From positions 3,840,001 through 3,904,000 of the forward strand of contig OY969695.1 in the NCBI GenBank assembly GCA_963701965.1: a stretch of 64,000 bases of DNA, given 5' to 3'. The DNA comes from an uncultured Gemmatimonadales bacterium. GTDB lineage: Bacteria > Gemmatimonadota > Gemmatimonadetes > Gemmatimonadales > Gemmatimonadaceae. Below are positions 1 through 64,000 of the stretch, piece after piece. Both the position numbers and the translations under genes were made by a program. The notes under the pieces were generated by a model that saw only the letters and a list, made by a program, of their open reading frames with translations, did no database searches and was not told the origin of the DNA. The stretch's first letter is position 1, and each line of letters begins with the position of its first letter.

Positions 1-768
1 GACGATGTACCAGTAGCGGAAGAGGCCGAACAGCACGAACGGCAGCGTCACGTTCAGCTTCGGTCGCACCGTGACCACAAAGAGTCCATAGAACACGACG
101 GCGCTCAGGGCGGCCGTCTCGGCATAGCGATCGAGCAGGTTCAGCGTGTAATGGCGCAGCACGGACCGCGCGGTATCGCCGCTCCGGGCCAACTCGTCGC
201 GGCGCTTGATCGCGGCGAGGTAGAGGGCCAGCGACAGCGTCGTGATGAGCATCCAGCTGGAGACCGGGACGTTCAGCGCCACGGCGCCCGCATAGATCCG
301 CAGGACGAAGCCGCCGGCGAGCGAGAACATGTCGACGACGGGCACGTGCTTCAACTTGACCGTGTACGCCAGGTTGAGCGCGATGTAGCACACGGCGACG
401 GCGGCCGTCGGCGGGCTCCACAGAAACCCCGCGAGGACGATCGCGTATAGGGCGCCGAGGATACCCCGGGCCGTCGAGGGCTGAATGGCGCCGGACGCGA
501 TCGGCCGCGTGCGGGATTTCACGGGGTGCGCGGCGTCGGCCTCGCGGTCGATCAGATCGTTGAAGACGTACGTGGCCGAGGACGCCGCGCAGAACAGCAG
601 GAACGCCAGCATCGCTTCAATGACGGCCGACTGATGCCGGAACTCGCCCGAGAAGATCAGTGGGGCGAGGACGAAGCCGTTCTTGATCCACTGCCGCGGG
701 CGCAGCAGTCGGATCGCTGCGCCCAGCCCCCGCGGCACGGAAGCGGACCGTGCCGCGATGTCGGTCAC
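1..768 (-). CDS. UbiA-family prenyltransferase, decaprenyl-phosphate phosphoribosyltransferase-like (runs off window at 3' end)
   Basis: Not in the ORF track. Manual minus-strand translation from GTG at 768 gives [36 protein letters not shown], with a YVFNDLIDREADAAHPVKSRTRPIASG motif. GTGA overlap with the upstream stop. Confidence 0.88.
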   Translation of the reverse strand, partial: MTDIAARSASVPRGLGAAIRLLRPRQWIKNGFVLAPLIFSGEFRHQSAVIEAMLAFLLFCAASSATYVFNDLIDREADAAHPVKSRTRPIASGAIQPSTARGILGALYAIVLAGFLWSPPTAAVAVCYIALNLAYTVKLKHVPVVDMFSLAGGFVLRIYAGAVALNVPVSSWMLITTLSLALYLAAIKRRDELARSGDTARSVLRHYTLNLLDRYAETAALSAVVFYGLFVVTVRPKLNVTLPFVLFGLFRYWYIV

Positions 769-1559
769 CAGCCGCCGCGCTTGAACAGCATCACGGGGAC
801 GGTGCGGAGCATGATACGGACGTCCTCATACACGCTCTGGCGACGCAGGTACTCGAGGTCGAGGTCGACCTTCTTGCGGACGTCTTCGATGGTGCTGTCG
901 TAGGCGAGATTGATCTGCGCCCACCCGGTGATCCCCGGCTTGGCCCGCTGGCGCAACGGATACTCGGTGATGTCCTCGCGGAGGCGGGCGAAGATGCTCG
1001 GCCGCTCGGGGCGCGGACCCACGATGTTCATGTCGCCCCGGAGGACGTTGAACAACTGCGGCAGCTCGTCGAGCCGCGTCTTCCGGAGGAAGCCGCCGAT
1101 CGGCGTTACGCGCGGGTCGTTCTTGGTGGCCCACACGGCGCCGCTTTTCTCGGCGTCGCAGTACATTGAGCGGAACTTGTAGATCGTGAAGACCGAGCCG
1201 CCGTGATCGCTGCCCCGGCGGTCGTAGAGCGCCAGCGCGCGGCGGGCGCGGCGATCGATGCCGACGCGCGTCTGCGTGTACAGGATCGGCCCCGGCGAGG
1301 TTAGCCAGACCGCGATAGCGACGATCAGGTACACCGGGAGCAGAATGACGATCGCGATCGACGCGATCACCACGTTGATCACGCGGTTGGCGCGTTCCGA
1401 GCGCGTGCGGGGGACCGTCGGTACGCTCGACGGGGTCAACGCCGCCGCGACCGCCGGCGTCGCTGTCAGATCGAAGCTGATCGCTCGCAGCGACGCGCCC
1501 GATGTACGCAGGGCACGGCGTTCGCCGGAGACGCGGGGCAGGACCACCGGTTGTGGCAT
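765..1559 (-). CDS. Priming sugar transferase (Bac_transf, WcaJ/WbaP C-terminal-type phosphoglycosyltransferase)
   Basis: [47 protein letters not shown] at 1559 overlaps the upstream TAA (TAATG). Confidence 0.92.
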
Positions 1560-2362
1560 TAGTGTCGCGTGATGAGGATGACGCCCGTCGCGATGCCGAC
1601 TATGGCGCCGGTCACGGGCAGAATGAGCGTCAGGAACATGTTGGAGCCCTTCGTTCCAACAGCGATCTGGTCGCCGGGGCGCAGACTCATCTGGTCGAGG
1701 GTCGCGCCATTGCGGATCGCGTTGGCCACGTCCTTCTCCTGCCATACGATGGTGCCGCCCCTCGACACCGTCGTGCGCGAGACGTCGGCATTGTTGCCGA
1801 GACCGCCCGCGTGCATGATCGCGTCACTGATCAACATGTCGGCCGGCACCGCGTAGAACCCCGGCCGAGTCACGCTACCGAGCACGGAGATTCGTACCAA
1901 GGAACCCGTGTGCACGACGGGATCACGCAGATACTTGCTCACCGCGGCATACACCTGACCTTGCAGCTCCGACCGCAGGACGCCGTGCAAGGAAACGTCG
2001 CCCAAGTTGGCCAGGTGCAAGATTTGTCCCTCGCGTACCGTCATCGTGTCGGTTAGCGTGGGCTGGCCTTGGACGGACACGTAGACGCGGTCGCCAACCG
2101 AGAAATCGCCGTTGGTCAGGCGGTCGCGCAGGTTGCTAATGTTGCGCAGTCGACGGTCTTGATCTTCCGCCGACCCTTGAGTGGAATCATGTTGTGCTGC
2201 GGCCAGCATGGCTTCGAGCTCCGGCCGGGACGCTTCCGCGCTACGCGTCGTTGGATTCTGGGGCTGCTGACCCTGTGCCGGCTTCGCCGCGCTCACTGTG
2301 ACGAGCGCCCCGAGCCCCAGGGCAAACGACATATAGCGGGCCGTCCTCACCATGATCATCAT
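1559..2362 (-). CDS. Polysaccharide export protein, SLBB domain (Wza-like)
   Basis: Signal peptide, VGDRVYVSV, VLGSVTRPGFY, DAIMHAGG, LRPGDQIAV. Lies in the EPS locus. Confidence 0.8.
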   Translation of the reverse strand: MMIMVRTARYMSFALGLGALVTVSAAKPAQGQQPQNPTTRSAEASRPELEAMLAAAQHDSTQGSAEDQDRRLRNISNLRDRLTNGDFSVGDRVYVSVQGQPTLTDTMTVREGQILHLANLGDVSLHGVLRSELQGQVYAAVSKYLRDPVVHTGSLVRISVLGSVTRPGFYAVPADMLISDAIMHAGGLGNNADVSRTTVSRGGTIVWQEKDVANAIRNGATLDQMSLRPGDQIAVGTKGSNMFLTLILPVTGAIVGIATGVILITRH

Positions 2363-2772
2363 GCGCCGTTATGTACGCACCTGCCGTGCTAACGCGCACC
2401 CGGGAAGCCCTAGGACCTATGTGCATGTGAGCGCATGAGTTGGCATCAGCGATGGAGTGTGCGCTGGCTCACAACGTGCCTGGACTGTGGGATTGCGGCT
2501 ACACAAATCCGGCGGCCCCTCCACAAGCCGTGGTTTCCGGGAAAATGCTACCGACCCGACGCGGCTTCGCCGTGTCGCGACACGGGAGGCGTGCCGCCGT
2601 TACATCGAACCTGTGGTATGCATGCGTCAGCCTGGTCAGAAGGCTGAGTGCGTCGTGGCGAGTTAACTCCCACAGGCAGGGCGAGTTACAAAAATTCCAG
2701 CGTACTGCACGGGACATGCATGGGGACACCGGCACCGTCAGGCATTTCCCCAAGATCCTTCAGTTGCGAGCC

Positions 2773-3723
2773 ATGGGCGCTACCGCCGTCAACAAACCAC
2801 ACTCCGAGCGCATGCGAGAGAGCGAACGTCCTGCGCGTCCGCCGTTGGTCCTGATCGCCAATGATCAGGAATGGTCCGCGCGATCGTTGGAAACGATCTT
2901 GGGACCGCGCGGCTATGGCGTCCTGCGCGCGTACAACGGGCGGCAGACGTTGGAGATGGCGCGCAGTGTCCAACCGGACGCGGTGATCCTCGATGTGCGT
3001 CTCCCCGACGCTGATGGGTTCGAGATCTGCCAGGCGTTGTACGCGGAGCACCATCTGGTGTCCGGCACGCCCGTGCTGATGACGACCTCCGACCCGGTGA
3101 ATCGGGCGCAGCAGCTGGCGGCGCTGCGCGTGGGGGCGTGGGACTTCATGATGCAGCCGCTCGACGGCGACATGTTGATGCTCAAGCTCGACACCTACGT
3201 GCGCTCGAAACGCGAGGCGGATGCCTTGCGGGAGGCCGGGCTGCTGGATCCGCCGACGGGCCTCTACAACTCGCGGGGTCTGGTGCGCCGGGCGCGCGAG
3301 ATCGGTGCCGAAGCGATGCGCCGGCGTCATCCGTTGGCGTGCATCGCATTCGCGCCGGAGACGACGACGGATGATGCCGGCGCCAGGATCGCCGAACATC
3401 TGGGCGAGATCCTGGGCCGCACCGCGCGCGTGTCCGATGCGATCGGCCGTCTGGGCCAGTCCGAGTTCGCGATCGTGGCGCCGGCGACCGAGTCGGCCGG
3501 CGCCGTGCGCCTCGCCGAACGCGTGCAACAAGTGGTCGCCGCCTCACCGCTGGAGCGCGTGCGCGCCGGCTACTGTGCGGTCGCGGATTTCGCCGCGTCC
3601 GCCGTCGATGCCGTCGAGATGCTGGTACGGGCGGCGTCGGCACTCCGCCAAGGCGCGGCCGCCGGTCAACCGTCGTCGGTCATTCAGGCGTTCGACGAGC
3701 CGCCGAGCCGCTTCGCGAGCTGA
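2773..3723 (+). CDS. Response regulator, REC plus degenerate GGDEF domain
   Basis: REC (VLIAND, PDAVILDVRLPD), then DPPTGLYN and RLGQSEF in place of GGDEF. Start uncertain (2773 or 2812); the 2440 start is unlikely. Confidence 0.8.
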   Translation: MGATAVNKPHSERMRESERPARPPLVLIANDQEWSARSLETILGPRGYGVLRAYNGRQTLEMARSVQPDAVILDVRLPDADGFEICQALYAEHHLVSGTPVLMTTSDPVNRAQQLAALRVGAWDFMMQPLDGDMLMLKLDTYVRSKREADALREAGLLDPPTGLYNSRGLVRRAREIGAEAMRRRHPLACIAFAPETTTDDAGARIAEHLGEILGRTARVSDAIGRLGQSEFAIVAPATESAGAVRLAERVQQVVAASPLERVRAGYCAVADFAASAVDAVEMLVRAASALRQGAAAGQPSSVIQAFDEPPSRFAS

Positions 3724-3730
3724 AGTCGGC

Positions 3731-6190
3731 TCACTCCTTCCCGATCAAGCCGCCGACCTGCGACGGGATCTGCGCCCGCAGCTCCCCATCGTCCAGCCGG
3801 TACCCGTACAGGTACGAGTAGTACCGATACGCCCCGGCTGCCCGGACGTCGTTCAGGATAGACCCGAGTTGCCGGACGCGGACATAGCGGTCCATCGTCT
3901 CGAGCCGCGCCTGCGCCATGTTGCGGTCGCTGCGTCCAACGCGGAGGACGACGATGAGGCTCCCGGTCGCCTTGGCCAACGCGAACGGATCGATGCCGGC
4001 GCCCAGCGGCGGGCTATCGACGATGATCGTGTCGTAGAACGGTCGGACGGACGCGATGAAGTTGTTGAGCGCGCTGGACTGGAGGAGCTCCGGACCGCGG
4101 TGGCGGCGCGTCCCGCACGTAACGAGCGTCAGTCGTTCGTAATCCGTGTCCTGGAGGACCTCATCGAGCGACGCCTGATTGAGCAGGAAGTCGAGGAGGC
4201 CGGGGGCCTGCCGCAGGCCAAACGTGTCGTGCAGCTGCCCACGACGAATGTCGCCGTCGACCAGCAGCGTGCGCCGACCCCCTTCCGCGAATGACATCGC
4301 CAGGTTCGAGGCGATGAGGGATTTCCCTTCGCCGGCGCCCGGACTCGTCATCGTGAACATGATCGGCTCGCCGGGCGGGAACAGCTCCCCGATGTGGAGA
4401 CGGATCGTGCGAAACGCTTCGACGACCTGCGCCCCGATCTCCGGATCGGCCTTGCGTTGCTTCGCGGTGGGCAGGGACGGCACCGTGCCGATGATCGGCA
4501 ACCCGAGTTCGTCGGTCGCCTGTTCCGGATAGCGGAACCGGTGGTCCAGCCGGTCGAGGAGGAGCGCCAGCCCGATGCCGGCGCCGAGCCCGCCAAAGAT
4601 CGCCATCAGGAGCGTGCGCGGGGCGGTGTTGCGGGATGGCGCTTGCGGGGGATCGGCCCGGTCCAGGATCTGGACGTCCGGGATCGCGCTCGCCTCCGCC
4701 AGCTTGGAATCCTCGAAGGACTTCGACAGGCTCGTGAACAGCTCGGACGCCGAGCCCACTTCGCGCTGCAACCGCATCAGGTCGATCGTCCGCGCCGGGA
4801 CGTTTTGCACGACCCGTTGACTCTCCGACAACTGTTGCGTGTAGATGTTGTCCTGCGCCACGAGTCGCTTGAGCGCCTGCTGTGCCAGGAGGGGAATCGA
4901 CTGCGTGTCGAGCGCGTCGAGCGCCTTCTTGGCATCCTGCACGTCTTTGAAGGCGTCCGTGTACGTGCGACGCAGCTCGCGCAGCGCCTGATCCTTGGCA
5001 TTGTGCTCGGCGATCGACGCTCGGAGGTTGTCGGCGCCGACCATGAGCGACGGCACAGCCAGCAACGCATCGGGCGTGGCCTTGCCCGCCTTCATGTCGG
5101 CCAGAATTCCCGTGACCGATTGGATATCCCGGCTCAGATTGTCGTGTTGAATCTTGAGGCTGAGGTAGGCGGTAACGGTAGGATCGCCGCCCATCGCCTG
5201 CATGCCGGGGGATGCGGGGGCCATGGCCACGGCCGTGCTTTGCTGGATATTCGTCTGCTCGAAGTTTTGGAGCGCCGCCTCGGCCTTCGTCAGCCGGTCA
5301 CGCGCGATGTTCAACTGGTTGCCAACGGTCTGCGTGAGCTGCGTGTTCTTGCGCTTCTTGAGCTCCTCGGCGACCGCGATGAACTGGTCGAGCCACGCAT
5401 TGAGGGTCGAGGACGCCTCGTTCGCGTTCCAACTATCGAGCGAGATGCGTACGAGGTTGCTCATGTCGGGCAGCACCAACGTGGCGCGCGCGGCCAACCC
5501 GTTGGACGCGTCCGAGAGCGATGAGACGCTGAACGGGACCTTGCGGGCCAGATGGAACGCGGCGGGCGGCGGCGCCCAGCGCATCCCGAGGTTGCGGCCG
5601 ATCGAGTCGCCGGCCACGCCATGCTCCAGCACCGTGCCCTTTTTCGTCGTCAGCGTGTACCGGCGGCCCGTCGCATCGACGATGAGGACGAAGTCACCCG
5701 GCTGGTAGACATCGGCCAGGGCGAAGTGCGGAAAGAAATCCGAATCTTTTTGCGCATTGTAGTGGAGATACAAGCCGAGCTTGACGACGACCGGCTGCAC
5801 GACGCGGTACGCCTTGAAGAGATCGACCCAGGCCGCCGTTTGCAGGAGTTCGCCGGACGAAATCGGCCCTCCCGAGCCGCCGCCGCTGCCACGTCCCTCA
5901 TCGGCGATCCAGATCGTGGCGTGGGCCTCGTACTCCGGCGCGATCCGCCGGGTGACCACAAAACCGCCGGCCGCGCCCATCAGCAGACACGTCGCGATCA
6001 GCCACCGAAAACGGATGAGGGCGGCAATGTAGCGGTGCCACGGAGTTTTCTTCTCCTCGGCGGCCTGCCCCTGCGACGGATCAATCGGTGGCCCCCACTG
6101 CTGAAGCGGCGCCGGAAGCTCCCCGTTCTGTGGGGCAGGCGTCAGGGCCGTCGACGGCAGTGGCGTGGGCGGGAGAGACATTCGGCTCAT
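3731..6190 (-). CDS. wzc: Polysaccharide co-polymerase / BY-kinase (Wzc/GumC-like)
   Basis: Two TM segments flanking a coiled coil, Walker A SPGAGEGKS, LLVDGDIRR, IIVDSPP, C-terminal Tyr cluster YRYYSYLYGY. Confidence 0.9.
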   Translation of the reverse strand: MSRMSLPPTPLPSTALTPAPQNGELPAPLQQWGPPIDPSQGQAAEEKKTPWHRYIAALIRFRWLIATCLLMGAAGGFVVTRRIAPEYEAHATIWIADEGRGSGGGSGGPISSGELLQTAAWVDLFKAYRVVQPVVVKLGLYLHYNAQKDSDFFPHFALADVYQPGDFVLIVDATGRRYTLTTKKGTVLEHGVAGDSIGRNLGMRWAPPPAAFHLARKVPFSVSSLSDASNGLAARATLVLPDMSNLVRISLDSWNANEASSTLNAWLDQFIAVAEELKKRKNTQLTQTVGNQLNIARDRLTKAEAALQNFEQTNIQQSTAVAMAPASPGMQAMGGDPTVTAYLSLKIQHDNLSRDIQSVTGILADMKAGKATPDALLAVPSLMVGADNLRASIAEHNAKDQALRELRRTYTDAFKDVQDAKKALDALDTQSIPLLAQQALKRLVAQDNIYTQQLSESQRVVQNVPARTIDLMRLQREVGSASELFTSLSKSFEDSKLAEASAIPDVQILDRADPPQAPSRNTAPRTLLMAIFGGLGAGIGLALLLDRLDHRFRYPEQATDELGLPIIGTVPSLPTAKQRKADPEIGAQVVEAFRTIRLHIGELFPPGEPIMFTMTSPGAGEGKSLIASNLAMSFAEGGRRTLLVDGDIRRGQLHDTFGLRQAPGLLDFLLNQASLDEVLQDTDYERLTLVTCGTRRHRGPELLQSSALNNFIASVRPFYDTIIVDSPPLGAGIDPFALAKATGSLIVVLRVGRSDRNMAQARLETMDRYVRVRQLGSILNDVRAAGAYRYYSYLYGYRLDDGELRAQIPSQVGGLIGKE

Positions 6191-6227
6191 GGAAAGTTAT
6201 TCGGGTCGACGATTCAACTGAAATGTC

Positions 6228-6242
6228 GCAAGATCGGGCCCA
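6228..6242 (-). promoter_or_regulatory. Candidate sigma54 -24/-12 promoter for wzc
   Basis: Minus strand reads TGGGCCCGATCTTGC (GG-N10-GC with TTGC), 38 bp upstream of the wzc ATG and divergent from a sigma54 activator gene. Confidence 0.55.
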
Positions 6243-6343
6243 TGGCTCACGACACGGCCGGGAGTGGTCCAACCGACAGACGATCCCACGCCAGACACGT
6301 CGCGACGGCTATTCGCGGCGTCCACACCACGACAACGCATGTA

Positions 6344-6427
6344 TGTTGACAGATTACGACACATTTGTTGATGCGTGTGCACATCGCTGTAACACAAATC
6401 CTACGAAATCTGTTGACAGATGCAACA
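6344..6427. promoter_or_regulatory. Candidate upstream activator sites
   Basis: Direct repeat TGTTGACAGAT at 6344 and 6411. The second copy forms the palindrome TGTTG-N7-CAACA (TGT-N11-ACA). AT-rich intergenic DNA. Confidence 0.5.
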
Positions 6428-6476
6428 GTTGGTGCTTAAATAGATACCGTTCAGTGAGCGGTCTCTTATTCCTGGA

Positions 6477-8048
6477 GTGCCCATGTCGTCGGCTTTTGCC
6501 GCGCGGTCGGATGGTGCGGGTAACGGTGATCTGCCAATGAGTGAGGCGTCTTCGGCGCCGGCCGCGGGTAGCGGTCGGGAGACGCTGACCATCGCCCCCG
6601 AGGTCAAGGCGAGTCTCCGCCTCCTCCTCGTGGACGATGACCGCACCTTGCGAGAAGGGTGCCTCAGCGTCCTGCAGATCGACGGGTACAACGTCACGGC
6701 TACCGGGCGGGGGGACGAGGCCATCGATCTGGTCAAACGCCGCCGGTTCGACATCATCCTCGTCGACCTGTATCTGACGCCCCTCTCCGGTCTCGACATC
6801 CTGGCGGCGGCGCTGGAAGCCCACAAGGACACGATCGTCATCGTCATGACGGGCAATCCCAGCGTCACGTCGAGCATCGAGGCGCTGCGGGCCGGCGCCT
6901 GGGACTACCTCCCCAAGCCGTTCTCGGCGTCCCACCTGCAGATTCTCATCGGGCGCGCGTCCCATGCCGTCGCCGTCGCCCGCGAGACGCGCGATCTGCG
7001 CGCCAAGCTGGTCGAGCAGAGCAGCAACTCCGACCGCATCACGTTGCTGGGGATTTCGCCCGCGTTCCGCCAGGCGGTCGATCTGGCGCGCCGCGTCGCC
7101 GCCACCGATGCCTCGGTCATGATCAGCGGCGAGTCGGGCACGGGCAAGGAGCTGATCGCCCAGTTCATTCACCGGCACAGCCGCCGGGCCAGCCGCAAGC
7201 TGGTGCCGATCAACTGCGCCGCCCTCCCCGAACCGCTGCTCGAGTCGGAGATGTTCGGCCATCGCAAGGGATCGTTCACGGGGGCGGACCGCGACAAGCC
7301 GGGGCTCCTGGAGACGGCCAACGGCGGCACGCTCTTTCTCGACGAGCTGACGGAGATGTCGCATCCGCTCCAAGCCAAGCTGCTCCGCGTCCTGCAGGAC
7401 GGCGTCGTGCGCCGCGTGGGCAGCGAGCAACAGGATGCGGTCGTCGACGTCCGCTTCATCTCGGCGACCAACCGGGAGCCGCAGGACGCGGTCAACGCCG
7501 GCATCCTCCGCGAGGATCTCTTCTATCGCCTCCGCGTCGTGCCGATCAAGTTGCCCCCGCTGCGGAAGCGCCTCGAGGACATCCCGTTGCTGGCGAACCA
7601 CTTCCTCACCCATTACTGGGAGCGGCACCGCGAGCAGGGCGAGCCGATGCCCAAGCTCACGGAGGCGGCGGTCGAGCTGCTGCGTTCCCGGCCGTGGCGG
7701 GGGAACGTGCGCGAGCTGCAAAACGTCATCGAGCACGTTGCGGTCATCATCGAGCCGGGCAAGCCGATCCGGGCCGAGGACATTCCCTTGCTGGATGAAT
7801 CCGCGACGGCCGCCGGGCCCGTATCCGACGGCGGGATGCCCCCGGCCATCATGACGGATGCCTATCATCTGGCCAAGGAAAAGTTGGTGGCCCATTTCGA
7901 GAAGGAGTACTTGCAGCGGCTCGTGGTGCGCGCCGGCGGCAACATGTCGCGCGCGGCGCGCCTGGCGAGCATTGACCGCACGACGCTGTATCGCCTGATG
8001 GAAAAGCACGGGTTCCGCCGGGATGAGTTGGCTGGAACGCTCGAGTGA
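6477..8048 (+). CDS. Sigma54-dependent response regulator (NtrC family)
   Basis: REC, GESGTGKE, ESEMFGHRKGSFTGA, LFLDE, REDLFYRL, WRGNVRELQN, Fis-type HTH. Start could be 6483 or 6537. Confidence 0.93.
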   Translation: MPMSSAFAARSDGAGNGDLPMSEASSAPAAGSGRETLTIAPEVKASLRLLLVDDDRTLREGCLSVLQIDGYNVTATGRGDEAIDLVKRRRFDIILVDLYLTPLSGLDILAAALEAHKDTIVIVMTGNPSVTSSIEALRAGAWDYLPKPFSASHLQILIGRASHAVAVARETRDLRAKLVEQSSNSDRITLLGISPAFRQAVDLARRVAATDASVMISGESGTGKELIAQFIHRHSRRASRKLVPINCAALPEPLLESEMFGHRKGSFTGADRDKPGLLETANGGTLFLDELTEMSHPLQAKLLRVLQDGVVRRVGSEQQDAVVDVRFISATNREPQDAVNAGILREDLFYRLRVVPIKLPPLRKRLEDIPLLANHFLTHYWERHREQGEPMPKLTEAAVELLRSRPWRGNVRELQNVIEHVAVIIEPGKPIRAEDIPLLDESATAAGPVSDGGMPPAIMTDAYHLAKEKLVAHFEKEYLQRLVVRAGGNMSRAARLASIDRTTLYRLMEKHGFRRDELAGTLE

Positions 8049-9118
8049 CGGTGATGGCGTCGCTTCGTGACACCGCGCCTTCGGTTGGCGGCATCCTTGC
8101 GCAAGCAGCCGAGCGCGCTGCGGCGGCCTGGGTCCCGCGCGACGAGGACGGCGGCGTCACGGCCGAGGAGCTCCGGTCGCCGCTGCGCATCCTGTGCGAC
8201 GCGGCGGAGCGCGTGGCTGTGGGAGGGGGCGAGCGCGTCGGCGCCCTGCCGACGACCGTGCCGGCGCGCCGGCTGCTGGAATGCCTCCGCCGGTGCCTGC
8301 TCGAGGGTGCGGCCGCGGGCGATTGGTCGCCGGAGGACGCCGTGGCGGCCTGCCTCGCCGTGGAGCGCGTCCAGGCGCTGATCGATGCCGATGCCGCCCA
8401 GAAGTTCGCCGACCGGCTGACCGGCGCCGACGCGTTGCCGTTGGTCGTGGAAGTCGCGCACGACATGCGGTCGCCGCTGGCCTCGATCCTCTTTCTGGCC
8501 GAGCGGTTGCGGAACGACCAGAGCGGGCCGCTGACGCCGATCCAGGAGCGCCAGCTTGGTCTCATCTATAGCGCGGCGTTCGGACTGAGCGCGCTGGCTG
8601 GGGACGTCATCGAGCTGGCCCGGGGCGGCGACTGGCTCATGGACCAGGATCCGATTCCGTTCTCGGTCGCCGACATCCTGCGCTCCGTGGGCGCCATCGT
8701 CCAGCCGATCGCCGAAGAGAAGAAGCTGGACGTGCGCCTCAAGTCGCCGGATGCCGACGCCCGCGTCGGCTATCCCGCCGCGCTCAATCGCGTGCTGCTC
8801 AATCTGACGACGAACGCGCTCAAGTTCACCGCCGAGGGCTTCGTCGAGGTGACGGCACGACCGCGTTCGCGCACGCGCCTGGAGTTCTCCGTGCAGGACT
8901 CCGGCCGCGGCATTCCGCCGCAGGTCATGGACACGCTGTTCGACGCGTTCCGTCGCCGGCAGCGCCCGGGCGATTACACGTTCTCCAGCGCCGGGTTGGG
9001 TCTCGCCATCTGCCGCAAGTTGGTGGACGCCATGGACGGTGAGCTCGCCGTCGAGACATCGGACAAGGGCACCCGGTTCTACTTCGAGCTCGACCTCCCT
9101 TTCGCCTCCAAGATGTGA
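8045..9118 (+). CDS. Cytoplasmic sensor histidine kinase
   Basis: H-box AHDMRSPL, N-box NLTTNALKFT, DSGRGI, GLGLAIC. No obvious TM segment. Confidence 0.9.
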   Translation: MTVMASLRDTAPSVGGILAQAAERAAAAWVPRDEDGGVTAEELRSPLRILCDAAERVAVGGGERVGALPTTVPARRLLECLRRCLLEGAAAGDWSPEDAVAACLAVERVQALIDADAAQKFADRLTGADALPLVVEVAHDMRSPLASILFLAERLRNDQSGPLTPIQERQLGLIYSAAFGLSALAGDVIELARGGDWLMDQDPIPFSVADILRSVGAIVQPIAEEKKLDVRLKSPDADARVGYPAALNRVLLNLTTNALKFTAEGFVEVTARPRSRTRLEFSVQDSGRGIPPQVMDTLFDAFRRRQRPGDYTFSSAGLGLAICRKLVDAMDGELAVETSDKGTRFYFELDLPFASKM

Positions 9119-9579
9119 AATACTGGCTCTTCAAGTCCGAGCCCTCCGCGTTCTCCTGGGACGATCTGTGGCGGGCACCGCGCCGGACCACCTCGTGGGA
9201 GGGCGTGCGCAATTTCACCGCGCGGAACTTCCTGCGCGACGAGATCCAAGTTGGGGATCCGGTGTTCTTTTACCATTCCAGCGCCGACCCCACGGCCATC
9301 GTCGGCATCTGCGAAGTGGTCCGCGCCGGGTACCCGGACGCGACGGCCTTCGACCCGAAGGACGATCACTACGATCCCAAGAGCCGCCGCGAGGCGCCGA
9401 CGTGGTACACGGTCGACATCCGGGCGGAGCGGCCCGCGGACCGGCCGATTCCGCTGGCCGAGCTCCGGACCGTCAAGGGATTGGCCGGGATGGTGCTGCT
9501 CCAGAAAGGCAGCCGGCTCTCCGTGCAACCGGTCACAAAGGGTGAGTGGGCGACCATCGGCCGGTTAGGTTTCCGATAG
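9115..9579 (+). CDS. EVE domain protein
   Basis: YWLFKSEP, WEGVRNFTARNFLR, FFYHS, YDPKS, RLSVQPV. Confidence 0.92.
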   Translation: MKYWLFKSEPSAFSWDDLWRAPRRTTSWEGVRNFTARNFLRDEIQVGDPVFFYHSSADPTAIVGICEVVRAGYPDATAFDPKDDHYDPKSRREAPTWYTVDIRAERPADRPIPLAELRTVKGLAGMVLLQKGSRLSVQPVTKGEWATIGRLGFR

Positions 9580-9601
9580 GCTTTCACGAGAGATCCGAGC
9601 A

Positions 9602-10876
9602 ATGACTGAAACCAAAACGGCCGCGGCCGAACTGGACGTGACGGATACCCGCACCGGGACCGCGTACGCCCTCAAGATCACCGACAGCGCCATTCGGGCG
9701 ACGGACCTCAAAGGCGGCCTCGTCAGCTACGACCCGGCGTTCCTCAACACCGCGGCGTGCCGCAGCGCGATCACCTATATCGACGGCGAGAAGGGCATTC
9801 TCCGCTATCGGGGCTATCCGATCGAGCAACTCGCCGAAAAGGCGAGCTTTCTGGAAGTCGCCTGGCTCCTGAGAAACGGAGAGCTGCCGACCCAGGCCGA
9901 ATACAATACGTTCGTGCACGACGTCACCTATCACACGATGGTGCACGAGAATCTCCGCACGTTCCTGCAGGGATTCCGCTACGACGCGCACCCCATGTCG
10001 ATGCTGTGCAGCGCCGTGGCCGCGCTGTCGTCGTTCTATCCGGAATCGAAGGAGATCTTCGATCCGCAGCAGCGCTACATGTCGATGATCCGTTTGATCG
10101 CCAAGGTTCCGACGATCGCGGCCTTCATCTATCGGCACATGAAAGGGCTGCCCTACGTCTATCCGGACAACGACCTCTCGTACAGCGAGAACTTCCTGTC
10201 GATGGTCGCCCGCATGAGCGAGTCCAAGTATCAGTCGAAGCCGGAGTTCACGCGGGCCATCGAGATCCTGTTCATCCTGCACGCGGACCACGAGCAGAAC
10301 TGCTCCACGAACGCCGTGCGCGCCGTCGGCTCGTCGCACGTCGATCCGTTCTCGGCCCTGTCCGCGGGTATCGCGGCGTTGTATGGCCCGCTGCATGGCG
10401 GCGCCAATGAAGCCGTGCTGCGGATGATCGAGGAGATCGGCGACATCAAGAACGTCCCGGCGTTCATCGAGAACGTGAAGAAAGGCTCGGGACGGCTCAT
10501 GGGCTTTGGCCATCGCGTCTACAAGAGCTACGACCCGCGGGCCAAGATCGTGAAGAAGCTCGCCGACGAAGTGCTGGCGTCGGTCGGCGTCGACAAGGAT
10601 ATGGCCATCGCGATGGAGCTGGAGCGCATCGCGCTCCAGGACGACTACTTCGTCTCCCGCAAGCTGTATCCCAACGTCGATTTCTACACGGGACTGATCT
10701 ATCGGGCGATGAAGTTCCCGACGTCGTTCTTCACCGTGTTGTTCGCGATCGCCCGCACGACGGGCTGGCTGGCGCAGTGGGAAGAGGGCTTGCTGGACAA
10801 GGAGCAGAAGATCGCGCGACCCAAGCAGATCTACACGGGCTACGCTGAGCGTCAGTATGCGAGGAAGGTCAAGTAA
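9602..10876 (+). CDS. gltA: Citrate synthase
   Basis: ITYIDGEKGILRYRGY, ADHEQNCST, GPLHGGANE, LMGFGHRVYK, YPNVDFY. Confidence 0.97.
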   Translation: MTETKTAAAELDVTDTRTGTAYALKITDSAIRATDLKGGLVSYDPAFLNTAACRSAITYIDGEKGILRYRGYPIEQLAEKASFLEVAWLLRNGELPTQAEYNTFVHDVTYHTMVHENLRTFLQGFRYDAHPMSMLCSAVAALSSFYPESKEIFDPQQRYMSMIRLIAKVPTIAAFIYRHMKGLPYVYPDNDLSYSENFLSMVARMSESKYQSKPEFTRAIEILFILHADHEQNCSTNAVRAVGSSHVDPFSALSAGIAALYGPLHGGANEAVLRMIEEIGDIKNVPAFIENVKKGSGRLMGFGHRVYKSYDPRAKIVKKLADEVLASVGVDKDMAIAMELERIALQDDYFVSRKLYPNVDFYTGLIYRAMKFPTSFFTVLFAIARTTGWLAQWEEGLLDKEQKIARPKQIYTGYAERQYARKVK

Positions 10877-11819
10877 CGGTCCGTGACTCTCCCGTAAATC
10901 CCAAGCGTTCCTGGACGACGTACAAGGGCCGGCGTTTGACTTCACCGTAAATCCGGCCCACGTACTCGCCAATCATGCCCACGGAGATGAGCTGGATGCC
11001 GCCGACGAACAGGATCGCCACGAAGGTGGCGGCCCAGCCGGCGACCCAGTGTCGCGTCAGCAGCCGGACGCCGATCGCGTAGGCGATCCCGCCCAGGGCG
11101 ATCACCGACGAGGCGAATCCCAGCAGCGTCGCCAGCCGGAGTGGACGAATCGAAAACGACGTGATGCCGTCGATCGCGAATCGCATCATCTTCCACAGCG
11201 GGTACTTGCTCTCGCCGGCCTCGCGCGGCGCCCGGGCATAGGTCACGGCGACCTGGCGAAACCCGACCCAGCTCACCATGCCGCGGACGAACCGGTCGCG
11301 CTCGGGCATCGCCCGCAACGCCTCGACGACCCGGCGATCCATCAGGCGAAAATCGCCGGTATCGATGGGGATTTCCGTGTCGGTGAGCTGATTCAGTAAC
11401 CGATAGAACACGGCGGCGGTCCAGCGCTTGAACGCCGTCTCCCCGTCGCGCCACTGACGCACCCCGTAGGCGACGTGATATCCCTCGCGCCATTGGGCCA
11501 GCATCTCGGTCATGACCTCCGGCGGATCCTGCAGATCCGCATCGATCACGACGACGACGTCGCCCAGCGCCTCCTCGACGCCGGCGGTCACCGCCATCTG
11601 GTGGCCGAAATTGCGCGAGAACCGGAGCACGCGGACCCGCGGATCGTCGCGCTGGATCTCCCGCAAGACCTCGAGCGTGCGGTCGCGGCTGCCATCATCG
11701 ACGTAGATGATCTCGCTTTCCAACCCCTCGAGTCCGTCAACGACGGCGCGCAGTCGTTGGTGCGTTCTCGGCAGTACGTCTTGTTCGTTGAACGCGGGGA
11801 CCACGATCGAGAGCAGCAT
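10869..11819 (-). CDS. GT2 polyprenol-phosphate glycosyltransferase (GtrB/DPM1-like)
   Basis: SIVVPAFNE, VDDGSRD, SRNFGHQ, IDADLQDPP, DTGDFRLMDRRVV, two C-terminal TM helices. Start taken at ATG 11819. Confidence 0.9.
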   Translation of the reverse strand: MLLSIVVPAFNEQDVLPRTHQRLRAVVDGLEGLESEIIYVDDGSRDRTLEVLREIQRDDPRVRVLRFSRNFGHQMAVTAGVEEALGDVVVVIDADLQDPPEVMTEMLAQWREGYHVAYGVRQWRDGETAFKRWTAAVFYRLLNQLTDTEIPIDTGDFRLMDRRVVEALRAMPERDRFVRGMVSWVGFRQVAVTYARAPREAGESKYPLWKMMRFAIDGITSFSIRPLRLATLLGFASSVIALGGIAYAIGVRLLTRHWVAGWAATFVAILFVGGIQLISVGMIGEYVGRIYGEVKRRPLYVVQERLGFTGESRTVT

Positions 11820-11896
11820 TGTCACTCCAGTGTATCGCCAATGTGGCAATGGCTCAACAGTGGCAATGTCTCGCCGCCGGTACGATCGTTCATCGA

Positions 11897-13465
11897 ATGT
11901 CATCGCCCGTCCCGTCGATGTCATTGGCGGCAGCGCCGAGGCGTCTGCTTGGCTTTGCCGCGCTGCTCGCGCTCCTGCTATTGCTACCCACGCTGAGCTA
12001 TGGCCTCGGCTTCGACCACGGGTTCATGCAATACATTGGGCGCGGCATTCTGCGTGGCGAATGGCCCTACGCCAACGCGTTCGACACATTGTTTCCCGCG
12101 ATCTATCTGCTGCACATGACGGTGATCGCGATCGGCGGCCAGTCCGTGCTCGCGCTCCGCGTCGCCGATCTCCTCATCCAGATCGCCAACGCGCTGCTGC
12201 TGTTCACGCTCGCGCGCCGCATTGGCGGCGCCCGCGCCGGTTTCGTCGCCGTGGCGATCTACACGATCGCCTACACCAACGGTACCTACTACCATACGGC
12301 CGAGCGCGACAGTTTTCTCACGCCGTTGCTGCTGGCCGCGGTGTGGGGAGTGTGGCGCTTTCTCGAGACGCCGGCGCGCCGCGGGCCCCTGATCTGGGGC
12401 GCCGCCTGTGCCGGACTGGCTTGCCTCTTTCGCCCGACGTACGCGCTGGTGGTGGCCCTGGCCGCGCTCGCGCTCCTGCGGCGACAGCCCCGGAAAAGCG
12501 ACGCGGTCACTTTCGCGGGGGTCGCCGCGGTCCCGATTCTCGCTTTTCTCATCGTGTATCTGGTTTCGGGTCATCGCCAAGCCCTCGCCGATCTCTTCAC
12601 CTACCTGACCACGGTCTACGTCCTGGTCGAACGCAAGACAAAGACCGTCGTGCTCATGGCACTCTGGCGAAACGTGCCCCTCGTGGCGTGGATCGGCACC
12701 GCGCTCGCCGTGGTCGGGGCGTGGAGCGGCGCCTGGCGGACGCGCCGGCGCGAGCTGTGGACGATCGTGGGCCTCTTCCTCGCCTGCGTACTGGTGCGGC
12801 TGTGGGAGTCCAAGGGCTACCGGTACCAGTATTGGCCGTGTGTCGCGTCGCTCAGCATCGTCGCCGCGCTGGGATGGGACTGGGCCGTCACGGTGCCGCC
12901 GCGGGTCGCCGCGGCCGCCGTGCTCGTCGGGGTCCTCGCCGCGGAAATGGGGCGCACCGGTCTCGCGCGCTACGCCACGATGTGGCCCGACGTCGCTCCG
13001 ACCGGCTCCGCGGCGTTCACCCACATGGTCTCCGACAGCCGCGACCAAGCGGCGCTGGCCGAGTATTTGACCGCGCACACCGGACCGGATGACCGTATTC
13101 AGATGTGGGGCCCGGAGACGATTGCGCTCTTCGCCACTGGACGCACCTCCGCGACGCGATTCATCGACTCGTTCATGTTCGTGTGTCAAGATCCCAAGGA
13201 CTCGCACCACATGCTCCTGTTCACCGACTGTGGTCCGGGGTGGAACAAACCCGTGCAAGTGGCGTTCCGCCGCGAGCTCATGGAGCAGTTGAACGCGCGC
13301 CCGCCGCTCTACATCGGCGCCCATTACGCCGATGGCACCATGGCCATTGACACGACGTACAGCATCGCGCCGGACTTGCCCGAATTGCGCGCGCTGATCG
13401 ACCAGCGCTACGTGCGCGAGGCCACGTTCGGCCCCTGGTCGGCATTCCGCCGCACGGACCGCTAG
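11897..13465 (+). CDS. Multi-TM GT-C fold glycosyltransferase (ArnT/PMT-like)
   Basis: First loop GFDHGFMQYIGRGILRGEWPY...FDTLFPAIY, many TM helices, periplasmic C-terminus. Start approximate. Confidence 0.7.
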   Translation: MSSPVPSMSLAAAPRRLLGFAALLALLLLLPTLSYGLGFDHGFMQYIGRGILRGEWPYANAFDTLFPAIYLLHMTVIAIGGQSVLALRVADLLIQIANALLLFTLARRIGGARAGFVAVAIYTIAYTNGTYYHTAERDSFLTPLLLAAVWGVWRFLETPARRGPLIWGAACAGLACLFRPTYALVVALAALALLRRQPRKSDAVTFAGVAAVPILAFLIVYLVSGHRQALADLFTYLTTVYVLVERKTKTVVLMALWRNVPLVAWIGTALAVVGAWSGAWRTRRRELWTIVGLFLACVLVRLWESKGYRYQYWPCVASLSIVAALGWDWAVTVPPRVAAAAVLVGVLAAEMGRTGLARYATMWPDVAPTGSAAFTHMVSDSRDQAALAEYLTAHTGPDDRIQMWGPETIALFATGRTSATRFIDSFMFVCQDPKDSHHMLLFTDCGPGWNKPVQVAFRRELMEQLNARPPLYIGAHYADGTMAIDTTYSIAPDLPELRALIDQRYVREATFGPWSAFRRTDR

Positions 13466-15099
13466 TGCGCCGCCTCTCGCTCGGCGTCATCCTGTCTTTG
13501 CTGGCGCTGGGCGCCGCCGTCGACGCCATCGATCTGTGGCGGCCGATCGATGGCTCGTCGCGGGAATTGTTTCGCGAATGCGACATGGGCGGGATCGCGC
13601 GCAACTATGCCCGCGAAGGCATGCACTTGCTCTATCCGCGGATCGACTGGCGGGGTGACGGGCCAGGATACGTGGAGATGGAGTTCCCGATCTACCCGTA
13701 CGCGATCGCGATCGGGTACCGCGCGCTGGGGATTCACGCGCAAATCGGCCGGGTGATCACGTACGCCGTGTCGCTGGTGACCCTCGGGCTCTTCATCGCG
13801 CTCGCGACGTACCTGCTGCCGCCCGTGGGCGCGGTCACGGCCACGCTGTTCTTCATCATCGATCCGTTGACCGTGCGGTTGGCGAACGCGATCCAGCCCG
13901 AGCCGCTCATGCTGCTCGGCTACATCGGTGCCGTCTACACGTACCTCCGATGGCTCGACGAGGATACCTGGTGGTGGTACGGGTGGGCGCTGTTCCTGAC
14001 GTCGCTCGCGGTGCTGGCCAAAGCGCCCGCGGCCCACGTGGGACTCGTGTTTCTGGCGCTGACGGTCTGGCGACGGGGATGGCGCGCCTTCCTGCGCCCA
14101 CGCCTCTGGATCTTGGGAATCGCGGCGCTGGTTCCGCCCGCCCTCTGGTACTGGCACGCCCACCAGTTCTATCTCACCTACGGCAATTCGCTGGGCGCAT
14201 CGAACCACCAACACTTCACGGGGCTCAAAGTGCTCACCGAGTCCCGCTACGTCACCGGCATCGCGCGGATCGAGATGTCGCTGGTGTGGATGTCGTCGGG
14301 TTTGCTGGCCGTGGCGATGGCGTTGGCGCTCGGTCTCCGGTCACGCGCTTTCACGTGTGGACTCCTGTGGTACGCCGCGATCCTGATCTACTACCTGCTG
14401 ATCGCGGGCACGAGCGCCGAGACGTGGGCATCGTACTATCACATCGTGTCCGTGCCGCCCGCCGCGCTCCTCATCGGCGCCGCGGCCGCGGCCGTGGTCG
14501 AGCGCCTGCGGAGTCGCCAAGCGCCGCGCCTCGCCGTCCCCCGCCTGGCCTGGGCGATGGTCGTGCTCCTCTGCGTCGCGGCCGTCCAGCAGGTGCTTCG
14601 TCCCGGCACGCCAATCGCGCCGTTGGGAGTCGCCGCGCTGGTTGGAGCGCTGGTTCTGATTGCGCGGCGCGCCGCGGGCGCTGCCGCGCTGGCCGCCCTG
14701 GCCTGCCTGACGATGCTGGCGCCGGTGTCCGCGTTGCGCCAAACAGTGAGCGAGATCCATCCCCACCGATTCGAGCCGCAATACGAGACCGCGAAGGCAT
14801 TTGCGCCGCTCATTCCGCCGGGCGTCCTCATCGCCGTGAGTGGAGAGGCCTGCGTGAGCAAAGACGAGTCGGCGTACAACAGCCCGTGGTATCTGTACTG
14901 GACGGACCACAAGGGCTTCACGCCCTGCGTGCAGGATCACACGATCCCCGTCGTCCGCGCGCTCGAGGCGCGCGGCGCCCGCTATTTCATCGCGGACCGT
15001 GCCGCGCTCGCCGCCCAGCCGGGATTCGAGGCCGAGATGCGGCGGGCATTCACGGTGGAATCGGAGACGAGCGAGGCGGTGCTGTTCAAGTTGGACTGA
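13465..15099 (+). CDS. ArnT/GT39-like membrane glycosyltransferase
   Basis: FRECDMGGIARNY...YPRIDWRG...VEMEFPIYPY, IQPEPLML, many TM helices. Confidence 0.75.
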   Translation: MRRLSLGVILSLLALGAAVDAIDLWRPIDGSSRELFRECDMGGIARNYAREGMHLLYPRIDWRGDGPGYVEMEFPIYPYAIAIGYRALGIHAQIGRVITYAVSLVTLGLFIALATYLLPPVGAVTATLFFIIDPLTVRLANAIQPEPLMLLGYIGAVYTYLRWLDEDTWWWYGWALFLTSLAVLAKAPAAHVGLVFLALTVWRRGWRAFLRPRLWILGIAALVPPALWYWHAHQFYLTYGNSLGASNHQHFTGLKVLTESRYVTGIARIEMSLVWMSSGLLAVAMALALGLRSRAFTCGLLWYAAILIYYLLIAGTSAETWASYYHIVSVPPAALLIGAAAAAVVERLRSRQAPRLAVPRLAWAMVVLLCVAAVQQVLRPGTPIAPLGVAALVGALVLIARRAAGAAALAALACLTMLAPVSALRQTVSEIHPHRFEPQYETAKAFAPLIPPGVLIAVSGEACVSKDESAYNSPWYLYWTDHKGFTPCVQDHTIPVVRALEARGARYFIADRAALAAQPGFEAEMRRAFTVESETSEAVLFKLD

Positions 15100-15742
15100 C
15101 CGCGTACGTCGCGCAGACGCCCCGCACGGGGCAGCGAGGGCAGTGGCGGACGCGCGCCGTGCAGACGAGGGCGCCCAGCTCCATGAGCGCTTGATTGTGC
15201 GTGTAGGCGACGCGGCCGCTTCGCGGCAGCGTCGCTGTCGCGAGCCCCCAGGCGGCCCGGCGGCCGGCGGCACTCCGCGGGTCCAACCGGGGCCGAAAGA
15301 CACGCAGCAGGACGCGGGCGACGTTGGTGTCCACGAGGGGTGCCGGGCGCTCGTAGGCGAACAATGCCACGGCGCCGGCCGTGTAGGCCCCGATCCCCGG
15401 CAATGCTGCCAGCGCCCGCGGATCGTCCGGCAGGGGGCCGTCGATCTGGCGGGCCAGCTTGTGGAGATTGCGGGCGCGGGCATAGTACCCGAGACCCTGC
15501 CACGCTTCGGCGACCGCCCGCGGCGTGGCCTTGGCGACGCTGGCGAGCGTCGGATAGCGCGTCAGAAAAACCGGGTAGTAGAGCAGGACGCGGGCGACCT
15601 GCGTCTGCTGGAGCATCAGTTCGGAGACGAGCACCTGATAGGGATCGCGGGTCCGACGCCACGGCAAGTCCCGCCCGACCCGCCGGTACCATGCCCGCAG
15701 TCGCCGTCCAAAGACGCGGGCGTGTGTCGCGTCGAATTTCAT
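15086..15742 (-). CDS. mutY: A/G-specific adenine glycosylase-like protein (short MutY, HhH-GPD with 4Fe-4S loop)
   Basis: RDLPWR, VSELMLQQTQV, WQGLGYYARARNLH, LPGIGAYTA, NQALMELGA, C-x6-C-x2-C-x5-C. Confidence 0.82.
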   Translation of the reverse strand: MKFDATHARVFGRRLRAWYRRVGRDLPWRRTRDPYQVLVSELMLQQTQVARVLLYYPVFLTRYPTLASVAKATPRAVAEAWQGLGYYARARNLHKLARQIDGPLPDDPRALAALPGIGAYTAGAVALFAYERPAPLVDTNVARVLLRVFRPRLDPRSAAGRRAAWGLATATLPRSGRVAYTHNQALMELGALVCTARVRHCPRCPVRGVCATYAVSPT

Positions 15743-15786
15743 AGTCGTCTCTCGAATAGCTATATACTTATCGCGGCCAAAACCTA

Positions 15787-17184
15787 ATGCTCTTCAACAG
15801 TTTCGTCTTCCTCGTCCTGTTCCTGCCGGTCACCTATACGGTGTTCTGGCTGCTCCGGAACGCTGCGCAGCGCTACGTCTGGCTGACGGTCACGGGGTAC
15901 GTGTTCTACGGGTATTGGAACCCGAAGTTCTGCCTCCTGATGGCGTTCTCCACGATCGTCAGCTACGCGGCCGGGCGCGGGTTCCTCGAGTGGCCGGACG
16001 ACCCGCGCCGTCGCAAGCTCTGTTTGGTGGTCCCGATCACGGTCGACCTCCTGCTGTTGGGATTCTTCAAGTACGCCAACTTCGCCCTCCGGTCGATCGG
16101 CGACCTCTCGGCCTTCGCGGGGCACCCGATCCCGGTGGCGCACTTCGACATCGTACTCCCCATCGGGATCTCGTTCTACACGTTCCACACGATCAGCTAC
16201 ATCGTCGACAGCTACCGGGGCGTGATCCGGCCGACGCGGAATTTCTTCGAGTTCGCCGCGTATGTCTCGCTGTTCTCCCAGTTGATCGCCGGGCCGATCG
16301 TCCGCTTCCGCCAGATCGAGACTGATCTCGAGGCGCTCGGACAGGCCGACCGCCACCGCTGGCTGGCCCGCGGCGTCCGGTTTTTCATCATCGGGTTGGT
16401 CCAGAAGGTGTTGGTCGCCGACACCCTGGCGGCGATCGTCGATCCCGCGTTGGCGCACTACGCCCAGCTGTCGACCGCCGACGCCTGGGTCGCCGTCCTC
16501 GGCTACACGTTCCAGCTCTACTTCGACTTCGATGGCTACAGCACGATGGCGGTGGGCCTCGGGTACCTCTTTGGCCTCCGGATCCCGCAGAACTTCAATT
16601 CACCGTACAAGTCCCTGGACCCGTCCGATTTCTGGCAACGCTGGCACATCTCGCTGTCGACGTGCCTCAGGGACTACGTCTACATCCCGTTCGGTGGCAA
16701 TCGCCAGGGCACGCTCAAGACGTATCGCAACCTGATGCTCACGATGCTGATCGGCGGCTTGTGGCACGGCGCGAACTGGACCTTCGTGGTCTGGGGCGCC
16801 TACCACGGCATTCTGCTGGGTGCCCATCGCGTGACCGCGCGGCGTTGGGATGCCGCGCCGGCGCTCGCGCGCCGGACCAGCATGTTCTTCTTCGTGGTCA
16901 TCGGCTGGGTGTTCTTCCGGTCCACGGACTTTCACATGGCCGCCGTGCTGCTCGGTCGGATGTTCGCCTACACGCCCGGATCGTCCGGCGTCGTGACGCC
17001 GGGCGTCGTGGCGTTGCTGCTGGGCGCCGCCCTCTGGAGCATGGTGGGGCCCAACGCGTTCGATATCGACGCGCGGTGGGTGCCGCGGCGCCGGCACGCG
17101 TTCGCGCTGGCCGCGGCGTTCGGCGCGTGCCTGGCGATCATCGCCGGCACGGGGTCGTCGCCCTTTCTGTATTTCCAGTTCTAG
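15787..17184 (+). CDS. MBOAT family O-acyltransferase (AlgI/DltB-like)
   Basis: LPIGISFYTF, QLIAGPIVR, QLYFDFDGYS, FWQRWHISLS, GLWHGA. Confidence 0.92.
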   Translation: MLFNSFVFLVLFLPVTYTVFWLLRNAAQRYVWLTVTGYVFYGYWNPKFCLLMAFSTIVSYAAGRGFLEWPDDPRRRKLCLVVPITVDLLLLGFFKYANFALRSIGDLSAFAGHPIPVAHFDIVLPIGISFYTFHTISYIVDSYRGVIRPTRNFFEFAAYVSLFSQLIAGPIVRFRQIETDLEALGQADRHRWLARGVRFFIIGLVQKVLVADTLAAIVDPALAHYAQLSTADAWVAVLGYTFQLYFDFDGYSTMAVGLGYLFGLRIPQNFNSPYKSLDPSDFWQRWHISLSTCLRDYVYIPFGGNRQGTLKTYRNLMLTMLIGGLWHGANWTFVVWGAYHGILLGAHRVTARRWDAAPALARRTSMFFFVVIGWVFFRSTDFHMAAVLLGRMFAYTPGSSGVVTPGVVALLLGAALWSMVGPNAFDIDARWVPRRRHAFALAAAFGACLAIIAGTGSSPFLYFQF

Positions 17185-17231
17185 CAGGGTGCTGAAGAAC
17201 GCCCCCCTGCGAGAACCGGGTCGGTTGAACT

Positions 17232-17252
17232 GAGCTCCGCTGTGCGGAGCTC
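17232..17252. terminator. Inverted repeat between convergent genes
   Basis: GAGCTCCGC-TGT-GCGGAGCTC, a perfect 9-bp stem. No clear U-tract. Confidence 0.5.
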
Positions 17253-17926
17253 TAAGCGCCATTTCTCGCGACGGTCACGTACTGCGCGCCGAGTGGACAC
17301 CAGCACAGGGCCGGCTCGAGCGGGCGCAACCACTCCAGCAGCCGCGGGAAGAACACGATGTAGTCGCGCCGGACCACGCGGAGTCCGGCGTCGGTGAGCC
17401 ACTGGCTGGTGTCGCGCGTCGGCACCAGCACCACGCCATCATCGAACGGACACCGGGATACGGCCCAACGCGTCAACGGGTTGATGGGATTGTGCTCGAA
17501 TACGACCAGAGTGCCGCCCGAGGCCAAGCGCGCGCTGACATCGCGAATGGCGCCCGCCCGCTCGGTCGGGTCAATGTGGTGCAGCACGTTGGCCAGCACC
17601 GCGACGTCGTAATTGCGACCCAGGTCCTGGGGATCGCTGGTGAAGGTGCCCCGGCCGGCGACCCCGGGATCGATGCGGCGCACGCTGTCCGGCGACGGAT
17701 CGAATCCGTCGATGCGCATACCGGAGAGGCGGGAGGCGATCTGCCGCGCCAGCGCCCCGACGCCGCAACCGTAGTCCAACAGGGCGCCGCCGGGCGGCGG
17801 CGCCACGACGCGCGCCAGATACGCGGCCTTGTACGCGGCGAAATAGTCGGAGGTCTCTCCCGTGATCCGGACGTTCTCGTCGACCAGTTTCTGATAGTCT
17901 CTCGCGAACGCATCGAATTCGGACAA
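17252..17926 (-). CDS. Class I SAM-dependent methyltransferase
   Basis: LLDYGCGVG motif I, NVLHH, FEHNPINP. TTG start at 17926 preceded by GGAGG. Confidence 0.85.
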   Translation of the reverse strand: MSEFDAFARDYQKLVDENVRITGETSDYFAAYKAAYLARVVAPPPGGALLDYGCGVGALARQIASRLSGMRIDGFDPSPDSVRRIDPGVAGRGTFTSDPQDLGRNYDVAVLANVLHHIDPTERAGAIRDVSARLASGGTLVVFEHNPINPLTRWAVSRCPFDDGVVLVPTRDTSQWLTDAGLRVVRRDYIVFFPRLLEWLRPLEPALCWCPLGAQYVTVARNGA

Positions 17927-17943
17927 GCCACCTCCCGCGCAGA

Positions 17944-19116
17944 TCAGTACTTCGGCACCTCCGGGTCGACGTCGTCGCTCCACCGCGTGATGCCGCCGGT
18001 GAGATTCCACACGTTGCGAAATCCGGCGGCGACGAGCGCCTGGGCGGCTTTGGCACTCCGGCCGCCGACCTTGCACTGCACGACGATCTCGCGCGAGGGG
18101 TCGAGGTGCGACACGGCCCCCGGGAACGTGCTCAGTGGCAAGAGTCGCGCCCCCTCGATCCGCGCGATGTCCCACTCGTAGGACTCGCGCACATCGATCA
18201 GATCGAAATCGTCGCCCCGTGCCAACTTGTCAGCCAAGGCACGCGGCGTGATCTCTCGCACGCCGACGGGTTCCGGTGCTGGCGCGCCCGCACCGCAGAA
18301 TGCGTCGTAGTCGATCAATTCCCGAATCTCGTGTGTCCCACAAGCAGGACAGGTGGGGTCGCGCCGGATCTTCACTGTGCGGAACCCGGCCCTCAGGGCG
18401 TCGATCAGGAGCAACCGGCCAATGAGCGGTTCGCCGATCCCGAGAATGAGTTTAATCGTTTCGTTCGCCTGAATCGTGCCCACCAGACCTGGCAATACCC
18501 CGAGTACGCCGCCCTCGGCGCAACTCGGCACCAAGCCTGGCGGAGGGGGCTCACGGAACAAACACCGATAACAGGGGCCGTCCAATGTGGCAAGCACCAA
18601 TGCTTGGCCCTCGAACCGGAAAATACTGCCGTAGACGTTCGGCTTCCCCGTGAGGACGCACGCATCATTCACCAAATACCGGGTGGCGAAATTATCCGTG
18701 CCATCGACGACAATGTCGAAGTTTCTGAAAATGTCGAGTGCGTTGGCGGATGTGAGTTTGGTCTCGAATGTCTCGACCGCCACGTGGGGATTGATCTCGC
18801 GCACGCGGTCGGCCGCTGACGCCAGCTTCGACCGCCCTACGTCGGATGTGCCGTGGAGGATCTGACGCTGCAGGTTCGTGACATCGACGACGTCGAAATC
18901 GACAATGCCCAAATGGCCGATCCCCGCGGCGCCGAGGTACAACGCGAGCGGCGAGCCGAGGCCGCCGGCGCCGACGAGCAGCACGCGCGCCGCTTTGAGC
19001 CGCCGCTGGCCGTCGACTCCCACATCGGGGAGAATCAAATGCCGGCTGTAGCGGAGCACCTCGTCACGGGTCAGCTCCGGCAGCTCGCGATCGACCAATG
19101 TCATCGTCACTGTCAT
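17944..19116 (-). CDS. moeB: MoeZ/MoeB-type adenylyltransferase fused to a rhodanese domain
   Basis: RYSRH, GAGGLGS, TNLQRQ, DGTDNF, CYRC, PSCAEGGVLG, CPAC, rhodanese loop CKVGGRS. Confidence 0.93.
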   Translation of the reverse strand: MTVTMTLVDRELPELTRDEVLRYSRHLILPDVGVDGQRRLKAARVLLVGAGGLGSPLALYLGAAGIGHLGIVDFDVVDVTNLQRQILHGTSDVGRSKLASAADRVREINPHVAVETFETKLTSANALDIFRNFDIVVDGTDNFATRYLVNDACVLTGKPNVYGSIFRFEGQALVLATLDGPCYRCLFREPPPPGLVPSCAEGGVLGVLPGLVGTIQANETIKLILGIGEPLIGRLLLIDALRAGFRTVKIRRDPTCPACGTHEIRELIDYDAFCGAGAPAPEPVGVREITPRALADKLARGDDFDLIDVRESYEWDIARIEGARLLPLSTFPGAVSHLDPSREIVVQCKVGGRSAKAAQALVAAGFRNVWNLTGGITRWSDDVDPEVPKY

Positions 19117-19388
19117 CCTCCCGCGACTGCGGGGACGATCGTCACCTCGTCTCCATCGCGGATCGCGGCCCCAAAGCCGCCCGCGAAGCGGACGTCTTCA
19201 TCATTCAGATAGTACGTGACGAAAGGATAGGGGTTCCCCGCGTCATCGGTCAGGCGGGGCTTGAGCGCCGGAAAGCGCCGCGACACGTCGGCGACCGCGT
19301 CGCCGAGCGTGGGGCCGCTCGCTTCCAGGGCGCGCTGGCCGTCGGCCAGCTTGGACAACACATTGGGCAGATGGATCGTGATCGACAT
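19113..19388 (-). CDS. Ubiquitin-like sulfur carrier protein (MoaD/ThiS/CysO family)
   Basis: 91 aa MSITIHLP...YLNDEDVRF...DGDEVTIVPAVAGG ending in free Gly-Gly. ATGA overlap with moeZ. Confidence 0.92.
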   Translation of the reverse strand: MSITIHLPNVLSKLADGQRALEASGPTLGDAVADVSRRFPALKPRLTDDAGNPYPFVTYYLNDEDVRFAGGFGAAIRDGDEVTIVPAVAGG

Positions 19389-19404
19389 GGGATATTCCTT
19401 ACGA

Positions 19405-20679
19405 TTAAGATAATTCGACGAGTGCCGAAACTTCGCGCAGTTTCGGCGCGATGACCGGCGCGTCGGGCAGGGCGCCCGCGAGCGCTTCCACGGTCTTGAG
19501 TCCGTTGCCGGTGATGCAGAGGACGACTTCGTCGTCATTGGCGAAGTGTCCGGTCTGGGCCAGCTGAAGGGCCGCCGCGACGGTGGCGCCGCCCGCCGTC
19601 TCGGTGAAGATGCCGGTCGTCTCGGCCAAGAGACGAATGCCCCGCACAATGGCCGCATCGTCGACGGCCGCGCCCCACCCACCGGTGTCGCGCAGCGCCC
19701 GCACGGCGGAGGAGCCGTCGGCGGGATTGCCGATGGCAATCGATCGGGCGATCGTCCGCGGCACTTCGGGCACCAGGACATCGCCTCCGGACTCCAAAAG
19801 GCGCACGATCGGCGCGCACCCGCTCGCCTGCGCGCCGTAGAGGCGGGGCGCCGCGCCGCTGACCAGCCCGGCCTCCGAGAACTCGCGGAATCCCTTGCGC
19901 AGTTTCGTGACCAGCGAGCCACCGGCCATGGGCGCGACGACGGCCGTCGGGGTGCGCCAGCCGAGTTGCTCGATGATCTCGAACGCCATGGTCTTCGACC
20001 CCTCGCCGTAGTATCCGCGCAGATTGACGTTGACGACGCCCCAACCGAAGCGGTCGGCGACCTGCGCGCACAACCGGTTGACATCGTCGTAGGTGCCGCG
20101 AACGCGGACCAGCTTTGGTCCGTAGACCAGTGTGCCGACGATCTTGCCGAGCTCGAGATCGTCGGGCACGAAGATCCACGCCGTGAGCCCGGCGCGCGCC
20201 GCGTGCGCGGCGACGGCGTTGGCCAGATTGCCGGTCGATGCGCACCCAATGGTGTCGAGCCCGAACGCCGCCGCGGCGTTGATGGCCGAGGCGACCACGC
20301 GATCCTTGAACGAGAGCGTCGGATGCGAGACCGCATCGTTCTTGACCCATAGGCGCTCGACACCGAGCGCCCGCGCCAGCGCGGGGGCCTCCACGAGCGG
20401 GGTGAATCCGGAGTCGAGCGATCGGGTGGGCTGGCCGGTGAACGGCAGCCACTCCCGATAGCGCCACAGCGAGGGTTCGCGCGCTCCGATGATCGCCCGG
20501 TCGGGAATGATGCGCGGTCCGTCGAGATCGTACGCGGGCTCGAGCGGACCCAGGCAGTGTTCGCAGATCGCAATGGGTGCCGGATCGAACACGGCGCGGC
20601 AGTGCACGCAGATCTGGGGGAGCGCCTTCAGCGAGGCCGCGGCGGCCTCGGGAAAGGGGAATGTGACTGATGCGGTCAT
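19405..20679 (-). CDS. Threonine-synthase-like fold-type II PLP enzyme (probably sulfur-incorporating)
   Basis: N-terminal CxxC/CxxC, PLP Lys motif PTLSFKDR, ASTGNLA, EGSKTMAFEI, ETAGG, ITGNGLKT. Confidence 0.88.
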   Translation of the reverse strand: MTASVTFPFPEAAAASLKALPQICVHCRAVFDPAPIAICEHCLGPLEPAYDLDGPRIIPDRAIIGAREPSLWRYREWLPFTGQPTRSLDSGFTPLVEAPALARALGVERLWVKNDAVSHPTLSFKDRVVASAINAAAAFGLDTIGCASTGNLANAVAAHAARAGLTAWIFVPDDLELGKIVGTLVYGPKLVRVRGTYDDVNRLCAQVADRFGWGVVNVNLRGYYGEGSKTMAFEIIEQLGWRTPTAVVAPMAGGSLVTKLRKGFREFSEAGLVSGAAPRLYGAQASGCAPIVRLLESGGDVLVPEVPRTIARSIAIGNPADGSSAVRALRDTGGWGAAVDDAAIVRGIRLLAETTGIFTETAGGATVAAALQLAQTGHFANDDEVVLCITGNGLKTVEALAGALPDAPVIAPKLREVSALVELS

Positions 20680-20745
20680 ACTGGAGTTCTCCCGCCCCGC
20701 TGACCGAAGCTTTTCGGCGCCGGGAAAAGAAAACGTCCCCGGCGC

Positions 20746-20775
20746 AAAAAAGGCCGCAGGACGCGGGGGCTTTTT
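20746..20775 (-). terminator. Terminator-like hairpin with U6 tract directly after the aptamer
   Basis: Minus strand reads AAAAAGCCC-CCGC-GUCCU-GCGG-CC-UUUUUU. The stem is short. Confidence 0.5.
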
Positions 20776-20821
20776 AGCGACTTGTTTAACGTGGCTGCAA
20801 TACGCCGTAACTCACCACGTG
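20770..20821 (-). ncRNA. SAM-II (SAM_alpha-like) riboswitch aptamer
   Basis: Minus strand reads ACGUGGUGAGUUACGGCGUAUUGCAGCCACGUUAAACAAGUCGCUAAAAAG. P1 is ACGUGG/CCACGU, the pseudoknot pairs UUGC with GCUAA, and the hallmark UUGCAGCCACGUUAAACAAGUCGCUAAA is present. Lies 5' of a sulfur operon. Confidence 0.85.
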
Positions 20822-20838
20822 CGGACAATTGTGCAGCT

Positions 20839-20868
20839 AGTGTAATCACACCGGAGCACCGCGCGCAA
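20839..20868 (-). promoter_or_regulatory. Candidate sigma70 promoter for the riboswitch-led operon
   Basis: TTGCGC-N18-TACACT on the minus strand, just upstream of the aptamer. Confidence 0.35.
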
Positions 20869-20886
20869 GGGGTTAGCTTTCTCGAT

Positions 20887-21840
20887 ATGCCGCGCATCGA
20901 TGCATCGATCGGACGGACGCCCATGGTGCGACTCGAGCGTGTGGTCGAGCCGGGCATGGGCGATGTGTGGGTCAAGCTCGAGGGCATGAACCCGGGCGGC
21001 TCGATCAAGGACCGCACAGCGCTGGGCATGGTGCGCGACGCCGAAGCGCGCGGCCTGCTGGAGCCGGGCGGCCGCATCGTCGAGCCGACGTCCGGCAACA
21101 CCGGCATTGGGCTGGCGCAGGTGGCATCGGCGCGCGGCTATGCGCTCACGCTCTGTATCCCATCCTCCATGAGCGAGGAGCGGCTGCGCACGCTGCAGGC
21201 CTACGGTGCCGAGATCGTCCTCACCGACCCCGAGCGACGCATGCTCGCGGCCATCGAAGAGGCGGAGAAGATCCGGGACATCACGGGCGCGTGGATGCCG
21301 AACCAGTTCGCGAATCCGGCGAATCCGCGCATCCACTATGAGACCACGGGCCCCGAGATCTGGGACCAAATGGACACCGCCGTCAATGCGTTCGTCTACG
21401 GATCGGGGACCGGGGGCACGATCAGCGGGGTCGGGCGCTTTCTCAAGGAGCGCCGCCCCGGTGCCATCGTCATCGCGGTGGAGCCGGCGCGCTCGCCGGT
21501 GCTGTCGGGCGGCCAGCGGGGCAAGCACCAATTCCAGGGGATGGGGCCGGGATTCGTGCCGCCCAACTTCGACCGTCGGGTGGTGGATCGCGTCATCCGC
21601 GTGTGGGAGGAGGACGCCTTTCCGCTGGCCCGCCGCCTGGCCCGCGAAGAGGGGGTGTTCGTCGGGATGTCCAGCGGCGCCATCATCTGGGCCGCCATTC
21701 AGGTGGCGCGCGAGCTCGGTCCGCGCGCCCGCGTCGCCTGCATCGCGCCGGACTCGGGCGCGCGCTACTTGACGACGGCGCTCTTCGAGCCGGTCACGAC
21801 ACTTTCCGAGTCTTTTTGCGTAGGAAGTCCATCAGAATGA
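20887..21840 (+). CDS. cysK: Cysteine synthase family PLP enzyme
   Basis: IGRTPMV, NPGGSIKDR, EPTSGNTG, QFANPAN, GTGGT, GMSSGA, PDSGARYL. Confidence 0.85.
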   Translation: MPRIDASIGRTPMVRLERVVEPGMGDVWVKLEGMNPGGSIKDRTALGMVRDAEARGLLEPGGRIVEPTSGNTGIGLAQVASARGYALTLCIPSSMSEERLRTLQAYGAEIVLTDPERRMLAAIEEAEKIRDITGAWMPNQFANPANPRIHYETTGPEIWDQMDTAVNAFVYGSGTGGTISGVGRFLKERRPGAIVIAVEPARSPVLSGGQRGKHQFQGMGPGFVPPNFDRRVVDRVIRVWEEDAFPLARRLAREEGVFVGMSSGAIIWAAIQVARELGPRARVACIAPDSGARYLTTALFEPVTTLSESFCVGSPSE

Positions 21841-23074
21841 ATTGGCCCAGGGTCATCGTGTTCGTGAAGTAGGCTTTGCCGCGCGAGATCTCGGACACGC
21901 GCTTCACGAAATCGACCAATGCCCGGTCGCGGGCCAACATGAACGTGTTGATCATCACGCCGGCTTTCCGGCACAGCGCCACTTCCTTGAGCGTGTGGGC
22001 GATGACCGTCGCGTCGAGCCCCATCGAATTCTTGTAGATCTGCCCATTGGGCATCGTGAGCGCGCTGGGCTTGCCGTCGGTGATCATGACGATCTGCCGC
22101 ATGTCCTTCTTCTGCGACAAGAGCAGCCGCCGCGCGAGCTTGAACCCCTCGGCGGTGTTCGTGTGATAGGGTCCGACCTGGGCGTGCGCCAGGCGCGCCA
22201 GCGGGATCTCCTCGGCCGAGTCATGAAACAGAATGACCCGGATGGTATCGCCGGGGAACTGCGTCCGAATGAGATGCGTCAGCGCCAACGCGACTTTCTT
22301 GGCCGGCGTGAACCGGTCTTCGCCGTAGAGGATCATCGAGTGCGATGTGTCGAGCATCAACACGGTCGCGCACGACGAGCGATACTCGGCCTGGCGCACC
22401 ATGAGATCGCCGTAGTCCAGGTCCATGGGGACCTCGATCCGGCCGGTGCGGGCCAGCGAGCGCTTCAACGTTTCGTTGACGTCAATGTTGAGCACGTCGC
22501 CGAACTCATACGGCTTGCTGAAGCCGTCGGCTTCGATGCCCGTCGCCAGGTACGGCGTCTCGTGACTTCCGAAACTCGACTTGCCGAGCGATCCCAGAAT
22601 GCCGCGCAACGTCTTGTAGCCCAGGAAGTCGATGCCCTTCTCGGTCAGATTGAACTGCACGTCCTTGGACGCGGCGTGGGCCAAGCCACCCTTGCCGGTC
22701 ACGGGCTGCTGCGTCCCCGGCATCTGCGGCGGCGCGTCGATATTCAGATAGCCCTCGGCCGCCATCCGCTGCACAAGATCATCCAGCAGCTGGGCCAGCT
22801 TGGCCTGGGACTCCTCGTCGCCCTCGCCCCGCAGGGCCTCCAGCATCTCCGGCGTGAACTGGCCGCTCTCCACGAGCGCATTCAGGATCGCTTCCTTGAG
22901 CGCGTCCAGCGAGCGGTCCGCCTCGTCGCCGAAGTCGCCCCAGTAGGGGCTCGACTGGCGGCCGCCGGCGAAACCGGACTGCAGGAGGAAATCGGCCAAC
23001 TTGTCGAGCAACGCCTGCAGGTCAATGGCGTCGGCGGATTCGGGACTGAATTTCTGGTACGTGTGAAAGCGCAT
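21794..23074 (-). CDS. VWA domain protein (partner of a chelatase-like AAA+ ATPase)
   Basis: [24 protein letters not shown]. Confidence 0.88.
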
Positions 23075-23111
23075 CGTATCTGTCCCCCCAACTCAATATA
23101 ATCATGGCGTC

Positions 23112-24341
23112 ATGGTCTCGACTGCCCGGTCCCTGAATCCGTTTCGCACGCTGATCGCCCATCGCAATTTCCGGATTTTCTGGATCGGGCAGACGCTGTC
23201 GCTCATGGGCACCTGGATGCAGACCATGGCCCAGGGGTGGCTGGCGCTCCAGCTGTCGAACAGCGCCTTCATCGTCGGCCTGGTCAGCGCCATCGGCTCC
23301 CTGCCGATCCTGGTCCTCTCCCTGCCGGCGGGCGTCGTGACCGACCGCGTACGCAAGCTGACGCTGGTCACGATCTGCCAGTCGCTGCTGCTGGTCGAGG
23401 CCACGTTGTTGTGGGCCTTTACGGCGACCAATCGCATTACGATCGCCCTGCTCCTGACCCTCGCCGCCTTCAACGGCATCGCCAGCGCCTTTGAGATCCC
23501 GGCCCGCCAAAGCCTGATGATCGACCTGGTGGGCCGGGACGACCTGCACGACGCCATCGCGCTCAACTCCAGCGGGTTCAATCTCGCCCGCATCATCGGC
23601 CCGGCCCTGGGCGCGCTCGTCTTGGCGGCGTTCGGGATCCAATGGTGCTTTCTCCTGAACGCCGTGAGTTACTTGGCGGTCTTGGCCGGCCTGTTCATGA
23701 TCCGGCTCCCCAAGTGGGTGACGCCGGCGTCGCTCCCGTCGCCGCTCGCCGGCCTGCGCGAGGGCCTGGAGTACATGGTCCACACGCCCGAGATCGCCAA
23801 GCTGATGCAGATCGTCACCGTTTACGCCATCTGCGGCATCCCCTATCTGACTCTCATGCCGGTCGTGGCCCGCGATCTCCTTCGCGCCGGGGCCGGCGGC
23901 TACGGGCTGCTGCTGGCCTGCGTCGGCATTGGTGGCCTGGCGGGCGCGCTGTTTCTGGCGGCGGTGGGGCAGCGATACCGCCGCGGCCGCCTGCTCGAAG
24001 TCTCGAGTTACGGCTACGCGATCCTGTTGATCGCGTTCTCGCTGTCGCGCTCGGAGTGGCTCTCGCGGGCCCTCCTCCTCGGCGTCGGTTTCGCGATGAT
24101 CATGAACGGGGCGCTCGCCAACGGGCTGCTGCAGTCCCTGGTCCCTGATGCCCTCCGCGGCCGCCTCATGTCCGTGTACTCGCTCATCGCCGTAGGCGTC
24201 GCCCAGGTCGTGGGCTCGTTCGTCGCGGGATCCGTGGCCCATGCCGTGGGGGTCGACTGGGCGATCGGCGGCGCGGCTGCCCTGATGCTCGTCTACGCGA
24301 TCTACGCCTTCGGCAAGTCGCCGGAGATGCGCCGGTTGTAG
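23112..24341 (+). CDS. MFS transporter
   Basis: About 12 TM helices, FWIGQTLSLMGTWMQ, AGVVTDR, PARQS, LRGRLMS. Confidence 0.9.
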   Translation: MVSTARSLNPFRTLIAHRNFRIFWIGQTLSLMGTWMQTMAQGWLALQLSNSAFIVGLVSAIGSLPILVLSLPAGVVTDRVRKLTLVTICQSLLLVEATLLWAFTATNRITIALLLTLAAFNGIASAFEIPARQSLMIDLVGRDDLHDAIALNSSGFNLARIIGPALGALVLAAFGIQWCFLLNAVSYLAVLAGLFMIRLPKWVTPASLPSPLAGLREGLEYMVHTPEIAKLMQIVTVYAICGIPYLTLMPVVARDLLRAGAGGYGLLLACVGIGGLAGALFLAAVGQRYRRGRLLEVSSYGYAILLIAFSLSRSEWLSRALLLGVGFAMIMNGALANGLLQSLVPDALRGRLMSVYSLIAVGVAQVVGSFVAGSVAHAVGVDWAIGGAAALMLVYAIYAFGKSPEMRRL

Positions 24342-24988
24342 ACGGGCGTCAGCCGGTCCGGCGTGAGCGAGGGGAACTGCAAGCGGGCCGCCCGGGCGAT
24401 CATCTGGGCGGCGCCCTCGACGCCGAGCCACTCCGTGTTCAAGCACATGTGGTAGTTCTCGGGGGCCCGCCAGTCGCGATTGTAGAATCGCTTGATCGAC
24501 TGCGCCCGCTGATGATTCACGGTATCGACCCGCCGCTCGGCCTCGACCGTCGTCAGGCCTTCGCGCGCGATGACGCGCCGCACCAGGGCGCCCCGGGGAG
24601 CATAGCAGAACACGTGGATGGCGTCTTCCCGCTCGGCCAGCGTCACTTGGGCGCCCCGCCCGACGACCACTACGGGTCCCTTCGCCACCGAATCCTCGAT
24701 GACGCGGCGCGTCACCGCGATCAGCCGCTCCGATACCGGCAACACGTACTCGCCCGTGACCGACTGCACTTCGGGTGCGCTCATCGCCAGGGCATCGCTC
24801 ACCCGCGCCGTGAGCGAAGGGACGCGTTCCTCCCGGGCCCGGACCTCGTCGACCGGAATCCCCAGACGCTGCGCGACCAGATTGACCAGGTCGTCGTCGA
24901 GCAGCGTCCATCCCAAGAGCGCCGCCGTGCGCGCCGCGACGTCGGAACCGCCCGATCCGAAGAGCCGGGATATCGTGACGATAGGCAT
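24302..24988 (-). CDS. Cytidylate kinase-like family protein
   Basis: IVTISRLFGSGG, VVVVGRGA, YHMCLNT. Confidence 0.82.
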   Translation of the reverse strand: MPIVTISRLFGSGGSDVAARTAALLGWTLLDDDLVNLVAQRLGIPVDEVRAREERVPSLTARVSDALAMSAPEVQSVTGEYVLPVSERLIAVTRRVIEDSVAKGPVVVVGRGAQVTLAEREDAIHVFCYAPRGALVRRVIAREGLTTVEAERRVDTVNHQRAQSIKRFYNRDWRAPENYHMCLNTEWLGVEGAAQMIARAARLQFPSLTPDRLTPVYNRRISGDLPKA

Positions 24989-24993
24989 GGTGC

Positions 24994-25464
24994 TCAGCGC
25001 TTGACCGGCCGTACGCGCAAATGCTCGACGACCTCGAATCCCAGTGCATCCCAGGCGCGGTTGGCGGCATCGCCGTCGGCGACACTATGCAATCGAAACT
25101 CCTCGAGCCCGGTCTCTCGGGCCCACGCCTCGGCGCGCTCGATCAGGGCCGAGAGCACGCCCGTGCGCCGTTCCGCGGGCAGGACGTAGACGGAGGAGAC
25201 GTACGCATAGTGCTCGGGCATGAGGAGCGGCGATCCCGACGACTCGACGCACCGCAGAATGCCGACCGCCTGACCGTCCCGCTCGGCCAGGAAGGTGATC
25301 TCACCCGGTGAGTCCAATTGCCGCGCGAACAGCTTCCGCGCCCGCGCCGTCAGGTCGGGCGCTACCTGCCGGTAGATCGGGTTCGACCCGTGCTCGCGGA
25401 GGAGCGCCAGGCGGAGCGCGACCACCGCGTCCAGATCGCCCAGCGTCGCGGGGCGGACGCCCAA
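24994..25464 (-). CDS. GNAT family acetyltransferase
   Basis: VRPATLGD, VYVLPAERRTGV, WDALGF. Start uncertain (TTG at 25464). Confidence 0.75.
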   Translation of the reverse strand: MGVRPATLGDLDAVVALRLALLREHGSNPIYRQVAPDLTARARKLFARQLDSPGEITFLAERDGQAVGILRCVESSGSPLLMPEHYAYVSSVYVLPAERRTGVLSALIERAEAWARETGLEEFRLHSVADGDAANRAWDALGFEVVEHLRVRPVKR

Positions 25465-25498
25465 GAGGGGTCTGGGGAGCGTCGCCCCAGTCCCCTCC

Positions 25499-26968
25499 CT
25501 ACGCCGAGAGGCCACCGCCGAACATGTCCTGGCCGGGCCGCCGCCGCTGTTCCTGCACGGCGCGGCCGTACTGTCCGGCGTCCGACCGCGAGATCTTCCG
25601 GCGGGCGACCAACGCTTCCAATACCAACTCGCCGGCCGCTGTCGCGAACGGTAGATCGCCGCGCGACGCGAGGCCGCTGTCGCGCACCACGCGCAACAAC
25701 CCCGGCACGGTCTCGAATCCCTTGTGGATCGTCTCCGTGGACACGTCATCCGAGACTTGGAGCGCGCCGCCGGCGTCGAACCACATTACGATCTCGTCGG
25801 TATTGATGCCGCCCGCGCGTTCTTTGAACGTCGCGTCCGACGCGCGCCGAATCAGCTCGCGCGCGATCGCCTGTCCGCCCACCAGCTCGCCCTCGTATTC
25901 CAACTCGATCTTGCCGGTGATGGCGGGGAGCGCGGCGTAAATGTCGGCGATCCGGGGCACGATCTCGTCCTCCCCGGCCTCCAAGGCCCGCCGCTCGGCG
26001 TTGGACACCACGTTCTCCAGTACCGAGATCGGGAGCCGTTGCGAGACGCCCGAGCGCCGGTCGATGCGCTTGTCGGACCGGGCCTCGAACGCGATCCGTT
26101 CGATTACCTCGGCGATGAAATCCGGAATCCGGACCCGCGCACCGCGAGCGGTCCACGCTTCTTGGGCCGTGATGGTGACACCGAGCGCGACCGTCTCCGG
26201 ATAGTGCGTGATGATCTCGCTGCCGATCCGATCCTTGAGCGGCGTGATGATCTTGCCGCGCGCCGTGTAGTCCTCGGGGTTGGCCGTGAAACAGAGCTCG
26301 ACATCCAGTGGCAGGCGCACCGGGTAGCCTTTGATCTGGACATCGCCCTCCTGCATGATGTTGAACAGGCCAACCTGGACTTTGCCCGCCAGATCGGGCA
26401 ACTCATTGAGGGCGAAGATCGCGCGATTGGCGCGGGGCAGCATCCCGTAGTGAATCGTGAGCTCGTCGGACAGCAGGTGTCCGCCGCGCGCGGCCTTGAT
26501 CGGATCGAGGTCGCCGATGATGTCGGCGATCGTGACGTCCGGCGTGGCCAGTTTCTCCACGTACCGCGACGACCGGTCGAGCCAGGCGACGGGCGTGTCG
26601 TCGCCCGCCTCGGTCAACAAGGCGCGGGCGTATTTCGAGATCGGCGCGAACGGATTGTCGTTCACTTCGCTGCCGGCCACGATGGGCATGGCGTCGTCCA
26701 GCAACGTGGTCAGCGCCCGCAGGATGCGCGATTTGGCCTGACCGCGGAGACCCAGCAAAATGAAGTTGTGCCGGGAGAGGATGGCGTTGACCATCTGCGG
26801 CATGACGGTTTCTTCGTAGCCGATCACGCCGGGGAAAAGCGGCCCGCGGCAGGCGAGCCGGGCGAGCAGATTTTGGCGCAGCTCGTCCTTGACCGATCGG
26901 CGGGCTCGTTCGGGAGTGCCGAACGGCGACGCCTTGAGTGCGCCGAGCGTTTCGGGCAATGGCGACAA
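25499..26968 (-). CDS. Mg-chelatase/MoxR-like AAA+ ATPase
   Basis: GLRGQAKS, EKLATPD, IGDLDPIK, ANRAIFALNELPDL, TANPEDYT, LKDRIGSEI. Confidence 0.88.
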   Translation of the reverse strand: MSPLPETLGALKASPFGTPERARRSVKDELRQNLLARLACRGPLFPGVIGYEETVMPQMVNAILSRHNFILLGLRGQAKSRILRALTTLLDDAMPIVAGSEVNDNPFAPISKYARALLTEAGDDTPVAWLDRSSRYVEKLATPDVTIADIIGDLDPIKAARGGHLLSDELTIHYGMLPRANRAIFALNELPDLAGKVQVGLFNIMQEGDVQIKGYPVRLPLDVELCFTANPEDYTARGKIITPLKDRIGSEIITHYPETVALGVTITAQEAWTARGARVRIPDFIAEVIERIAFEARSDKRIDRRSGVSQRLPISVLENVVSNAERRALEAGEDEIVPRIADIYAALPAITGKIELEYEGELVGGQAIARELIRRASDATFKERAGGINTDEIVMWFDAGGALQVSDDVSTETIHKGFETVPGLLRVVRDSGLASRGDLPFATAAGELVLEALVARRKISRSDAGQYGRAVQEQRRRPGQDMFGGGLSA

Positions 26969-27031
26969 GTCAAATCTCCAGAGAATGACGAGAGTCTTCT
27001 ATCGGTACAACACCGGCGCCAGGGCGGAAGT

Positions 27032-29098
27032 TCAGCCCGCCGGTGAGACCTCGACCAGGTTGTCGTAGAATACCGGCCCGTGCCCGAGATCGGTCTCCAA
27101 TTGTGATGTTGTCGCGTTCGCGTTCTGCCCATCGCTGGTGTACTTGCCCCACCACACCGACGGTGCCCACACCACGCCGGGTCGCACGCTCTCCACGACT
27201 TTGGCCCGCGCGGTGAACTGGCCGCGGTCATTGTGGACGACCACGAGGTCGCCATCGGCGATGGCCCGTGGCGCCGCGTCCGTGGGGTGCACGTGGCATT
27301 CCGGTTCCGCGTTCCGCCGGAGCGTCGGCACGTTGACGAACGATGAATTCAGGAACTGGTGCCGCGGTGAAGAGATGAGCGTGAGCGGAAAGCGGGCCGC
27401 CAACGCCGGCGACCGCTCCACCGATTCGCGCGGCGGCGTGTACGTCGGCACGGGATCGAGGCCCAGCGCGGCCATGCGCTCCGAATACAGCTCGCACTTC
27501 CCGCTGGGGCTCGGAAACCCTCCTTCGGCGTACGGCAGATATGGCCGCGGTACATCGAGCCGCACCCAGCCCCGCTCCATGAGGGTCTCAAAGGTTACCG
27601 TCGCCATGCGCGGATTGGCCGAAGCCAACGCCTGGCGAATGATGGTCAGGTCGTCGTCGGCCAGCGCTGGGTGCGTCAACCCCATACGGGACGCGATCAG
27701 GCGGAAGATCTCGCTGTTCGGCTTGCTCTCGCCCAGGGGAGCGATCGCCGGACGGTTGAGCGACGCGTAGAAATGGCCGTAGGCGTAGTGAAGGTCCCAG
27801 TGTTCCAGCTGGGTAGTCGCCGGCAACACCACATCCGCATAGTCCGCGGTATCGGTCTGGAAGTGTTCCAGCACGACCGTAAAGAGATCGTCGCGCCGGA
27901 GCCCCGCGAGGACGGCGTTGCGATCCGGATTGACCGAGCCAGGATTGCAGTTGTACACGATCAAGGCCCGGACCGGCGGTCCGCCTACCCCCGCGTCCGG
28001 GCTGGTCAACGCCTCCCCGAGGTGCGTCATGTTGATCGTTCGCACCGGTGGGGAGAGATCCGGGCGCTCCAGCGCCGCGCGGTTGAACGCGAACGCGCCG
28101 CTCGTCGAGAGTTGGACGCCGCCACCGGGGCGGCGCCAGTGCCCGGTGACCGCCGGCAGGCAGGCAATGGTCCGGACCGCCATCCCGCCGCCCGCATGCC
28201 GTTGGAGGCCGTAATTCACCCGGATGAAGGCCGCCCGGGCCTGTCCATATCGCCTGCCCAACGCGACGATCTGCTCCGGCGCGAGCCCCGTATGCCGCGC
28301 CACGATCTCCGGCGGGTACTCCTGGGCACGCGCGCGCAGCGCCCCGGCGCCGATCGTGTAGCGATCCAGGTAGTCCGCGTCCTCCAGGTGCTCGGCGAAG
28401 ATCACGTGCATCATCCCGAGCGCCAGGGCGGCATCGGCGCCGGGACGGATCGGCAGCCACTCGTCGCACTGGGCGGCCGTGCGCGTGCGGAGCGGGTCGA
28501 TGCAAATGATCGGCGCGCCCCGCCGCCGCGCTTCCAGCACGAACGGCCAGAGGTGGGGATTGGACGTCAGCGTGTTGGTCCCCCACAACAGCACGAGATC
28601 GCTGTCGGGGATCCCTTCGGAATCGGCGCCAAGGTTGGCGCCGAGGGTCATTTTCATGGCCTGCGCGCCGGCCTCGGAGCAAATCGTGCGGTCCAGTTTG
28701 GACGCGCCCAGCAGATGGAAAAAGCGGTGGTCCATGGCGCTCCCCTGGACCAGCCCCATGGTGCCGGCATACGAGTAGGGAAGGATCGCCTGCGGTCCGT
28801 CACTGGATCGCGCGATGGCCGTCAGTCGCCCGGCGATCTCGTCCAGGGCGTCATCCCACGTGATCGGGGTGAACGTCCCGGTGCCCTTTGGCCCGGTGCG
28901 CCGGAGGGGCGTCCGGAGGCGTCCATCATCGTACGTGCGCTCCACATACCGATTCACCTTGGCGCATAAAAAGCCCTGGGTGAACGGGTGGCTTGGATCG
29001 CCCGCGATAGACACGGCCCGACCGTCTACGACCGTGGTCAGTGTCGCGCACGTGTCCGGGCAGTCGTGGGGGCACGCGCCACGAACGATCGTCGTCAT
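27032..29098 (-). CDS. Molybdopterin oxidoreductase (DMSO reductase superfamily, cytoplasmic)
   Basis: ACPHDCPDTC...LCAK Fe-S motif, TDTADYADVVLPAT, PSGKCELYS, C-terminal MGD-binding domain. No Tat signal. Confidence 0.9.
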   Translation of the reverse strand: MTTIVRGACPHDCPDTCATLTTVVDGRAVSIAGDPSHPFTQGFLCAKVNRYVERTYDDGRLRTPLRRTGPKGTGTFTPITWDDALDEIAGRLTAIARSSDGPQAILPYSYAGTMGLVQGSAMDHRFFHLLGASKLDRTICSEAGAQAMKMTLGANLGADSEGIPDSDLVLLWGTNTLTSNPHLWPFVLEARRRGAPIICIDPLRTRTAAQCDEWLPIRPGADAALALGMMHVIFAEHLEDADYLDRYTIGAGALRARAQEYPPEIVARHTGLAPEQIVALGRRYGQARAAFIRVNYGLQRHAGGGMAVRTIACLPAVTGHWRRPGGGVQLSTSGAFAFNRAALERPDLSPPVRTINMTHLGEALTSPDAGVGGPPVRALIVYNCNPGSVNPDRNAVLAGLRRDDLFTVVLEHFQTDTADYADVVLPATTQLEHWDLHYAYGHFYASLNRPAIAPLGESKPNSEIFRLIASRMGLTHPALADDDLTIIRQALASANPRMATVTFETLMERGWVRLDVPRPYLPYAEGGFPSPSGKCELYSERMAALGLDPVPTYTPPRESVERSPALAARFPLTLISSPRHQFLNSSFVNVPTLRRNAEPECHVHPTDAAPRAIADGDLVVVHNDRGQFTARAKVVESVRPGVVWAPSVWWGKYTSDGQNANATTSQLETDLGHGPVFYDNLVEVSPAG

Positions 29099-29147
29099 TA
29101 CCCTCGAAACTAGCCTCCGGCCGGCACTTGGCGCCAGCGGACTGGTC

Positions 29148-29175
29148 TTGACACTGACATTGTAGCCTGTAACTT
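29148..29175 (+). promoter_or_regulatory. Candidate sigma70 promoter
   Basis: TTGACA-N16-TAACTT upstream of the small lipoprotein gene. Confidence 0.55.
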
Positions 29176-29264
29176 CCTGCCGATTCCGAGCATTTTGCAC
29201 AACGGAATGCGGATGCGTGCACGGACCACGCCCATACTTCCGACCCCTGATCAGGAGATTGTAA

Positions 29265-29519
29265 ATGAAGCGTCTGGCCCTTGTCGCTGCCGCACTCACG
29301 ATCGTCGCATGTAAGGCGAAGGACACCAACTCGACGCCCGCTGCCGATAGCACCGCTGCGGCCGCGCCCGCGATGGCGCCTGCGCCGGCGGCCGACACGA
29401 GCATGAAGAAGGACACGTCCATGAAGTCGATGTCCGCCGACACCGGCATGAAGAAAGACACCGCCATGAAGGGCATGGCGATGGACTCGACCAAGAAAAA
29501 GCACAAGCCGAAGAATTGA
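29265..29519 (+). CDS. Small Met/Lys-rich lipoprotein (MxKD-type repeats)
   Basis: AGGAG RBS, lipobox IVAC, DT(S/G/A)MK repeats, own promoter and downstream hairpin. Confidence 0.8.
   Translation: MKRLALVAAALTIVACKAKDTNSTPAADSTAAAAPAMAPAPAADTSMKKDTSMKSMSADTGMKKDTAMKGMAMDSTKKKHKPKN
29391..29480 (+). repeat. Imperfect 45-bp tandem duplication inside the lipoprotein gene
   Basis: gccgacacgagcatgaagaaggacacgtccatgaag... versus gccgacaccggcatgaagaaagacaccgccatgaag... Confidence 0.75.
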
Positions 29520-29544
29520 TGTTCGGCGTGGGACGCGATGTCAC

Positions 29545-29572
29545 GAGGGGCGCGGTATAGACCGCGCCCCTC
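29545..29572. terminator. GC-rich hairpin between convergent genes
   Basis: GAGGGGCGCGGT-ATAG-ACCGCGCCCCTC, a perfect 12-bp stem. Confidence 0.7.
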
Positions 29573-29578
29573 TGTGCA

Positions 29579-30214
29579 TTACACCCAGTCGGATGACGAG
29601 AGCCACGGGGGCGGCGCGTCCGACGGCGACGGACGGTCTTTTCGCAGGACCGCCAGGAGCGCCGACAGGCGCCGCTCAAACTCCTCTTCCGGCAGCACGG
29701 GCTCGACGTCGCGATAATCGGCGCCGTCATCCAGCTCGACCCAGGACACACAACCCGCGTACCGCGGCGCCTCGGGAACGATGACCGGCTTCCGCAGCCG
29801 CTCGACCCGCAGTGTGATGAACTGCGCGCCGGGATCCCGGTAGTAGAACCGCTTCTCGATGGCCTTCCACGAGATCCCCAGCTCGTGCTGCGCCTCCCGG
29901 ATCGTTTCCAAGTTGCGGATGCGCCAGATGATAGCGGGTTGAGCCAGATATTCGAGGCGCACCTGTCCGGGCACGCCGTGCCGCTCCATCGCGGGGCCGA
30001 CGGTCGCCGCGAACCGGGGCGCCACCAGGCCGGTTTGTCCGTGAAAGAGGGTCGGATAGAGCCAGAACCGATCTTCCTTCATCCGGAAGCCGCGGCGCTG
30101 ATCGCGGATACCCCCAGACCGGAGAATGCCAATGATATCGCCGCGGCCCAGTGCGTCGGCGACCACCGCCCATTCCTTGAGCGCGGTGCGCTCGGGCCGG
30201 GGAAAGTCTACCAT
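29579..30214 (-). CDS. DUF1802 family protein
   Basis: ALKEWAVV..ALGRG....LRSGGI, FWLYPTLFH, YAGCVSWVEL. Confidence 0.8.
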   Translation of the reverse strand: MVDFPRPERTALKEWAVVADALGRGDIIGILRSGGIRDQRRGFRMKEDRFWLYPTLFHGQTGLVAPRFAATVGPAMERHGVPGQVRLEYLAQPAIIWRIRNLETIREAQHELGISWKAIEKRFYYRDPGAQFITLRVERLRKPVIVPEAPRYAGCVSWVELDDGADYRDVEPVLPEEEFERRLSALLAVLRKDRPSPSDAPPPWLSSSDWV

Positions 30215-31224
30215 GCCTCGGGAAACGGTAAGGTCGTGACCGTGGCGTCCGTCTCGCCGGATTCCCACCGCGCCGACACGCTCGTGCCGGGGGCGATCTC
30301 CCGCCGCACGATGGCCAACGCAATGTCGCCGAGCCGCGGACTGCGCACGGCGGATCGCACATCCCCGACTTCCTTGCCGGCGGCGTTCACCAGCGGCGCC
30401 CGCATTGGCGGCAGCGCGCCCAGTTTGAGCCCGCGCAGGTGCCGATTCACGTGCCCGCGAAAATGGATGCGGGCCACGGTCTCCTGGCCGGTGTAGCAGC
30501 CCTTCGTGTAGGAGATCGCGCCCAGCTCGTCCAGGTTCGCTTCCTGGGGGATGGTGGTCTCGTCGATGTCGATGCCCCACTCGAGCCGCCCGGCCTCGAC
30601 GCGGACGATTTCCCAGGTGGCCTGGGAGCACGCCACCGCACCCGCCGCGATGAGCCGCCGCCACAGACTGTCGCGGGTGTCGGCATTGGCGATCAGCTCG
30701 AATCCCTCGCCATCGGGCGAGGGGACCCGTAGCGCGATGACGTCCTGGGCAGTGATGTGCCCATACGCCGGCAACGCCTGCACGGTCTGGGGATCGGCCG
30801 CCAGCGCCGCGGCAACCACCTGCGCGCCTCGCACGCCCAGCACGCCAATGGCGCACGTCGCGGGCGTTTCGTCCGCGTACGGCGTCGACCGCGGATTCAC
30901 GTACTTGCGGACCACGTCGGCGAATCCGGGGGCGGCGAGCGCCGGGACATCGACCAGCAGCGAGTCGGCGAACCGCAGAATGCGCACGTCGGCGACGATC
31001 TTGCCTTTGGGCGTCAGCACGGCCGCGTACTGACCCTGGCCCGGGACCAGCGCCAGCACATCGTTGGTCACCAGCCCGGTCAGCGTATCCGCGGCCCGCG
31101 CGCCGCGAAATCGCCACCGCGCCCGCCCGGGTCGATCGATCGCCGCCGCGCCCGCGCGAATCGCCGCGTATTCGCCGGCGGGATCGCCATGCAGAAAGCC
31201 GGACTCGACGCCCACCGAGGTCAT
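30208..31224 (-). CDS. ygfZ: YgfZ/GcvT-like folate-binding protein
   Basis: Signature KGCYTGQE, LTPKGK, RVEAG, IPQEA. Confidence 0.85.
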   Translation of the reverse strand: MTSVGVESGFLHGDPAGEYAAIRAGAAAIDRPGRARWRFRGARAADTLTGLVTNDVLALVPGQGQYAAVLTPKGKIVADVRILRFADSLLVDVPALAAPGFADVVRKYVNPRSTPYADETPATCAIGVLGVRGAQVVAAALAADPQTVQALPAYGHITAQDVIALRVPSPDGEGFELIANADTRDSLWRRLIAAGAVACSQATWEIVRVEAGRLEWGIDIDETTIPQEANLDELGAISYTKGCYTGQETVARIHFRGHVNRHLRGLKLGALPPMRAPLVNAAGKEVGDVRSAVRSPRLGDIALAIVRREIAPGTSVSARWESGETDATVTTLPFPEAW

Positions 31225-31228
31225 GATC

Positions 31229-32501
31229 TCAAGTAAACCGGTCGCCGCGAGCGGCGTAAGAGGCGTCGAGGAGCTCGACCGGATGGACCGCGTGCACGGG
31301 CGCGCCCGTGCGCCGCAGGCCCCCGCCAATCTGCATGAGACACCCCGGATTGCCCGTCGCGACCCACGCCGCGCCTGATTCGGCGATACGCTGGAGCTTG
31401 GGCGCCAGCACGCGTCCGGCGAGCGCGGGCTCCAGGAGGTTGTAGATGCCGGCGCTGCCACAGCACTGGTCGGCATCGCCGAGGGGCACCAACGCGATAC
31501 CCGGGATCGCGCGCAGCAGCGCCAGAGGCGCGTCGGTCACGCGCTGCGCATGATGCAGAATGACAGGGCGCGTCGTACGTCACAGTGCCCGCGAGCGGGC
31601 CGCCCGATTTCGGACCCGCGGCGGCGAGCAGTTCGCTCACATCGCGCGCCCGCGACGCGACGGCCTCGGCGCGGGCGGCCCATGCCGGATCGTCGGCCAG
31701 CAAATGTCCGTACTCCTTCACCATGGCGCCGCACCCCGCGGCATTGATGGCGATCCAATCGGCGCCAGCGCGCTCGAACGCCGCGACGTTCACGCGGGCC
31801 AGCGCCGCGGCCGTCCGCAGATCGCCGGCGTGGGCGTGCAGGGCGCCGCAGCAGCGCTGCCCGGCGGCGGGCACGACGCGATAGTCGTTGACGGTCAGCG
31901 TCCGCGCGGTAGCGTCGTTCGTGTCTTTGAACAGGCCATGCATGACACATCCGCGCAGCACCGCTACGGTGCCGCGCGATCCGTCGATTGGAACAGTGTA
32001 GCGTTTACGCGGCAGTGGTGATTGCGTGGCCGCCAGCATGGCGCACGCGCCGCCCAGTGGGCCGGGCAGGCGCGCCAGCGCCGCCGGCAGGCCCGTCGCG
32101 CGCAGCGCGCGCGCCAACCACAGCACGGGGGCCAACAGCCACCGCGTCGCGAAGATGCGCAGGACGATGCGCCCAATCACGGGCACGGGCCGCACCGGCG
32201 CCAGCGTGGCGCGCGTCGCCTCCAACAGCTCACCGTAGGGCACACCGGACGGACACGCGGTCTCGCACGCCCGGCAGCCCAGGCACCGATCGATGTGCGT
32301 GCCAACCGACGGGTCGGTCACGTCGAGCGTGCCCTCGACCAGGGCCCGCATGAGCACGATCCGCCCGCGCGGGCTGTCATTCTCATCGCCGAGCGCGAGA
32401 TACGTCGGGCACGCTTGGAGGCAAAAGCCGCAGTGCACACAGGCATCCAGCCCATGCTTGGCCATGGCCAGCGGCGACTCGTCGATCGTCACGTGCCGCA
32501 T
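31229..32501 (-). pseudogene. glcF: Glycolate oxidase Fe-S subunit, frameshifted (+1 at about 31560; may be a sequencing error)
   Basis: CVHCGFCLQAC, CLGCRACETACP and CCGA lie in one frame up to YDAPCH. The sequence continues LHHAQ...CCGSAGIYN...NPGCLMQI in another frame. Span is 3n+1. Confidence 0.85.
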
Positions 32502-33604
32502 ATCCCGGGGTTGAGCACGCGGCCGGGGTCGAACACGGCCCGGAGATCGCGCCCGAGCCGGTCACGCACCCGCTGCTCAGGCGTCACCCGCGACGCCAGT
32601 GCGGTCCAAGCCGCCGCCGGCAACCGCTCGCCGATCAGCGTTCCACTCGCGTTGAAGGCCGGCAGCCCGTCCCCGGACATTGCGATGGCGCGCACGACCC
32701 CGCGTCCCGGCGTGGCGTGCACCATCCCGCCCGGGCGGTTCACGATGTCCCACAGCGCGCCCAGTTGGGTGGGCAGATCCGAGAGCCGGTAGACCACGGG
32801 GCTGTTGGCGTCGGCGGCGCGCAGCGCCCGCCACGTGTCGGTCGGCACCGCGAGCCCGTCGGCCACGCGCTCCCGCTGCGCGACGACCGATCGCGCGGTG
32901 CCGGCGAGTCGCACGAGCACGGCCCCGGCCGGCGTGTCGAGACCCAGGCGCCGCGCCAACGCCGCATTGACGACTTCGAGCGCGATCGGCGCGATCGGGG
33001 CGGCGGCGAGCCGCTCGAGGGCGGCGCGCACGGCATCGCCCGTCGCCTCCAGCGGGATCGCGACGGTCGTGTCGACCTCGGGGCGCGCATGCAACCGCAC
33101 CGTGACCTCGGTGATGACGCCGAGCGTGCCCCACGCCCCGGTATGGAGCCGCGTCAAGTCGAACCCGGCGACGTTTTTCACGACCTGGCCGCCGCCACGC
33201 ACGACGGCGCCGGTCCCCGTGACGACCTCCACGCCCAGTACGAGATCGCGGGGCCGGCCGTAGGCGTGAGACAGCGGCCCGCAGGCGGCACAGGCCACCG
33301 TGGCGCCGATCGTCCCGGCATCACTCCCATGGGGATCGAGCGCCAGCCACTGCCCCTCAGCCGCCGTTGCCGTCGCGATCTCGCCCAGCGTCGTCCCCGC
33401 GCGCGCGGTCAGCGTCAGATCGCCGGGCGTATACGCCACGATGCCGCGCCATCCGGCGAGATCGACGACGCGTTCGGCGTCGACCGGTCGCCCCGCGTCG
33501 AGCCACGTGCCCGCGCCCGCGATACGGAGGGGCGCGCCCTCGCGCACGACCTCGCACAGCTCGCGCAGGTCGGCGATCGCCGCCAGGCCGCCCTCAACGC
33601 TCAC
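32489..33604 (-). CDS. glcE: Glycolate oxidase FAD-binding subunit
   Basis: YTPGDLTLTARAGT, GGQVVKNVAGFDL, GAWGTLGVI, FDPGRVLNPG. GTG start at 33604. Confidence 0.85.
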   Translation of the reverse strand: MSVEGGLAAIADLRELCEVVREGAPLRIAGAGTWLDAGRPVDAERVVDLAGWRGIVAYTPGDLTLTARAGTTLGEIATATAAEGQWLALDPHGSDAGTIGATVACAACGPLSHAYGRPRDLVLGVEVVTGTGAVVRGGGQVVKNVAGFDLTRLHTGAWGTLGVITEVTVRLHARPEVDTTVAIPLEATGDAVRAALERLAAAPIAPIALEVVNAALARRLGLDTPAGAVLVRLAGTARSVVAQRERVADGLAVPTDTWRALRAADANSPVVYRLSDLPTQLGALWDIVNRPGGMVHATPGRGVVRAIAMSGDGLPAFNASGTLIGERLPAAAWTALASRVTPEQRVRDRLGRDLRAVFDPGRVLNPGICGT

Positions 33605-35007
33605 GGCAATACCGCACCGGAACAACCTTCCCGGGATTCGCCCGCCGGCCGGGATCGAACACGCCGCGCAACGCGCACTGCGCGGCGAGCGAGGCCTCGG
33701 AGAAGATCGACTCCATGTACTCGAGCTTGTCGAGGCCGACCCCATGCTCCCCGGTAATCGTGCCCCCGGCTTCGACACACACCCTCATGATCTCGCGCAT
33801 CGCCAGCTGCACGCGCGCGGTTTCGTCCGGATCCGCTCCGTGATACGGAATGTTGGGGTGCAGATTGCCGTCGCCGGCGTGAAACACGTTGCAGACGGTG
33901 ACGCGGTGCCGCGTCCCGATCTCCCGGATCGCCGCCAGCACGCGCGGCAAAGCCGTGCGCGGCACCACGGCGTCCTGCACCACGAGGTGCGAGCCGACGC
34001 GACCCATGGCGCCGAACGCTTTCTTGCGCCCCTGCCACAAGCGCGCCCGCTCGGCGGGGTCGGACGCGATGCGCACGGTGCGCGCCCCGTGCGCGGCGCA
34101 GACGGCGCGGACGGTCTCGGCGTCCTCGTCCAGTCCCACGGCGAGTCCGTCCAGCTCCGCCAGCAGAGATGGCATCGGCGTCGACGGGATAGCCGGCGGC
34201 ATAGATCGACGCCTCGACCGCGCGAATCGTCGGGCCGTCCATCATCTCCAGGGCGGCCGGCACGATGCCCGACGCAATGATCGCCAATGTGGCCCGCGCC
34301 GCGTCGTCGAGCGACAGAAAATCGGCCAACAGCGTGCGTACGGCTGGCGGGTCGGGGGTGAGCCGCACGGTCACATCCAACGCGACGCCGAAGCAGCCCT
34401 CCGACCCGACGAACGCGCCGAGGAGATCGTACCCATCGCTTTCACCGGCGGCGTTTCCCAGCGTCACGATCTCGCCGTCCGGCAACACGACCGTCAGGGC
34501 GAGGACGTGATTGAGCGTCACACCGTACTTGAGGCAGTGCGGCCCGCCCGCGTTTTCGGCCACGTTGCCGCCGATCGTGCAGGCGGCCTGACTCGATGGG
34601 TCAGGCGCGTAGTGCAGGCCGAACGGGGCCGCCGCGCGCGACAACGACGCGTTCACCACGCCCGGCTCGACGACGGCCCGCCGGTTGGGCGCGTCGATCG
34701 ACACGATGCGGGTCAGACGATTGAGCCCCAGCAGCACGACGCCGTTGGCCAAGGCGCCGCCGGACAGTCCCGTCCCCGCGCCGCGCGGGACGTACGGCAC
34801 CTGGGCGGCGGCCAGCGCGCGGACGACGGCGATGACGTCGGCGCGCGTCTCGGGGAACACGGCCAGCGAGGGCTGCTGGCGATAGCCGGGCAGACCATCG
34901 GACGTGTAGACGAGGAGCTCCGCCGGGCGCCGGCGGATCCCCCGGTCGCCGACGATGGAGACCAGCGTGTCGTACAGCGCCTGCTCAGGCGCTGGGGTGC
35001 GGCCCAT
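33594..35007 (-). pseudogene. glcD: Glycolate oxidase subunit D, frameshifted (+1 at about 34167; may be a sequencing error)
   Basis: RGAGTGLSGG, YAPDPSS, ENAGGPHCLKYG and GSEG in frame 1; HAGDGNLH, GEHGVG and NPGK in frame 2. Span is 3n+1. Confidence 0.85.
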
Positions 35008-35650
35008 GCCCGTTGGATTTCGCCCGCACGTGCACGGTCGCCCGACGCTCCAGCGAGTCGACGGCCGGCGACAGCAGCAGCTCAATGTCGCGGAGTCGCT
35101 CGCCGGGCGAGCGGGAGGCCAGCAAGCGTTGTCGCGCCGGCGCGTCCATGTCGATGAGCGCCGCCACCGCGAACGCCAGCAGCGCGGCGTCATCGGGCAG
35201 CGCGGGCAACGCGTCCGGATCGTCGGCCAGCGTGCGCGCGGCGGTCCCGACGCGCTCGAACAGCTCGCGCACGCGGGCGGCGCCCGGCGCCAGCGTCAAC
35301 GGCGGCTCGTCGGCATCGACGTAGGTGGATGCCTCGGCCACGTGGTACGGGCGCGGGCTCTCCACGTACCGGTCCAGCGTGAAGCGCTCACCGCCTCGCA
35401 CCAGGACATTGGAACGGCCATCGGGCAGGAGCTCCGTGCTCTCGACCAACGCGATGCATCCGACGTGTCCGGCCGGCAGATCGCGCTCGGCCACGCCGTC
35501 GGGTCGGAACACAATGCCAAACTCGCGGTCGCCTTCCAGGCAGTCGGCGAGCATCACCCGGTACCGCGGCTCGAAAATGTGGAGCGGCAGCGGCGCGCCC
35601 GGAAACAAGACCAGCGGGAGCGGAAACAGCGGGAGCCGGCGCATGGTCAC
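34985..35650 (-). CDS. LON peptidase substrate-binding (Lon-N) domain protein
   Basis: LPLFPLPLVLFPGAPLPLHIFEPRYR, LPDGRSN. Confidence 0.88.
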   Translation of the reverse strand: MTMRRLPLFPLPLVLFPGAPLPLHIFEPRYRVMLADCLEGDREFGIVFRPDGVAERDLPAGHVGCIALVESTELLPDGRSNVLVRGGERFTLDRYVESPRPYHVAEASTYVDADEPPLTLAPGAARVRELFERVGTAARTLADDPDALPALPDDAALLAFAVAALIDMDAPARQRLLASRSPGERLRDIELLLSPAVDSLERRATVHVRAKSNGHGPHPSA

Positions 35651-35666
35651 CCCCCAAATCTACTGC

Positions 35667-38600
35667 TCACGTCGCCGAAACCGGTAATGAGACGGTCGCC
35701 TTGCGTTCGAGCTTTCCCCACCCGACGACCCGACCTTGGACGGCCGCCTTGAATGAGCGTACGACGACCCAGTACATGAGCTGCCGATACACGAATCGCT
35801 GGATGAAGATGAGCCAGGTGAGCGCCTTGTCCTCGCCCGGCTCCATCAAGAACGCGATCATCGCCCCGAGCCAATCCGCCAACAGGAATACCGCGTAATA
35901 CGTGAGCACCTGCTCGAGACTGGTCAATGCATAGGTCGCGCCGTGTGCATACCGCGTCTGCGCGATCGACACGAGGCTCCAGACGAACATGAGGTCGGCG
36001 AGCGGGGAGAGCGCGGGAAGCAGGAGCTGAAAGAGCCAGACGTTGGGGAGCGCGGCCCAGCCGAGTGAGCCGTAGCGCCACCGGAAGAGCGTGTCGCGGT
36101 GCTTCCAGGCGCATTGCAAGGTGCCGAACGACCAGCGGAATCGTTGGCGCGTCAGCGTCTTGAGGGTGTCCGGCGCTTCGGTGTATCCGATCGCGCCGTC
36201 GGCGTACGCGATGGAGCTGCCCGTGCGCCGGATCCGCAGCGTCAGATCCTGGTCCTCGGCCAACGTGTCATTCTGGAACCCACCGACTTCCTGTACCAGG
36301 GAGCGGCGCCAGGCGCCGACCGCTCCGGGCACCACGGTGATGCCGTTGAGCAACGAGAACGCGCGCCGGTCGAGGTTCTGGCTGGTGACGTACTCCAGCG
36401 CCTGCCAGCGGGTGATGAGGTTGACCCGATTGCCGACTTTGGCATTTCCGGCCACGGCGCCGACGGCGGGATCGGCGAGCGGCTGCACCAGCTCGGCCAC
36501 CGTGTCCGGCGCGAAGAGCGTGTCGGCGTCGAGGCCGATCACGATGTCGTGCGTGGCGCGCTCCAGGCCGTAGTTGAGCGCGCTGGCCTTGCCGCCGTTC
36601 TCCTTCCGAAAGACCCGCACGTTGGGCGCGGCCACGAACGCGTCGCGCGCGATCCGGTACGTGCCATCGGCCGAGCCATCGTCGACGACGATGACCTCGA
36701 CCGGGCCGCGGTACTCCTGGGCCAGGAGACTCTCGATGGTGCCCAAAATCACTTTGCCTTCGTTGAAGGCGGGGACGATCACGCTGACGCCCGGCGCGAA
36801 CGGCACCGGCGCGCCGCGTTCCTGGTGGGCGCGCAGGCGTTGCAGGATCGCCAACACGCCGATGATGCAGAGGCGCGCCAGTCCCAGGACCACGGCCACC
36901 ATGAAGACCCAGTACAAGACCGTCTCGATGACGCCGTACACGCCGAGCCCGATCAGGCTCAATTTGCGCGTCGCTTCATCGACGGGCGGCAGCGGGGGCA
37001 TGGCTTCGGAACGCGGGATCCCGACGAGCTCGGAGACCAACACCAGCGTGTCGCCACGGGCCCGCAGCGAATCAATGATCGGCCCCAGCGCGGCCACGGT
37101 CCGCGTGCGGTCGCCACCGCCGTCATGCAGCAGCACAATGTTGCCGCTGTCGCGCGCCGCGATCACGTTGTGCACGATCTGCTTGACGGTGATGGGCGTC
37201 CAGTCTTCGGCGTCGTCGCGCAGCCCGATCGTGAGGTAGCGTTTGCGCGTGGCGATCGCCACGGCGTCCAGCTCGTCGTTCGTGGTCGGTGTCGCATCCC
37301 CGAAGTACGGCGGCCGGAAGAAGGCGGTCCCATGGTCCAGCACCAACTGGATGATGTGTTCGTTGAGGTCAATCTCGACCGCGGTGCGCCGGGGTCCCAC
37401 CAGGGCCAGGTTGGGGTGCGTCATCGTGTGGTTGCCGATCTCGTGTCCCTCGCGGTACTCGCGCCGGAGCAGCGGGATGTGCGGCAGGATGTTGTCGCCG
37501 ATCACGAAGAACGTCGCCGGCGCGTGATACGCCAGCAACGTGTCGAGGAGGAGCGGCGTCCACGTTCCGTCCGGCCCGTCGTCGAAGGTCAAGGCCACCC
37601 GGTGCTCCGAGTACCCGTAGCGATCGACGACGTAAGGGTGGGGATAGACGGAAATCGAGTCGGCCGTCACCATCCCGGAGCGGGCGTCGACGCGCAGCGT
37701 CCGTTCGCCGGACGTGGGCTGTTGCTGGATGTGCAGGATCTCGCCACCGTTTTCATGGGGCGCCAGCGAGTCTTCGATGAACTCGACGTCGTAGCCCGAG
37801 GGCACATCGCGGAGACTGTCCGGCGGGGCGTACAGGCCCTGGCGCCCCAGGACGTTCCACAGCGACGGATCCTCTTCGCCCAGCCGCCAGAATGCCCGTG
37901 CCCGCGGCCCCCAACTGCTGGCCGATCCGCAGCTGGTTGAAGGCGGTCGCCCCGTCGAGGTACCAGATCACGTGGTCCGTCGAGTCGGGTTCGGTCCACT
38001 CCACGTAGGGGTTGAGCGAGACCGAGTCGAAGTGCGTCGTCACGTGGTTGATGCGCGCCGCCGCCATCACCTGCTGAAACGTCACGACTTCGCCGGAGTG
38101 CGTGGTGTCCGGGTCGTCGTTCCAGTCGTATCCGTAGTTGCCGATCATGAGCAGCGTCTTGGCCGGCGGCACCACCGAGAGGATGGCGCGCGCGCGCTGC
38201 TCGTAGAACGACTGGCTGGCGATGGGCCCCGGGTCGCCGCGCCCGAAATGCTCATCGAACAACATCGCGAAGAGGTAGTCGTCCACGGCGGCGAGTCGCC
38301 GCAGCAGTTTGGGCTCGGCCTCGGCATGTACGGTCTGCGTGACGAGGCGCTTGTAGGGCGCCAGCGCGGCGTGCATCTCGCTCGTGAACTTGACGAGGGA
38401 GTCCTGCAGCTTCTCGGGAACGTCCTCGAAGTCGATCGTCACGCCGGCCAGCGAGTCTTCGAGGACCACGTTGCGGAGCTGGTTGATGACCCGCGCGCGC
38501 GCCGCGGCGTTGGACAGCATCGCGCGGACGGCGGGCACGCTGAAACCGCGCGTCGCGCTGTCGAAGTTGCTCACCTGAATGAAGAACGCCGGTGGCGCCT

Positions 38601-39108
38601 GGGCCCGGATCTGGCGCGCGATGTCGAAGACCCGGCGGTCGACCGTCAACCGCACGGAGTCGCCGCCGTGCGACAGAAACGACCACTCGCCCACGACCCA
38701 ATCCAAGCTGTTGATGTGCTTGTTGAGCGAGGCCCGTGAGTTGTCGGTCCAATTCACGTAGAAGCCGACGACGATCGGGTCGTCCGGGCCGCGCGGGCGG
38801 GCGTTGAGCCGGCCGCCGCCGGCGGGGATCAAGGACGCCTTGCGCGCCGGTGGCGCGCGGCGAAAGACCTGGGCCAGGCGATGCCGGAACGCGTTGCGTT
38901 CGCGCTGCCCCGGCGTGACGGGGAAGGGCTCGATGTGCTCGACCTTGAGCGCGGGTGCGATCGGGGGCGTCAAGATCCCGATGGCGAAGATGAGCCCGAT
39001 GACGGTCGCGATCGCGCCGATCATGATCCAAAAGCGCCGCCAGCCGCGCGCCCGGCGGCCGTAGGGGTCGAGAAAGACGGGCTTAACAGAACCGGAATCG
39101 GGCATCAT
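35667..39108 (-). pseudogene. GH18 - polysaccharide deacetylase - GT2 fusion, frameshifted (+1 at about 37891; may be a sequencing error)
   Basis: GH18 GVTIDFE. Removing one base restores GIWRLGEEDPSLW and joins NodB (TFDDGP, HTMTH, RPPY) and GT2 (DDGS, DAD, AED, QRFRW). Span is 3n+1. Confidence 0.85.
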
Positions 39109-39153
39109 CGCGCCCGAAAGATGAGGGGGGTGGCGTATTACGCCACAAGATCT

Positions 39154-39549
39154 CTACGCGAGTGGCACCCGGCTCCGCATCAGTGCGCGGAGGGCCGCCA
39201 ACTCGAACGGCTTTTGTAGGACGGGGCACGCCGTGCGCCGGACGAAGTCGGCGGCATCGGTCGACACGACGTCGCCGGTCGCCACCACGAGGCGGGACAG
39301 CAGAGCCGGCCGTGACAGCCGGAGATACTCGTGGAGCTCGACGCCCGAGCACCCGGGCATGCGGAGATCGCAGATGATGAGATCGAACTCGGCCGCGGGG
39401 GTGCCGACATCCTTCGTCCCGCGACCCACGAGACGGTCGATGGCCGCCCGGCCATCATCGGCCAGCTCGACCTCCCACCCTTCGCGCTCGAAGAACCGCT
39501 GGAGCGCGAGCCGAATGGAACGCTCGTCGTCAACTACCAGAGCACGCAC
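39154..39549 (-). CDS. Single-domain response regulator
   Basis: LVVDDE, DLIICDLRMP, LQKPF. Confidence 0.85.
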   Translation of the reverse strand: MRALVVDDERSIRLALQRFFEREGWEVELADDGRAAIDRLVGRGTKDVGTPAAEFDLIICDLRMPGCSGVELHEYLRLSRPALLSRLVVATGDVVSTDAADFVRRTACPVLQKPFELAALRALMRSRVPLA

Positions 39550-39558
39550 CGCGTCCGC

Positions 39559-40452
39559 TCAGGCCGCGTTCCAGAAACCGGCCAAGGCCGACCCGTCCGG
39601 TGACTCGCGGAGCTTCTCGAACGCCCGCTCGCGGATCTGCCGGATGCGCTCGCGGGTCACTCCCAGCAGCGCGCCGATCTTCTCCAACGTCATGGCCTCG
39701 GACCCTTCCTCGAGCCCATAATAGAGACTCAGGATTTTGCGCTCGCGCGCCGTCAGGTATTTGCGAAACACGCGATCGATGAACTCATGCATGAGCGAGC
39801 AATCGGTCGAATCCTCGATCTCGGCGCCATCGATGCCCGCGAACCGTTCGCCCAGTGTCGACGCCTCACGGTCCGACCGATCGATGGGCGCGTCGAGCGA
39901 GACTTCGGTCGACGACATTTGCTTCGCCGCCCGGACCACCTCCGGCGATTCTTCGATGAGGCGGCCGATCTCGTAGTCGGTGGGATCGCGCCGCAACACT
40001 TGCGCCAACATCGTCTCGGCGCGCGCCAACTTGATCAGTTGCGAATTTTGATTGAGCGGGATGCGGACCGATCGCGTCTGCTCGGCGAGCGCCTTGAGCA
40101 CCGCTTGCCGCACCCACCACACGGCGTAGGAGATGAACTTCACGCCTTGATCGGGATCGAACTTGCGCACGGCCTTGAGCAACCCTTCGTTCCCGATCGC
40201 CACCAGCTCGCTCAGATCGAGCCCGTGACCCTGATACTTCTTCACGTACGAGATCACGAATCGGAGATTGGCGGTCACCAGCCGCTCGGCCGCCTGGGTA
40301 TCACCGCGTTGCGCGCGCCGGGCCAGGCGCCGCTCTTCCTCCACTTCCCGTATCAAGGGAAGCTTTTGTATGTCGAGGAGATACTGATCGAAAGCACTGG
40401 ACGGGGAATTGCGAAAGAACCCTTTCGTTCTGCTTTCGGTCAGTTGCTGCAT
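39559..40452 (-). CDS. RNA polymerase sigma70 factor (RpoD/RpoS-like, lacking region 1.1)
   Basis: ANLRFVIS, KFISYAVWWVRQA, VRIPLN, SLDAPI, TLEKIG, VTRERIRQI. Confidence 0.93.
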   Translation of the reverse strand: MQQLTESRTKGFFRNSPSSAFDQYLLDIQKLPLIREVEEERRLARRAQRGDTQAAERLVTANLRFVISYVKKYQGHGLDLSELVAIGNEGLLKAVRKFDPDQGVKFISYAVWWVRQAVLKALAEQTRSVRIPLNQNSQLIKLARAETMLAQVLRRDPTDYEIGRLIEESPEVVRAAKQMSSTEVSLDAPIDRSDREASTLGERFAGIDGAEIEDSTDCSLMHEFIDRVFRKYLTARERKILSLYYGLEEGSEAMTLEKIGALLGVTRERIRQIRERAFEKLRESPDGSALAGFWNAA

Positions 40453-40539
40453 ACCCGAGCCCCTGGCTGGTCACGGAAAAACGCGGAAAGGCCGGGGCCC
40501 ACTGTAATAACGTGAACAGATGAGGTCAACAGCCACGAA

Positions 40540-41598
40540 TCATGCCGGCTCGGCGAGTGCGGCCAACGCCTCCGCGTCGGAGACCGAAACCGCCCACGTC
40601 GTATCGACATTGGCCATCCGTCCCAACGCCGAGGGCAGGGCGTACTCCACGCGATCGCGCCGGACTTTCTTATCACTATGCGTCAGTGCGATCACGCGTT
40701 CGGCGGGCAGCGTCCGCGGGACGGTGACGGGCAACTGCGCGTGCTGCAAGGCGATCCGCACCCGTGCCTCGGTCCCCGGTTCGGCGACGCCGAGGCGCTC
40801 GGCTAACCGGCTCTCGGCTACCATCCCGATCGCCACGGCCTCGCCATGTAACAACGCGAAACCGCTGAGCGTTTCCACGGCGTGGCCGATCGTGTGCCCG
40901 AAGTTCAAGATCTTGCGCACGCCGCCCTCGCGTTCGTCGCGCGCGACGACCGCGGACTTGATGGCAATGCTGCCTGCGATGAGCGCGAGCATTTCGTCGC
41001 TGGTGGGGTGGGGGAGCGCGGCGACCGTCCGCTCGAAATACCCGGCATCGGCGATCACGCCGTGTTTGATGGCCTCCGCGAACCCGGCGCGCAGCACGCG
41101 CGGCGGCAGCGTGCCGAGGACACCGGGATCAATGATCACCGCCGCCGGTTGATGGAACGCGCCCACCAGGTTCTTGCCCGCGGGGGTGTCCACCCCGGTC
41201 TTCCCGCCAATGGCGGCGTCGATCATCGCCAGCAACGTCGTCGGCACCTGGACGACGGGCACGCCTCTCATGTAGGTCGCGGCGACGAACCCGGCGAGAT
41301 CGCCGATCACGCCGCCGCCGAGCGCGACCACCGTCGAGTCGCGCGCGTATCCGCGGGCCAGCATCTCATCGCTGAGGGACGCCCAGGTCGCGCGCGTCTT
41401 GTGCGTCTCCCCGGCCGGCACCGTGAGCACCGGGACGCCGTCGGCGAACGACGCCGCCGCCCGCGCGGCGTATAGCGGCCCCACGATGGCATCGGTGATG
41501 ATCACGTAGCGATGCGCCGGCGCGGCGCGCGACACGCGGGGCCCCAGCGTGTCGAGACTCCCCACCGCGATGGTGAGGCCGGGGACGCCGCCTACCAC
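40540..41598 (-). CDS. aroB: 3-dehydroquinate synthase
   Basis: GGGVIGDLAGF, PTTLLAMIDAAIGGKTG, KNLVGAF, LNFGHTIGHA, HGEAVAIG. GTG start at 41598. Confidence 0.93.
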   Translation of the reverse strand: MVGGVPGLTIAVGSLDTLGPRVSRAAPAHRYVIITDAIVGPLYAARAAASFADGVPVLTVPAGETHKTRATWASLSDEMLARGYARDSTVVALGGGVIGDLAGFVAATYMRGVPVVQVPTTLLAMIDAAIGGKTGVDTPAGKNLVGAFHQPAAVIIDPGVLGTLPPRVLRAGFAEAIKHGVIADAGYFERTVAALPHPTSDEMLALIAGSIAIKSAVVARDEREGGVRKILNFGHTIGHAVETLSGFALLHGEAVAIGMVAESRLAERLGVAEPGTEARVRIALQHAQLPVTVPRTLPAERVIALTHSDKKVRRDRVEYALPSALGRMANVDTTWAVSVSDAEALAALAEPA

Positions 41599-42137
41599 GT
41601 GACTTCGCCGGCGCCGGCGCGCCGGTTGGCGACGCGCGCCAGCACGAAGAGCAGATCGGACAGGCGATTGAGATAGATGGTGACCAGCGGCGGCAGATCC
41701 GTCGTGGCCTGGAGATGCACGACCCGCCGCTCGGCGCGCCGGCACACGGTGCGCGCCACGTGCAAGGCCGCGGCCTTGGGACTGCCGCCGGGCAGGATGA
41801 ACGCCCGTAGCGGCTCCAGCTCCTCCTCGCCCGCGTCGATGGCCCGTTCCAATTGCCCGATGCGCTCATCGTCAATGCGCGCCTTGGCGAGCTGCTCGCG
41901 CATCTTGTCGCGGTCCGGCGTGGCCAGGATGGCGCCGAGCCCGAAGAGATCCCGCTGAATCGGCACCAGCACTTCGTCGATCCGCGGCAAGGACTCCACG
42001 GCCCGCGCCATGCCAATGGCGGCGTTCAGCTCATCGACTTCCCCGTATGCTTCCACGCGGGGATCGTCCTTGGGCACGCGCCCGCCGCCGAACAACCCGG
42101 TGTCGCCGTCGTCCCCCGTGCGCGTATAGATCCGCAT
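41592..42137 (-). CDS. pduO: PduO-type cob(I)alamin adenosyltransferase
   Basis: IYTRTGDDG, YGEVDELN, FILPGG, RTVCRRAER, YLNRLSDLLF. Confidence 0.9.
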   Translation of the reverse strand: MRIYTRTGDDGDTGLFGGGRVPKDDPRVEAYGEVDELNAAIGMARAVESLPRIDEVLVPIQRDLFGLGAILATPDRDKMREQLAKARIDDERIGQLERAIDAGEEELEPLRAFILPGGSPKAAALHVARTVCRRAERRVVHLQATTDLPPLVTIYLNRLSDLLFVLARVANRRAGAGEVTW

Positions 42138-42154
42138 CGGGGGAAGTTTAGCGG

Positions 42155-43210
42155 CTACGTCCCGAAGATGCGCTTGAAGAACGGCCGGCGGGCGGGGGTC
42201 GGGACGGCGGCCCGCCGGGCCGACTTTTTCAGGTTGGAGAACACGGTGCGTTCACCATCCTTCGACGGTTGGTACGTCGTCGGGAACAGCTTGGCGAGAT
42301 GCTCCTGCAGCATGTCGGGCGACCCGGGGACCCGTTGCGCCTCGCACCACCGGTCGAGGTCCCGCCCCATCTGGGCCGCCGTGCCCCGGCGCGCCGGATC
42401 CTTGTCCAGCGCCATCGTAATGATGTGCTCCAGCTCCGCCGGAATGTGCGGGACGCGCGCCCGAATGTTGGGGATGGGATGCACGGCGACCTCGTCGATC
42501 GCCAGTTGCGTGATGTCTTCCGTGAACAAGGGTTCCAACGCCAGCAGCTCGTACAGCACCACGCCCATGGTGAAGACGTCGCTTCGCGCATCGACGTTGA
42601 GTCCCAGCATCTGCTCGGGGCTCATGTAGTGCTTCTTGCCCATCAACATCTGCCGGCCCGCCGCCGGATCGATCGACGTGCGCGCCTTGGCAATGCCGAA
42701 ATCGGCCAACTTGATGTGTCCATCCCACGAGGCCATGATGTTGCCCGGCGACACATCGCGGTGGACGATGTCGAGCCGGCGTTTGTCGGGCGCGACGAAG
42801 TTGTGGGCGAAGTCGAGCGCGCGACACACGCGGCTCGCGACGTAGGCGGCGAGGTGGGCGGGAATCGGCTGGCCCAACTCCCAATGCCGGTCAATGACCG
42901 ACCGGACGGTGGGCCCTTGGATGAACTCCATCGCGATGAAGTACTCGCCCGACACTTCGCCCAGTTGGTAGATCTGCACGATGTTGCCGTGCATCAGATT
43001 GGCCGACAGCTTCGCTTCATCGATGAAGAGCTGCAGCCATTCCTGCTGCTTCGCGTACTGCGGATGGATGACTTTGAGCGCGATGCGCTTGGCGAATCCG
43101 GCCGGGCCGAGCTGTTCCGCTTCGTACACGGTGGCCATCCCGCCCACCGCAATCTTGCGGACCAGTCGGAACGAACCGGCGTACTGGAGGAAGCGGTCGT
43201 TGTCGGTCAT
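42155..43210 (-). CDS. Hanks-type Ser/Thr protein kinase (soluble)
   Basis: GGMATVY, ALK, HRDVSPGN, DFG, YMSPEQ, SDVF. Confidence 0.92.
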   Translation of the reverse strand: MTDNDRFLQYAGSFRLVRKIAVGGMATVYEAEQLGPAGFAKRIALKVIHPQYAKQQEWLQLFIDEAKLSANLMHGNIVQIYQLGEVSGEYFIAMEFIQGPTVRSVIDRHWELGQPIPAHLAAYVASRVCRALDFAHNFVAPDKRRLDIVHRDVSPGNIMASWDGHIKLADFGIAKARTSIDPAAGRQMLMGKKHYMSPEQMLGLNVDARSDVFTMGVVLYELLALEPLFTEDITQLAIDEVAVHPIPNIRARVPHIPAELEHIITMALDKDPARRGTAAQMGRDLDRWCEAQRVPGSPDMLQEHLAKLFPTTYQPSKDGERTVFSNLKKSARRAAVPTPARRPFFKRIFGT

Positions 43211-43219
43211 CTTTCGGGG

Positions 43220-44248
43220 ATGGCTCAGCGGACGTTACATGATGTGCGCGACGTGACGATCATCGGCGGTGGTCCGACTGGATTGTTCGCCCTCTTTTAT
43301 GCCGGGATGCGCGGCGCGACCGGCCGCATCGTCGATGCGCTGCCCGAACTCGGTGGACAGCTCACGGCGCTCTACCCGGAGAAATACATCTTCGACGTCG
43401 CCGGCTTTCCCAAAGTGCTGGCCAAGGACCTGGTCCGCTCACTCGCCGAGCAGGCGGCGCAGTTCCAACAGCCGTGGCATTTGAGCCAACGGGTCGAAGC
43501 TCTGGAAGAAGACGGCGGGTTGTTCACGCTCGTCACGGCCACCGACCGTTTCCCATCCCGCGCCATCGTCATTGCGGCCGGGATCGGGGCGTTTTCGCCG
43601 CGGCGACTGCCGCAGCCGTTTGCGGCGTCCTGGTACGGCAAGGGCATTCACGAGGTCGTCACCGACCCCGAAGCGTTCCGCGACCGGCGGGTCGTCATCA
43701 TTGGCGGCGGGGACTCGGCGTTCGACTGGGCGACGCAACTCCTGGGGCGCGCCGCGTCGGTGACCCTCGTGCATCGGAGCGACCGGTTTCGGGCGCACGC
43801 CGCGACCGTGCGGCAGCTGCACGAGGCCGTCGGGGCCGGCAAGGCGGCGCTGCATACGTTCCACGAGCTCCACGAGATCTGCGGCGACAACGGGCATCTG
43901 ACCGGCGTCGTGCTGCGCGACACAAAGGCCAAGTCCACGCGCGAGATCCCGGCTGATGCGGTCCTGCCCATGCTGGGTTTCGTCAGCGACATCGGACCGC
44001 TGGCCGACTGGGGGCTCCGTCTGGAGAAGGACGAGATCGTCGTCTCCAGCACCATGGAGACCGGACGCGCCGGGGTGTACGCGGCGGGCGACATCACGAC
44101 CTATCCGGGAAAGCTCAAGCTGATCGCCACCGGATTCAGCGAGGCGGCGATTGCCGTCAACCAGGCGGTCCACTGGATCTACCCCGACAAGAAGGTGGCG
44201 CCGGGGCATAGCTCGAACATGGCCATTTTCGGCCAGACCGACGACTAG
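43220..44248 (+). CDS. Ferredoxin-NADP+ reductase, TrxB-like (YumC type)
   Basis: GGGPTG, GGQLTALYPEKYIFDVAGFP, GGGDSAFD, HR, GDI...GKLKLIA, HSS tail. No CxxC. Start 43220 or 43244. Confidence 0.9.
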   Translation: MAQRTLHDVRDVTIIGGGPTGLFALFYAGMRGATGRIVDALPELGGQLTALYPEKYIFDVAGFPKVLAKDLVRSLAEQAAQFQQPWHLSQRVEALEEDGGLFTLVTATDRFPSRAIVIAAGIGAFSPRRLPQPFAASWYGKGIHEVVTDPEAFRDRRVVIIGGGDSAFDWATQLLGRAASVTLVHRSDRFRAHAATVRQLHEAVGAGKAALHTFHELHEICGDNGHLTGVVLRDTKAKSTREIPADAVLPMLGFVSDIGPLADWGLRLEKDEIVVSSTMETGRAGVYAAGDITTYPGKLKLIATGFSEAAIAVNQAVHWIYPDKKVAPGHSSNMAIFGQTDD

Positions 44249-45180
44249 TCGTACGTGACGCGGGGATCGGCGGCGGCGTACGCCAGATCGGTCAGCAGGT
44301 TCACCAGGACGAAGACGACACTGAGAAAGAGCACCGATCCCTGGATGGCGGGGAGGTCGCGGCGCGCGATGGCGTTCACGACGTAGCGGCCGAGCCCCGG
44401 CCAGCTGAACACCGTCTCGGTCAGAATCGATCCGGTGAGATAGTAGCCGACATCGAGACCGAGCACGGTAATCACCGGGATGAGCGCCGTGCGCAACGCG
44501 TGGCGCAGGACGACATCGCGCTCCCGCAAGCCCTTGGCCCGCGCCGTCCGCACGTAGTCGGCGCCAAGGGATTCCAACATTGCCGAGCGCGTCTGCCGGG
44601 CCAGCACCGCGATCGACCTGAGCCCAAGCGCGAACGCCGGCAGCACCAGGTACACCGGGTTGCCGCCGCCAAAGCCCGACGGTGGCAGCCACCGGAGGGC
44701 CACGGCGAAGATCAGGATCAGGACCAAGCCGACCCAGTACACCGGAAACGAGATCCCCAGATACGCGCCGACCGAGGCCAGGCGATCCGTCCACGTGTCC
44801 GGGTGGCGTGCCGAGAGGATGCCGAGCGGCACGCCGAGGGCGACGGCGAGCATCATCGCCGAGAGTGCCAGCAGCACCGTGTTGGGAAATCGCTCGGCGA
44901 TGTCGCGGCTGATCGGCCGGCCGGTGATGTAGGATCGCCCGAGGTCTCCGCGCAGCACGCCCGCCGCGTAATGCGCGAACTGCATCGGCACGGGCTCATC
45001 GAGATGCATCTGGGCCCGGAGCCGCGCCACGGTGGCCGAGTCGGCGCGTTCGCCGACCATCTCCTGCACGGGATCGCCGGGCGCTACGTAGAGCAGCAGA
45101 AACGCGACGATGAGCACGCCGGCCAGCGTCGGCACGGCCAGCACGAGCCGTCGGACGATGAACGCCGTCTTTTTGTGCAC
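44245..45180 (-). CDS. Peptide/nickel ABC transporter permease (DppB/OppB-like)
   Basis: APGDP, GDLGRS, DYVRTARAKGL, ETVFSWPGLG, DPRV. Confidence 0.92.
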   Translation of the reverse strand: MHKKTAFIVRRLVLAVPTLAGVLIVAFLLLYVAPGDPVQEMVGERADSATVARLRAQMHLDEPVPMQFAHYAAGVLRGDLGRSYITGRPISRDIAERFPNTVLLALSAMMLAVALGVPLGILSARHPDTWTDRLASVGAYLGISFPVYWVGLVLILIFAVALRWLPPSGFGGGNPVYLVLPAFALGLRSIAVLARQTRSAMLESLGADYVRTARAKGLRERDVVLRHALRTALIPVITVLGLDVGYYLTGSILTETVFSWPGLGRYVVNAIARRDLPAIQGSVLFLSVVFVLVNLLTDLAYAAADPRVTYD

Positions 45181-45184
45181 GGCG

Positions 45185-46768
45185 CTACTGCGCGGCGTGC
45201 GCGATCTCGACGTCCGTCCAGCGCTGCGCGTTGAAGATCACGGGCGCCTGGAAGCCCTTGAGCCATGGCTGGACGGCGTACAGGTCGTTGTAGAAGACCA
45301 GGAACAACATGGGCGCATCCGTGAACGCCAGCGAGTCGGCCTGGCGATACTCCCGCGCCCGCGTGTCGTCGCTCCGCTCCTCGCGCGCCGCGCCGATGAG
45401 CCGGTCGAATTGCGGGTTGGCGTAGAAGGACACGTTGCCGCCTTGGCCCGCGTTGGCCGACGCCAGCAACGGGTACAGAAAATTCTCGGCGTCGACGTAG
45501 TCCGCGTACCAGTCCTTGAGCACGATGTCGGTCTTGCCGTTGCGGGCCGCATCGCGCAGGGAGTTGTTGTCGCGCTGGACGATCTGCACGGTGACGCCGA
45601 CGGCCGCCAGATACCCCTGGATGGCCTGTGCCACCTGGGGGAACGGCGGCTCCTGCCCGCACCACAACTCCAGCCGCACGTCATGCGCGTGGCCGGCCGC
45701 GGCCAGCAAATGCTTGGCCCGCGCGGGATCAAAGGGGTAGGGATGCCGGCTCGTGTCGGCCCCGATCACGGATGGCGGAACGACACCGGCCGCCAGGCGG
45801 CCGCGCCCCGCCAGCAGTTGGTCCAGAATCTGCCGCCGGTCGACCGCGTAGTTGATCGCCTGGCGCACGCGGGCGTCGGTCAGCGGACCGCGCGTGACAT
45901 TGAACGCGGCATAGATGAGACGCAGCGGCGGCGGCGACTGCAAGAGCGCTTTGCGTTCGTCGGTTTCCTGCCACTGCCGGGTCTCGCCTTCCGGCACGTA
46001 GAGGAGATCGACGTTACCGGCCTCGAATTCGGCCACCGCGGTACTGGGCTCGGGCACGATGCGGGCTTCGAACGAGTCGGCTTTGGGCGGACCGCCGAAG
46101 TACGCGGCGTTGCGCGCCAGCCGGACATAGTCGTCGTGCTTCCACTCGGCGAACTTCCACGGCCCCGTGCCCACGGGATGCTCGCTGAAGTTGTCGGGCA
46201 CCGAGTCCGGGACGATGGACGCGACCGGCATCGCCAGCAGTTTGGGAAAGACCGCCAGTGGGGACGCCAGCGTGATCACCACGGTGCTATCGTCGGGGGC
46301 AGCGAGCCCCGGGACGCTCGCGGCTTTGCCGCTGGCGAACTCGCGGGCGCCGGCGATCGGATAGAGCGGCCAGAGGGGAACGCCCTTGGTGGCGGGATCG
46401 AGCGCCCGCGTGATGCTGTGGACCACCGTCGACGCCCGCAGGGGGCGGCCGTCGTGAAACGCGATGTGGGCCCGGAGGTGAAACGTGTAGGCGAGATTGG
46501 AGGGGCTCACGTCCCAGCGGGAGGCGAGCCCGGGCAGAAGCGACCCGTCGGATCCGACGCGCGTCAACCCATTGAACAGGTCGGCGACCAGGCGGCCACT
46601 GGGGATGTCGTTCGCGTGCGCTGGATCGAGCGACCGGGGGTCGTAGCGGTCCCGCGAGTCGATCAGCGTGCGCCGGGCCGGATTTGCGTCCCCACCACGG
46701 CAGCTAACCAGCGCGCATGCGAAGAAAACACTTGCGAAGAGACGGTAAATCGTTGGCACCGTTGACAT
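45185..46768 (-). CDS. ABC transporter substrate-binding lipoprotein (family 5)
   Basis: Lipobox LVSC, SLDPA, FHDG, GTGPWK, RVRQAINYAVDR. Confidence 0.92.
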   Translation of the reverse strand: MSTVPTIYRLFASVFFACALVSCRGGDANPARRTLIDSRDRYDPRSLDPAHANDIPSGRLVADLFNGLTRVGSDGSLLPGLASRWDVSPSNLAYTFHLRAHIAFHDGRPLRASTVVHSITRALDPATKGVPLWPLYPIAGAREFASGKAASVPGLAAPDDSTVVITLASPLAVFPKLLAMPVASIVPDSVPDNFSEHPVGTGPWKFAEWKHDDYVRLARNAAYFGGPPKADSFEARIVPEPSTAVAEFEAGNVDLLYVPEGETRQWQETDERKALLQSPPPLRLIYAAFNVTRGPLTDARVRQAINYAVDRRQILDQLLAGRGRLAAGVVPPSVIGADTSRHPYPFDPARAKHLLAAAGHAHDVRLELWCGQEPPFPQVAQAIQGYLAAVGVTVQIVQRDNNSLRDAARNGKTDIVLKDWYADYVDAENFLYPLLASANAGQGGNVSFYANPQFDRLIGAAREERSDDTRAREYRQADSLAFTDAPMLFLVFYNDLYAVQPWLKGFQAPVIFNAQRWTDVEIAHAAQ

Positions 46769-46817
46769 AATGGGTGGCGCGGCGAGAACTTACGCCGCTA
46801 CTTAAGATGCGTCAATC

Positions 46818-47738
46818 GTGAGCTATATCCTGTATGCCGACGACCATGAGGACATGCGCTTGATGGTGCGCGCCCTCCTCACGTCGTCAGGCCATGAAGT
46901 CGCCCTCGTCGCGGACGGCAGGGCCGCGCTCGACGCGTTACAGGAGCGCGAGCCGGACCTGCTGCTGCTCGACGTGATGATGCCGCGCCTGTCGGGGCTC
47001 GACACGTGCCGCGCCGTGAAGGGTAACCCGTTCACGGCGCGGATTCCGGTCCTCATGCTCACGGCCGAAGGGCAGATCGATAGCAAGGTCGAGGGATTCG
47101 AGGCCGGCGCCGATGACTATCTGGCCAAGCCGTTCGATCCCCGCGAGCTCCGCGCCCGCGTCGCCGCCCTCCTCCGGCTGGTCCGCCGCGAGGCCGATCG
47201 CAACCCGACCAGCGGACTGCCCGGCGGGCGCGCGATCGAGGAAGAGATCATGCGCCGCATCGGCAACGACGACACGTTCGCCGTGTGCTATCTCGACATC
47301 GACTACTTCAAGCCGTTCGCCGACACCTTCGGCTTCGCGGCGGCGGACACGGTCATCAAGGACACGGCATCGGCCATTGTGGACGCCGTCGCCGCGCACG
47401 GACACGCCCTGGACTTCGTCGGCCACGTCGGCGGCGATGACTTTCTGATCGTGACCGATGGGACGCGCGCCGAGGTGGTGCTCCGGGACTCGTCCAGCCG
47501 GTTCCGCGACGTCATCGGCCGCGTCGTCGGCTACGAAGCGCTGGAGCGGGGCGCGTTTCCCGGCGTCGATCGCGATGGCACCATCAAACGCTTCCCCATC
47601 GCCCGGATGTCGGCCGCCGTGGTGACGGTGCGGCCGGACGAGTGGATCTCGATCGGGCACCTCGGCGCGCTGGCGGCCGACGCGAAGCGGCGCGCGAAGC
47701 AGCAAGGCGCAGGGACGATTCTCGTCAACGCCGGTTAG
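46818..47738 (+). CDS. Response regulator, REC plus GGDEF (GGDDF) domain
   Basis: LLDVMMP, DYLAKPF, NPTSGLPG, DIDYFK, GHVGGDDF. Confidence 0.88.
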   Translation: MSYILYADDHEDMRLMVRALLTSSGHEVALVADGRAALDALQEREPDLLLLDVMMPRLSGLDTCRAVKGNPFTARIPVLMLTAEGQIDSKVEGFEAGADDYLAKPFDPRELRARVAALLRLVRREADRNPTSGLPGGRAIEEEIMRRIGNDDTFAVCYLDIDYFKPFADTFGFAAADTVIKDTASAIVDAVAAHGHALDFVGHVGGDDFLIVTDGTRAEVVLRDSSSRFRDVIGRVVGYEALERGAFPGVDRDGTIKRFPIARMSAAVVTVRPDEWISIGHLGALAADAKRRAKQQGAGTILVNAG

Positions 47739-47751
47739 GCGCTCGACGGGC

Positions 47752-50055
47752 GTGCGCCTCGCCGCCATCGCGCTCGCCTTCGTGGCCGGCGCGACGATCG
47801 TCCCCCGCGCCGCCGCCGCGCAAAGCGAGCGATGCGGCGCCAACGACCCGGAAGTCGGCTGGCTGCACTTCCGCGGCAACCAGTCGTTCGACGACGAAGA
47901 GCTGGGCAACGCCATCGTGACCACGCCGTCGAGCTGGGCGCGCCGCACGTTTCGCTTCATCGGCACCCGCCGCTGCCTCGACCGCGATGAGTACGCCCGC
48001 GACCGCCTGCGCCTCGAGATTTTCTACCGCAAGCATGGGTACTATCAGGCCACGGTCGACACGCTGCTGCGGGCGCTGAGCCCGGGCATCGTGGGCGTCG
48101 CGTTCACGATCCACGAGGGCGAGCCCGTGGTGATCGACTCGATCACCGTCGCCGGCTTCTCGGGGCTCAAAAATATCGAGCGCGACACCAGCCACCTCCC
48201 GGTGCGCCGCCGTCTCCCGGGCCACAAGCCGACGCGCGCGAACGTGTTCGACCGCTACACGATCGATGCCACGCGCGATGTGCTGGTGCGCCGGCTGCAG
48301 GCCGCGGGGTTCCCGTTTGCCCAGGTGCTCGTGAACACCGACGTCAACACCGCGCGCCGGTCGGCTTGGGTGGGCTTTACCGCGGTACGGGGACCGTACG
48401 CCACTATCCGCTCCGTGGTCATCGACTCGCGCTCCGCGCACGGCGGAAAGGCGGAGATTCCCGACCAGGTTGCCACGCGGTTGAGCGGCCTGGCGCCGGG
48501 CCAACCGTACGACGTGACGGACCTCCAAAAGGCTCAGCGCAACTTGTTCGAGACCAATGCCTATCGGCGGGTACGCTACGACGTGTCACCCGACTCCGTC
48601 CCGTCCGACATCCCCGATACCGCGGTCGACGTCACGCTGCACACCCAGGAGGACTACATCCACTCGGCGCGTGTCGGCGCCGGATGGGGCACGCTCGATT
48701 GTTTCCGCGTCCAGGGGCAGTACACCGACCGCAATTTCTTCGACGACGCGCGACACCTCGACGTGTCGGCGCGCGTGTCCAAGATCGGCATCGGCGACCC
48801 GTTCGGTGGCCTCCACAACAGCCTGTGCGCGCCCGCCCGCGGCGACATCTACGCCGATTCGCTGAACTACAACGTCTCCATCACTCTGCGGCAACCCGAG
48901 CTGTTCGGCATCCGTCTCTATCCGCAGCTCTCGCTCTACAGCGAGCGCCGGTCGGAGTTCAATGCCTACGTCCGCTCCACCCCCATCGGCGCGACGGCGT
49001 CGCTGACCCGCAATCTGGGGTGGCTCGTCTCGGTGGTGCCCCAATACACGCTGCAGTACGGGAAGACATCGGCGGCGCCCGCGCTGCTGTGCGCCCTCTT
49101 CAATCTCTGCCAGGCGGCGGACCAGGCCCGCGTGCTGCGGGAAGGCGTGCTGAGCCAGGTCGGGGTCACGGTGGTCCGGGACGGGCGCGACGATCCGATT
49201 ACGCCGCACCGGGGCTCGTTCCTCAGCACCAGCTTCACCCACTCGGGTCCCGAGCTGGGCTCGAACAGCGAATTTCAGTTCAGCAAAATCACGGGCGAAG
49301 CCCGCTGGTACCACGAGATCGCGCACACCGGCGCTGTTTTTGGGGCGCGCATTCTGGCTGGCCACATCTTCGGAACGAGCTCGGCCGACGGATTTGCATT
49401 CGTCCCGCTCGAGCAGCGTCTCTATGCCGGCGGTCCCACCACCGTGCGAGGCTTTCCCCAGAACCAACTGGGGCCGGCCGTTTACCTGACGCAATTCATC
49501 GATTCGGCCTGCACGCTGGCGGGCGCCCGTTGCACCACTCCCCGGTTCTCCCACGTCGTGCCGACGCGCCCCGTGTTCGTCGTGCCCACCGGCGGGAACA
49601 CCAGCATCGTCGCCAACGCGGAGCTCCGCCTCAAGAGCCCGGTGCTGCCGAGTTACGTCGGGTGGACGGCCTTCGTGGACGCGGGTCGGGTCACGCCGCC
49701 ACCGACCAAGGGCACGGTGCTCGATTCCACCCTGCAGCATTTTTTCGTGACGCCGGGTGTCGGCGTGCAGGCGTTCACGCCGATTGGACCGGTCCGTCTC
49801 AATGTGGGGTATAATCCGGCGCGACAGCCGTTCGGTCCCGCTTACTTCGCCGTGCCGCCCGCGTCCTTGGGAGAGAACCAGGCGCAGGCGCCCGTGCTCT
49901 GCGTTAGCCCCGGAAACACGCTGCAAATCGTGAACGTCAAGGGCGTCCCTGTACAAGCGACCAATGCGCCGTGTCCCGCGTCGTACCAACCGGTGCCGAA
50001 GAATGGCTTCCTGAATCATCTCACGTTGAACTTCTCGATCGGCGAAGCGTTCTGA
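47752..50055 (+). CDS. tamA: Omp85/TamA family outer-membrane protein
   Basis: Signal peptide, POTRA-like repeats, YAGGPTTVRGF, TPIGPVRL, C-terminal IGEAF. Adjacent to tamB. Confidence 0.82.
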   Translation: MRLAAIALAFVAGATIVPRAAAAQSERCGANDPEVGWLHFRGNQSFDDEELGNAIVTTPSSWARRTFRFIGTRRCLDRDEYARDRLRLEIFYRKHGYYQATVDTLLRALSPGIVGVAFTIHEGEPVVIDSITVAGFSGLKNIERDTSHLPVRRRLPGHKPTRANVFDRYTIDATRDVLVRRLQAAGFPFAQVLVNTDVNTARRSAWVGFTAVRGPYATIRSVVIDSRSAHGGKAEIPDQVATRLSGLAPGQPYDVTDLQKAQRNLFETNAYRRVRYDVSPDSVPSDIPDTAVDVTLHTQEDYIHSARVGAGWGTLDCFRVQGQYTDRNFFDDARHLDVSARVSKIGIGDPFGGLHNSLCAPARGDIYADSLNYNVSITLRQPELFGIRLYPQLSLYSERRSEFNAYVRSTPIGATASLTRNLGWLVSVVPQYTLQYGKTSAAPALLCALFNLCQAADQARVLREGVLSQVGVTVVRDGRDDPITPHRGSFLSTSFTHSGPELGSNSEFQFSKITGEARWYHEIAHTGAVFGARILAGHIFGTSSADGFAFVPLEQRLYAGGPTTVRGFPQNQLGPAVYLTQFIDSACTLAGARCTTPRFSHVVPTRPVFVVPTGGNTSIVANAELRLKSPVLPSYVGWTAFVDAGRVTPPPTKGTVLDSTLQHFFVTPGVGVQAFTPIGPVRLNVGYNPARQPFGPAYFAVPPASLGENQAQAPVLCVSPGNTLQIVNVKGVPVQATNAPCPASYQPVPKNGFLNHLTLNFSIGEAF

Positions 50056-50062
50056 TCGCACC

Positions 50063-53000
50063 ATGTCTCCCGCCCCCCGCCGTCGCGTCGTCGTCGCGCT
50101 GAGCGCGCTCGTCCTGCTCGTCATCGGGCTGGCCGTCGTCGGGTCGGCGGTCTGGATGACGCAGACGGACTGGGGCCGGGCGCGCATTCGGGCGTTTCTG
50201 GTCGCGCGCCTGGCGTCGGTGGTCCACGGCCGCCTGTACGTGGGGCGGCTCGGCGGCAATCTGCTCACCGAGGTGACCATCGACTCGATCGATCTCCGGG
50301 ATCGAGAAGGCCGGCCGTTCATTTCGACCGGCCCCCTGACCGTACGGTTCGATCCCCGCGACCTGGTCGACCAGCGCATTCTGTTGCAGCACGTCGATGT
50401 CTCCCACCCCGTCGTCCACATCGTCAATTACCGGGGCACGGGCTGGAACTACCGGGACATCTTCGGACCCGGCAGCAACCGGCGGCGTTCGTTGACCCAT
50501 GTGCGCGGGTTCGGCGACTACATCGTCTTCCGCGATGTCACCGTCCGCGATGCATCGATCGAGTACGCGGAACCGTGGCAGCCAGACGACTCGCTCCGTG
50601 GCGCCAGGAGGGACAGCGTCATCGCGGTTGAGCTGGCCAAGCCCGACAGTGGTGTGCGGCGGTGGACGGACGGCTTGAAGCACAGCTTTCGTTGGCGCCA
50701 CAGCGACCTCAAGGCCCACTACGTGCGCCTGGCCGACCCGGACTCGGTGGGCCTGGCGTTCGGTATCGACGAGGTGTCGACGGATGAATCCGAGCCGCGG
50801 TTCAAGTTTCGCCATGTGCGGGGCACGGCGCGCGTGCGCGGCGATTCGCTCTGGCTGGAATTCCCGCATTTCGAGCTGCCGGGCAGCGCCGGACGGGCGG
50901 CGGGGCGCCTCGTGTTCGGCAATAACCTGCCCGTCCGGATCGCGATGCACGCGGTCGCCGACACGGCGTCGCTGAACGACATCGCCTGGGTCTATCCCAC
51001 GCTGCCCACGACGGGCGGCGGGTCGGCCACCGTCGACATCAAGACCGAGCGCGACCCGCACTTCATCGATTACGAGCTGTCGAAGATGGATGTCAGCACG
51101 ACGCGATCGCGCGTGCGCGGGACGATGACCTTCGTCGTGGGCGGACCGGTGCTGGCCGTGCGCAACCTGAACGTCCGCGCCATGCCGCTCGACTTCCTGT
51201 TCATCAGGACGCTGGCCGGGACGCCGTTTCCCGTCGACTACGCGGGGGCGTTCACCGGCATCGTGCACGCGCGGGGTGGGCCGCTGAACCAGTTTCAGGC
51301 GGACACGGTCCGCCTGACGTTCGACGACGCCCACGTGCCCGGTGCCCAATCCCGATTCTTCGGCAGTGGGTTGTTGGACATCCACGATCCGCAGGTCACG
51401 CGGTTCCACGGCTTCCATCTCGAGTTTCAGCGGCTCGATCTCCGGACCCTCCAGTTTCTCTATCCGGATTTCCCCCGGCTCAATGGCACGGTCGCCGGTC
51501 ACGCCACGCTCGACTCGCTGTGGGACGACGTGCGCGTCCGCGATGCTGACCTGACGCAGACCGACGGGCCCGATGAGCCGACACGGGCCACGGGCGGCGG
51601 GCGCGTGACCTTCGCCGACACGACGGTCACCTACGATCTGGCGCTCGTCTTCTCCCGGCTCTCGTTCGCGACGCTCGGGCGATCCTATCCCGGGGTCTGG
51701 TTCCGGGGCGCGTTCACCGGACCGCTGCGGATGAAGGGCACGATGGACAATCTCGATCTCTCGGCGAACCTCACCAGCGACGCGGGAGCGGTGAGCACGA
51801 CCGGTCACTTCAATCTCGCGGGTCCCATTTTCGTGGCCCGGGGCACGGCGTCCTTCGTCGACGCCGATCTGTCATCGTTGCCCGCCCGCGACGGTCTCCT
51901 CGCGAGTGACCTCACGGTGACGGCGCAGGGGGATTTGACGGGCACGTCGCTGGCCGATCTTGCCGGCACGATGGCCCTGACGGTCGGCCGCTCGCTGGTC
52001 GACAGCGTGTCCGTGGATACGGGCCGGGTGTCGCTGGCGTTCGCCGGAGGCGCCGTGCGCATCGACTCGCTCCACGCGCAGACGGCCTTGGCGAACGTCG
52101 ACGGCGAGGGCGCCCTCGGCCTGGTGACCGGTCACGACGACTCGCTGGCGTTCCGGGCGTCGTTCGACTCCCTCGGCGCGCTGAAACGGTATCTGGAGGG
52201 CGATACGGTTGCCGGCACGGCGACGGTGACCGGTATCATCGGGGGATGGCTGGACTCTCTCGCGGCGCGTGGCCGCATCAATGCCATCGGTCTCCGCTAC
52301 GGCCGAAACCACGTCAATGACGCCCGGGCCACGTTCGACGTGAGCGACATGCCGCGACACGCCACCGGCACCGTCACGCTCTCGCTCGATACGCTGCGCC
52401 TGTCCGGTATCGCGTTGCAACAAGTGCAGGGGGAGGCCCGGATCGCCCATGGCAAGGAGACGCGGGCCACGCTCCACGCCACCAGCCAGAGCGGTCCCAC
52501 CGCCGACGCGGGTTTCGCCGTGTTCGTGGGACGCGACACCACCGACGTCATCGTCGACTCCCTGGCCCTGCGCACGCCCGGCAACGACTGGCACCTCGAT
52601 CACCCGGCCCGCGTTCGCACGGGGCGATTTGGGCTCATCCTCGACTCGGCCACCGCGCGCGGCGCGGTCGCCGGTTGGATCGCGGCCCGGGCCAACCTGC
52701 CGCGCGTGGGCGCGATCGCGGTGCACTTCGGCGGCGACAGCATCCCGCTGGCCGACCTCGGCGCGCTGGCCCAATCGCTCGACCAAGCGGGAGGCGCGGC
52801 CGCGTTCAATGTCGACATCGCCGCCACGCGCGCCAATCCCATCATGAAGTTCACCGCGCAACTGACCGGCGCCCGGTTGGGCAATGTGGCGATCGACCAG
52901 GTCCGCGCCGAGGGCGGATACCAGAGCAAGCAGTTGAGCGTCCACACCGATTTCGTCCAGCGCGGTGACACGGCGCTGCACGCCGCCCTCGCCCTGCCGC

Positions 53001-54574
53001 TGGACCTGGCGCTCGAGCCCATCGCCGACCGCTTGCTCGACCAGCCCCTGGGCGGCGCGCTCCGGTCCGACAGCACCAAACTGTCGACGATCCTGGCCGT
53101 CTTTCCCACCGTCCGCAGCACCGGTGGGGCGTTCTCCACCAACATCGCGCTGGGCGGCACCTGGCGGCACCCGACGCTCGACGGCCGGATCCGCGTCATG
53201 GACGGCGAAGTGGGCATGTCGAATCTCGGCGTGCGCTGGGTCGGCGTGAACGCCGACCTGGGCCTCGTAGGTGACAGTCTCTCCCTCAGGCACGTGGTCA
53301 TCGGTACCGAGGAAGGAGACCGCCGCGGCGCCGCGACGCTCGGCGGATGGATCACCTTCGCCGATCTGCTCAACCCCCAGTTCAACCTGTGGCTCCGCGC
53401 CGACCACTTTCACGCGATCGACCTGCCGCGGCTGGCCAACCTGACCTTGTCCACGAAGAGCGCCGCCGATCGCCCCGACACGTTGCGGATCATCGGGTCC
53501 GAGCAGGAGTCGGTGCTCACCGGCAAGGTGCTCGTGGACCACGGCAGCATCTTCCTGCCCGACTTCAACCGGAAACAAGTGGTCAATCTCGACGACCCGG
53601 AGTTCTACAACCTGGTCGACACGTCGCTTATCGTGAACCGCCGGCTCTTGCCCAACGGCCCGCCACGCCTCGTCGCCGGTTTGTCGTTGAACAACGCGTC
53701 GATCGACCTGGGCGCCGATACCTGGCTCAAGTCGACGGAGGCGAACATCAACCTGAACGGCCGGGTCGAAGTCACCACCGCCCGGCTCGCGCGCGATACG
53801 ACGAAGGCGTTGGCCCTGACCGGGACGGTGAGCGCGACCCGCGGATCCTACGTGTTGAACCTCGGGCTCGTGCAACGCACGTTCACGGTGGAGCAACCGG
53901 GCACTATCACGTTCAGCGGCGAGCCGGAATTCAATCCGGCGCTCGATATTTCCGCCGTCAACATCGTCCACCCGTCGGGGCAAAGCCAGCAGTACGTCCG
54001 GCCGGAAGTGCGCGTCCAAGTGCATCTGGGCGGGACGTTGGACCACCTGGCGTTGTCTCTGTACAGTCAGGACAGCTTGCCGCAGTCGGATCTGATCAGT
54101 TACCTCGTGAGCGGCGTGCCGTCGTATGAGCTGAACCAGGCGAATAGCGGGGCGCTGGCGACGTCGATCGTGCTGCCGACGATCGGGTCGGCGGTCGGGA
54201 GTCGCCTCACGGGTGGATTGTTCGATACGTTTCAGGTGGAGACGTTTGGCGGACAGTATCAGTACAGCCAGAACCGGACCGACCTCACCTCCGCTTTTTC
54301 ACAAGCCCGCTTCGGCGCGGGCAAGCGCGTGGGCCCCGGCACATTCATCAGCGCGGACTATGGATTCTGCTCCAACGCTGGCGGAGGGGGCGCGAACCCG
54401 GGCTACCAGCTCGGCGTGCGCATCGATCAACAATTGACTCGACAGCTGTCGTTGTCCGCTGCATCCTCTCCGGCGACCACCTACGCGTACTGCACGGGGT
54501 CGAACGTGATTTCCGGGTTTGTGCCCACGCCTCGCCAGTACGGTCTCGATCTCTTTCGGTCCTGGAGCTTCTAG
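50063..54574 (+). CDS. tamB: TamB/AsmA-like translocation-assembly protein
   Basis: 1503 aa, N-terminal TM anchor, beta-rich body, C-terminal DUF490-like region (FSGEPEFNPALDISA, LPQSDLISYL). Confidence 0.82.
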   Translation: MSPAPRRRVVVALSALVLLVIGLAVVGSAVWMTQTDWGRARIRAFLVARLASVVHGRLYVGRLGGNLLTEVTIDSIDLRDREGRPFISTGPLTVRFDPRDLVDQRILLQHVDVSHPVVHIVNYRGTGWNYRDIFGPGSNRRRSLTHVRGFGDYIVFRDVTVRDASIEYAEPWQPDDSLRGARRDSVIAVELAKPDSGVRRWTDGLKHSFRWRHSDLKAHYVRLADPDSVGLAFGIDEVSTDESEPRFKFRHVRGTARVRGDSLWLEFPHFELPGSAGRAAGRLVFGNNLPVRIAMHAVADTASLNDIAWVYPTLPTTGGGSATVDIKTERDPHFIDYELSKMDVSTTRSRVRGTMTFVVGGPVLAVRNLNVRAMPLDFLFIRTLAGTPFPVDYAGAFTGIVHARGGPLNQFQADTVRLTFDDAHVPGAQSRFFGSGLLDIHDPQVTRFHGFHLEFQRLDLRTLQFLYPDFPRLNGTVAGHATLDSLWDDVRVRDADLTQTDGPDEPTRATGGGRVTFADTTVTYDLALVFSRLSFATLGRSYPGVWFRGAFTGPLRMKGTMDNLDLSANLTSDAGAVSTTGHFNLAGPIFVARGTASFVDADLSSLPARDGLLASDLTVTAQGDLTGTSLADLAGTMALTVGRSLVDSVSVDTGRVSLAFAGGAVRIDSLHAQTALANVDGEGALGLVTGHDDSLAFRASFDSLGALKRYLEGDTVAGTATVTGIIGGWLDSLAARGRINAIGLRYGRNHVNDARATFDVSDMPRHATGTVTLSLDTLRLSGIALQQVQGEARIAHGKETRATLHATSQSGPTADAGFAVFVGRDTTDVIVDSLALRTPGNDWHLDHPARVRTGRFGLILDSATARGAVAGWIAARANLPRVGAIAVHFGGDSIPLADLGALAQSLDQAGGAAAFNVDIAATRANPIMKFTAQLTGARLGNVAIDQVRAEGGYQSKQLSVHTDFVQRGDTALHAALALPLDLALEPIADRLLDQPLGGALRSDSTKLSTILAVFPTVRSTGGAFSTNIALGGTWRHPTLDGRIRVMDGEVGMSNLGVRWVGVNADLGLVGDSLSLRHVVIGTEEGDRRGAATLGGWITFADLLNPQFNLWLRADHFHAIDLPRLANLTLSTKSAADRPDTLRIIGSEQESVLTGKVLVDHGSIFLPDFNRKQVVNLDDPEFYNLVDTSLIVNRRLLPNGPPRLVAGLSLNNASIDLGADTWLKSTEANINLNGRVEVTTARLARDTTKALALTGTVSATRGSYVLNLGLVQRTFTVEQPGTITFSGEPEFNPALDISAVNIVHPSGQSQQYVRPEVRVQVHLGGTLDHLALSLYSQDSLPQSDLISYLVSGVPSYELNQANSGALATSIVLPTIGSAVGSRLTGGLFDTFQVETFGGQYQYSQNRTDLTSAFSQARFGAGKRVGPGTFISADYGFCSNAGGGGANPGYQLGVRIDQQLTRQLSLSAASSPATTYAYCTGSNVISGFVPTPRQYGLDLFRSWSF

Positions 54575-54575
54575 C

Positions 54576-55484
54576 GTGACCGCGATCTGCTTCCCCGGCG
54601 TCCGCCGCCGGGCCCTGATGGTGGTCAACCCGGCGTCCCGCCTGGGCTCGCGCTATCAACGCGCGGCGCTGGCGGCGTTTCGCCGGGCCGGGGTGCGGTG
54701 CGACGCCGTGCTCACGGAGCACCAGGGGCAGGGCGCGGAAATCGCCACGTCGCTGGCGCCCAAGTACGATCTGGTGTTCACGCTGGGCGGGGATGGCACC
54801 GCCATGGAGGTCGTCGGGGCGCTGGCCGGCACCGGCCAGCCGATCGGCATCCTGCCGGGCGGCACCGGGAACCTCATCGCCCGGACGCTCGGGATCCCGC
54901 TGAACGTGAGACGGGCGGTCAGCGTCCTGCTGACCGGCGAGGAAACGCGGGTCGATCTCGGGCGCCTGTCGGCTGGGCGGCACTTCGCGTTCGCGGCAGG
55001 GGTGGGGGTGGACGCCTCCATGATCGCCGAGGCCTCATCGAGCCTCAAGCGCCACATCGGGGTCCTGGCCTACGTCATCAGCTGGTCCCGGGCCGCCCTG
55101 CGGCGCGACCTGTTCCGGGTCCGGATCACAGTCGACGGGGAGATCGTGGAGCGGGAGGCGACGTCGGTCATGGTCGCCAACTTCGGGGCGGTCCTCAACG
55201 ACCTGATGACCTTAGGGCCGGGAATCCGGCCAGATGACGCAAAGCTGGACTTGTGCGTCTTCTCTCCATACACCGTCGGGGACGCCGTACGCATCGCCTG
55301 GAAGCTTCTTCGCAAGGACTTTGGATCCGACCCGTGCATGCTCTACCGCGCGGGGCGGCACTTCCGTATCGAAACGTTGCCGCCGCGCGTCGCGCAGGCG
55401 GACGGGGAGTTGCTGGGACAAACGCCCTTCGAGATCTGCGTGGAACCGCTCGCGGCCCAGTTGCTGATTCCCCGACGCACGTGA
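54576..55484 (+). CDS. Diacylglycerol/lipid kinase family protein (YegS/DgkB-like)
   Basis: VNPAS, GGDGT, LPGGTGN, DLG, GVGVDA, QADGE. Confidence 0.9.
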   Translation: MTAICFPGVRRRALMVVNPASRLGSRYQRAALAAFRRAGVRCDAVLTEHQGQGAEIATSLAPKYDLVFTLGGDGTAMEVVGALAGTGQPIGILPGGTGNLIARTLGIPLNVRRAVSVLLTGEETRVDLGRLSAGRHFAFAAGVGVDASMIAEASSSLKRHIGVLAYVISWSRAALRRDLFRVRITVDGEIVEREATSVMVANFGAVLNDLMTLGPGIRPDDAKLDLCVFSPYTVGDAVRIAWKLLRKDFGSDPCMLYRAGRHFRIETLPPRVAQADGELLGQTPFEICVEPLAAQLLIPRRT

Positions 55485-55491
55485 TCGGCTA

Positions 55492-56832
55492 ATGGCCAGC
55501 GTGCTCATCGTCGACGACGAGCCGGCGATCACGGCGACGCTCGGAACGTTTTTCGAGCGCGTCGGTGGGCACGCCGTCACCAAGGCCCACTCCGGCGAAG
55601 AGGGCTTGACGCTGTTCCGCCGCCTGCGTCCGGATCTGGTCCTGCTCGACGTGCGGCTGCCGGACATGACGGGCTTCGACGTCCTCGACAAGATCCGGGA
55701 CGAAAACGGCACCGTCATCATGATTACGGCGTACGGCGACGTGCCGTTGGCGGTGCAGGCAATGCAGAACGGCGCCGAAAACTTTCTCACGAAGCCGGTG
55801 GAGCTGGCGCATCTGGGCGCCGCGGCCGAGCGGGCATTCGAGAAGTCGCGGCTCCGGCAGATGAACCGGTACCTGGCCGAGCGGCGCGGTGGCGCGTCCT
55901 CGGCGCGCGTGCTGCTGGGGTCCTCGCCCCCGATGGCGGAGCTGGGGAACCAGCTCGAGATGCTGGCCCTGAGCGACAAGACGACCGTGTTGCTGATCGG
56001 CGAGAGCGGGGCCGGGAAGGGCCGCGTCGCCGAACTGATTCACGCCCGGAGTCCGCGGGCGGGGCGACCGTTCATCGAAGTCAATTGCGCGGCCCTTACC
56101 GCCGACACGCTCGACAACGAGTTGTTCGGCCTGCAGAACCCGAACGAAGATCACGGCGCACCCAAGCCCGGCCTCTTCGAGGTGTCGGATGGCGGGTCGC
56201 TCTTTCTCGACGAGATCGGCGATCTGGCGCCGGCGTTGCAGCCGAAGCTGCTCCGCGTGCTGGAGGGCAAAACCTTCCGCCGGGTCGGCGGCACGCAGGA
56301 GATCTTCGCCGACGTCCGGTTGATCGCGGCCACGTCCAAGGACCTGGTCAATGAAGTGACCGCAGGCACGTTCCGCGAAGATCTCTACTACCGGCTCAGC
56401 GTCATGCCGGTGTATCTGCCGCCGCTCCGCGCGCGGTCGCGCGAGGATCTGATCGAGCTGATCGCGCACGTGCTCGATGAGTTGCGCGCCGCGCTGCCCG
56501 ATGCGCCGCCCCAGATCGGCGACGCGGCCCTCGACCGCATGCTGCGCTATCCCTGGCCGGGCAACATTCGGGAACTGCGCAACGTGCTGGAGCGGGCGAC
56601 GATCGTCTCCCGCGGCGCGCCGGAAATCGGCCCCGAGCACCTCCCGGCGGACGTGCGGGATGCCACCGGGATCGGGGTCGAGCACCACGTGCCCAAGTCC
56701 CTCGACGAGGTCGAGCGCACGCATATCGAGCGGACGCTCCGGGTCCACGCGGGGAATCGCACGCACGCCGCGCGCGAGCTGGGCATCTCGCGGGCGACGT
56801 TGATCAAGAAGATCAGGACGTACGGGCTGTGA
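55492..56832 (+). CDS. NtrC-family response regulator lacking GAFTGA
   Basis: REC, GESGAGKG, LFLDEIG, FREDLYYRL, WPGNIRELRN, HTH. Loop 1 reads ELFGLQNPNEDHGAPKPGLFE. Confidence 0.9.
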   Translation: MASVLIVDDEPAITATLGTFFERVGGHAVTKAHSGEEGLTLFRRLRPDLVLLDVRLPDMTGFDVLDKIRDENGTVIMITAYGDVPLAVQAMQNGAENFLTKPVELAHLGAAAERAFEKSRLRQMNRYLAERRGGASSARVLLGSSPPMAELGNQLEMLALSDKTTVLLIGESGAGKGRVAELIHARSPRAGRPFIEVNCAALTADTLDNELFGLQNPNEDHGAPKPGLFEVSDGGSLFLDEIGDLAPALQPKLLRVLEGKTFRRVGGTQEIFADVRLIAATSKDLVNEVTAGTFREDLYYRLSVMPVYLPPLRARSREDLIELIAHVLDELRAALPDAPPQIGDAALDRMLRYPWPGNIRELRNVLERATIVSRGAPEIGPEHLPADVRDATGIGVEHHVPKSLDEVERTHIERTLRVHAGNRTHAARELGISRATLIKKIRTYGL

Positions 56833-57014
56833 ACGAAACCCACGCCCACGAGCGCGACGCCATGGTGTGCCGTCGCTGCGGAAAAGAGGAGCGGGCCTCC
56901 GAAGGCTATCCCTGCCAATCCTGCGGCACGTTTCTGTGCTTGATCTGTAGCTTCCGCGGCTACCAGTACTGCACGCGCTGCGAGCAACGGCAAAGCGCTC
57001 CGCCGAACCCATGA
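56829..57014 (+). CDS. Small Cys-rich protein (four CxxC)
   Basis: CRRC, CQSC, CLIC and CTRC in 61 aa. GTGA and ATGA overlaps with both neighbours. Confidence 0.7.
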   Translation: MNETHAHERDAMVCRRCGKEERASEGYPCQSCGTFLCLICSFRGYQYCTRCEQRQSAPPNP

Positions 57015-57757
57015 CCCTCCGGGTCCGCTCGGCGATCGCGCCGTTGCTGGCCGAGCCCCGTATCAGTAGCGAGCAGATCTCCCAGCGGCTGTTCGGTCAT
57101 CCCCTTACCGCGCTGGAGTCGCGCGGCGACTATGTGCGCGTGCGGGGCGGCGACGGGTACGAGGGGTGGACTCATCAGGGATATCTCGTCGAGACCCGCG
57201 ACGCCGGGTGGCGCCTGGGCCTCGGCTGCACGGTCGCTGACGCGACCGGTGCCCTCGTGCCGCTCCCACTGGGTGCGCTGATCCCTTCGCAAATGCCGAT
57301 CATAGATGGCGGCGTTCTGACGGGTGAAGAGCGTGGAGCCGCCTTTCCGGCGACGGGTGCGGCCGTGACGCGAACGGCGCGAAGCGCTTTCGCGGGCACC
57401 ACCTACCAATGGGGCGGCGTCTCACCCTGGGGCGCCGACTGCTCGGGCTTCGTGCAGACGGTATTCTGGCTCCACGGCCTCGACCTGCCGCGCGACGCCT
57501 GGCAACAAGCCCTCACGGGCATCCCGGCGGCGCCACCTTATGCCCCGGCCGATCTCCTCTTTTTCTCCGAACGCGAGGACCGCCGCCCCACGCACGTCGG
57601 CATCGCGCTCGCCGACGGGTTCATGGCCCACGTCGCCGTCGGCCGCGGCGGCCACGCGATCGATCGTCTGGACGATCGCGACCCGTACGTCGCGTCGTTG
57701 ATGGCGCGCCTCGTCGGCGCGCGCACCGTTATGACATCATCCCGCGTGCCGGGATGA
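57011..57757 (+). CDS. SH3b + NlpC/P60 (C40) peptidase, YkfC-like
   Basis: DGYEGW, YQWGG, GADCSGFVQ, LPRDA, HVGI. Confidence 0.88.
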   Translation: MTLRVRSAIAPLLAEPRISSEQISQRLFGHPLTALESRGDYVRVRGGDGYEGWTHQGYLVETRDAGWRLGLGCTVADATGALVPLPLGALIPSQMPIIDGGVLTGEERGAAFPATGAAVTRTARSAFAGTTYQWGGVSPWGADCSGFVQTVFWLHGLDLPRDAWQQALTGIPAAPPYAPADLLFFSEREDRRPTHVGIALADGFMAHVAVGRGGHAIDRLDDRDPYVASLMARLVGARTVMTSSRVPG

Positions 57758-58157
57758 GCGGGCCTTGCACGACGCCGTTGACCTGCACGGCGGCCTCCGC
57801 GGTCGGCTGCCCATCCAGCGCGACGGCCATCGTGTAACGGCCCGGCACATCAATGGGCAGGTCGAGCTGCGCGATGAGCGGCAGGTCCATATCCGATGCG
57901 CCTTGCGGTGCCTCCGCGATCTTGATCTCGCCCGTCGAGGCCCACAGCTCGTTCCCCTGGGGATTGAGCCACCGGAGCCCCATGGTGTGCGTCCCCGCGT
58001 CGCTGCGGCCCCCCTTGAGCCGCACCACGAGCGTCGCGCGCGGATGGACGGTCGGCATCGACGTGACGTGGACGGCGTCGAAGACGCCCAGGATGTTGAG
58101 CTTCCCTTCCTGGGACAGGTTCGCCGCGTCGGCGAAGAGCGCAAAGGAGACGTGCAT
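57729..58157 (-). CDS. Conserved hypothetical protein (DUF6941-like)
   Basis: ADAANLSQEGKLNILGVFD, PGRY. Confidence 0.65.
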   Translation of the reverse strand: MHVSFALFADAANLSQEGKLNILGVFDAVHVTSMPTVHPRATLVVRLKGGRSDAGTHTMGLRWLNPQGNELWASTGEIKIAEAPQGASDMDLPLIAQLDLPIDVPGRYTMAVALDGQPTAEAAVQVNGVVQGPLIPARGMMS

Positions 58158-58200
58158 AGGGTAACTTAGCGAGCGCGGGCCGCCGCGCCGCTACCGCCTG

Positions 58201-60327
58201 CTATTGGGTCGCGTGCGAGATCGACTCTTCCAACGCCGCGATCTTCTGGGCGAGGGCGTCGAGGCGCTGGTCCACGGGCGAAACCGGCACCACCGTGGGC
58301 AGCTGCACCGACCGCTTGGGCCAGAATGTCCGGGCCAGCGCGAACGCCAGGAGGCCCAGGAGGACGAGCTGGGCCAGCAGCGTCTCGACGCTGTTGAAGA
58401 TTCCCATGGCCTCGACGTTGGGAAATCCCGGCAGCAGCGTGATGGGGACGGCGCCGCCCTCCTGCAGCTCGCGAATGCCTTTGCCCGCGAACACGAACGC
58501 CATGTAGTACAGGAGCGCGCTGGTCACGGTGAAAAACGGCCGCAGCGGAATGCGCACGCCAAAGCGATAGAACAACGTGAAGATGACCGCCAATGCCGCG
58601 AAGCCGACGACGATGCCCAGCGACAGCGGCAGCGCGAGATGGGCGCCCTCGCTGAACAGCGCCTGGTAGAACAGCGCGGTCTCCGCGCCCTCGCGATAGA
58701 CGGCGAGAAACGCGACGAACGCCAACGCCGTGCCGCCGCCCTGCGCCAGCGCCGTGGTCACCTTTTCCTTGATGAACTGCTGCCACTTGGCCGCTTCCAC
58801 CTTCGAGATCAGCCAGTAGCTCACCGAGAAGAGCACGGCCACGGCCACGAGCAGCGTAGCCCCCTCAATGATCTCGCTGCTCGCGGGCAGTGCGCGGAGG
58901 ACCGTGGCCAGGACGATGGCGGTGACGCCACTGGCCGCCAGTGCCAGGGCCGTGCCCACCCAGATCGAGCGCAACCGGTCCTGGTGGCCGGTCTTGATCA
59001 GGAACGCCACGACGGCGCCGACGACCAGAATCGCCTCGAACCCTTCGCGCAGGATGATGAGAAACGACTGGAGGAACGCGCTCCATCCGCCCGCCGTCGG
59101 TTGATTCAACGCCATCACGGCCGGCAACCCCACTTCGATCGCATCGTGCGCCCGCTCCGCGGCGCGCAGATCGCTCGACGTCACGGCGCCCTTGAAGTCG
59201 GCGAAATGCCGCTCCATCGTCGACACGAGCCCCGGGTTCTTCGCCCGCGCCGTCGTCTCCAACGGCTCGAACGCGAGATAGGCGTCGAACGCACGGTCGG
59301 TCGCGTCCTGCGCGCGCCCACCGCGGGCATCGACCAGGGACTGGTTGACGAGCGACATCACGCGGGCCGCCGCCGGCGCCACCGCCGAGTCGCCCGGTTC
59401 ACCGCCGCGCGTCGACACGGAACGCAGAAACGCGACGACGTTCATCGCTTGCTCGGGCGTCAGATCGCGCGACGGCGGCATCGCGGTGCCCGGCACGCCA
59501 TCGCGGATGGCCGCGACCAGCGCCGAGTCGCTCTTCTCCGCCTGCCAGGGGAACGTGCCGATGGCCGGCGGGACGTGCGACAGATTGTGCGTGTACTGTG
59601 CGCCGTCGGCGCCCGTCGGGCCGTGACACGAGGCGCACCGTTGAAAATAGAGACCCTCGCCTTCGGCGCGCTGCGCATCGCTATGGCGGAGCGATGACAG
59701 ATACGCGATCGCGTTCCACCGCTGATCCGCCGTGAGGGTCGCGCTCCACGCCGGCATTGCCGTGCCCCGCACGCCGACGGAGACGACGCGGAACGTCAGC
59801 GCGGGACTCACGCCGGCCATCGCGGTCTCGGTGCCGATCGCCGGCGGACGATCGGCCGCCGGCATGCCGCGAGCGGCCGGCCCGTCGCCCAGTCCGCGCG
59901 TGCCGTGACACGACGTGCAGTTGTGCGCATACACCAATGCACCCGCCGCCACGTTGATCGGATGCACGGGCAGATCGAGGGCGCCTTCGCTCCCCAGGGC
60001 CGCGTTGAACCGCACGCCGATCGCCGCGAGCTCGGCCGGCGCGCGATTGGCTTGGGCCGCGATGAGCAGGGTGTCGATCAGTGCCGCCGCCTTCGTCGCC
60101 CGGTCGCCGGAGAGCCGGCCGGCGACGTCCTTGGCATCGCGCAAGAACCCGACAGACTCCTCATGCTCCTGCGCCGCAATCAGTCTCCCCTGCGCGTCCA
60201 CACCCTTGCCGTACTCACCGATCGCGACCCCGACAATGTTCGCGAGCCGCTTGGCAGGCTCTTCCTGTGCGCGGGCGGTGATGGCGACAAATAGCGCGAC
60301 AAATACGAGACGGGCAGACATTTGCAT
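58201..60327 (-). CDS. Cytochrome c / FTR1 family iron permease
   Basis: Two heme motifs (CTSCH, CASCH), each with GTAMP. FTR1 motifs REGFE and REGAE. Confidence 0.9.
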   Translation of the reverse strand: MQMSARLVFVALFVAITARAQEEPAKRLANIVGVAIGEYGKGVDAQGRLIAAQEHEESVGFLRDAKDVAGRLSGDRATKAAALIDTLLIAAQANRAPAELAAIGVRFNAALGSEGALDLPVHPINVAAGALVYAHNCTSCHGTRGLGDGPAARGMPAADRPPAIGTETAMAGVSPALTFRVVSVGVRGTAMPAWSATLTADQRWNAIAYLSSLRHSDAQRAEGEGLYFQRCASCHGPTGADGAQYTHNLSHVPPAIGTFPWQAEKSDSALVAAIRDGVPGTAMPPSRDLTPEQAMNVVAFLRSVSTRGGEPGDSAVAPAAARVMSLVNQSLVDARGGRAQDATDRAFDAYLAFEPLETTARAKNPGLVSTMERHFADFKGAVTSSDLRAAERAHDAIEVGLPAVMALNQPTAGGWSAFLQSFLIILREGFEAILVVGAVVAFLIKTGHQDRLRSIWVGTALALAASGVTAIVLATVLRALPASSEIIEGATLLVAVAVLFSVSYWLISKVEAAKWQQFIKEKVTTALAQGGGTALAFVAFLAVYREGAETALFYQALFSEGAHLALPLSLGIVVGFAALAVIFTLFYRFGVRIPLRPFFTVTSALLYYMAFVFAGKGIRELQEGGAVPITLLPGFPNVEAMGIFNSVETLLAQLVLLGLLAFALARTFWPKRSVQLPTVVPVSPVDQRLDALAQKIAALEESISHATQ

Positions 60328-60338
60328 TCCGAACGAAT

Positions 60339-60728
60339 CTATCGGCTATCGCTCTCCAGAACAACGACCGCGGCCGCCGTGGCCTCACTGTGGGTCAGGG
60401 TGACCCAGGCCCGGGTCACGCCCAGTTCGGCGGCGCGCCGTTTGGCATGGCCGTGGAGCTCCAGGATAGGCTGCCCATCCTCGCGCACGACGACTTCAAT
60501 GTCCTTCCAATTGATGGCTCGCGCCAGATCGTTGCCCGAAAGCGCTTTGTACGCGGCCTCCTTGGCCGCCAACCGGGCCGCATAGTGGCGCGTGGGATGG
60601 GCGTGGCGACTCGCGTAATCGATCTCGCGAAACGTGAAGAGGCGGCGGAGCGCGCGTTCTTCGTGCAGCGCCACCATCTGCGTGACCCGGGCGATCTCCA
60701 GGAGATCGAGCCCGATCCCGACGATCAC
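60339..60728 (-). CDS. acpS: Holo-ACP synthase
   Basis: IVGIGLDLLEI, AARLAAKEAAYKAL, VTLTHS. GTG start. Confidence 0.9.
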   Translation of the reverse strand: MIVGIGLDLLEIARVTQMVALHEERALRRLFTFREIDYASRHAHPTRHYAARLAAKEAAYKALSGNDLARAINWKDIEVVVREDGQPILELHGHAKRRAAELGVTRAWVTLTHSEATAAAVVVLESDSR

Positions 60729-61465
60729 TTCCGGCCGCCGAATCGGCGTCGCACTGCGCGCGGTCCCAGCACCGAGCCGATCGCGGCCAGCCAACACTGG
60801 TCGGCCGCGCGAAACACGTCGCGGTAGGCGCCGGCCCATTCGCGCCAGCGCACGAACCGGACATCATCGGCTGCTTCGCGGACCGCATCGGCGGCGGCGC
60901 CGAGCGCGTCCAGGGACGAGACGACGGGCTGCGCGAGGTCGGCCATCTCGGCCTCCATCGCGCGGCGGTCCGCCGGCTGCTTCGGGTATCGCTCGGCGGC
61001 CAGCTCGCGCACCGTCGTGCCCACCGCCCCGGCGAGCGCGCCCGGATCGACCGCGGCCAGCCGGGCCATCGGGTCGGCTGCGCGCGCCGCCGCCCGGCGG
61101 GCGGCGAGAAACGGGCCGAAGAACCGGTCATGGTCCACGCCGGGCCGTGCCCGGGAAGACCCCAAGGCTCGCAACGGAACCGTCAGCTCGGGAATGGTGC
61201 ACGATCGGGCGACGATCTCCCGGCCGATGGCGTCGAGTCCACCGGGCGCCGTCAACTCGATCACATCGCCGGACCCATGAAAGAGCGTGAGATGATCCGA
61301 ACGCACATGAGCGCCGTCCAGCTGGTCGACTGGCACTGTGACTCGTCCGCCCGCGGACGCCAACAACACGGCGTCGCCCGACAGGGCGATCGTGCCCGGC
61401 CCGGCGATCTCGGTGCCCCGCCAGAGGGCCCAGATGGTGACCGCGGCCGGCGCCGGATCAGGCAT
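60725..61465 (-). CDS. Hypothetical protein
   Basis: Fills the operon gap with overlaps at both ends and GC3-rich codons. No recognised motif. Confidence 0.6.
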   Translation of the reverse strand: MPDPAPAAVTIWALWRGTEIAGPGTIALSGDAVLLASAGGRVTVPVDQLDGAHVRSDHLTLFHGSGDVIELTAPGGLDAIGREIVARSCTIPELTVPLRALGSSRARPGVDHDRFFGPFLAARRAAARAADPMARLAAVDPGALAGAVGTTVRELAAERYPKQPADRRAMEAEMADLAQPVVSSLDALGAAADAVREAADDVRFVRWREWAGAYRDVFRAADQCWLAAIGSVLGPRAVRRRFGGRK

Positions 61466-62033
61466 CGTCGAGCTCGCGGTCGCTGAGTGCCGCATCGAGC
61501 CCGGTCCGCTCCTCGAAGCGCGCCACGAAGTCCAGCAGGCGCTCTTCGCTGAACGCCGAGCGCGCAATCCCCGTGAGCCCGATCGCGCGCTCAATGGCAT
61601 CGGGAGGGCCCTCGACCTCCAGCAACACGTCCATCCGGGGATACCGCTCGAATCGCACCGACGCTCCCGCCACCGTGTATTGACGGATGTCCCGGTCGAC
61701 CTGGCGCACGACGACGAGTCCCACCCGCTCGAGGATTTGCTCCAGCGCCTCGGGATCGCCCGCGCTCGTCGACAGCTCCTCGCGAACCTTGTAACCGTCC
61801 TCGGTCGCCGACGGTCCCTTCCAGTCGAACTCGGCGTGGGGCGCCACGCCGCCGTCCGGGCGATACACGCGGAGGCGCAACACAATGTCGCGACGGGCAA
61901 ATCTCCCATCCCGCATGTCGTAGCGCCGGTCCTCCATTCGCCCGGTGTAGACGAGGACGGCGCCCGCCGCTTCGAGGCGCGCCCGCGTCCCGGTCTCGTC
62001 GCCGACGACGGCCTTGAGCTCGACCTCGATCAC
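61458..62033 (-). CDS. CYTH domain protein (class IV adenylate cyclase-like)
   Basis: EVELK (ExExK), LRLR, WKGP, YKVREE, LEVEG. Confidence 0.85.
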   Translation of the reverse strand: MIEVELKAVVGDETGTRARLEAAGAVLVYTGRMEDRRYDMRDGRFARRDIVLRLRVYRPDGGVAPHAEFDWKGPSATEDGYKVREELSTSAGDPEALEQILERVGLVVVRQVDRDIRQYTVAGASVRFERYPRMDVLLEVEGPPDAIERAIGLTGIARSAFSEERLLDFVARFEERTGLDAALSDRELDDA

Positions 62034-62725
62034 TGGGACAGCAGCGCCGCCAGGACGGCGTTCGTGTCCGACAGGTCCGGGAACACGGCGGCGGGACGGC
62101 AGGCCGTCAGCTCCTCGACCGTGTAGCGCCCGGTCGCCACAGCCACCGCGCGGGCGCCCAGTGGCGCGCCGCAAGCCACGTCGGCCGGCGTGTCGCCAAT
62201 GATCACCAGCGCATCGCCGGCGATCTGGACCCCGAAACAATGGCGGGCGCGGGCGACCGCCACCGCCGGCAGCTCGGAGCGGACTTCGTGATCGGAGCCG
62301 AAGGCGCCGATTACGAACCGCAATGGATCGAGGCCGACGGCGCGTAGCTTGGACGCCGCGCCGGGCTCAATGTTGCCGGTCAGGAGCCCGAGGATGACAT
62401 CATCGCGCGACTCCAACGCCGCGAGCAAGGCATGAACCCCCGGGTATACGCTCGGCGGATGGCTGGGGTCGGCCAGCTCGACGTGCAGATGGTCTACGTA
62501 GCGCGCCAGCGTCTGGTCCAGCCGCGCGTCGATCGTCGCGTCGGAGTGGCCTTCGTGTCGCATGAGGTCGCGGACGATCTGCTTGTCGGTCTTGCCGTCG
62601 AACCAATAGTCGGCCGGTCCGACCGTCCCGAAGATCGCGCGCAGGGCGCTGTGAATCGCCCGCCGGCCCGACCCCGCGGCGGATAAGAGCGTGCCATCGA
62701 TATCGAACAGGACGAGGCGCTTCAC
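62030..62725 (-). CDS. HAD family hydrolase
   Basis: LFDIDGTL, GKTD, LTGN, IGDTPADV. Confidence 0.9.
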   Translation of the reverse strand: MKRLVLFDIDGTLLSAAGSGRRAIHSALRAIFGTVGPADYWFDGKTDKQIVRDLMRHEGHSDATIDARLDQTLARYVDHLHVELADPSHPPSVYPGVHALLAALESRDDVILGLLTGNIEPGAASKLRAVGLDPLRFVIGAFGSDHEVRSELPAVAVARARHCFGVQIAGDALVIIGDTPADVACGAPLGARAVAVATGRYTVEELTACRPAAVFPDLSDTNAVLAALLSQ

Positions 62726-63561
62726 GGCGTGAGAGTGAAAGGTTCCGGCGCAGCGTCGACGCCGGCAAACGTCCCGATCGCCGAGTAGCGACCGGGTTCG
62801 AGGCCGTACACCGCCCGCTGGTACAAATCGAACACGTACCGGCGTGTGGCGCCGGCTTGGCCGGCCGGCGCGAACGTCACGTAGGGGGCGTCCTTGTCTT
62901 CTCCCATGTATCCGCCCGGGCCGCCGGGTGACAGCGACACCAGCCGCACTTCGTACGAATCCTTGCTGGTGATGGCGACGCGAACGGCGCGTGGAGACGG
63001 GTTCGTCGCGCTCACCGTCGCGGTGAACCACCCACCATCGGTGGTGGACGTCTCCGTATCGGGCGCGATGAGCGTCGTGATGCGCATCGCCGCGGCACCG
63101 ACGACGGGCGCCGCGGTCGACGTATCCGGTGGACCCCCGGCATCGGTCACGCATCGCTCGATGCAGGCGACGATATCCCCGCAGTGGTCGAGGAATTGGT
63201 CGCGGGGATGCCCCGGCACCCGCAGCAGGGCGTGCAGCATCTCATGCCGCACGAGGGCGCCGTCGCCGTAGGACTCCGCGGCGATGACGATACGATTGCC
63301 GTCGCTGTACCAGGCGCCATTGACCGTCTCCCCTTCGAGGGAGAACGACGTGGCGCCGGGCACATAGTACCACTGGACCGCGCTCGGGTCGCCGGTGCGC
63401 CCCGAGCATTGCTCGGTGAGGGTCCACCATGCGCCGTATTGTGACGGAGGCGTCATGGGCACGGCGCCCGCCGGTAATCCGGTGATGCTCTGGCTATCGC
63501 AGCCGAGCGACCAGAGCGCGGCCAGAATGGCCGCGCGCACAGGACGACGCGGGGAACGCAA
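62722..63561 (-). CDS. Hypothetical lipoprotein with HExxH motif
   Basis: Lipobox SLGC, RHEMLHALL...GH. Confidence 0.6.
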   Translation of the reverse strand: MRSPRRPVRAAILAALWSLGCDSQSITGLPAGAVPMTPPSQYGAWWTLTEQCSGRTGDPSAVQWYYVPGATSFSLEGETVNGAWYSDGNRIVIAAESYGDGALVRHEMLHALLRVPGHPRDQFLDHCGDIVACIERCVTDAGGPPDTSTAAPVVGAAAMRITTLIAPDTETSTTDGGWFTATVSATNPSPRAVRVAITSKDSYEVRLVSLSPGGPGGYMGEDKDAPYVTFAPAGQAGATRRYVFDLYQRAVYGLEPGRYSAIGTFAGVDAAPEPFTLTP

Positions 63562-63567
63562 CGGACA

Positions 63568-64000
63568 CTACTTGGTGATCGGCGTGCATCCGTCGTTGCG
63601 GGACGTATCGGCAACGTGGAAGATCTTCCACCCGTCGCCGCCCTTCTGCAACAGGAACGCGTCGACGCCGCAGTGGTTGATCTGCGTCTCGCCGCCGCGC
63701 GTCAACGTATAGTAGGTCCAGAGCGACGCCATCGGTCCGTCGATCTCGACCTTGGGATCCTTGATTTGCTCGTTCCCGCCCGGGCCCGTTCCCTTGCCGA
63801 CCCGATCAATGAATTGGTCAATGGAGCTCGGCGCGCTCACGCCATCCGGCCCGCCGGCCCGCTGCAGGGTCGTATTGGGCGATACGGTCGACCGCATCAT
63901 CGCGGTGTCGCGTGTCCGCATGCCATCAAAGAACCGCGTGACGACCTTAATGACATCTTGCCGGTCGGACTGCGCGTGCGCTGGCGCCGCCGCGAGGCTC
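63568..64000 (-). CDS. NTF2-like (lumazine-binding/SnoaL-like) secreted protein, 5' end outside window
   Basis: Frame open to the window edge: AHAQSDRQDVIKVVTRFFDGM...ASLWTYY...HCGVDAFLL...WKI. Confidence 0.72.
   Translation of the reverse strand, partial: SLAAAPAHAQSDRQDVIKVVTRFFDGMRTRDTAMMRSTVSPNTTLQRAGGPDGVSAPSSIDQFIDRVGKGTGPGGNEQIKDPKVEIDGPMASLWTYYTLTRGGETQINHCGVDAFLLQKGGDGWKIFHVADTSRNDGCTPITK

Follow-up and report, generated by a model that had tools for sequence, protein, structure and literature searches.

A SAM-II-led metM-metO-moeZ operon in a Gemmatimonadales bacterium likely makes homocysteine with a protein thiocarboxylate as sulfur donor

On the minus strand of this Gemmatimonadales contig, a SAM-II riboswitch is followed by genes for a ThrC-like PLP enzyme, a Gly-Gly sulfur carrier, MoeZ and a methyltransferase, with cysK divergent. 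Sequence comparisons indicate that the metM-metO-moeZ operon very probably makes homocysteine from O-phosphohomoserine, with a protein thiocarboxylate as the sulfur donor, as in Streptomyces MetM/MetO. A pathway of this kind is already published; the thiocarboxylate route of Streptomyces albulus, using MetM, MetO and MoeZ (and Mec), is due to Hasebe et al. 2024 (doi 10.1128/aem.01247-24), as described in bioRxiv 10.1101/2024.10.14.618325, PMC12172450 and bioRxiv 10.64898/2026.09.15.751699. The present operon is most likely a further example, in Gemmatimonadota. The features of interest in the window (the whole 64-kb stretch of DNA that was analysed) are as follows.

17252..17926, minus strand: class I methyltransferase, 224 aa, TTG start; a co-oriented passenger, not a conserved operon member
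17944..19116, minus strand: moeZ, 390 aa; ThiF adenylation domain plus rhodanese
19113..19388, minus strand: metO-type sulfur carrier, ThiS/MoaD fold, 91 aa; ThiS family, C-terminus AVAGG
19405..20679, minus strand: metM-type PLP enzyme, 424 aa, a predicted homocysteine synthase that depends on MetO thiocarboxylate; PALP; TIGR00260 (thrC) 264.9 against a cutoff of 167
20753..20828, minus strand: SAM-II (SAM_alpha) riboswitch aptamer, operon leader; Rfam RF00521, 45.9 bits against a gathering threshold of 36
20754..20766, minus strand: small hairpin followed by a U-run, immediately 3' of the aptamer core, a possible expression-platform terminator, from a terminator-like site scan
20887..21840, plus strand: cysK-type cysteine synthase, divergent neighbour outside riboswitch control; TIGR01139 416 against a cutoff of 351

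The genes are closely packed: 16 bp separate the metM-type gene from the carrier gene, the carrier gene and moeZ overlap by 4 bp (ATGA), and 17 bp lie between moeZ and the methyltransferase gene. The first ATG, that of the metM-type gene, is 73 nt from the end of the aptamer. ORF, profile and Rfam searches confirm this layout, which the first-pass annotation had described from riboswitch to methyltransferase, with its tight spacing and divergent cysteine synthase. Relatives are Gemmatimonadota. The carrier gene adjoins the metM-type gene in 74 of 77 related loci, so the arrangement is not a matter of chance. Neither the methyltransferase nor cysK, both listed in that annotation, is a conserved part of the system. 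We reject cysK as a core member, as it is near metO in only 5 of 77 loci, and the methyltransferase as an operon member, as none of 78 related loci has it and GT2 genes lie next to its homologs in 11 of 13 loci. The closest relative (L004) has no methyltransferase between moeZ and MBOAT, and the gene is likely a recent, unrelated passenger.

The aptamer is the only Rfam match in the window. A same-strand SAM-II match lies upstream of the operon in 56 of 60 Gemmatimonadota relatives (47 above cutoff, Infernal), and the genome's other SAM-II leads metH and an Hcy-methyltransferase/MTHFR gene. Among 20 actinobacterial loci, on the other hand, 14 have SAM-I upstream, as do L108, L020 and L021, but none of 5 distant paralog loci does. 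Two unrelated SAM riboswitch classes lead genes of the MetM clade. As for the rest of the leader, the hairpin is one of three terminator-like sites, where shuffled sequences give 2.4, with a fold z-score of -1.25, and a promoter scan found no site ahead of the aptamer.

The comparison with ThrC suggested at first pass sets the enzyme among metM-type proteins: in a quick IQ-TREE phylogeny of 53 rows, with SH-aLRT support only, it falls in a 39-row clade (SH-aLRT 99) with the Nonomuraea protein of L108 and with Streptomyces-named proteins, which are proxies picked by context (SAM-I-led, MoaD-flanked, metM/metO type) rather than S. albulus MetM itself. This clade is apart from the hom/thrB-linked ThrC proteins, both the one encoded here and those of G329 and G357, two Streptomyces-type genomes. 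The Streptomyces proxies were found via cluster look-ups; when the Nonomuraea protein was used as the query for homologs, none of the 120 matches listed was Streptomyces-named. Identity is 47-49% to these context-chosen proteins, which share the clade and its motifs, against about 36% to the ThrC of its own genome. The enzyme has the PLP lysine at K125, an N-terminal CxxC/CxxC knuckle and the clade motif NVNLRxYYxEGSKT, which all 268 of the long homologs that were tested carry, while none carries the ThrC motif. Compared with ThrC generally (about 35% identity), the Cys4 knuckle is extra, N-SVNPxR is replaced by NVNLRxYY and GNAGN by AGGSL, and the gene has a SAM riboswitch and a carrier neighbour. 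Residues S155, N157 and R160 of Thermus thermophilus ThrC align to N219, R221 and Y224 of the enzyme, and we take R160 to have a role in ThrC specificity.

We considered the remaining methionine and threonine genes of the genome, which is 95% complete, along the lines proposed in the first-pass annotation. A separate thrB-hom-thrC cluster is present at C1:3606287-3609392, with hom above cutoff and thrB at 163.6 against a cutoff of 168, and metH scores 1065 against 1011. The genome search gave no MetA, and no MetY, MetZ or CysE above cutoff. Two MetX-like matches (149.5 and 92 bits, against cutoffs of 331-500) were rejected as MetX, since they score as PRK07581/PRK06489 hydrolases. A cystathionine gamma-synthase/lyase-like gene is at cutoff (514 against 513) and is kept along with MetC, so another route may operate. 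Avoidance of MetX across the phylum is weak (10/58 against 70/242, p ~0.1, with kin that are not independent); the orthologous carrier itself is found in about one fifth of sampled Gemmatimonadota genomes (58/300).

The MetM-type reading thus rests on the tree, the shared motifs, the two riboswitch classes, the hom and thrB genes near relatives of the operon (12 and 14 of 77 loci, respectively) and the separate thrB-hom-thrC cluster, all of which support, at the level of sequence, the first-pass proposal that O-phosphohomoserine and the carrier thiocarboxylate give homocysteine. In the predicted pathway, MoeZ would adenylate the Gly-Gly end of the carrier, and its rhodanese domain would give persulfide sulfur to form MetO-COSH. 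O-phosphohomoserine, which is also the substrate of ThrC, would come from Hom and ThrB and be bound by MetM as a PLP aldimine at K125, with elimination of phosphate; the thiocarboxylate would then add at C-gamma, in place of the addition of water at C-beta by ThrC. Hydrolysis of the thioester without Mec would yield free homocysteine and MetO-COOH, the homocysteine would be methylated by MetH, and SAM would switch the operon off. The operon and the Streptomyces system have in common a ThrC homologue encoded directly upstream of a carrier of the MoaD/ThiS type, a SAM riboswitch, which PMC12172450 places upstream of S. albulus metM (it cites GenBank BHXC01000007), and MoeZ; GapMind 2026 (bioRxiv 10.64898/2026.09.15.751699) and PMC12172450 bear out the Streptomyces pair named at first pass. 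Among the differences, beyond the host phylum, are that the riboswitch is SAM-II here and SAM-I in the actinomycete loci, and that moeZ is inside the operon here, while the flanks fetched for 34 actinobacterial loci showed none; the carrier end and Mec, treated below, also differ.

In the CysM/CysO/Mec cysteine route and the Wolinella HcyS/HcyF/HcyD/MetY methionine route, an E1-made Gly-Gly thiocarboxylate feeds a PLP enzyme, and both routes need a JAMM peptidase. Krishnamoorthy and Begley (2011) reportedly deal with this need. The operon would use its thiocarboxylate in the same way, although with a PLP enzyme of another family (theirs are CysK/M and MetY) and other substrates. The first-pass annotation saw no JAMM or Mec gene, and indeed there is none in the 64-kb window; the whole-genome Prok-JAB search gave a single match, which is below cutoff and RadC-like and was rejected as Mec, and three JAMM queries gave nothing at E<0.001. 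A strong JAMM is absent from 33 of 60 MetO-bearing genomes, suggesting that Mec is probably unneeded for product release. The carrier here ends in Gly-Gly with no extension, and 74 of 77 related carriers end in GG, while the Streptomyces MoaD/ThiS proteins P0259 and P0265, to which it is 38-41% identical, both end in GGC; since the carrier already ends in Gly-Gly, maturation would be unneeded. A search of the literature, with most subscription journals outside its coverage, gave nothing on point for JAMM/thioester release or for ThrC R160, and no paper on SAM-II in Gemmatimonads.

It is conceivable, although we think it rather unlikely, that the homocysteine chemistry is unchanged but that an S-to-N shift gives a MetO-homocysteine amide, whose cleavage would call for a non-JAMM peptidase from another part of the genome. 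JAMM peptidases are indeed needed for the adducts of CysO with cysteine and of Wolinella HcyS with homocysteine. GapMind (bioRxiv 10.64898/2026.09.15.751699) lists MetO, Mec, MoeZ and MetM for the pathway, but it assigns Mec to MetO maturation, which fits the GGC ends in Streptomyces; the carriers here end in GG. Inspection of the neighbour cluster list by eye also found no recurrent peptidase-like gene near the 33 JAMM-negative loci.

The sulfur donor might instead be free sulfide, the enzyme acting in vivo as an O-phosphohomoserine sulfhydrylase and the carrier and MoeZ serving mainly Moco and thiamine synthesis. Na2S was used to mimic MetM activity in PMC12172450, and MoeZ is the only full ThiF-domain protein (full E1) found in a genome that also encodes MoaD-moaE (MoaD at C1:4992835) and ThiS-thiG (ThiS at C1:3910144), so it likely serves MoaD and ThiS too. 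This option is nonetheless improbable, as MoaD and ThiS have genes of their own and the carrier stays next to the enzyme even where moeZ is located elsewhere.

We regard it as very improbable that the enzyme is an ordinary second threonine synthase beside Moco genes, despite several points in favour of this assignment. The AlphaFold model (pLDDT 88.5) has the threonine synthase fold; it resembles fold-type II ThrC (PDB 1uim, 6cgq/6nmx, 2zsj; TM-score ~0.9 over the target), with the PLP lysine motif SFKDR, and threonine synthases are its top matches both in the PDB and by fold. Genes for thrB and hom often lie nearby, and a Microcystis homolog (51.6% to MetM) had threonine synthase and deaminase activity and was not fully MetM-like in cells, according to PMC12172450, which counts against the MetM reading. 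So does the TIGR00260 score, although Streptomyces P0258 also passes, at 267, and the TIGR00260 model therefore fails to separate ThrC from the MetM type. The enzyme, however, lacks the ThrC motif N-S-V-N-P-x-R and is outside the hom/thrB-linked ThrC group, the canonical thr cluster is elsewhere in the genome, and the clade is led by SAM riboswitches of two unrelated classes. It is scarcely credible that the enzyme is a cysteate synthase or a carrier-dependent cysteine synthase acting on O-phosphoserine in the manner of CysM/CysO, for all the lack of CysE above cutoff, the adjacent cysK and the cysH/sir genes near some related loci, given scores of 65 against 325 for TIGR03844 and 39 against 344 for cysKM, the lack of a linked JAMM, the co-located thrB/hom pointing to phosphohomoserine, and the separate cysM-mec-carrier(-moeZ) locus, apart from metM-metO, in relatives with the cysteine carrier route.

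With the MetM/MetO reading preferred, the first-pass warning that thrC, moaD and moeB labels mislead is only half right for moeB, given the probable wider service of MoeZ. GapMind 2026 (bioRxiv 10.64898/2026.09.15.751699) notes that MetM proteins often carry the wrong label of threonine synthase. The finding corrects the common thrC/moaD/moeB misannotation and would fill a methionine gap in soil Gemmatimonadota without MetA and MetX. More tentatively, and with the chances a little short of even, a whole branch of Gemmatimonadota may make methionine by a minimal thiocarboxylate pathway without Mec, the thioester between carrier and homocysteine being hydrolysed by MetM itself, and in this genome SAM status, by repressing the only E1, would also control the making of molybdopterin and thiazole. 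As its carrier requires no processing and Mec was not found, the three-gene set would be a clean system in which to study the release of homocysteine from the carrier.

We consider it very probable, from sequence, that this operon directs homocysteine synthesis by the MetM/MetO thiocarboxylate route. Every part listed in the first-pass annotation was located:

20753 to 20828, minus strand, SAM_alpha (SAM-II) riboswitch, 45.9 bits against an Rfam gathering score of 36
19405 to 20679, minus strand, PALP enzyme of 424 aa (probable MetM), downstream of SAM-II
19113 to 19388, minus strand, ThiS/MoaD-family carrier of 91 aa (probable MetO), C-terminus AVAGG
17944 to 19116, minus strand, ThiF and rhodanese protein of 390 aa (MoeZ)
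17252 to 17926, minus strand, class I methyltransferase of 224 aa
starting at 20887, divergent from the operon, cysK

SAM_alpha is the sole Rfam family matched in the whole 64-kb window, and the genes from enzyme to methyltransferase are separated by 16 bp, a 4-bp overlap and 17 bp. The genome is a single 5.1-Mb contig, 95% complete, and the 16 closest related loci (66-87% identity) are titled Gemmatimonadota in 15 cases and deltaproteobacterium in one. The 3' end of cysK overlaps a convergent VWA gene by 47 bp (21794 to 21840); in the related locus L005 an acyltransferase-like gene lies between the two, which suggests a deletion here.

Cysteate synthase is ruled out as an identity for the enzyme by score (65 vs 325). 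The enzyme passes the thrC equivalog cutoff (264.9 vs 167, HMM) and its predicted structure has a threonine-synthase-like fold. The Streptomyces-named protein P0258 likewise passes that cutoff, with a score of 267. A separate thrC, for which the first-pass annotation had advised a search, is present in a thrB-hom-thrC cluster (C1:3606287-3609392 on the window's own contig). A third, solitary ThrC-like paralog with altered motifs (C1:4351798-4352832) belongs to the PRK08197 family (458 vs a cutoff of 303). The phylogeny advised there also sets the enzyme apart from ThrC: in a quick-search tree of 53 rows, with SH-aLRT as its one support measure, it falls within a 39-row clade (SH-aLRT 99, stem 0.99) with a Nonomuraea protein (L108) and proteins from two actinobacterial loci that cluster with Streptomyces-named members. 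ThrCs linked to hom or thrB, among them those encoded by the same Streptomyces-type genomes, lie outside this clade. The Nonomuraea locus and the two others each have SAM-I ahead of the gene and a Gly-Gly carrier behind it, which is the published metM/metO layout. Actinobacterial homologs at E<=1e-80 occur in 34 of 81 sampled genomes, a tally that includes three unpublished genomes. The enzyme is 47-49% identical to the Streptomyces proteins, versus about 36% to its own genome's ThrC, and its clade has NVNLRxYYxEGSKT in place of ThrC's N-SVNPxRxEG: the former is present in all 268 long homologs tested, the latter in none. The counterparts of S155, N157 and R160 in Thermus thermophilus ThrC are N219, R221 and Y224; R160 is presumably a residue that helps ThrC add water.

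The operon belongs to a type already published. According to GapMind 2026 (bioRxiv 10.1101/2024.10.14.618325), Streptomyces albulus converts O-phosphohomoserine to homocysteine by a thiocarboxylate pathway comprising MetO, Mec (for MetO maturation), MoeZ and MetM, and MetM is frequently misannotated as threonine synthase. A second paper (PMC12172450) places a SAM riboswitch upstream of S. albulus metM and reports that a homolog from Microcystis (51.6% identity) acts as a threonine synthase and a deaminase and does not fully function as MetM in cells; one further paper names MetM together with MetO. The window operon differs from the S. albulus type in riboswitch class, in its operonic moeZ and in the absence of Mec. 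Among the papers searched, none on SAM-II in Gemmatimonadota was found.

A close carrier ortholog (>100 bits) was found in 58 of 300 sampled Gemmatimonadota genomes, each at least 90% complete. We compared 78 loci (18 from the closest-relative set plus a further 60 that were fetched; the pair L014 and L045, at the least, shares a contig). The carrier is found in 77, with the enzyme beside it in 74, the three misses being cut by contig ends. Other neighbours of the 77 carriers, their families confirmed on example loci, include moeZ or a rhodanese match (47), an aminotransferase (21), thrB (14), hom (12) and cysK (5). An upstream SAM-II match, on the same strand and no more than 4.7 kb away, was obtained in 56 of 60 genomes (47 above cutoff), and the loci of the other four are at contig ends. 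Among 20 actinobacterial loci, 14 have SAM-I ahead of the clade member, as does one Gemmataceae locus; no riboswitch was found at any of five distant paralog loci. What speaks most strongly for methionine synthesis from O-phosphohomoserine is that two unrelated SAM-sensing RNAs lead one gene pair and that homoserine kinase and dehydrogenase occur within the operon.

Several relatives show further peculiarities. Of the 77 loci, 16 have a panB-like gene (panB encodes ketopantoate hydroxymethyltransferase) within or next to the SAM-II-led metM operon, often with the aminotransferase (e.g. L010:5117-5995, TIGR00222 259 vs a cutoff of 208); L011 carries it on the opposite strand. The metM of L017 (6001-7207) is frameshifted, and carrier C-termini are extended in L013 (8299-8619, by 14 aa) and L094 (CES), with no nearby JAMM seen in the latter two genomes; all three are possibly assembly errors.

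The methionine genes of the window's genome, also recommended for inspection, include no MetA that we could find and no MetY or MetZ above cutoff. Two MetX-like matches (149.5 and 92 bits) were rejected as members of other hydrolase families. A cystathionine gamma-synthase/lyase-like gene barely passes its cutoff (514 vs 513), and MetC and a CBS-like gene are encoded. The one other SAM-II in the genome (C1:3799445-3799519) leads metH and a homocysteine methyltransferase/MTHFR fusion (C1:3794028-3799270). SAM-II, a family labeled alphaproteobacterial by Rfam, matched in all 60 relatives searched, usually two to three times each. Across the phylum, MetX was detected at E<=1e-60 in 10 of the 58 genomes with the carrier and in 70 of the other 242 (p about 0.1); in the window's family the figures are 2 of 22 and 24 of 49. 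This is weak support because kin are not independent and the counts include the unpublished genomes G053, G153 and G178.

The absence of a JAMM/Mec peptidase, noted at first pass for the window, extends to the genome: the Prok-JAB profile matched only a RadC-like gene below cutoff, which we rejected as Mec, and neither three JAMM queries nor a scan for the motif gave a match. The carrier C-terminus is Gly-Gly in 74 of 77 related loci. Two Streptomyces-named carriers end in GGC, in keeping with the part in maturation that GapMind gives to Mec, and in the related locus L096 a JAMM adjoins a carrier ending GG-R. JAMM matches of at least 65 bits, taken as strong, were obtained in 27 of 60 carrier-positive genomes and not in the other 33, which include all 22 of the window's family. 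A full moeZ in the met locus goes with no strong JAMM in 31 of the 60, and no ThiF there with a JAMM in the genome in 25 (two exceptions, two truncated), a split that is partly phylogenetic. In all 10 fetched JAMM loci (L098-L107; L099:3047-5828 is an example) the JAMM accompanies a second carrier and a gene of cysM type, so that Mec goes with this cysteine locus, not with metM-metO. Nine of the 10 also have moeZ, and in the five with genes called in full it forms a fusion with the carrier; the fusion, found in most, has 475-484 aa and an internal AGG. JAMM would be required to release the carrier from such a fusion, and the locus occurs in relatives whose metM-metO locus is without moeZ. Homocysteine, we infer, leaves the carrier by thioester hydrolysis; an unlinked non-JAMM peptidase may free it instead, and a neighbour list judged by eye gave no recurring peptidase-like gene near the 33 JAMM-negative loci.

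MoeZ is the sole full ThiF-domain protein found in a genome that also encodes MoaD with a moaE-like neighbour, ThiS with a thiG-like neighbour and one further carrier (neighbours recognised by eye), so that it likely serves these as well. A rhodanese-type sulfurtransferase elsewhere in the genome, 67% identical to one from a related operon, could feed MoeZ sulfur.

The trailing methyltransferase (METHYLTRANSFERASE) has no homolog in any of the 78 related loci. In the closest relative (L004, 87%), moeZ ends 13 bp from a convergent MBOAT gene with nothing between, and DNA similarity to the window ends at the moeZ stop and returns at MBOAT; in L005 another gene occupies the slot. Within the family, 20 of 150 genomes encode a homolog, and among 13 fetched homolog loci 11 adjoin a GT2 glycosyltransferase and none has a met gene. 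A GT2/PMT/MBOAT region lies directly downstream in the window. The protein is most likely a cell-surface glycan methyltransferase inserted behind moeZ, with which it is possibly co-transcribed. That region (10869 to 17184), probably one of surface-glycan modification, contains GT2, two membrane glycosyltransferases resembling PMT/ArnT (one of which has no Pfam match at 1e-8) and an MBOAT acyltransferase, along with a mutY-like gene.

Given the parts and their order, the riboswitch, the clade and the genomic complement observed here, MoeZ would generate MetO-COSH; MetM would remove phosphate from O-phosphohomoserine and the thiocarboxylate would then add at C-gamma; the carrier-homocysteine thioester would be hydrolysed, and MetH would finish methionine, with SAM repressing the operon. 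No CysE scored above cutoff in this genome, though CysK, CysM and other cysteine-synthase-like genes are encoded, and given the CBS-like and cystathionine lyase-like genes, homocysteine may also be the organism's source of cysteine, by reverse transsulfuration.
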